Positions 1-32,000 of a stretch of DNA of 32,000 nt are shown here, piece by piece (position 1 is the first letter of the stretch; every line of letters begins with the position of its first letter). A program made the position numbers and the translations under genes. A model generated the notes under the pieces. It was given only the letters and a program-made list of their open reading frames with translations. It made no database searches and was not told where the DNA came from. The stretch is from Candidatus Arthromitus sp. SFB-mouse-Japan (GTDB lineage Bacteria; Bacillota; Clostridia; Clostridiales; Clostridiaceae), in assembly GCF_000270205.1 (NCBI RefSeq), contig NC_015913.1:1350001-1382000 (forward strand), in the 5' to 3' direction.

Positions 1-803
1 CAAACGAGAAACATCCATTAGTATTTTCTCCTACAATAGATTCTCTTGGACAAAAAATAAATACCACAAAGAGAATATTTAATAAAAAACATGAAATGAA
101 ATTTGATGGTAAAATTCATGAAGAAATCGTATCTAAAAATGAATCAGAAATCAATTATATCATGCTTAACTTAACACTTCTTCATGATGGATATCACCCA
201 GAAATATTTAAAAACAAAAATAAGGCTGAAAGAAATACTGAAATACTCGAAAAGATGATAAAACTCGAACCTAATAAAATTAGATGGTATTATTTTCTCG
301 GACGTGAAAAAAATATATTAGGACACGATATAGACGAATGTATAAAAATCTTAAAATCAGGATTAAAATTAAAACACACTCAAAATTCTATCGAAAACTT
401 TTATTACAATATACTAACACTTTTAGCTAAAATAGCTGTATCACATAAGAAATATGATTTATTAAAAGAAGTCATAGATCTTATGGAATATGAAATACCA
501 AACTCACTAGACAGCTTTTATTTTCAACTTATACTTGAGAATGATTCTGTAATGAGTGATAAATTTGATCAAATCAATTCAATGGTAAAATCTATAGGTG
601 ATATCACAAATAAAGTTAATACAATAGATGGAAGTTATTCACATGTACTACACACTCTAGGGATTATATATCTAAGTTTCAGAGATTATACAAGAGCATT
701 TTATTATTTCAATCAAATAACCTCACCTAAAAATATAGAAGCAATTAAATCTATTTTACTTCCTTTAAGAGCTCAAATAGATGATTTCCTAAAAAATAAA
801 TAA
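1..803 (+). CDS. 3' part of a glycosyltransferase (GT2-like catalytic end followed by a helical/TPR-like tail); 5' end is outside the window
   Basis: The frame of ORF 96..803 stays open back to base 3 (NEKHPLVFSPTIDSLGQKINTTKRIFNKKHEMKFDGKIHEE...), so the ATG at 96 is internal. The RIF..x..F.G.IHE block, then LLHDGY, then a long helical tail matches my memory of GT2+TPR proteins of Firmicutes. No search was run. Confidence 0.5.
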   Translation, partial: NEKHPLVFSPTIDSLGQKINTTKRIFNKKHEMKFDGKIHEEIVSKNESEINYIMLNLTLLHDGYHPEIFKNKNKAERNTEILEKMIKLEPNKIRWYYFLGREKNILGHDIDECIKILKSGLKLKHTQNSIENFYYNILTLLAKIAVSHKKYDLLKEVIDLMEYEIPNSLDSFYFQLILENDSVMSDKFDQINSMVKSIGDITNKVNTIDGSYSHVLHTLGIIYLSFRDYTRAFYYFNQITSPKNIEAIKSILLPLRAQIDDFLKNK

Positions 804-830
804 AAGTGAAGTTCATATGAACTTCACTTT
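803..830. terminator. Bidirectional intrinsic terminator between convergent genes
   Basis: Perfect 28-nt palindrome aaagtgaagttcat/atgaacttcacttt starts on the last base of the upstream stop codon. It is followed by ATTTT on the + strand and flanked by an A-run on the other side. Confidence 0.6.
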
Positions 831-844
831 ATTTTCATTAAACA

Positions 845-3790
845 TTACTCAAATTTAATTCCTAATTTATCAGCCATCGATCTTACTTCATCAGTATCTA
901 ACATTCTTGACACAACAGAAGCTCTAGCTTGACTTTGAGTTTCTCCAGACTGTATACCCTTCTCAATTTCAGCTGTCCAGAAAGTAACTCCTTCAGTCTC
1001 TCCAGCTCTATCTACTATAGCATACATAGCCTCAACAAACTTAGTGTTAGTCAAATTCTTCTCTAATAATTCAGGTGTAAATGAAAGTTGTCCTAAGAAT
1101 CCTTTTAAAGTTTCTTCCTTAGTAGCTAACTTATTTACCCAATACATTAAACCTTCTTTATCAGGCTCTCTATTAAAGAATGCTCTATATACTCTTGTAA
1201 CATATCCAGCAATACCTGTTTCACTTTGTGATTGAGTGCTTGTCTTAAATGTTGGAACAGATAAAGTTGTACTCTTATCTCCATATTTTAATGTTAATTT
1301 AAGATCTGTATATTCTGTATTAGATTTAAGATCTGATAACTCAATTACATTTTTCTCAACATTATAAGTAGCTTTGATCCCATTAACTCCAGTTCCTGAA
1401 ACTTCAACAGATATCATTTCCTTATCAGTATTTTTAATTGAAGCATTAACTACTGCTGTACTTGTAGTAACACCAGTTACACTAACATTTGAAGTTGAAA
1501 CTTCAACTTTTGTAGTTCCAGCTCTTCCAGTTGCATATCTAGTAATAGACTGTTGAGTTTTTGTTCCACTAGCTGGTATTGAACCAAACGAACCAACTTC
1601 CCCAGTTCTTATAGATGATACTCTATTTCCATTTTCTGTAGTTGAGAATTCAAATCTAAAGTCTTTAGATTTTCCTGCTTCAATTCCTGTTATAGTAATT
1701 TCAACCATTTCGGAAGCTGACTCAATTTTACTTTCACTTCCTTGTATAACAGTATTATCTCTACTCTCTAACAATGGATAGCTAAAATTATAGACTCCGG
1801 ATACGCTACCATTACCATTAACATCTAAACCTTTAACAACTCTGTAATTTGTTTCAAGCTTAACCTTTGAATCATCTATTTTCTCGTAGTTTCCACCATT
1901 ATTTACATAAACATTAACACCATTTATAATATCATCAGCATCCTTAATTCTTCCATAGAATTTTACCCCACCTGGAATTTGCTCATATTTAAGCTCTGAA
2001 TCTATCCATAACTCAGATTTATAATCTTTATTTGTTTTTGCAAAGTAATTATAGTTTACATTACCATCAATATTTGTACTAGAGTATGGGAATAATGAAT
2101 CTCCACTTATAGAATTATTTCTTCCTAAAGATATCGGATTTCCATACCTCTCTCTTCCATTCTCATTATAAACAGTTTCAATTGATAAGAAATCATAAGT
2201 CCTATTAGTATCTAAATTAGAAATCTCTACAGCAAACCAGTTAGATTTCTCTTTTTTACCATCTTCAGACTTAACATTTTTAATTGTGTAAGTTTCATCT
2301 GCTCTTAATCCTCTAACTTCAAGTCTTTCTAAATTAGTAACATCATCAACTTTAACTAAATAAGTCAATTTGTTCAATCCAACATTAGCTTGATATAATA
2401 AATCTCCTTTTACTAATCTATCAAATCCAAGCACTTGTGAAGCCTGATAATTACTTGTAGATACACTCAAATACTTATTTCCTGTTACATAGTTAGCAGC
2501 TTTTCTATCATCAAATCTTATTCTTTGAGTTCTTTGATCACCATCAATTGTATAATGAACATCTATATATTCAAAATCATAAGTAGTATTTGAATTCAAT
2601 CCACCTATTTTAAGATCTCTATACCTTTTATCGTGGTCAACTGTATCACTTGTACCATTGCTATAAGTAATCTTACCAATTTCAAAATCTCCAACTTGAG
2701 CACTATAACTATCTCCACGTCTATCAACTACAGTAGCTCCTGTTATAGTTTTATTTGTATCTCTAAAGATATCTATCAAAGTTATTGTAGATCCTGTAGC
2801 CTTAACAAACATATGCTCGCCATTATCAATTACATTATTTCTACCAGTTGATAATGGTATATATTGATCATAACTACCAACTTTTGCAAATAAAGCATCA
2901 GTTAATGTCCAAGTAGCAGTAGGTATTACAGCAGTGCCTGCATTATACGAAATGCTATTTTGCACTGAGTAAGCTGTAGCTTCAAGTTGATCTTGTCCAT
3001 TAACAGTTTTAATTCCCGCATTAGTAGCCACTGTTAATTTATCTCTAGAATCTATCTCAACGTTGGTTATTGTAACGTTTGTTGGAAGTCCTCTTAGTGT
3101 AACATATATTAAACCACTATCATCAACCAAAGATCTTAAATCACTAGAACTAGAAATTCCTGATGTCGCAGGCATGTCCAAACTAAGATCGCTTAATCTT
3201 GCAGTTGTTGTTCTAACCCTACCATCATTTAATGTATATGTGATTAAAAACCTAACATCGCTATTTCTATAACCCGCAACATCAAAAGCTTGCAATAATT
3301 TTTCAGCTAATTGCAACTGTTTATTTGTATTTATTGCAACTCCATTATTATGTCTATTTGCATTAACAGTATTCACATTACCCCTATGCTCAGATACCGC
3401 ATCATCAATAGCTCTCCTAAGAGTTCTTTCTAATTCTCCTGATAATCTAATACCAAATCTTACAACTCCACCTTCATTTTCATCAGCTTTATAAATTTTT
3501 TCTGAATTATTTGAGGCAACAGTCGTATTAGAAGTTAAAACTTTTGTTTCAAGCTTTTCTATAGAAAAAACGCTCTCTTCTGTTTTCTTAGCATCACTGC
3601 TTAATTTAACCTGACCACTTCCATTTACAAATGAATTTATATAATTCCCACTATTTAAAGTCCAATTATTCTCAAATCTTCCATCTGTAATTGCTGCTGC
3701 ATTAGCTCTTACATTAGTAGGTAAAACTGACAAAGTCATAGCTAGCATCGCAATACCTGCAACTAATTTTCTTAATTTAAAAGATTTCAT
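845..3790 (-). CDS. Large secreted/cell-surface protein: signal peptide, FN3-like repeat modules, C-terminal DUF4214-like domain
   Basis: ATG at 3790 lies 7 nt downstream of AGGAGG; the track start at 3811 is a TTG inside the RBS region. N-terminus MKSFKLRKLVAGIAMLAMTLSVLPTNVRANAAA looks like a Sec signal. A recurring L..NT.Y.F/..TYDF module appears (GLNSNTTYDFEY, LDTNRTYDFLS, KSKDFRFEF, LKSNTEYTDLKL). The C-terminus YVTRVYRAFFNREPDKEGLMYWVNKL...F..S.E matches the DUF4214 pattern as I remember it. Confidence 0.8.
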   Translation of the reverse strand: MKSFKLRKLVAGIAMLAMTLSVLPTNVRANAAAITDGRFENNWTLNSGNYINSFVNGSGQVKLSSDAKKTEESVFSIEKLETKVLTSNTTVASNNSEKIYKADENEGGVVRFGIRLSGELERTLRRAIDDAVSEHRGNVNTVNANRHNNGVAINTNKQLQLAEKLLQAFDVAGYRNSDVRFLITYTLNDGRVRTTTARLSDLSLDMPATSGISSSSDLRSLVDDSGLIYVTLRGLPTNVTITNVEIDSRDKLTVATNAGIKTVNGQDQLEATAYSVQNSISYNAGTAVIPTATWTLTDALFAKVGSYDQYIPLSTGRNNVIDNGEHMFVKATGSTITLIDIFRDTNKTITGATVVDRRGDSYSAQVGDFEIGKITYSNGTSDTVDHDKRYRDLKIGGLNSNTTYDFEYIDVHYTIDGDQRTQRIRFDDRKAANYVTGNKYLSVSTSNYQASQVLGFDRLVKGDLLYQANVGLNKLTYLVKVDDVTNLERLEVRGLRADETYTIKNVKSEDGKKEKSNWFAVEISNLDTNRTYDFLSIETVYNENGRERYGNPISLGRNNSISGDSLFPYSSTNIDGNVNYNYFAKTNKDYKSELWIDSELKYEQIPGGVKFYGRIKDADDIINGVNVYVNNGGNYEKIDDSKVKLETNYRVVKGLDVNGNGSVSGVYNFSYPLLESRDNTVIQGSESKIESASEMVEITITGIEAGKSKDFRFEFSTTENGNRVSSIRTGEVGSFGSIPASGTKTQQSITRYATGRAGTTKVEVSTSNVSVTGVTTSTAVVNASIKNTDKEMISVEVSGTGVNGIKATYNVEKNVIELSDLKSNTEYTDLKLTLKYGDKSTTLSVPTFKTSTQSQSETGIAGYVTRVYRAFFNREPDKEGLMYWVNKLATKEETLKGFLGQLSFTPELLEKNLTNTKFVEAMYAIVDRAGETEGVTFWTAEIEKGIQSGETQSQARASVVSRMLDTDEVRSMADKLGIKFE

Positions 3791-4030
3791 ACTTGTCCTC
3801 CTAATTTTCAAAACAAAGTTAAAAATTATTTTTTATTATCTTATTATCATTATTGAAACTTATGTTGTGATTCTTCCTCCGTTAAATAATAACATTTGTA
3901 ATCTTTTTTTAACATATTTATATATCTTCATTTAATTAATATTTTTGGTATTATATTGTATTTATCTTCTATTTTCTCTATTTTCCTTAATATTTTGTTT
4001 TTTATTGTATAAAATATCATGCTTATATCA

Positions 4031-4070
4031 TTTAAAAAACAATATAGAGCACCTAAATTCAGATGCTCTA
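4031..4070 (-). terminator. Terminator-like hairpin plus U-tract in the long leader/spacer upstream of the surface-protein gene
   Basis: 7-bp stem tagagca (4045-4051) / tgctcta (4064-4070) with a 12-nt loop. On the minus strand it is followed by AUAUUGUUUUUUAAA. The stem is weak, so this is only a candidate. Confidence 0.3.
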
Positions 4071-4316
4071 CTATAAATTTAATCAAACTAAGGCATTACA
4101 AAAGATATTTTATAAATCAATCATCAAACGTTAAAATAGTTATAAATTAATAAAAAAACTAAACTACACTACTAAATTTATTAAGATAGGGATAAATATA
4201 TAGATAACTATACACTATAAATCATACAATAACTATAAATAAAAGTATGTTCATATTATACATAATGCACATAAAATATTCAATAATATAAATAGTTATT
4301 ATTTTTTTTAAATAGA

Positions 4317-4343
4317 TTGATTTATTTTTTTATTTGTTATAAT
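4317..4343 (+). promoter_or_regulatory. Candidate sigma-A promoter (extended -10) for the lspA-like/antiporter operon
   Basis: TTGATT (4317-4322), 15-nt spacer, TGtTATAAT (TG 4335-4336, TATAAT 4338-4343), about 55 nt upstream of the ATG at 4398. Such hexamers arise easily by chance in AT-rich DNA. Confidence 0.35.
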
Positions 4344-4397
4344 TATAATTTATATTAATTGAATCGATATAAATAATCATAGATTGGAGATGACTTA

Positions 4398-5111
4398 ATG
4401 AACAAAAAATTAAAATTAATTCATTTTCTCATGGTTTATCCCTCTCTTTGGCTTGTTTATTACATGTTTGAACTAATATCAAAAAATATTTCAGATACAT
4501 ATAGCATAATAATGAACTTATTACCTGCATTGCTGTTACTTGTTATTTCGTATTTATTTTATATGTACTACAAGAAATCTGTAATTCTTAATAACACATA
4601 TTTAGCAATAACAATATCTGTGTTATTTTCAATTGATCAATTATCTAAGTTAACTATTTCTGCAATATTCGACGAAAATAATATAAATTCTATAAATCTA
4701 ATACCAAATTATTTATCTATCACACCAGATTTAAACGATAAAGGATCATTTATAGCATCTAGATTTAATATAAATGCTCCATTCATAATTTTTATAGCTT
4801 TGAACTTTTTAATTCTATTATTTATATTTTTTATATATAAATATATTTCCTATAAGAAACAATTAAATTCTATGAACCAATTAACTTTTATACTTTTATT
4901 TTCAGGTGGTTTATGCTCTCTTATAGACAAAATATTCTGGGGTGGTAGCTTAGATTTTTTACATATACATAATTTATTTATTGCAGATATTAAAGATATT
5001 TTTATAACAATTGGGTTAGGTAGTTTCATTATGTCTAGTATAATTTCAGATTACCAAATTGAAATGAAAGACCTAATAAACTTTATATTTAAAAAATTTT
5101 TTAAAAATTAA
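4398..5111 (+). CDS. Signal peptidase II (LspA, peptidase A8) family protein, diverged paralogue with an N-terminal membrane extension
   Basis: LspA-like blocks appear in order: SIDQLSKL (cf. DQLTK), LNDKGSF (cf. N.GAAF), SGGLCSLIDKIFWGGSLDFL (cf. GGA.GN.IDR....VVDF) and LFIADIKDIFITIG (cf. FN.AD....VG). Both Asp positions that I take to be catalytic are present. At 237 aa it is about 70-80 aa longer than typical LspA, with two extra N-terminal hydrophobic helices. Confidence 0.6.
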   Translation: MNKKLKLIHFLMVYPSLWLVYYMFELISKNISDTYSIIMNLLPALLLLVISYLFYMYYKKSVILNNTYLAITISVLFSIDQLSKLTISAIFDENNINSINLIPNYLSITPDLNDKGSFIASRFNINAPFIIFIALNFLILLFIFFIYKYISYKKQLNSMNQLTFILLFSGGLCSLIDKIFWGGSLDFLHIHNLFIADIKDIFITIGLGSFIMSSIISDYQIEMKDLINFIFKKFFKN

Positions 5112-5122
5112 AAGGAGGAGCC

Positions 5123-6286
5123 ATGAGTCCTAATTTTTTAATTGAATTATGTTTAATACTATTACTTACAAAATTTTTAGGATCTATAACAAATAAACTA
5201 AGACTTACAAATGTTGTTGGAGCTTTAATTGCTGGAATTATATTAGGTCCATCAGTGCTAAAGATAGTTTCATACGATACGTTCTGGGAATATGCAGCAA
5301 ATATAGGTGTAATACTCTTAATGTTTAACGCAGGATTAGAAACAGATATAGACCATTTAAAAAAGGTTGGTTTATCTTCTTTCTTAATAGCCTTACTCGG
5401 AGTTATAATTCCTTTAATTGCAGGATTTTCAATTGGATATTTTGTAATGAATTTATCTTATTTAGACAGCTTATTCTTAGGAATTATATTCACTCCAACA
5501 TCTGTATCGATAACATCTCAAACACTTAAAGATCTTAAAGTATTTTCATCAAAATCTGGTTCTGCAATTATGGGAGCTGCGATCATAGATGATATTTTAG
5601 GAGTATTTATTCTAACACTTTTTGGAGGATCACTTGGACAAGAAGTTAAAATACAATCAGTTATAATAGGATTACTTTTATTTTTTGTATTTGTATTCTT
5701 ATTAATTAAGTTCTTACCTCCATTCTTAAATAATTTAAGCATAAATAAAGACCACAAACACAGAATGCCTTTATATGCTCTCATATTATGTTTTGCAATA
5801 GCATTTATTAGTGAGGAGTTTTTTCATGTTACTTCTATAATAGGAGCATATTTAACTGGTATTGTATTTTCTAAATATGTCTTCCAACACACAGTTTACA
5901 AACAACTCAACTATTTAAGTTATTTCATATTCTCTCCTATATTCTTCGCAAGTATAGGAATGCAGACAACATTATCATCTTTCAATAAGACCGTAATAAT
6001 ATTTACCTTAATTCTATTTATAGGCGCAGCATTAAGTAAGTTCATTTCATGCTTTATAACATCAAAAGTATTAGGATATAATTTTATGGATTCTTCACGT
6101 ATAGGAGCTGGGATGATTTCTCGGGGAGAGGTTGCATTAATAATTATAAATATTGGAATAGCTAATCAAATACTCAGCGAAAACCTAATTTCACCTCTCA
6201 TAATAGTTGTAATTCTAACTACTATAGTTACCCCAATACTTTTATCTAGACTTTATGCAAACAAAAAAGAAGTTTTATTAAACTAA
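5123..6286 (+). CDS. Cation:proton antiporter, CPA2 family (Na+/H+ or K+/H+ exchanger membrane domain, no KTN domain)
   Basis: RBS AAGGAGGAG lies directly upstream, 11 nt after the preceding stop. It is polytopic. The N-terminal KLRLTNVVGALIAGIILGPSVL motif, the GLETD motif and the distal RGEVALI motif are typical of Kef/NapA-type CPA2 exchangers. Confidence 0.85.
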   Translation: MSPNFLIELCLILLLTKFLGSITNKLRLTNVVGALIAGIILGPSVLKIVSYDTFWEYAANIGVILLMFNAGLETDIDHLKKVGLSSFLIALLGVIIPLIAGFSIGYFVMNLSYLDSLFLGIIFTPTSVSITSQTLKDLKVFSSKSGSAIMGAAIIDDILGVFILTLFGGSLGQEVKIQSVIIGLLLFFVFVFLLIKFLPPFLNNLSINKDHKHRMPLYALILCFAIAFISEEFFHVTSIIGAYLTGIVFSKYVFQHTVYKQLNYLSYFIFSPIFFASIGMQTTLSSFNKTVIIFTLILFIGAALSKFISCFITSKVLGYNFMDSSRIGAGMISRGEVALIIINIGIANQILSENLISPLIIVVILTTIVTPILLSRLYANKKEVLLN

Positions 6287-6290
6287 AAAA

Positions 6291-6316
6291 GGGATTAACT
6301 TAAATAAGTTAATCCC
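6291..6316. terminator. Bidirectional terminator filling the gap between convergent genes
   Basis: 11-bp perfect stem gggattaactt / aagttaatccc with a 4-nt loop. It is preceded by an A-run and followed by TTTA. It ends 2 nt from the stop codon of the minus-strand gene. Confidence 0.6.
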
Positions 6317-6317
6317 T

Positions 6318-8744
6318 TTAAATATTTATAATATAAGCATTTCCCTTCAGATAATCCATCTCTCTCTTAGTAGATGTAAATAAAATAACTTGTCTATCTT
6401 TTGAATATTTCTCAAGTATCATAAGCGCTTTCTTCATCCTATTAGAATCATATTTTAAAAATAAATCATCTAAGATAAGAGGAATCTCACCCTTATATTC
6501 ATAAATAAAATCTGCAATAGTAATCCTCAAAGCAAAATATATAAGATCCCACATTCCAATACTTAAAAATTCAATTCCAAGTTTCTCCTTAAGAAGAATT
6601 GAACTATTATCCCTATCATATTTATAAATTTTTTTGCTTGTACTTATAGAATCCTTTGTTAAATACTTAATTAAATATTCTACTCTACTAGATATTTGTG
6701 ATGATAAGGTATCCATAAACTCATAATAAATATCAGTAATTTTATTCCTATATATGTCTATATTAGCTATCTTATTCTCTAAATATAAAATCGTATTCTT
6801 AAGATTAAGTATCTCATCATTTATATTACTTACTCTATTTTTATTCGTTTCTGCACCTTTTAAACTATCTTTTAAATAGTTTATATCATCATCTATCTCT
6901 TTAAGTTCAATTTTTAAAATATTATATTCCTTATCTACAAGATCTTTATCTTTAGATACTTCAATATTAGAATATTTTGCAAATATAGATAGTTCATTTA
7001 TTAACTCACTTTTTTCCTTACCATTAAGTGCTTCTAAAAGTTCATTGTTTTTAATTTCTAGCTCTCTTTCAATATTAAATTTATAATTTAACTTAAACTT
7101 CATATTATCAATAAAATTCTCTATATCCTTAATATAAATATCCTTAAATCCAAAATTACTTAATATCTCTAAAATTTCATCTTCCTTTTTTTTAAAATCT
7201 TTAATTACAGATGTATAAGATAAATCACCAGTCTTAAATCTATAACTTAATGAATCTAACTCATTCTCTATCTTTTTTATATTTTCAATATCCATTCTAA
7301 GTTTATAGTAATAATACGGATACAACTCTTTCTCTAATTTTGATATTTGATCCTTGAATTCATAAAATTTACCTGCTTTTCTATGTATCTCTCTATCTTC
7401 TATATCTTTATAATCCCTAAATACCATATAAACGTATGATAAGCCTATTAATCCAAAAGCAATTAGACTAATTAAAATTACATTATTAACATTAATTTTA
7501 AATAAGGGCGCTAAAATAGTTATTAAAATTGATACTATTACTATGGCTATATACAACTTTGAATCATTGCTTTTTTGTTTATTTTTCCTAACTCTCGAAA
7601 TTAACTTATATTGCTTAAGTAAATACGCAAGTCTTCCATTTCCCCTTATATTATCTATTTCCTTATTTAACATTTCAATTTTTTTAACTCTTTCTGAATA
7701 AAAAAGAAAGTTAGATTTTATGTCAGAATATCTATCAAGTTCTTTATTTAAATACTCAAATCTCTTTATAGCATTAGACTCTTCATCGATATCTATTTTA
7801 TTTACATTTAAAATCTCTTTTTTACACTCCTTATAATCAGAAAATTTATTGATAATATCTTCTATAATTGAACTATCTATCATTTTTTCATTTATCTTAG
7901 GTATACCATCATTTGCATTTTTAATATCTTGTTTAATTTTATTAATCTCATTTTCTATACTCAAAATATTATTTACATTTTCTTTAATCTCAAGATATTT
8001 AAAATATTTACGTTCATCTTCTATTAACAAATATTTACTTAGTAACAATTCTTTTCTCTTCTTTAAGCTATCTAACTTAGAATAATCTATATTATTTAAA
8101 TTCACTGCCTCAATTGCCTTATGTAACTTTTCATTTAAATCTGAATATCTTTCATATAACTCACTTAAGTTTTCAGATATTTTTATATCTCTTATAACAC
8201 ACTTAGCTTTATTTATTAATTCAATAGATCTGTCAAAAGAAAATCTATTGTCAAAATTCTCTTTAATTTTAGCTACATCACTCATCAACTTAAAATTTTT
8301 ATCCTGAACATTAAATTCATCCATACTTTTTATAAACATAGTTCTATTAAAAGCTTCAAATCCTATATCTAAAAAAGTCTTGCCAGGTTGATCTAAATCA
8401 ACATTGAGTATTTCTTCACTATCAATAACTCTTCTAACAATACTAGTATCATCTAACTTTGAATTTCCAAATGTTCTATCTATACAATATTCAATATTAT
8501 TTATTTCAACGATGAGTTCTCCTTTTGTTTTATCCATGAAAAACGGAGAATACTTACGTCTAAATACACTTTTAAATACTTTTCTTTCATCATCCATACC
8601 ATACAAGAAACACACTATAAAATTTTGAACAATAGACTTAATTTGATTATTTCCACAATAAATAATATTAATACCGTCTTCCAAATTTAAATTCTTTTTA
8701 TTTATTAAACCGAAATTATTTATATTAATTTTCTTAATCTTCAT
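6318..8744 (-). CDS. YhaN/SbcE-like SMC/Rad50-type ATPase with long coiled coil and central transmembrane hairpin; P-loop non-canonical
   Basis: N-terminal head MKIKKININNFGL...INIIYCGNNQIKS and C-terminal head LSIGMWDLIYFALRI...PLILDDLF...QVILFTST. About 600 aa in between are K/E/I/N-rich coiled coil. Two hydrophobic helices sit mid-protein (LYIAIVIVSILITILAPLF, VILISLIAFGLIGLSYVYMVF). This architecture matches B. subtilis YhaN as I recall it. Confidence 0.7.
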   Translation of the reverse strand: MKIKKININNFGLINKKNLNLEDGINIIYCGNNQIKSIVQNFIVCFLYGMDDERKVFKSVFRRKYSPFFMDKTKGELIVEINNIEYCIDRTFGNSKLDDTSIVRRVIDSEEILNVDLDQPGKTFLDIGFEAFNRTMFIKSMDEFNVQDKNFKLMSDVAKIKENFDNRFSFDRSIELINKAKCVIRDIKISENLSELYERYSDLNEKLHKAIEAVNLNNIDYSKLDSLKKRKELLLSKYLLIEDERKYFKYLEIKENVNNILSIENEINKIKQDIKNANDGIPKINEKMIDSSIIEDIINKFSDYKECKKEILNVNKIDIDEESNAIKRFEYLNKELDRYSDIKSNFLFYSERVKKIEMLNKEIDNIRGNGRLAYLLKQYKLISRVRKNKQKSNDSKLYIAIVIVSILITILAPLFKINVNNVILISLIAFGLIGLSYVYMVFRDYKDIEDREIHRKAGKFYEFKDQISKLEKELYPYYYYKLRMDIENIKKIENELDSLSYRFKTGDLSYTSVIKDFKKKEDEILEILSNFGFKDIYIKDIENFIDNMKFKLNYKFNIERELEIKNNELLEALNGKEKSELINELSIFAKYSNIEVSKDKDLVDKEYNILKIELKEIDDDINYLKDSLKGAETNKNRVSNINDEILNLKNTILYLENKIANIDIYRNKITDIYYEFMDTLSSQISSRVEYLIKYLTKDSISTSKKIYKYDRDNSSILLKEKLGIEFLSIGMWDLIYFALRITIADFIYEYKGEIPLILDDLFLKYDSNRMKKALMILEKYSKDRQVILFTSTKREMDYLKGNAYIINI

Positions 8745-8829
8745 AGAATTACACGTCCTTAGTAAAAACTAGTCTCATATATTAAGATTTACTACGAAAA
8801 ATTCCAAAATTTACTATATCACTAATTAT

Positions 8830-8857
8830 ATTATATTCATTAATTTTAATATTGCAA
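8830..8857 (-). promoter_or_regulatory. Candidate sigma-A promoter for the YhaN-like gene
   Basis: On the minus strand: TTGCAA (8857-8852), 16-nt spacer, TATAAT (8835-8830). It lies just downstream of the terminator of the preceding gene. Confidence 0.45.
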
Positions 8858-8865
8858 TATTAATG

Positions 8866-8896
8866 AAAAATGGCTGCTGTTTAATAAAACAGCAGC
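8866..8896 (-). terminator. Intrinsic terminator of the deacetylase/carboxypeptidase operon
   Basis: 10-bp stem gctgctgttt (8873-8882) / aaacagcagc (8887-8896) with a 4-nt loop. On the minus strand it is followed by CAUUUUUC. It sits 6 nt after the stop at 8902. Confidence 0.6.
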
Positions 8897-8901
8897 ATAA
8901 A

Positions 8902-10140
8902 CTAAAATATTCGTTTAACTCTTTTTTTGTTTCGTATTCTCTTAATAATAACTATTACAAGAACTATAATAACAATTATTAACAATATTGACAACGCATA
9001 AACCAAAATATTTGACATAATAATTGGCATCATATCTACAGTTAAATTATAGGATGACTTACTATCTAAAACTGAAACTTCAAAAGTTCCAATCGATTTA
9101 TTAATATCGGTAAAAATATTAATATTATTTTTCAAATAAATATTAGTAGATAAATTCTCTTTATTATAGTCATTATCATACATATATACATCATTATCTA
9201 AAATTAATGGAACTTCAGCAATTTTCTTAGGTCCAAAAAATCCAAAAAGCTTATACTCTAATGGAAAACTTTCAGAAACAATACTTCCCTTTTCATATAA
9301 TAACGATTTTTCCTCGTTTTGTGCCATCTCCATTAAATTATACATATCCCTAAATACATAGGAATCTTCCGCATCATATACAGACTTTAAAACTGTAATT
9401 ATGTATAAATTTCCATCCTTCTCAAAAGCACCTACAAGATTTCTTCCTGACCTAGATGTATAACCCGTTTTACCACCAATCATACCATCTATTCCCAATA
9501 ATTTATTAGAATTTTTATAAACTATAATAGATCCATTTGGTAAAGAAACACTTGTTTCCTTAATAGAAATAGTTTCTCGTATCCACTCATAACCAAGTGC
9601 CGCCTCTAAAAGTAATGCTAAATCATAAGCAGTCGAGTAATGCTCATCATCATGAAGTCCAACAGCATTCTTAAAATATGTATTTTTAAGTCCTAATTCT
9701 TTTAACTTATCATTCATTATATCTTCAAAAGGTTTTCCCAGTTCATCAGATAAATTATCCGCAACAACCTGTGCCATATCATTTGCGGAAAATATAAGTA
9801 TAGATTTCATAACAAAATCTGCACTCAATTCTTGACCTACATCAATAGAAGAATAATTTAAATTTACAGAATATTCTGGCATATCCTTAGCCTTAGCACT
9901 AAAAAACAACATATCCTCTTTATTTTTATGTTCAGCTAATAAAATAGCTGTAACAAGCTTTGAGATACTAGCCGGATACATTTTAACATTTGCATTTTTT
10001 GATAAAATAACCTCATTACTGTTTCCATCTATAACTACATACGACTCTCCATAAACTTTATAATCACTTATCTCCTCCGCTGATACACTTGTAAAAATAA
10101 CACTCAAAGAAAAAATAATACTAATTAACAATTTAAACAT
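8902..10140 (-). CDS. D-alanyl-D-alanine carboxypeptidase (serine-type, S11/PBP5-like) with signal peptide and C-terminal membrane anchor
   Basis: SxxK (PASISKLVT), SxN (FSAND) and KTG (GGKTGYT) motifs occur in the correct order. There is an N-terminal signal-like segment and a C-terminal hydrophobic helix followed by KRIRNKKRVKR. Confidence 0.85.
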   Translation of the reverse strand: MFKLLISIIFSLSVIFTSVSAEEISDYKVYGESYVVIDGNSNEVILSKNANVKMYPASISKLVTAILLAEHKNKEDMLFFSAKAKDMPEYSVNLNYSSIDVGQELSADFVMKSILIFSANDMAQVVADNLSDELGKPFEDIMNDKLKELGLKNTYFKNAVGLHDDEHYSTAYDLALLLEAALGYEWIRETISIKETSVSLPNGSIIVYKNSNKLLGIDGMIGGKTGYTSRSGRNLVGAFEKDGNLYIITVLKSVYDAEDSYVFRDMYNLMEMAQNEEKSLLYEKGSIVSESFPLEYKLFGFFGPKKIAEVPLILDNDVYMYDNDYNKENLSTNIYLKNNINIFTDINKSIGTFEVSVLDSKSSYNLTVDMMPIIMSNILVYALSILLIIVIIVLVIVIIKRIRNKKRVKRIF

Positions 10141-10173
10141 ACTAATCCCCCAAAATATTACAAATAAAAATTA

Positions 10174-10938
10174 TCACCTTACTCCTTTATTTATAACAGA
10201 TTTCTTAATAAAATAATCAAAATCTTTTTCAGTTATATCCTCTAATGTTCTAAACTTATATCCAAGTTGTTTCGCAGATAATATTATTCTCTCCAATGAA
10301 TTAACAGTATTTATATTACCATATCCATCGTGTAAAAGAACTATAGCCTTTGGTTTATTCCTAAGCTGGTTAATAGTAGAATTATATATCGTATCTGAAT
10401 TTTCAGGAACTCTCTCAGCATCCAAACCATATACATTCCATTCTATAAAATAATATTTATTATCTAAAAATTTACTTTTGATCTCATCTAAAACACTCTC
10501 TCTTAATAACTCGTTATTAACACCCCCTGGAAATCTAATGAAATTAACAGGCTCTTTTAGAATAACATCTTTTATTTTAACTACACAACTGTTTAAATCA
10601 ATAAAATAATCATCAGCTGTATCATAAATTTTTCTATAATTGTGGCAATTTGTATGTGGTAAAATACACATCCCATCCCTTTCTAACCTTTTTACAACAT
10701 CTTTATGCATTTCTACTTGATTTCCAATTACAAAAAATGTAGCTTTAACATTATTTCTATTTAATATATCCAGAACCTTATTTGTATTTGGACTAGGTCC
10801 ATCATCAAAAGTTAAATAAATCACTTTATCATGTTTATATGGTAAATATTTGTACTCATCTATACACTTAACATTAAACATAATCATATTAATTAATAAG
10901 CAAATATTAACGCATAATATAATAATTTTTTTATACAC
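10174..10938 (-). CDS. Polysaccharide deacetylase (NodB/CE4 family, Pda-like)
   Basis: NodB motifs are present: LTFDDGP, HTNCH, RFPGG, IVLLHDG. There is an N-terminal hydrophobic anchor. GTG start with GGAGAG 7 nt upstream. Only a 33-nt gap separates it from the downstream carboxypeptidase gene, so they are probably an operon. Confidence 0.85.
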   Translation of the reverse strand: MYKKIIILCVNICLLINMIMFNVKCIDEYKYLPYKHDKVIYLTFDDGPSPNTNKVLDILNRNNVKATFFVIGNQVEMHKDVVKRLERDGMCILPHTNCHNYRKIYDTADDYFIDLNSCVVKIKDVILKEPVNFIRFPGGVNNELLRESVLDEIKSKFLDNKYYFIEWNVYGLDAERVPENSDTIYNSTINQLRNKPKAIVLLHDGYGNINTVNSLERIILSAKQLGYKFRTLEDITEKDFDYFIKKSVINKGVR

Positions 10939-11012
10939 TCTTTAACTCTCCATTCTTTGCTAATTATAGTTAACTTACCCAATTTTCAAGAAAATTATCT
11001 AAAAATAAAAAA

Positions 11013-11037
11013 AGAGTACTTGAAATTCAAGTGCTCT
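11013..11037 (-). terminator. Intrinsic terminator after the 158-aa gene
   Basis: Inverted repeat agagtacttgaa / ttcaagtgctct with one mismatch on the minus-strand RNA. On the minus strand it is followed by a long U-tract (UUUUUUUAUUUUU). Confidence 0.45.
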
Positions 11038-11045
11038 TTTAAATA

Positions 11046-11522
11046 TTAGTCTAAATTTATCAACATAAATACCAATTCCCTATCAGTATTTATAATTCTA
11101 TTTATATAAAAATCTCCATTACTACTCTTTATCTTATATTCCTTTATAGTATCTTTAATTACATTATCCATAATTTCCCTCAAACTATTAATAGATATAT
11201 CAAATCTCTTATTAGAAATTATTCCTTCAATTAAAGAGATAAACTTATTTTTATCTGCTTTTCCACATAAATTCAAATCAATAAAACCAGCTATAGATTT
11301 AAATTTGTTCAAACTATTAAATGAAATATTTAAAGCAAATGACCTATAATAAATATTGCAAGTATCACATTTAAAATCATATTTAATACCTGTGTTCTTG
11401 CAAATATCACTAACTATATATCTATCATCTAATTTCTTAAACTTGTCTAAATCGACAATATCCATAAATAAAGAATCTTTTTTGCTCAATAGTTTTTTAT
11501 CATAATTATGCTCTGACCTCAC
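11046..11522 (-). CDS. Hypothetical protein (158 aa), no family recognised
   Basis: GTG start preceded by AGGAGGGG at about 7 nt. It has its own terminator downstream. No motif that I can place. Confidence 0.55.
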   Translation of the reverse strand: MRSEHNYDKKLLSKKDSLFMDIVDLDKFKKLDDRYIVSDICKNTGIKYDFKCDTCNIYYRSFALNISFNSLNKFKSIAGFIDLNLCGKADKNKFISLIEGIISNKRFDISINSLREIMDNVIKDTIKEYKIKSSNGDFYINRIINTDRELVFMLINLD

Positions 11523-11739
11523 CTCAAATCCCCTCCTAAGTAAACAACTATAACCGCCTCTTTATTTTCAAAGTAAATTATATTATCATCAAAATAATTT
11601 ATTACAATAATTTTATTATGGTTTTTTAAATAAAATTTAAACATTATTTAATAAATAAATTATTATTTCAAAAAGCTTGTATATTTTTCCTAATTAAAAG
11701 AAATAATTTGAGTATGTTTAAATTAGGAGTTTGAAATAA

Positions 11740-11871
11740 ATGAAAAATTGTTATTGTTGTGGTAAAGAAGGAACAAATATTATTAAACTAATTTACTCGA
11801 ATTTTATTTTGTGCAATTATTGTGCAAAAACTTATTACGATTCACTAAAAATTTTAAATAATTACATATAA
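11740..11871 (+). CDS. Possible 43-codon Cys-rich (CxCC...CxxC) micro-protein, absent from the ORF track
   Basis: ATG at 11740 with AGGAG about 10 nt upstream. It translates to MKNCYCCGKEGTNIIKLIYSNFILCNYCAKTYYDSLKILNNYI. The stop abuts a strong hairpin, but that hairpin could equally be just the tRNA-Trp terminator. Confidence 0.4.
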   Translation: MKNCYCCGKEGTNIIKLIYSNFILCNYCAKTYYDSLKILNNYI

Positions 11872-11902
11872 AAAGAGAGACGAAAAATTCGTCTCTCTTT
11901 TT
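11871..11902. terminator. Bidirectional terminator (micro-ORF on +, tRNA-Trp on -)
   Basis: Stem agagagacgaa / ttcgtctctct (11 bp, 3-nt loop), flanked by an A-run on the left and a T-run on the right. It lies 8 nt from the tRNA-Trp 3' end. Confidence 0.6.
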
Positions 11903-11909
11903 CACAATA

Positions 11910-11985
11910 TGGCAGGGGTAGCAGGAGTCGAACCCGCAACCAACGGTTTTGGAGACCGCTACTCTACCAATTGAGCTATACCCCT
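11910..11985 (-). tRNA. trnW: tRNA-Trp (anticodon CCA), CCA 3' end encoded
   Basis: Reverse complement AGGGGTATAGCTCAATTGGTAGAGTAGCGGTCTCCAAAACCGTTGGTTGCGGGTTCGACTCCTGCTACCCCTGCCA. It folds as a cloverleaf with anticodon loop CU-CCA-AA and a GGTTCGA T-loop. Confidence 0.95.
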
Positions 11986-11998
11986 AGATTACCATAAC

Positions 11999-12027
11999 AT
12001 TATACTATAATTTTTATACTAAATCAA
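11999..12027 (-). promoter_or_regulatory. Candidate sigma-A promoter for tRNA-Trp
   Basis: Minus strand: TTGATT (12027-12022), 17-nt spacer, TATAAT (12004-11999). The -10 ends 13 nt upstream of the mature tRNA 5' end. Confidence 0.5.
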
Positions 12028-12040
12028 TGATAAAATTAAA

Positions 12041-12069
12041 TTTACATTACTACTAAAAATTATTAAAAT
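12041..12069 (+). promoter_or_regulatory. Candidate sigma-A promoter for tsaE-tsaB-rimI
   Basis: TTTACA (12041-12046), 17-nt spacer, TAAAAT (12064-12069). It is back-to-back with the tRNA-Trp promoter. Confidence 0.4.
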
Positions 12070-12100
12070 TATTCTATATAAATATAAAATGGAGTTGTTT

Positions 12101-12583
12101 ATGAAGAATACTTTAAAAATAAATAATATAAATGAGACAATTAATATTGGAAAATTAATTGGAAAAAACTTAAATAAAAGCGTAATAATTGCATTAGATG
12201 GGGATATGGGGTGTGGTAAAACACATTTAACAAAGGGAATTGCTATGGGACTCAATATTAAAAATAATATAACTAGCCCAACATTTAATTTAATAAATGA
12301 ATACTACGATGGAACCTTACCTTTATATCATTTTGATGTTTATAGATTAAATTCTTTAGATGAATTATTTTTAATTGGATTTAATGACTACATTAAAAAT
12401 GACGGAGTCAAAATTATAGAATGGGCCTCAAATATAAGAGAGGCTCTCCCGAAAAATACGAATTACATAAATATCTTTAAAGTTCCCACAAAAGATAATG
12501 AGCGCATAATTGAATTTAATTTTAGTAATGAATATATTGAAGTTCTAACTATAATTTTAAATAATTTTAAAAAGGAGGTTTAA
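12101..12583 (+). CDS. tsaE: tRNA t6A37 threonylcarbamoyladenosine biosynthesis ATPase TsaE
   Basis: P-loop GDMGCGKTHLTKG, plus SPTFNLINEY and HFDVYRL motifs. I prefer the ATG at 12101 (GGAG at 12091-12094, 6-nt spacing) to the track start at 12089, which overlaps that RBS. Confidence 0.85.
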   Translation: MKNTLKINNINETINIGKLIGKNLNKSVIIALDGDMGCGKTHLTKGIAMGLNIKNNITSPTFNLINEYYDGTLPLYHFDVYRLNSLDELFLIGFNDYIKNDGVKIIEWASNIREALPKNTNYINIFKVPTKDNERIIEFNFSNEYIEVLTIILNNFKKEV

Positions 12584-12587
12584 TAAT

Positions 12588-13298
12588 ATGATACTTTTAA
12601 CTCTAGATACAAACTCAGACATACTAAGTGCCTGTGTTACAAAAAATGAAAAATTATTGTCAGAAATAAACATATATAATTTGAAAAATCATTCTATAAA
12701 CTCTATAAATATCATAGATTGCATTTTAAAAAATTCAAATATAGCAATAAACGACGTAGATGGATTTATTTTATCTAAAGGTCCTGGAAGTTTTACAGGA
12801 CTTAGAATAGCCTTCTCAATAATAAAAGCTTTCTCATTTTCTTTAAAAAAACCAATGATCTCTCTATCATCTTTGGACTCTTTATGTTTTAGAGAAAATT
12901 TTAATGGTATTGTATGTAGCATAATAAATGCATTGAGAGATGAAATCTATATAAATTCATTTAGATATAAAGATGAAATAATACAAAATCGTTTTGAAGG
13001 AGAAATTATACATATAAATAATATTAAAAAATATTTAAAATCAAAAAATACTAATCTAGATAACATACTTTTTACAGGTGATGGAACAATAAGATTTGAA
13101 TCTGAATTAAATTCGTTTTTCCCAAATGCATATTTAAATAAAAAGCCTATAACTTCATATGATTATGCACTATTAGGACTAGAAAAATTTAAATTAAATT
13201 TATTTGACGATACAACTTCTTCTGTTCCTTCATATATACGAATGTCCCAAGCCCAAGAAATGCTTCTTAATAAAAATTATAAATTCAAAAATGATTAA
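12588..13298 (+). CDS. tsaB: tRNA t6A37 biosynthesis protein TsaB
   Basis: N-terminal LTLDTNSD, and GPGSFTGLRI typical of TsaB/YeaZ. AAGGAGG lies upstream, 4 nt after the tsaE stop. Confidence 0.85.
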   Translation: MILLTLDTNSDILSACVTKNEKLLSEINIYNLKNHSINSINIIDCILKNSNIAINDVDGFILSKGPGSFTGLRIAFSIIKAFSFSLKKPMISLSSLDSLCFRENFNGIVCSIINALRDEIYINSFRYKDEIIQNRFEGEIIHINNIKKYLKSKNTNLDNILFTGDGTIRFESELNSFFPNAYLNKKPITSYDYALLGLEKFKLNLFDDTTSSVPSYIRMSQAQEMLLNKNYKFKND

Positions 13299-13731
13299 TT
13301 TAAAAGATATTTATATACAAAAATCTAAAAGTTCACATATAGATTCTATCTACTCAATAAGTAATTCAAATATTAAAAATTCATGGAGCATAAAATTATT
13401 TAATGAAGACTTTAATAGTATATTCTCTGAATATTTTTCGTTAATGTATAAGAATCAAGTAATTGGATTTTTGAGTGTATGGATAATAATAGATGAAATA
13501 ACCATTACCAATATATCCATTCATAATGATTATAGAGGTCTGGGATTATCAAACTATTTAATGGAATATCTCATAATAAATTATAATGAATATACTATAC
13601 TTCTTGAAGTTCGTGAATCTAATAATATAGCAATAAACCTATATAAAAAATTTAACTTTAGAGAAATATGTATAAGAGAAAATTATTACAAATTTCCTGT
13701 AGAAAATGCCATAATAATGAAAAAATTCTAG
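13291..13731 (+). CDS. rimI: Ribosomal-protein-alanine N-acetyltransferase RimI (GNAT)
   Basis: GNAT core (ITITNISIHNDYRGLGLSNYLM, LLEVRESNNIAINLYKKFNF) in the conserved position after tsaB. The ATG at 13291 overlaps the tsaB stop (ATGATTAA), giving 146 aa. The track start at 13204 lies inside tsaB. Confidence 0.8.
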   Translation: MINLKDIYIQKSKSSHIDSIYSISNSNIKNSWSIKLFNEDFNSIFSEYFSLMYKNQVIGFLSVWIIIDEITITNISIHNDYRGLGLSNYLMEYLIINYNEYTILLEVRESNNIAINLYKKFNFREICIRENYYKFPVENAIIMKKF

Positions 13732-13748
13732 GATAAATTCCTAGAATT
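13724..13748. terminator. Bidirectional terminator overlapping both convergent stop codons
   Basis: 10-bp perfect stem aattctagga / tcctagaatt with a 5-nt loop. The rimI TAG lies in the left arm, and the last base of the right arm is part of the minus-strand TAA. There are U-tracts on both strands. Confidence 0.65.
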
Positions 13749-14305
13749 TATTTTTTGAGTCTAGCAATAATAGCAACGGTTGGGAAGAACACTATCATAG
13801 ATTTTATTATATTATACGGAACGATATATATAATCAAAAATTTTAACAATGTATTTCCTTCCCCAATAAAAGAACTTAACTCAACCCCTAATAATTTTAC
13901 ATAAACAGGTAATATTACCGTAGCATTTAATATAACTCCTGCTAAAGTAAGTCCAATCATTCCAGATAATAAACTAAAAATATATTTCTTATTTCCATCA
14001 AATTTTTTATAAAAATATGCTCCCGGAATTATAAAAAAAACCCCCATCAAAAAATTTGCAAGCTCCCCTATGCCAAAAGTAAAACTTCCCATAGTAAAAC
14101 ACACCAATAAATTTTTTAATGCTAAAGATATAACACCCCAAATAGGAGAAAATATTATAGTTATAAAAAATATCGGTATATCTGATAGATCAAACTTTAA
14201 AAAATTTGGTAAAAATGGAACGCTCAATCTAAAATACATAAGAACAACTGATAAAGATATCAAAATACATATTTTAATCTTACTATTAAATTTAAAATTT
14301 TTCAT
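13748..14305 (-). CDS. ribU: ECF transporter S component, riboflavin-type (RibU-like)
   Basis: Six hydrophobic helices. The blocks VPFLPNFLKFDLSDIPIFF, LKNLL, GELANFLMG..FIIP and VPYNIIKS parallel B. subtilis RibU/YpaA as I recall it. AGGTG RBS lies in the 24-nt gap after tex. Confidence 0.65.
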   Translation of the reverse strand: MKNFKFNSKIKICILISLSVVLMYFRLSVPFLPNFLKFDLSDIPIFFITIIFSPIWGVISLALKNLLVCFTMGSFTFGIGELANFLMGVFFIIPGAYFYKKFDGNKKYIFSLLSGMIGLTLAGVILNATVILPVYVKLLGVELSSFIGEGNTLLKFLIIYIVPYNIIKSMIVFFPTVAIIARLKK

Positions 14306-14329
14306 ACATTAATACACCTATAATAATTA

Positions 14330-16487
14330 TTATACTCTCATTGTTAAAGAAATTCTATTTCTTTCTTTATCTATTTTAAGTACCTTAACATTAACAATCT
14401 CACCTAATTTTACTACATCTAATGGATGTCTTATAAATTTATCAGATATCTGAGACTTATGTACTAATCCATCTTGATGAACTCCAATATCTACAAAAGC
14501 TCCAAAATCAGAAATATTTCTAATAGTACCAACAAGTATCATTCCTTCTTTTAAATCATCCATAGTTAAAACTCCCTTTTTAAATATAGGCTCCGGTAAA
14601 TCTTCCCTTGGATCTCTAGCAGGTTTTTTAAGTTCTTTTATTATATCTCTCAACGTAATCTCTCCAATACCTAACATTTTAGATATTTCAAAACTATTTT
14701 GTTTTTTAAACCTCTCATCTAGATCAACTATCTTCCCACGATACTTTAAATCATCTATATCCAAATCAAACATATTCAAAAGCTTTTTTGTAGCATCATA
14801 ACTTTCAGGATGAACTGAAGTATTATCAAGACCATTTTCTCCATCACTTATTCTTAAAAATCCAACACATTGTTCATAAGCCTTATTACCTAGACGTTTA
14901 ACCTTTAAAAGTTCTGCTCTACTTTTAAACTTTCCATTTTCTTCTCTGTACTTTACAATATTCTCAGCAATAGATGCGTTTATTCCGGAAATATATGATA
15001 ATATAGAAGGTGTTGCCATATTTAAATCTACTCCAACCGAATTTACACAATCCTCTATCACAGTTTTAAGCGACTCTTCTAATTTCTTACCATTTATATC
15101 ATGCTGATACTGTCCAACACCTATTGATTTAGGATCTATTTTAACAAGTTCAACTAAAGGATCTTGCAATCTCCTTCCTATTGAAATTGCTCCTCTTATA
15201 GTAACATCTAAATCAGGATACTCTTTACTTGCAAGTTCAGAGGCTGAATAAACAGAAGCTCCAGCTTCTGATACTATTACATAAGATAAATCTATACCCT
15301 TCTCTTTCTTAACCTCATTTATAATTTCACCAACAATTTCTTCAGTTTCACGACTTGCAGTACCATTTCCTAACGAAATTAAACTTACGTTGTATTTATA
15401 AATTAACTCCTTTAACTTTTTCTTACTTTCCTCAACTTTTTTAACAGGCTCATTTGGATATATTAGTAGTCGAATCCAAATATGTTCCTGTATCACTTAA
15501 TATACAAACTTTACAACCAGTACGAAATCCAGGATCAATCGCCATGACAACTTTATTTTTTATTGGAGGCTGCATAAGCAGCGCTTTTAAATTCTCCTTA
15601 AATATAATAATTGCACCATCTTCTGCCTCTATGCTTAAATCCTTTCTAATTTCTCTGATAATCGAAGGTACTATAAGTCTTTTTAAAGAATCATTTATAG
15701 CCTCTAATATTAATTCATTACATTTTTCATTCTCAACCATAATATTAGAAAATATCCTATTTATAATTTCACTTTCTCCGAAAGATATCTTAACTTTTAA
15801 AATTCCCTCTTTCTCTCCTCTATTAATAGCTAATATCCTGTGAGGAGGTATCACCCTTACTTTTTCACTATATTCGTAATATCCCTCATATTGAGTCCTC
15901 TTATCACTTTCTCCACATGTTTCAATAATTCCATTCTCAAATATATAATTACGAATAAATTTTCTAAAATCTGCATTATCTGAAATTGTTTCAGATATTA
16001 TATCCTTAGCTCCATTTAAAGCATCTTGTCCACCTTTAATGCCTAATTCCTCATTTATATACTTTTCACTCTCTTTCATAATATCCCCATTAAACTCTTT
16101 ATGTAAAATGATATCCGAAAGTGGTTTTAATCCTTTTTCCTCTGCAATAATTGCACGGGTTCTTTTCTTTGGTTTAAATGGCCTATACACATCTTCTATT
16201 TCAACCAATGTATTAGCTTTTAAAATATTATCTCTAATCTCATCTGTCAACTTCCCCTGTTCATCAATCAAACGTATAATATTATCTTTCTTTTCATTCA
16301 GATTTCTTAAATAATTAAGTCTAACCTCAAATTTTCTTAATACAACATCATCGAGAGAACCTGTTGCTTCTTTCCTATATCTACTTATAAATGGAACTGT
16401 ATTACCCTCATCTAATAGGTTAATTACATTATCAACATATTTTTTATCAATTAAAAACTCACTAGATAAAATTTTAGAAATATCCAT
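14330..16487 (-). pseudogene. tex: tex (S1-domain transcription accessory protein) interrupted by a 1-nt frameshift near 15463-15464
   Basis: Two overlapping ORFs (16487..15450 and 15496..14330) together give one Tex protein: N-terminal TVPFISRYRKE, YqgF-like IDPGFRTGCK, GNGTASRETE, HhH region and C-terminal S1 domain (GAFVDIGVHQDGLVHKSQIS). The span is 2158 nt, which is 719 codons plus 1. The sequence reads ...GAT TCG ACT ACT A ATA TAT CCA...; dropping one A restores LDSTTIYPNEP. The true start is the ATG at 16487 (GGGAGGAAT upstream), not 16529. Confidence 0.8.
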
Positions 16488-16512
16488 ATTAATTCCTCCC
16501 ATTGTCATAAAT

Positions 16513-17626
16513 TTACTTTTCTCTATCAATAGAGCCTTTTATATGATTTTTTATAAATATATCAATATCTCCATCAAGCACCTTATTTATATCTGATATT
16601 TCAACATTCATTCTATGATCCTTAACAAGTGTATATGGATGCATAACATATGACCTTATTTGACTCCCAAATCCAATTTCTTTTAGATCACCCGTTAAAT
16701 CCTCAAGTTTCTCCTTATGGGTTCTATCCTTAAGTTCAATCAATTTAGATACTAGCATTTTCATCGCAGTTTCCTTATTTGATAACTGACTCCTCTCATT
16801 TTGACATTGAACAACTATACCTGTCTTTAAATGAGTTATTCTAACTGCAGACTCCGTTTTATTGACATGCTGTCCCCCTGCGCCACTAGCCCTATATGTA
16901 TCAATTTTAAGTTCACTCTCATTTATCTTAACTTCCTTTATATTCTGTATCTCTGGTAAAATCTCGACAGATGCAAAAGATGTTTGTCTTTTACCATTAG
17001 CATTAAAAGGGGAAATTCTAACAAGTCTATGTATGCCTCTTTCCCCCTTCATATAACCATAAGCATACTCACCTTCAATTTTTATAGTAGCACTTTTTAT
17101 TCCTGCTTCATCACCTATAGTGTACTCAATAACATTTAAAGTAAATTTATTTTCCTCTCCCCATCTCATATACATTCTAAAAAGCATCTCACTCCAGTCT
17201 TGAGCATCAACTCCACCAGCACCAGCATGAATAGTTAAAAAAGCATTATTTTTATCATACTCACCGTTTAAAATAGTCCTAATACTAAGATTATCTATAA
17301 GATCTTTAAATTTATAAAAATCATCTTTAAATATCTTTATATATTCCTCATCATTATCATCCTTAATAAGCTCTAACGACTCTAATAAATATTCATAATC
17401 TTTAGATAAATTATTTACTTCGTCTATTCTATCTTTTAAACTCTTGCTAATCCTAACTATTCTAGTACTATTTTCAACATCGTCCCAAAATTTAGTATCC
17501 TCCATCATAATAGAATACTCTTCAAGTTTCTTATTTAAATTATCTAAGTCAAAGAAACCCCCTTATAACATCAAAATTCTCCTTTATATCCTTGAGCTCA
17601 CTCTTAAAATATTGATAATCAAACAT
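16513..17626 (-). CDS. prfB: Peptide chain release factor 2, expressed through a programmed +1 frameshift
   Basis: Frame 0 runs 17626..17552 (MFDYQYFKSELKDIKENFDVIRGFL) and ends in CTT TGA C. Frame +1 runs 17550..16513 and continues DLDNLNKKLEEYSIMMEDTKFW...SGAGGQHVNKTESAV (GGQ motif). GAGGAG RBS precedes the ATG at 17626. Total is 370 aa. Confidence 0.9.
17548..17563 (-). other. RF2 autoregulatory +1 frameshift cassette
   Basis: The minus strand reads AGG GGG TTT CTT TGA C. This is an internal SD-like AGGGGG, the slippery CUU, an in-frame UGA and a following C, the same layout as the classical prfB site. Confidence 0.85.
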
Positions 17627-17649
17627 AACTTTCTCCTCTGTATATAAAA

Positions 17650-17667
17650 AGCTGCTAAAAAGCAGCT
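17650..17667 (-). terminator. Small hairpin plus U-tract between secA and prfB (weak terminator/attenuator)
   Basis: 7-bp stem agctgct / agcagct with a 4-nt loop. On the minus strand it is followed by UUUUUAUAUA, directly before the prfB RBS. Confidence 0.4.
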
Positions 17668-17677
17668 AAAATAAAAT

Positions 17678-20179
17678 TTAAGAATTTTTACCACAACAAG
17701 ACTTATATTTCTTTCCACTCCCGCAAGGACAGTTATCATTCCTTCCAACTTTAGCTTCTTTCCTAATTGGTTTTGCTTTAGTATCAGAAGAAGTTTCATT
17801 CGTACCTGTTTCCCTAGCAACTCTTTCTCTCTGAGGAGCTTTATCACCTCTAACGTGCATTAAATACTTGATAGTATCCAATTTTATATTCATTATCATC
17901 TCTTCAAACATAGCACTTCCCTCATATTGATATGCCTGAATTGGATCTTGTTGTTTATATGCTCTAAGCCCTATACCTTGTTTTAAATGATCCATATTAT
18001 TTATATGATCCATCCATTTAAGGTCAACAACTCTAAGTAATATTACTCTCTCAACCTCACGAAGCTGTTTTTCTCCGAACTCCTCCTCTTTTTTTGCATA
18101 TATTTTCTTTGCTATAGACACATATTTATTTATTATTTCCTTTGTATTTAAATCTTCAAGCATCTCAGGCTTAATTAACCCAACAGGAACATACAACATT
18201 TCCATATATTCTATAAGTTTATTTAAATCATTTTCTTCAGAATCAGATCCAAGTAAGTGTACATTAACCTCATATGAAACAACATCTTCAATCATAGAAA
18301 TTATTTGTTCCTTTAAATTTTCACCCTCAAGTACTCTAGAACGTTGAGAATATATTATCTCTCTTTGCTTATTTATAACATCATCATATCCTATAAGAGA
18401 TTTTCTGACATCAAAATTGTTACCCTCAACATTTTTTTGTGCATTCTCAATAGCTTTAGAAACAAATTTACTCTCAATAGCATCATCATCTGAAAGCCCA
18501 AGTCTATCTACAACAGCTTTTAATCTATCAGATCCAAATATTCTCATCAAATCATCATCTAGACTTATATAAAATCTAGAACTACCTGGATCTCCCTGGC
18601 GCCCAGCTCTTCCCTTCATCTGACCATCAACTCGACGAGATTCTGCTCTTTCAGTTCCTATAATTTTAAGACCTCCTGCTTCCGGAACACCCTTACCAAG
18701 CTTTATATCAGTACCTCTTCCAGCCATGTTTGTTGCAACTGTTATCATTCCTGATTGACCAGCCTGAGCTACAATTTCAGCCTCTTTTTCATGTGATTTA
18801 GCTGTTAGAAGTTGGTGCTTCATTCCTTTCCTTCTCAATTCATCAGACATGGCCTCAGCCTTAGAAATACTAGGAGCAACAACCAAAACAGGTTGACCTT
18901 TAAAATTACTTTCCTCAATATCTTTTATTATCGCTTTTATTTTCCCACCTTCAGTTTTAAATACTTTATCTGAATGATCAATTCTCTTAATAGGCTTATT
19001 AGTTGGAATAACTACTATATCCAAGCTATATATTTCTCTAAATTCATTTTCTTCAGTTGCAGCAGTACCTGTCATACCACTTAACTTTTTATACATTCTA
19101 AATAAATTCTGATAGGAAATAGTCGCAAGCGTTTTCGATTCCTTTTCAACTTTTACACCTTCCTTAGCTTCTATAGCCTGGTGCAAACCATCACCATATC
19201 TTCTTCCTTCCATTACCCTACCAGTATTATCATCAATTATCTCAACTTTTCCATTTACAACAATGTAATCCTTATCTCTTTTCATAGCATAGTTAGCCCT
19301 TAAAGATTGGGAAACATGGTGTTGTATACTCATATTTTGAGGGTCTGCATAATTATCAACCCTAAAGAAAGTTTCTGCTTTTTTAACACCATTATCAGTT
19401 AAAATTACAGAATTTGTTTTCTCATCTTTCTTATAATCATCTTCCTTAAGAGTTTTAGCAAAATAATCTGCTATCCTATAAAAATCAGTAGATTTATCTG
19501 CAGCACCAGATATTATTAAAGGAGTCCTTGCATCATCTATAAGAACAGAATCTATCTCATCTATAATTACAAAATTCAATCCTCTCTGAACTTTCTCCTC
19601 TTTAAATATAACCATGTTATCTCTTAAATAATCAAATCCAAACTCATTATTTGTTCCATATGTAATATCACAAGCATAAGCTTCCTGCCTTTGTTTAGAT
19701 GTAATTCCATGAACTATAGGAGCAACGCTAACACCTAAAAAATCATATATAGGCTTATTTATTTCACAATCCCTCTGTGCTAAATAATCATTAACAGTTA
19801 TTATGTGGACTCCCTCTCCTGTTATAGAATTCAAATAAGCTGGAGGTGTAGAAACCAATGTCTTTCCTTCTCCAGTCTTCATTTCCGCAATTCTCCCCTG
19901 ATGTAATACAATTCCACCAATCAATTGAACATCATAATGTCTCTTACCTATCACTCTCCTTGAAACTTCCCTTATTACAGCAAAAGCCTCTGGAAGCATT
20001 TTATCAAGAGATTCACCTTTCTTATACCTCTGTCTAAATTCATCAGTCTTACCTCTTAACTGATCATCTGATAAATTTTGTATTGATGGCTCTAAAGAAT
20101 TAATCTTTTTTATTATCTTGTTTATTTGTTTCAATTCTTTATCGCTATATGTACCAAATATTTTTGTTAATAATCCCAT
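17678..20179 (-). CDS. secA: Preprotein translocase ATPase SecA
   Basis: 833 aa. Walker [15 protein letters not shown]-like [21 protein letters not shown], and the C-terminal zinc motif [14 protein letters not shown]. Confidence 0.95.
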
Positions 20180-20285
20180 TAATTTTCATCCTCACACTAC
20201 ACTAACACTTATAATTATATTATCTTAATTTTATATTAAAATTAAACATATAATTTATTTTTTTATTCTATATGCTTAATAAACA

Positions 20286-20315
20286 GGTTAAGGTGTTCAA
20301 TTGAACACCTTAACC
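20286..20315 (-). terminator. Intrinsic terminator after hpf
   Basis: 13-bp perfect stem ggttaaggtgttc / gaacaccttaacc with loop AATT, 6 nt after the hpf stop. A U-rich tail follows on the minus strand. Confidence 0.65.
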
Positions 20316-20320
20316 CAAAA

Positions 20321-20854
20321 TTAATATTCTGCTTCTATAAGTCCATAATTACCAGATTTTCTCCTATATAACACATTAACATCATTCGTCTCTGCATTGA
20401 TAAAAACATAAAAATCATGTCCAATAAGTTCCATTTGGAGTATTGCCTCATCCTTATACATAGGCTTAATTGGAAACTTTTTAACTTTTATAATAATATC
20501 GTCTTCTAAATCATCATTTTCTATATTATCAAGTAATATATCCAAACTTCTTATATCTTTATTACTATATTTCTTAACAAGCTTAGTCTTTTGTCTGCGA
20601 ATTTGCTTATATAATTTATCTACAACTAAATCTATAGCAATATACAAATCACTATTTCTCTCCTGAGCTCTTAAATATATACCATTAAATAAAATACCAA
20701 CTTCTATTATTTGATTATTCTTTTCAACGCTCAGAGTAACGTGGGCTTCTAATTCTTGTGAAAAATAATTATCTAATTTAGATAATTTTTTATTTATAGC
20801 ATCTTCCAACGCACGAGTAACTTCTATATTCTTACCATGAATAACAATTTTCAT
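20321..20854 (-). CDS. hpf: Ribosome hibernation promoting factor, long form (HPF/RaiA/YvyD family)
   Basis: MKIVIHGKNIEVTRALEDAINKKLSKLDNYF..., followed by a C-terminal dimerisation-type domain (KPMYKDEAILQMELIGHDFYVFINAETNDVNVLYRRKSGNYGLIE). I prefer the ATG at 20854 to the TTG at 20863. Confidence 0.9.
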   Translation of the reverse strand: MKIVIHGKNIEVTRALEDAINKKLSKLDNYFSQELEAHVTLSVEKNNQIIEVGILFNGIYLRAQERNSDLYIAIDLVVDKLYKQIRRQKTKLVKKYSNKDIRSLDILLDNIENDDLEDDIIIKVKKFPIKPMYKDEAILQMELIGHDFYVFINAETNDVNVLYRRKSGNYGLIEAEY

Positions 20855-20879
20855 TAACCTCAAGCCCCTTTATTTTAAA

Positions 20880-21090
20880 ATTAAAGCTAGTTGACCTGGT
20901 CTTTTACCCCACACTCGCCTGCTGGAGCTTTCGCTAATAAAAACTAATTCCTCACTACTAACCCTCTCATACATAAATGGCAGGTCTTACTCCTAAGCCG
21001 CACCATGATAATTAAAAATCTATTTTTAATTTACGTGGATCGTTTCGCCTGCGACTGGCATCGATTTTCAACCACAAACCTAGCTTTACT
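20880..21090 (-). ncRNA. Structured RNA in the comFC-hpf spacer, candidate raiA-motif RNA
   Basis: There is no ORF. My hand count gives about 42% G+C over 20881-21090, against strongly AT-rich flanks. A 9-bp closing helix joins 21080-21088 and 20882-20890 (UAAAGCUAG/CUAGCUUUA). Internal hairpins include a GNRA-capped AGC-GAAA-GCU at 20926-20935 and an AU hairpin at 21011-21030. A possible 6-bp long-range pair links GACCUG (20981-20986) with CAGGUC (20893-20898). The class assignment rests on the genomic context I remember for raiA-motif RNAs (between comFC and raiA/hpf), not on a covariance-model score. Confidence 0.6.
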
Positions 21091-21092
21091 AT

Positions 21093-21122
21093 ATTTTAAA
21101 TTAAAGTTTTCGCAATTGTCAA
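21093..21122 (-). promoter_or_regulatory. Near-consensus sigma-A promoter driving the spacer RNA/hpf
   Basis: Minus strand: TTGACA (21122-21117), 18-nt spacer, TAAAAT (21098-21093). The -10 overlaps the comFC stop codon. The predicted start near 21086-21088 coincides with the first base of the RNA closing helix. Confidence 0.55.
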
Positions 21123-21755
21123 TACACTTAAATCCATTTCAAATGTACTTTTTTTAATAATCCCGCAAACCTCATTTAAAGTACTATAAGTTGTCGCTAC
21201 ATCATCTATAATTAAAACTTTCTTATTCCTTAACATACTCAAATCTACATGCTTATTTATAAAAAATTTATCCTTTATATTAACTGTTCTCTCCGATATG
21301 TCTAACTTTTTTTGATCATGTTTTTTACCAATACAATATAAAAGCTTAATATACGGTATATCTAAACTCTTACTTAACGTCTTAGTCAAATAATGACTCT
21401 GATCAAACCCTTCTTTTTTAATCTTGTTCCTATCTCTAGGAACATAACTCAAATAATCTATTTTGATATTTAACTTCTTAATATAAGAGTTTAAAATAAT
21501 ACTCAAATACTCACCAGACCTAAAATCTTTATGTATTTTAAAATTGTATATTATATTTTTCATAGTGCCAAAATAATAGCAAGCATTATATGCATGAAAA
21601 TCATTAAAATCAACTCTATTAAAATCCTCATTAAACTTAATATCCCGCATACATTCGTGACAAATAAATTTATCATCTATTTTTTCATAACAACTTACAC
21701 ACAAATTTAAATTAGGATAAATCAAATCTAATATTTTCTTACTCCACTTTCCCAA
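21096..21755 (-). CDS. comFC: ComFC/ComF-family protein (N-terminal Cys4 finger plus phosphoribosyltransferase-type domain)
   Basis: CVSC...CHEC at the N-terminus and the PRT-type loop VLIIDDVATTYSTL near the C-terminus. It sits in the conserved position upstream of hpf. Confidence 0.8.
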   Translation of the reverse strand: MGKWSKKILDLIYPNLNLCVSCYEKIDDKFICHECMRDIKFNEDFNRVDFNDFHAYNACYYFGTMKNIIYNFKIHKDFRSGEYLSIILNSYIKKLNIKIDYLSYVPRDRNKIKKEGFDQSHYLTKTLSKSLDIPYIKLLYCIGKKHDQKKLDISERTVNIKDKFFINKHVDLSMLRNKKVLIIDDVATTYSTLNEVCGIIKKSTFEMDLSVLTIAKTLI

Positions 21756-22621
21756 AGTTTCTTATTATAACTCCTTGAAATTACTTTTGCCATAATTATT
21801 TCTATATTTTCATAATTAGATACAAAAATAATTTCATTTTTACGATTTGTTAAAAATTTACACATCCCACATATAGTAAGTAAACTTTTATAATTAAATT
21901 TACTGCTACAAGCAAAAAACACTATTATGTTAAAATTATTATACATGGGATTATCAACTATAAAATTATATAATTCTAAAAGATACTCACTAGTTGTCAA
22001 ATATATATAATATCCATCATTAATTCTATTTACAAAATCATTAAAAGATTTAAATTCATTATACATATATATCTTCTTAATCTTAGGAAATAGTAAACTA
22101 TATTTCCTCATATATTTACTTACATTGAAACATGATTTATCATCTTTAGTAATAAGTATAACCTTTGTTTTATTAAGCATAAACCACTTTAAAAATTCAA
22201 ATACGACATGTGGCATATCTTCATTTAAATTTATTTTAGTTTGTATACTCCTAGGTTCTTTAAATAAACTCAAATCTTCGTTCATTTCATACAATACTTT
22301 ATCCTTAAACATCTTCTTCATACTTATTATAATCTTTTTACTTATACGTATGTCTTCAACATATTCTCTTATAAAATAATCATCAACTGAAGATATTCCT
22401 GTCACATCATCTACAATTAATAAATCAAATTGATTTCTTCTATCTATATTTAAAAATGTACTTAAAAAAACTATAGAATCTACATCAACTCTTTTACTCA
22501 ATAAAAATTTCTTCACGCATTCCTCATTATGAGTTATATACAATATTTTCTTATTGCTACTTAAAAGATTATTTATTAATAAAATTATACTCGATAAATT
22601 ATAAAATGGATGAGATACCAA
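21728..22621 (-). CDS. ComFA-like protein lacking the N-terminal region and the helicase ATPase motifs (possible relic)
   Basis: It is collinear with the helicase core of B. subtilis ComFA as I recall it: NKKILYITHNEECVKKF ~ LRVCIATPRTDVVLEL; FDLLIVDDV ~ DVMIIDEVD; YIYLTTSEYLLE ~ LLITTTILERG; LLTICGMCK ~ VQIAGRTGR. There is no GxxxxGK[ST], DE is replaced by DD, and the motif VI arginines are gone. It is only 297 aa from a TTG. The frame is open upstream to the recD2 stop with no ATG. It overlaps comFC by 28 nt. Confidence 0.5.
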   Translation of the reverse strand: MVSHPFYNLSSIILLINNLLSSNKKILYITHNEECVKKFLLSKRVDVDSIVFLSTFLNIDRRNQFDLLIVDDVTGISSVDDYFIREYVEDIRISKKIIISMKKMFKDKVLYEMNEDLSLFKEPRSIQTKINLNEDMPHVVFEFLKWFMLNKTKVILITKDDKSCFNVSKYMRKYSLLFPKIKKIYMYNEFKSFNDFVNRINDGYYIYLTTSEYLLELYNFIVDNPMYNNFNIIVFFACSSKFNYKSLLTICGMCKFLTNRKNEIIFVSNYENIEIIMAKVISRSYNKKLWESGVRKY

Positions 22622-22724
22622 ATTTAATATGCCTTCCCCTGATGTAGAAAACCATTTAGTTAGGCTATAAAAATTATAATTTATATTATTATTCTTACTA
22701 TGCGTTAAAATTTTAAACTCACTC

Positions 22725-24953
22725 CTAATTTTTATCTAATAAATTAATCACTTCATTAAATAAGTATTTTAAAGATGAATATCTAATAATCTTTGAAGTA
22801 TTTTTTATCATATATGTTAAATAATTTATATCACCAACTAATACAACATATTTTTTAGCTCTAGTAACCGCTGTATACAATATATTTCTATTCATCAGCA
22901 TACTAGAGAATTTAAATATAGGCAATATAATAACTGGAAATTCACTCCCTTGACTTTTATGTATAGTAATAGCATAAGCATGTTCAATTTCACTTAATAA
23001 ATTCTTTGTATATTTAAACACCTTACTGTCATCATATATAATACTTAATTCTTTTTCGTTTATATCTATAATATACCCAATATCCCCATTAAACACTCCT
23101 ATTGCTTGTTCTTCATCATGTATATTATATCCTCTAATCTCATAATTATTTTTAATCTGCATAACCTTATCTCCAACTCGATAACATTTTCCCCCATATA
23201 TTAATTCATCCTTATTAATATCCTTTGGATTTATGTTCTCTTGAAGTAAACTATTAAGATTTGAAACTCCCAATACTCCTCCTCTTATTGGAGATAAAAT
23301 CTGTATGTCTTTTAACTTATCAATCTTATATTCAAAGAATTTAGGTATCCTAAAAGATACTAAATCTACTAAAATTTTACATATATTCTCCTCACTACTA
23401 TCTTTTATAATATAAAAATCACTATCTTTTTTGTTTAATATAAGTTCCTCTCCATTATTAATCTTATGAGCATTCAAAACTATAAAACTATTTTGCTTTT
23501 GCCTATATATTTTATTTAAATATGAAACTGGAAATATACCACTGTTTATTATATCTCTTAAAAAATTTCCAGGACCAATTGATGGAAGTTGATCAACATC
23601 TCCAACTATTACTATCTTTGTTCCTATTTTCAATGCTTCAAATAATTTGCTTGCAATCAAAACATCAACCATTGATGCTTCATCTATTATTATAGCATCA
23701 CACTTTATTTTATTATTTTCATTTTTCCCTATATATCCAAACTCTTCATTATCACTAGTTGAAATTTCAAGAACTCTATGTATAGTTTTAGCTTCAAATC
23801 CTGTAGTTTCCATCATTCTTTTTGCTGCTCTCCCAGTTGGTGCAACCATTATTGGATTAAATCCATAATTAAGAAGTGTGCTTAAAATAAATTTTATTAT
23901 AGTTGTTTTCCCTGTACCAGGTCCACCCGTTATTATATGCACACCATTTTTTATACCGCCAACTAGTGCCTCAATCTGATCTTCCGAAAATTTAAAATCA
24001 TTCTTATTCTCAAACTCAAGTATATCTCTATAGATATCAATATTAAATTTATCCTTATATCCTATATATAACCTAATTAAATTTGAACATATCTCATATT
24101 CTGCCATATATATGTTTGTCAAAAAAACACATTTTATATTACTATTTTCATAGTTAAATTCCTTCTCTACAATAATACCACATGATAAAATATCATTATA
24201 AACTTCAATTATTTTTTCTTCAGAAATACATAATAACTCTTTACTTTTCTCAATCATCTCATTATATAATATAAATGTATTTCCAAATTTCAAATTATCC
24301 TTAAGCACATAAAATATACCGCTTCTAACCCTATTTGAATTCTCATTTGGTATATTTAGTTTCTTTCCTATTAAATCCACCTTCTTAAATCCAAATCCAT
24401 TAATCTTTCCTATAAGCATATATGGATCCTCACGAATAATATTTACAGCTTCTTCACGAAATAAACTATAAATTTTATTTGCATTATTTAAAGAAAATCC
24501 AATATTTATAAGATCTAAAATTATCTCTTTATCATTTTTATCTCTATTCAAAGCACTTTTTATCTCTAAGAACTTCTTTTCCCCAATACCTTCAACTTCT
24601 TTTAATCTTTCAGTATAATTATTTATTATATCAAGAGTTTGATCTCCAAACTTCTCAATTATTTTCTTAGCTGTTTTCCTACCAATTCCAACAAATAAAG
24701 AAGACGATAAATAACTCTCTATGTCATTTGTAACACTTAAAATCCTCTTCTCTAAAAAGGAAACTTTAAATCTCTCACCATATTTACCATTGATTTCAAA
24801 ATTCCCATTAACTTCCACGTAATCATTTCTATTAATATTATTATCATTATATACACATATTATTTCTTTACCTTCATCGTCTACAAGTATAAATATAGAG
24901 AACTTAACAGAAGTATAAATAATATTTTTAATAGCACCTATTAATTTTTTCAT
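22725..24953 (-). CDS. recD2: SF1B DNA helicase RecD2 (RecD-like, with HhH N-terminal region)
   Basis: Walker A ITGGPGTGKTT, Walker B AIIIDEASMVD, VGDVDQLPSIGPG, and the C-terminal AITIHKSQGSEFP and LYTAVTRAKK motifs. The ATG at 24953 (GAGGGGA just upstream) is preferred. An alternative ATG at 24965 would add MRGR. Confidence 0.9.
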   Translation of the reverse strand: MKKLIGAIKNIIYTSVKFSIFILVDDEGKEIICVYNDNNINRNDYVEVNGNFEINGKYGERFKVSFLEKRILSVTNDIESYLSSSLFVGIGRKTAKKIIEKFGDQTLDIINNYTERLKEVEGIGEKKFLEIKSALNRDKNDKEIILDLINIGFSLNNANKIYSLFREEAVNIIREDPYMLIGKINGFGFKKVDLIGKKLNIPNENSNRVRSGIFYVLKDNLKFGNTFILYNEMIEKSKELLCISEEKIIEVYNDILSCGIIVEKEFNYENSNIKCVFLTNIYMAEYEICSNLIRLYIGYKDKFNIDIYRDILEFENKNDFKFSEDQIEALVGGIKNGVHIITGGPGTGKTTIIKFILSTLLNYGFNPIMVAPTGRAAKRMMETTGFEAKTIHRVLEISTSDNEEFGYIGKNENNKIKCDAIIIDEASMVDVLIASKLFEALKIGTKIVIVGDVDQLPSIGPGNFLRDIINSGIFPVSYLNKIYRQKQNSFIVLNAHKINNGEELILNKKDSDFYIIKDSSEENICKILVDLVSFRIPKFFEYKIDKLKDIQILSPIRGGVLGVSNLNSLLQENINPKDINKDELIYGGKCYRVGDKVMQIKNNYEIRGYNIHDEEQAIGVFNGDIGYIIDINEKELSIIYDDSKVFKYTKNLLSEIEHAYAITIHKSQGSEFPVIILPIFKFSSMLMNRNILYTAVTRAKKYVVLVGDINYLTYMIKNTSKIIRYSSLKYLFNEVINLLDKN

Positions 24954-25019
24954 TCGTCCCCTCATAAATAATCCTAAAAAAATATAATATATTATATCAC
25001 AAATATCTTAATCATTTAT

Positions 25020-25049
25020 TTGACACGCATACTCTGATGAAATTAAAAT
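25020..25049 (+). promoter_or_regulatory. Candidate sigma-A promoter for nagA
   Basis: TTGACA (25020-25025), 18-nt spacer, TAAAAT (25044-25049), about 22 nt upstream of the TTG start and its AAGGAG RBS. Confidence 0.4.
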
Positions 25050-25071
25050 GTATAAAAAGGAGTTGAAATAA

Positions 25072-26217
25072 TTGTTAATAAAAAATGTTAAATTGATATT
25101 TACTGATTCAATTGTTCCTGGAAGTGTAGTTATACAAAACGGCAAAATATACAAAATATTTTTAAACCACAATCCAAGATATGAAGGTGAAATTTTAGAT
25201 GGTGAAGGACTATACCTATCTCCTGGATTTATAGATATTCATATACATGGTGCAAGTAACCACGATACTATGGATGCATCTTATGAAGGTATTATAGAGA
25301 TATCCAATACTTTATTGAAACACGGTGTAACATCATTTCTTCCAACTACTATGACATGTTCAAAAGAAGATATAAGAAATGCTCTTAAAAATATATATCA
25401 AATAATCAAAGACAATACATCACCTAACAACATACTAGGTGTTCATTTAGAAGGACCTTTTATTAGTAAGGAAAGGATCGGTGCACAAAATCCAGAATTT
25501 TTGTTAGAACCATCTATAGATAATTTCAAAGAAATAGTTGAAGATTATGAAGAAATTATAAAAATCGTAACTTTAGCTCCCGAAATTGAAGGAGCATCGA
25601 ATTTAATTAAATATTTAAACGATAAAAAGATAGTCGCATCAATAGGTCACACTAATGCAACATATGAAGAAGCTCTATGTAGCATTAAAAATGGTATATC
25701 TCATGCAACTCATCTCTTCAATGCAATGACTCCATTTACTCATAGAAGCCCTGGAGTTGTAGGTGCAATATTAAATTCAAATATTACAGCTGAATGTATT
25801 TTAGATGGAATACATATCCATTATGCCGCACTAGACATGGCAATAAAAATTAAATCAAATAATAAAATAGTACTAATAACAGATGCTATGAGAGCATGCT
25901 GTATGAAAGATGGAAACTACACATTAGGAGGTCAAAATGTTATAGTTAAAGATTCTAATGCAAGACTTGAAAATGGTTCTCTTGCAGGATCGGTATTAAC
26001 ATTAAACAAAGCAGTATATAATGTCAAAAATAACTTAAACATCCCTCTTAATGAAATAATAAAACTTGTTACCATAAATCCATCAAAAATATGTAAAACT
26101 CAATTAACTAAAGGACTCATAAAAGAAGGATATGATGCAGATCTAGTATTATTTGATGAAGACATAAATATAAAACACGTATTTGTTAATGGGAATAAAA
26201 AAGAAGGTATTAGCTAA
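25072..26217 (+). CDS. nagA: N-acetylglucosamine-6-phosphate deacetylase
   Basis: Amidohydrolase motifs [34 protein letters not shown] and VLITDAM. TTG start with AAGGAG 9 nt upstream. Confidence 0.9.
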
Positions 26218-26234
26218 ATACTAATACCTTCTTT
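26200..26234. terminator. Bidirectional hairpin embedded in the 3' ends of convergent nagA and metK
   Basis: Perfect 14-bp stem aaagaaggtattag (26200-26213) / ctaataccttcttt (26221-26234) with a 7-nt loop. The two stop codons (TAA 26215-26217, TAG on the minus strand 26216-26214) lie in the loop. Confidence 0.6.
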
Positions 26235-27410
26235 CTTCAATAATGATTTTATTTCATTTACCTTATCTAATTTCTCCCAAGGAACATTTAAATCATTTCT
26301 CCCAAAATGACCATAACTAGCAACTTGTCGATATATAGGTCTCCTCAAATCAAGAATTTTTATTAATCCTCCTGGACTCAAATCAAAAACTCTATCTATA
26401 ATATCATATATATTACTCTTATCTATTTTTTCGCTTCCAAAAGTTTCAACAAATATAGACACAGGACTAGCTACTCCTATTGCATATGCTAGTTGAATTT
26501 CAACCTTATCACATAAACCAGAAGCAACAAGATTTTTAGCAACCCATCTTGCTCCATAAGCAGCAGTTCTATCAACTTTTGTTGGATCTTTCCCTGAAAA
26601 AGCCCCTCCTCCATGCCTAGAAAATCCACCATATGTATCAACAATTATTTTCCTACCAGTAAGTCCACTATCTCCATGAGGTCCACCTATGACAAAACGT
26701 CCAGTCGGATTTATCAAATACTTAGTATTATTATCTAATAATTCCTTTGAAATAGTGGGTTCTACAACATTTTTTATTAAATCAGTTCTTATCTTATCTT
26801 GGGTCACAATTTCATCATGCTGAGTTGATATCAGTATAGTGTCAATTCTAAAAGGCTTGTCTCCATCATACTCAACCGTAACTTGAGTTTTTCCATCAGG
26901 TCTCAAATAATTCAATATACCTTCTTTTCTAACTTCTGCCAATCTTTTAGCTAATTTATGAGCCAATATTATAGGAAGTGGCATAAATTCCTCAGTTTCA
27001 TTACAAGCATATCCAAACATTATGCCTTGATCACCAGCACCTATAAATTTATTCTCACTAACTACATCATTTCTTTTTTCAAACGATTCATCAACACCTA
27101 TAGCTATATCAGATGATTGACCATGTATAAAATTAGCTATCGCACAAGTATTAGAATCAAAACCATATTCTGCCTTATTATATCCAATATCATTTACTAT
27201 TTTTCTTACTATACTTTGAACATCTACATAACAATTAGTTGTAATTTCACCAATAACGTTTACAATTCCAGTTGTAACACTAATTTCACACGCTACTCTA
27301 GCTAAAGGATCTTTAGCTAATATAAAATCTAATATACCATCAGAAATTTGATCACACATTTTATCTGGGTGACCTTCTGTAACAGATTCTGAAGTAAATA
27401 ACCTTTTCAT
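26214..27410 (-). CDS. metK: S-adenosylmethionine synthase
   Basis: [46 protein letters not shown]. 398 aa. GGAGGG RBS. Confidence 0.95.
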
Positions 27411-27440
27411 ATCAACCCTCCTAGATTATAAAAATTTACA

Positions 27441-27474
27441 CAAAAAATAAAAAATAACCCTTCTATCAAGAAGG
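27441..27474 (-). terminator. Terminator of the tRNA operon (short stem, long U-tract)
   Basis: Stem ccttct (27459-27464) / agaagg (27469-27474) with a 4-nt loop. On the minus strand it is followed by GUUAUUUUUUAUUUUUUG. It lies 10 nt after the last tRNA. Confidence 0.5.
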
Positions 27475-27483
27475 ATTAAAGCA

Positions 27484-27559
27484 TGGAGCTGGCAATAGGA
27501 CTTGAACCCACAACCTGCTGATTACAAGTCAGCTGCTCTACCAATTGAGCTATGCCAGC
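27484..27559 (-). tRNA. trnT: tRNA-Thr (anticodon UGU), copy 2 in transcription order, CCA encoded
   Basis: Reverse complement GCTGGCATAGCTCAATTGGTAGAGCAGCTGACTTGTAATCAGCAGGTTGTGGGTTCAAGTCCTATTGCCAGCTCCA, with anticodon loop CU-TGT-AA. Confidence 0.95.
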
Positions 27560-27562
27560 AAA

Positions 27563-27638
27563 TGGTGGGCACAACAGGGATCGAACCTGTGACCTCCTGC
27601 TTGTAAGGCAGATGCTCTCCCAGCTGAGCTATGCGCCC
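27563..27638 (-). tRNA. trnV: tRNA-Val (anticodon UAC), CCA encoded
   Basis: Reverse complement GGGCGCATAGCTCAGCTGGGAGAGCATCTGCCTTACAAGCAGGAGGTCACAGGTTCGATCCCTGTTGTGCCCACCA, with anticodon loop CU-TAC-AA. Confidence 0.95.
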
Positions 27639-27642
27639 TTAA

Positions 27643-27728
27643 TGGTGGAGGAAGCTGGATTCGAACCAGCGAAGTCGAAAGACAACAGATTTACAGTCTG
27701 CCCCCTTTGGCCACTCGGGAATTCCTCC
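27643..27728 (-). tRNA. trnY: tRNA-Tyr (anticodon GUA), long variable arm, CCA encoded
   Basis: Reverse complement GGAGGAATTCCCGAGTGGCCAAAGGGGGCAGACTGTAAATCTGTTGTCTTTCGACTTCGCTGGTTCGAATCCAGCTTCCTCCACCA (86 nt), with anticodon loop CU-GTA-AA. Confidence 0.95.
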
Positions 27729-27735
27729 ATGTTAC

Positions 27736-27811
27736 TGGAGCTGGCAATAGGACTTGAACCCACAACCTGCTGATTACAAGTCAGCTGCTCTACCAATTGA
27801 GCTATGCCAGC
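27736..27811 (-). tRNA. trnT: tRNA-Thr (anticodon UGU), copy 1 in transcription order, identical to 27484..27559
   Basis: All 76 nt are the same as the other tRNA-Thr copy. Confidence 0.95.
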
Positions 27812-27830
27812 AATATCCATCAACATTTTT

Positions 27831-27859
27831 ATTATATTATATATAATTTGATTTTGCAA
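27831..27859 (-). promoter_or_regulatory. Strong candidate sigma-A promoter of the tRNA operon
   Basis: Minus strand: TTGCAA (27859-27854), 17-nt spacer, TATAAT (27836-27831). The -10 ends 19 nt upstream of the first tRNA. Confidence 0.55.
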
Positions 27860-27950
27860 TACTAATTTAATCTATTTTATAATTATTTATTTCGTTTTAA
27901 GCTATATTTTATTATATTATCTATAATTTACTTTAAATTAGTAGCAATTA

Positions 27951-28205
27951 TTAATTTTCTCCACTACTATATTTCATTTTAGTAGCATTACCTCCACGTA
28001 TATGCCTTTCTGCTTTATTTAAATCCAATATATACTTAGCTTCTCTAGCTATTAAAGGGTTAATTTTAGGCAAACGTTCAGTCATATCTTTATGTATAGT
28101 GCTTTTGCTAACTCCAAAGGCTCTAGCTGTTTTTCTTATAGTAGATTTAGAATCTATTATATATTTTGCAACACCTAAAACCCTTTCTTCTATATAATCT
28201 TTCAT
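27951..28205 (-). CDS. spoIIID: Stage III sporulation transcriptional regulator SpoIIID
   Basis: MKDYIEERVLGVAKYIIDSKSTIRKTARAFGVSKSTIHKDMTERL...AERHIRGG is the conserved SpoIIID HTH protein. ATG at 28205 with AAGGAAG upstream. The track's 15-aa N-terminal extension is simply the translated hairpin at 28226-28250. Confidence 0.9.
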   Translation of the reverse strand: MKDYIEERVLGVAKYIIDSKSTIRKTARAFGVSKSTIHKDMTERLPKINPLIAREAKYILDLNKAERHIRGGNATKMKYSSGEN

Positions 28206-28225
28206 GTCATATCTTCCTTTAATAG

Positions 28226-28250
28226 TTGTCCAGTCACCTCGACTGGACAA
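28226..28250 (-). promoter_or_regulatory. Perfect 10-bp hairpin between the spoIIQ-like stop and spoIIID (insulator, processing or stability element; no U-tract)
   Basis: ttgtccagtc (28226-28235) / gactggacaa (28241-28250) with a 5-nt loop. It starts on the base after the upstream stop codon. The following sequence CUAUUAAAGG is not U-rich. Confidence 0.4.
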
Positions 28251-29108
28251 CTATTTAAAATTTATATAATCTGCTGGATTTACTTCTTCATTATTTAGAT
28301 ACATTACAAAATTTAAATGTGATCCATAATCCTCATTTGAATAATTACCTGATGAATTTCCAACTGTTGCTATAACTTCACCTTTCCTAACCTTTTGACC
28401 ATTGACAACCTTAATCTCTTCATCTAAATTTGTATACACACTTTTAAATCCATTATCATGTTTAATTACTATATACTGTCCCTTTTCCGTTAAATCATTA
28501 TCTATTTTTTCGACAACACCATCTAAAACAGACATAACAGATTCACCCTTATCAGCCTTTAAATCTACACCATCTCTAGTTCTCCATGTATTTAAAGTCT
28601 TAGAATACATCGTATCTACTGAATACTCTCTTATTAATGAGCCCTCAACAGGACTAGAAAATGTTAATGTGGATGCTGAAACTTGAACATTATCTTTATC
28701 TAAATCAACATCAACAACCTCTTTGTTAACCAAATCTTTTTTATCCTCAATTAAATTTGTTGCAATATCGGTATTTGACAATTTATCTAAATTATCATTT
28801 TTACTTACAATATCTTTTACTTCCTGATTATTTGAAGTATTCAATACATCTTCATTTTTAGTATTAGTATCACTCGGTATATTATTAACTTGAAGGGCAT
28901 TATCCATATTACTCTCATTGATATTTAATTCTTCATTAAATTTCGTATTATCTGTAACCTGAGTTTTATTACCCTCTGCGTAATTATTGTTAAATGATGA
29001 ATTACTAAAATAAATTATTAACGCTAAAACTATTGCTATCCCAATAAAAACAAATAAATTAATCTTTTCCTTCTTGCCAAATATTTTTGTCCTTTTTAAA
29101 TTATTCAT
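28251..29108 (-). CDS. spoIIQ: SpoIIQ-like forespore membrane protein (single N-terminal TM helix, low-complexity linker, degenerate LytM/M23 domain)
   Basis: It sits between spoIID and spoIIID. ATG at 29108 with GGAGGTG upstream. TM helix INLFVFIGIAIVLALIIYF. The M23-like C-terminus is RDGVDL...GQYIVIKHDNGFKSVYTNL...GSHLNF, with metal-site positions substituted (see findings). Confidence 0.6.
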   Translation of the reverse strand: MNNLKRTKIFGKKEKINLFVFIGIAIVLALIIYFSNSSFNNNYAEGNKTQVTDNTKFNEELNINESNMDNALQVNNIPSDTNTKNEDVLNTSNNQEVKDIVSKNDNLDKLSNTDIATNLIEDKKDLVNKEVVDVDLDKDNVQVSASTLTFSSPVEGSLIREYSVDTMYSKTLNTWRTRDGVDLKADKGESVMSVLDGVVEKIDNDLTEKGQYIVIKHDNGFKSVYTNLDEEIKVVNGQKVRKGEVIATVGNSSGNYSNEDYGSHLNFVMYLNNEEVNPADYINFK

Positions 29109-29126
29109 TTTTAACACCTCCATTCT

Positions 29127-29155
29127 AATTGTGTCCACTTTTAGTAAAAAAATAC
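29127..29155 (-). promoter_or_regulatory. Weak candidate forespore (sigma-F/G-type) promoter for the spoIIQ-like gene
   Basis: Minus strand: GTATT (29155-29151), 14-nt spacer, GGACACAATT (29136-29127). This partly fits the GyATA ... GGnnAnAnTw pattern I remember for sigma-F. It could easily be chance in AT-rich DNA. Confidence 0.3.
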
Positions 29156-29198
29156 ATTTTTAGAACATTTTGCACAAAAAAAAAAGAAAAAGGCATCA

Positions 29199-30173
29199 CT
29201 AAATTGAAACCTTTTTAATCTTAACACCACTATAATAATGTTTTAATATTTCATCATACTTATAACCAAGCTCAGCCATCTTTCCTGCTCCCCATTGGGA
29301 CAAACCAACACCGTGACCATAACCTCTAACTTTTATAACTATATTATTATCTTCCTTTTTCATATCTATATTACTCGAATTTAACTCGAATAAATATCTG
29401 AAATCTAATCCTCTAATAATCTCATTCCCCAATCTTATCCTATATATTGATCCTGATTCCGTATAACCCAAAATTTCAATATCATCATAGTTTTTAACAT
29501 TCGCATTAGAATATTTATTATTTATCCTATCTACAAACTCACTCTCGCTAAATACATATTCCTTGGTAACATTTGGTGCATCTTGATCAAATAAACTATT
29601 AACAGATTTTAAATATGGCTCGTCAAACGAGAATACATCTGATGAATTTTCGGTATATCCACTTGAAATTGCAAAATATAATGCATTATTAACAATTTCA
29701 TCATTGTAATACAAGACTTCTCCTCTTGTTTCGTCTATAGCTCTTCTTATTTTTTCTATATATTCATCTTTCTTACTACCAAACTTCTGCTCATACATAC
29801 TCTCATCTATATAAGCCTGAGAATGGACTGTATCACAAACATGAGCAACATTATGTATTTTTACCCCACTAATTACCTTGCTAATTGCATATGTTCTAGA
29901 TGTAACTGCCTGGGCCTTTAAAGCCTCTATATCAAATTTCACAGGCATTTCAGCTGCCAAAACACCTTCTAAATATTCTTCTAATTTCAATTCTTCTACA
30001 CTATCTGTTTCATGTCTATATAATTTTATAATAACATCTTCCTGATTAACATTAATGAAACCTTTAAAATCTTCATTATAACTAATACCAATAACTGCTA
30101 AAGGCAATAAAAAAAATACACACATAAAAATTAATAATAATAATGAAAACTTCTTTAAAATATATTTAATCAA
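29199..30173 (-). CDS. spoIID: Stage II sporulation protein D (SpoIID lytic transglycosylase family)
   Basis: N-terminal anchor, then EYLEGVLAAEMP, ALKAQAVTSRTYA, VCDTVHSQAY and GYGHGVGLSQWGA, which are typical of SpoIID/LytB domains. TTG start with AGAGGT upstream. Confidence 0.9.
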   Translation of the reverse strand: MIKYILKKFSLLLLIFMCVFFLLPLAVIGISYNEDFKGFINVNQEDVIIKLYRHETDSVEELKLEEYLEGVLAAEMPVKFDIEALKAQAVTSRTYAISKVISGVKIHNVAHVCDTVHSQAYIDESMYEQKFGSKKDEYIEKIRRAIDETRGEVLYYNDEIVNNALYFAISSGYTENSSDVFSFDEPYLKSVNSLFDQDAPNVTKEYVFSESEFVDRINNKYSNANVKNYDDIEILGYTESGSIYRIRLGNEIIRGLDFRYLFELNSSNIDMKKEDNNIVIKVRGYGHGVGLSQWGAGKMAELGYKYDEILKHYYSGVKIKKVSI

Positions 30174-30245
30174 AACATTTTACCTCTACTAATCTTTAAT
30201 ATATAATATTTTATTTATTAATATGTTATATATTCTTACAAAATA

Positions 30246-30273
30246 AAAAACATCCAAAATAATGGATGTTTTT
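30246..30273 (-). terminator. Intrinsic terminator after murA
   Basis: 11-bp stem aaaaacatcca / tggatgttttt with a 6-nt loop. There are U-tracts on both strands. It lies 10 nt after the murA stop. Confidence 0.65.
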
Positions 30274-30283
30274 TATTCTTAAT

Positions 30284-31537
30284 TTATATTCTATCTATAC
30301 TAGCATTCAATTTTCTTAATTTATACTCTATTCCTGAATATCCTCTATCAATATGATATATATCGGTAATCTCACTTTCACCATCACAAGATAGTGCTGA
30401 AAGTATAAGTGCAGCTCCAGCTCTTAAGTCTGTAGCCTTTACAGTCGATGATATTAGTTTACTCACACCTTCTATTATAGCAACTCGATCATATATAGAA
30501 ATATTAGCTCCCATTCTACACAATTCCATAACATGCATAAACCTATTTTCAAAAATAGTTTCAGTAATAGTACTAACACCATTTGTAACCGATAATAATG
30601 CCATCAATTGTGGTTGCATATCAGTAGGAAAACCAGGATGAGGTAAAGTTTTTAAATTAATAGCTCTTAAATCAACATTACCATTTACAAAAATTTCATT
30701 CCCATCAATATTCATATCAAGTCCCATCTCATAAAATTTAGATAAAATCGGATTTAAATATTCCTCATTTATCCCCCTCACCTTAAATCTACTCTTAGTA
30801 ATAGCTGCAAGTGCTATATAAGTTCCAGCTTCTATCCTATCATAAATAGGAATATGCCTAGTACCTCTCAAATTTTTGACGCCATTTATAATTATTTTAG
30901 ATGTCCCTGCGCCTTCTATATCTCCACCCATACCATTTATAAATACTACCAAATCTACTATTTCAGGTTCTTTAGCTGCATTCTCTATTATAGTTCTTCC
31001 TTCAGCCAATGTAGCAGCCATAATTAAATTCTCAGTAGCTCCTACTGAAGGAAAATCTAAATATATTTTAGATCCAAGTAATTTTTTTGCCGTAATTTCA
31101 ACACATCCATTCACAATTGAAACATTTGCTCCTAAAGTTGATAATCCTTTCAAATGCAAATCAATTGGTCTAAGACCTATATTACATCCTCCTGGCATAT
31201 AAATACAAGCTTTACCAAATCTAGATATTAAAGGTCCTAATACTAAAAATGAAGCTCTCATCTTCCTTACTAAATTCTCAGATAAATCAAGTGGAAGCAT
31301 ATTCTTACTATTTATACTAAGAGTACTATCTATCTCATTTATATCTACCTTTACTTTCAAACTCCTTAGTACATCACATATAACAAAAACATCATCAAGC
31401 ATAGGTATGTTTTCAATTATACATTCATCATCACATAGTATTGTGGCCGCTATTATAGGTAATACAGAATTTTTAGCCGAACTAACCTCAATCTCACCGT
31501 TAAGCGTCCTACCGCCTCTAATTCTAAATCTTTGCAT
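30284..31537 (-). CDS. murA: UDP-N-acetylglucosamine 1-carboxyvinyltransferase
   Basis: 417 aa. SAKNSVLPIIAA, active-site loop PGGCNIGLRPIDLHLKG, FPTDMQPQ, DRGY. GGAGGAG RBS. Confidence 0.95.
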   Translation of the reverse strand: MQRFRIRGGRTLNGEIEVSSAKNSVLPIIAATILCDDECIIENIPMLDDVFVICDVLRSLKVKVDINEIDSTLSINSKNMLPLDLSENLVRKMRASFLVLGPLISRFGKACIYMPGGCNIGLRPIDLHLKGLSTLGANVSIVNGCVEITAKKLLGSKIYLDFPSVGATENLIMAATLAEGRTIIENAAKEPEIVDLVVFINGMGGDIEGAGTSKIIINGVKNLRGTRHIPIYDRIEAGTYIALAAITKSRFKVRGINEEYLNPILSKFYEMGLDMNIDGNEIFVNGNVDLRAINLKTLPHPGFPTDMQPQLMALLSVTNGVSTITETIFENRFMHVMELCRMGANISIYDRVAIIEGVSKLISSTVKATDLRAGAALILSALSCDGESEITDIYHIDRGYSGIEYKLRKLNASIDRI

Positions 31538-31629
31538 GCTAGCCGCTCCTCCAAATATTAATTTATCTTAGATTAAATAAAACCACATTATATTATACGG
31601 TACCAATATACAAAGTTAATTATAATTTT

Positions 31630-32000
31630 TTAATTATTACCTAAATAGTTTTTTTCTAGTATGCTAACTATCCTTTTTGATGTATTCCCATCTCCATAAA
31701 CATTACTTATCACCTTATCCTCAATTCCATTATCTATCAATTCTTTTGCAAATTTATATATTCTATCTCTATCCGTTCCAACTAATTTTATCATCCCTTC
31801 TTCTATCATCTCTTCCCTCTCAGTCTCATTTCTTAAAACCAAAACAACTTTACCCAAATGAGGAGCCTCCTCCTGTATACCACCTGAATCAGTCATAACA
31901 AAAAAACACCTAGATAATAAATTATGTGAATCGTATATATCTATAGGATCTAATATATATACATTTGATATGCCATTTAAAATAGAATTTACTGTATCCC
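31630..32000 (-). CDS. wecB: UDP-N-acetylglucosamine 2-epimerase (WecB/MnaA), 3' part; 5' end is outside the window
   Basis: The frame is open from the window edge: ...LDPIDIYDSHNLLSRCFFVMTDSGGIQEEAPHLGKVVLVLRNETEREE...GDGNTSKRIV. The ATG at 31896 is internal. Confidence 0.85.
   Translation of the reverse strand, partial: DTVNSILNGISNVYILDPIDIYDSHNLLSRCFFVMTDSGGIQEEAPHLGKVVLVLRNETEREEMIEEGMIKLVGTDRDRIYKFAKELIDNGIEDKVISNVYGDGNTSKRIVSILEKNYLGNN

Follow-up and report, generated by a model that had tools for sequence, protein, structure and literature searches.

The spacer between comFC and hpf in Candidatus Arthromitus sp. SFB-mouse-Japan encodes what is, judged by its sequence, a full-length and ordinary member of the known raiA/ModT RNA family. 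When the whole window (the 32,000-nt stretch of DNA analysed here) was scanned with the Rfam 15 covariance models, RF03072 (raiA RNA) matched 207 nt of the minus strand, 21088-20882, with a score of 193 bits, nearly twice the gathering score of 101.3, and an E-value of 1e-49; this was the sole match in the window other than tRNAs. The alignment spans model positions 1-209 of 209 and so is not truncated, and 79 of the 85 upper-case consensus positions are matched by the SFB RNA, which belongs to the subtype without P2 and with P8, as does the C. acetobutylicum RNA. The same locus carries a raiA RNA in three sister species (a Clostridiales MAG, Ca. Dwaynia gallinarum and an uncultured Ca. Arthromitus), with scores of 191-201 bits. 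These four RNAs and those of seven more distant taxa, whose loci were reached via HPF homology, make up the set of 11 RNAs used below. The original prediction, that this spacer holds a raiA-motif RNA, is borne out by the significant full-length match, covariation, synteny and a conserved promoter, and each sequence that it named is present where it was placed.

Taken together, the best explanation, in which we place high confidence, is that a raiA/ModT RNA stands here behind its own promoter, acts in trans as a folded RNA and shares a transcription unit with hpf. The family itself has been described by Weinberg 2017 (PMC5737381) and Soares 2024 (PMC10861870), and the C. acetobutylicum RNA has been solved by cryo-EM by He et al. 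(PMC12968392). The element is of an already known kind, detected with the standard Rfam model in a genome sequence made public years ago, and only the probable raiA-hpf fusion of the SFB clade and a lost PK2 pair go beyond the textbook. A literature search for SFB together with raiA returned irrelevant matches only. The summary of the family that came with the original prediction was accurate but is dated, since reports of action in trans, of a connection to c-di-GMP, of cryo-EM structures and of KhpA-KhpB binding in vitro have now appeared.

The spacer stands out by composition and has no credible coding potential. All relatives share the ATGAAAAT start corresponding to position 20854, so that hpf begins at the conserved ATG 20854 and the comFC-hpf gap is 241 nt long; the 232 nt given earlier would hold if hpf began at TTG 20863. 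The G+C content is 39.2% in the gap and 41.1% in the RNA, compared to an average of 27.6% for the window, which agrees with the earlier claim of a spacer well above the surrounding DNA, if not with its figure of 42%. Just 1.5% of 207-nt segments reach the value of the RNA, and the others that are equally rich in G+C are confined to three stretches, among them the one with the four tRNA genes (27487-27811). As had been claimed, the gap contains no ORF worth the name: the sense strand offers only ORFs of 20-34 aa, to which is added an antisense ORF of 50 aa (21005-21157), and none of them is credible.

The architecture determined by cryo-EM (PMC12968392) was mapped onto the window RNA, and its pairs were counted on an alignment of the 11 sequences. 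P1a-c, the GAA(A) turn, the kinked P3a/P3b, PK1, PK2 and P4-P8 are all recovered in the SFB RNA, with P2 absent. All of these elements lie on the minus strand. The 9-bp closing helix that had been proposed is P1a, in which UAAAGCUAG (21088-21080) is the perfect complement of CUAGCUUUA (20890-20882). Its 5' strand opens the 5' side of P1 (21071..21088), which continues through a GU bulge (21079-21078) into P1b (21077-21075) and P1c (21074-21071), and the 3' side (20882..20900) consists of P1c (20900-20897), a GGU bulge (20896-20894), P1b (20893-20891) and P1a. A U-GAA-A tetraloop-like turn (21070-21066; U19-G20-A21-A22-A23 of the RNA) leads to P3a (21065-21062 with 21042-21039). The latter is the AUCG/CGAU stem noticed earlier, just as the UGUGG/CCACG stem is P4 (CCACG 21038-21034 with UGUGG 20913-20909); both are real. 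Between P3a and P3b (21059-21057 with 21049-21047) lies an A-rich asymmetric internal loop (within 21039..21065), and the apical loop of P3b holds the 5' strand of PK1, a 6-bp pseudoknot of GUCGCA (21055-21050) with UGCGGC (21002-20997).

P4 encloses P5, the pseudoknot linker and P6-P8. P5 is an A-U hairpin (21010..21031; RNA positions 58-79) of 9 bp with a 4-nt loop, its sequence is variable in the family, and it is a peripheral stem in the solved fold (PMC12968392). It corresponds to the AU hairpin that had been drawn at 21011-21030, although between those limits it has 8 bp and the 4-nt loop, and reaches 9 bp only after extension by one pair. PK2 (20904..20905 with 21005-21004) keeps its U-A pair and has G.A in place of G-C. 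The conserved linker (20987..20996; family consensus UUAGA(C/A)GUAA) reads UUAGGAGUAA here, and P6 (20984-20980 with 20922-20918) encloses the short P7 (20979-20968) and P8 (20964-20925). Within P8 the letters predict a sarcin-ricin/E-loop, UAGUA/GAAA, flanked by GGGU/GCUC and GU/GC. This motif of P8 has been described (PMC12968392; PMC13085918), and 68% of raiA family members have a P6-P8 domain with it.

The pairing pattern of the relatives strongly favors this fold. Across the mapped pairs of the 11 RNAs, 97.3% of cells are paired, compared with 30-42% for 3' partners displaced by 1-3 columns; changes on both sides are seen in 23 of the 47 pairs, and none of 500 shuffles reached the observed covariation score. 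By our own count, then, the closing helix and the internal stems are supported. Both-side changes occur among relatives at all nine pairs of P1a. PK1 keeps six of six pairs in all 11 RNAs with both-side changes in five, its variants being GUCGCA/UGCGGC, GCUAUG/CAUAGU and GACGAG/CUCGUC. Like PK1, P3a and P3b are paired in 100% of cells, and P3a covaries from G-C to C-G in four of the 11 RNAs. P1b, which is U-A here versus C-G in the consensus, has undergone a compensated change. P4 is invariant throughout the set and P1c nearly so (one unpaired cell), so that these two helices are uninformative for covariation; the GGU bulge of P1 is likewise identical in all 11 RNAs. When the RNA was folded by MFE as a single sequence, either by itself or together with the hpf leader, P1a and P1c were recovered but the pseudoknotted core was not; the z-scores (-2.2 and -1.1) are modest, as expected for a pseudoknotted RNA, and add no support.

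The departures of the SFB RNA from the family are few. The linker differs from the consensus by one substitution, A to G at 20992, and its positions 5-6 are variable among the four closest species. In PK2, a C-to-A change at 20905 turns G-C into G.A. The same A is found in L002 and L003, and C in the other eight of the 11 RNAs; the A is common to two of the three sister species. Since the pairs that flank the Watson-Crick pairs of PK2 in the solved structures are themselves G-A pairs (PMC12968392), the raiA fold may tolerate this replacement.

Several structural readings offered earlier did not survive the comparison with relatives. The sequence AGC-GAAA-GCU (20935-20926), taken for a GNRA-capped hairpin, is indeed present but forms the 3' strand of the P8 sarcin-ricin/E-loop, with its GAA paired against UAGUA. 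As a hairpin it is ruled out, its third pair being broken in four of the seven RNAs that bear P8, one of which also loses the first pair. A 6-bp pseudoknot had been suggested between GACCUG and CAGGUC. These segments are complementary, but their pairing is not maintained: the 5' side is altered in five of the 11 RNAs without compensation, and the 3' segment is never altered. Two of the changes on the GACCUG side, in L001 and L053, fall at P6 positions and are fully compensated within P6. The real pseudoknots are PK1 and PK2, which the original prediction had missed. Of the octamer GCAGGCGA the window indeed has two occurrences and no more, both on the RNA strand (21052-21045 and 20922-20915). 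Just four of the 11 RNAs preserve the two of them intact, which rules out a functional repeat and leaves a coincidence of two conserved segments.

Across the four SFB-clade species the RNA is invariant at most positions, whereas their HPF proteins are 75-78% identical. Of six SFB assemblies compared with the window, one is identical to it within the 207 nt and five differ, only at 20973-20972; these positions belong to the apical loop of P7, where the fold is least constrained. AP012209.1 (GCA_000284435.1) and CP008713.1 (GCA_000709435.1) encode an identical HPF, and over 6.5 kb around hpf they are 99.8-99.9% identical to the window. This degree of conservation bears on the idea that the RNA now serves mainly as a 5'-terminal stabiliser of the hpf mRNA, its trans function having been lost in a reduced genome. 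An hpf gene without a promoter of its own and the very stable fold that the RNA forms at the 5' end would suit such a role. One would not expect a mere stabiliser, however, to retain 79 of the 85 family-invariant positions, the exposed linker among them, or to stay nearly invariant across four species, and we give this idea hardly any credence.

The position of the RNA is also typical. In the family, raiA lies downstream of comFC in 74% of cases and upstream of raiA/hpf in 66%, with secA and prfB further on (PMC10861870). The SFB locus fits this context and the expected taxonomy: it belongs to a member of the Clostridiaceae, with a ComF-family gene upstream, hpf downstream, and secA and prfB further downstream of hpf. 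The product of comFC (21096..21755, minus strand) is a ComF-family, phosphoribosyltransferase-like protein that matches TIGR00201 over 189 of 190 profile positions (E 9.8e-18), with weak matches to Pfam PF00156 and DZR_2. In two other Clostridia, comFC directly follows recD2.

The gene in the comFA position had been called decayed. This is only partly right: its product is shortened and has no Walker A or recognisable motifs, but the ORF (21728-22621; 297 aa), which overlaps the start of comFC by 28 nt and is named SFBM_1268 in Candidatus Arthromitus sp. SFB-mouse-Japan, is intact and conserved, with 46-53% identity to its counterparts in the three sister species. At the sequence level, neither Pfam nor NCBIfam nor the PDB gave anything to indicate ComFA ancestry, and the protein has just 27 detectable homologues, a Pfam domain in none of them; the predicted fold alone was informative. 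An AlphaFold2 model (mean pLDDT 83.7) resembles the two-lobe cores of SF2 helicases such as flavivirus NS3, Snf2/ISWI, UvrB and the helicase domain of reverse gyrase, with query-normalised TM-scores mostly of 0.45-0.55 at 8-13% identity; it also matches KaiC, the top hit by E-value, and SecA. At the position of Walker A the protein has LYITHNE, and two aspartates are invariant at that of motif II. As modelled, it is a shortened and motif-degenerate helicase-like protein in the ComFA position, with a predicted SF2-helicase-like fold, and not a pseudogene.

Transcription of the RNA can be assigned to a promoter of its own. A sigma-A-type promoter (21093..21122, minus strand), with TTGACA (21122-21117) as -35, an 18-nt spacer and TAAAAT (21098-21093) as -10, scores 11/12 and is the best promoter-like site in 20200-21900. 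As originally described, it overlaps the end of comFC: it covers the last codons, and the TAA of TAAAAT is the comFC stop (21098-21096). The pattern TTGACA-N16-18-TANAAT occurs three times in the window, versus 0.31 expected. Across the four species a synonymous A/G is the sole change in the 30-nt element, in contrast to the freely diverging comFC codons immediately before it, which argues for selection on the promoter as such. Initiation some 7 nt past the -10 would lie at, or 1-3 nt inside, P1a; we therefore place the start at approximately 21088-21085, slightly looser than the earlier claim of a 5' end exactly at the closing helix.

The other end of the RNA is less conventional. The raiA-hpf junction (20855..20881, minus strand) has only 27 nt, with a U-rich tract directly after P1a followed by the Shine-Dalgarno sequence AAGGGG (20870-20865), and leads into hpf (20321..20854, minus strand), which encodes a 177-aa long-form ribosome hibernation-promoting factor (Pfam PF02482 and PF16321; TIGR00741). 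We found no terminator-like hairpin between the RNA and hpf, in agreement with the original prediction; the first on the minus strand is the intrinsic terminator that follows hpf (20284..20317), which has a 15-bp stem and a T-rich tail. Nor was a promoter-like site found on the minus strand between 21088 and 20854. The TAAAAT at 20877-20872 was rejected as an hpf promoter, having no -35 and lying too near the Shine-Dalgarno sequence. The junction is 24-28 nt long in all four SFB-clade members. With neither a terminator of raiA's own nor a promoter of hpf's own, the two are probably co-transcribed as one unit in this clade.

Loci elsewhere in the Bacillota show a canonical terminator directly after raiA, clear in L008 and L062, and a -10-like element, mostly extended (TGnTAnAnT), lies upstream of hpf in the gaps of L022, L024 and L030 and of the metagenomic contigs L088, L138 and L140. 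The metagenomic set comprised 120 contigs with the invariant 3' core of raiA. At 59 of these 120 loci hpf lies downstream on the same strand, with estimated gaps that range from 34 nt to more than 4 kb, about 20 of them below 100 nt. Among the gap sequences that were read, those of about 34-60 nt in high-GC contigs have no AT-rich promoter-like element, and three low-GC gaps of 71-97 nt carry their own promoter. The idea that a tight junction is unique to SFB is thus rejected. The discovery paper had noted that the motif often lies in potential 5' UTRs (PMC5737381), with which these tight metagenomic junctions agree. We can imagine that raiA has become an obligatory 5' part of the hpf transcript, both in the SFB clade and, as a separate event, in some high-GC lineages, and that its fold, or the choice between 3'-end formation after P1 and read-through, sets the amount of HPF. 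We consider this tentative and on balance unlikely. If it were true, raiA would gain a role in cis besides its role in trans, and its function would be tied directly to ribosome hibernation.

Such an arrangement invites comparison with a riboswitch-like leader acting in cis, in which the sensing of a ligand or protein would control hpf through read-through at the junction of P1 and the U-rich tract or through access to the RBS 11 nt downstream. Rfam itself types RF03072 as 'Cis-reg; riboswitch', just 24-28 nt, free of any terminator or promoter, separate the RNA from the hpf ATG in the SFB clade, high-GC metagenomic contigs repeatedly show junctions of 34-60 nt, and the DMS reactivity of ModT in vivo shifts with growth phase (PMC11706538). 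Against this, the phenotypes of raiA deletion were complemented in trans in two species (PMC10861870; PMC11706538), many genomes have the RNA hundreds to thousands of nt from hpf or beside other genes, and in vitro tests gave no evidence of small-molecule binding (PMC5737381). An alternative pairing of P1 with the Shine-Dalgarno region, too, is not conserved among the four clade members. Of the features of a riboswitch, the SFB RNA has the proximity to hpf (27 nt), and neither a terminator hairpin nor a conserved helix that sequesters the Shine-Dalgarno sequence was found. We regard a cis-acting leader of this kind as improbable.

What is known of the orthologues points to a role in trans. Expression as an abundant, discrete RNA that acts in trans has been shown for C. 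acetobutylicum and C. difficile. Cells that lack the orthologue are late in entering stationary phase and sporulate and aggregate less, and such phenotypes are rescued in trans in both species (PMC10861870; PMC11706538); in C. difficile the sporulation defect runs via raised c-di-GMP (PMC11706538). The folded core is compact and pyramidal, P1 projects from it and is conserved in length, and KhpA-KhpB binds the RNA in vitro in the low-micromolar range (about 2 micromolar), perhaps via the exposed linker (PMC12968392), although earlier analyses of KhpB by the C. difficile group did not reveal ModT binding (PMC11706538). As of March 2026 the biochemical activity of the family is still unassigned (PMC12968392). 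Every core element is kept in the SFB copy, which favors reading it, too, as a trans-acting folded RNA or RNP. By extension from the orthologues, SFB raiA would be made as an abundant, stable and discrete RNA that acts in trans and not by base pairing with targets. It would probably serve as a folded platform for proteins, KhpA-KhpB at the exposed linker being the candidate, and it would tune how cells pass from growth into stationary phase and sporulation, an effect exerted in C. difficile via c-di-GMP levels.

The absence from the SFB clade of a raiA terminator and of an hpf promoter suggests that a single transcription event could have either of two outcomes: a mature RNA, whose 3' end would form just past P1, in the U-rich tract, or through processing, or a joint raiA-hpf transcript made by read-through as far as the terminator at 20317-20284. 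Production of the ribosome hibernation factor would thereby be coupled to transcription of raiA. In C. difficile the short isoform likewise ends just after P1, and a long isoform arises when transcription continues to a terminator (PMC11706538). In a fused raiA-hpf unit a 3' end has to be formed in some way, and a ribozyme that cleaves itself or other RNAs could here free itself from the raiA-hpf precursor. Both experimental groups have raised the idea of a ribozyme, for which the size, the many invariant unpaired nucleotides and the compact core would be typical. In-line probing, however, found most linkages remarkably stable, cleavage activity is unreported in the raiA/ModT literature that we examined, and the 3' end of the short isoform in C. 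difficile has been assigned to a transcription termination event (PMC11706538). A ribozyme therefore seems very improbable to us, and we retain a folded, protein-engaging RNA that acts in trans as the preferred reading.

raiA/ModT is among the most widespread bacterial structured RNAs without a known biochemical function, and one more copy changes nothing there. The value of the SFB copy may lie elsewhere. SFB are immune-modulating gut symbionts with a sporulating, differentiating life cycle. Their genome is small, about 1.6 Mb, and the retention of raiA RNA in it argues against dispensability. The natural arrangement, in which raiA and hpf appear to be fused into a single transcription unit, offers a means of asking if the long-noted association of raiA with hpf is functional, and the clade-specific loss of a PK2 pair may help to define what the fold tolerates.

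Among known systems, the C. acetobutylicum raiA RNA is much like that of SFB: it has no P2, a P8 with an E-loop, a short P7 and comFC upstream, it is 204 nt long compared to 207 nt in SFB, and G10, G14 and U19-A23 carry the same numbers. The two differ in that gntR lies downstream in C. acetobutylicum and hpf, at 27 nt, in SFB, and in that the SFB RNA is without a terminator of its own, has G.A in PK2 and U-A rather than C-G in P1b, and carries its own version of the linker. ModT of C. difficile shares with SFB raiA a single sigma-A promoter directly ahead of P1, and its short isoform has a 3' end just after P1, where the SFB RNA would end (PMC11706538). Both RNAs are rich in G+C for their genomes, 41% against 28% in SFB and 43-46% against 29% in C. 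difficile (PMC11706538). Unlike the SFB RNA, ModT has a downstream intrinsic terminator, which gives rise to a 260-nt long isoform, and the next gene encodes a PTS antiterminator (PMC11706538); in SFB, by comparison, the product of read-through would be the hpf mRNA itself. The closest analogues for how raiA may work are 6S RNA, and OLE RNA with its protein partners. These bear no sequence or structural relationship to raiA, but they too are abundant, stable, linked to growth phase, and act not by antisense pairing but via their shape and the proteins that they bind.

When the 207-nt raiA (ModT) RNA that lies between comFC and hpf (21088-20882, minus strand) was compared with its counterpart in six SFB assemblies, five of them differed from the window solely at the dinucleotide 20972-20973, which reads UG in the window and GA or GG in those five; in the sixth assembly, the RNA is identical to the window at these two positions. 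The variable dinucleotide is held in the apical loop of P7, a stem of the P6-P8 domain, and among Japan-like strains it makes up two of the 5-6 differences found across 6.5 kb. The second pseudoknot (PK2) is also altered, since an A at 20905 (RNA position 184) replaces the family C of a G-C pair. The same A is found in two sister species' loci (L002 and L003), and the C is retained in a third (L001) and in all seven distant RNAs. The partner strand of 20905, AUGG, is invariant among the raiA RNAs compared, with no compensating change.

Flanked by recD2 and comFC is a 297-aa ORF, SFBM_1268 (21728-22621, minus strand), for which sequence searches of Pfam, NCBIfam and PDB returned no match and only 27 homologues were found. 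The fold predicted for it by AlphaFold2 (pLDDT 83.7) matches the two-lobe core of SF2 helicases; the protein is without a Walker A motif and has two invariant aspartates at the position of motif II. SFBM_1268 looks like a degenerate ComFA-like protein kept across the SFB clade. Apart from the raiA promoter, an exact TTGACA-N16-18-TANAAT site falls within this ORF (21973-22000, minus strand), and another (25020-25049, plus strand) is directly upstream of a plus-strand ORF at 25072-26217. Also on the minus strand are a cluster of four tRNA genes (27487-27811), in which 27487-27559 and 27739-27811 are identical in sequence, a single isolated tRNA gene (11913-11985) and prfB (16513-17626). The latter contains CTTTGAC (17548-17554), the classical release factor 2 sequence for programmed +1 frameshifting; the 331-aa prfB ORF starts downstream of this site, and the 370-aa NCBI product starts near 17626.

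Four metagenomic contigs carrying raiA (L158, L091, L119 and L094; 66-71% G+C), which are probably from Actinomycetota, have an hpf-like ATG just 34-60 nt past the raiA end, with no AT-rich promoter-like element in the raiA-hpf gap. The tight raiA-hpf junction therefore also occurs beyond the SFB clade. Rfam release 15 still types raiA (RF03072) as 'Cis-reg; riboswitch', contrary to two genetic studies in which the RNA acts in trans (PMC10861870, PMC11706538).
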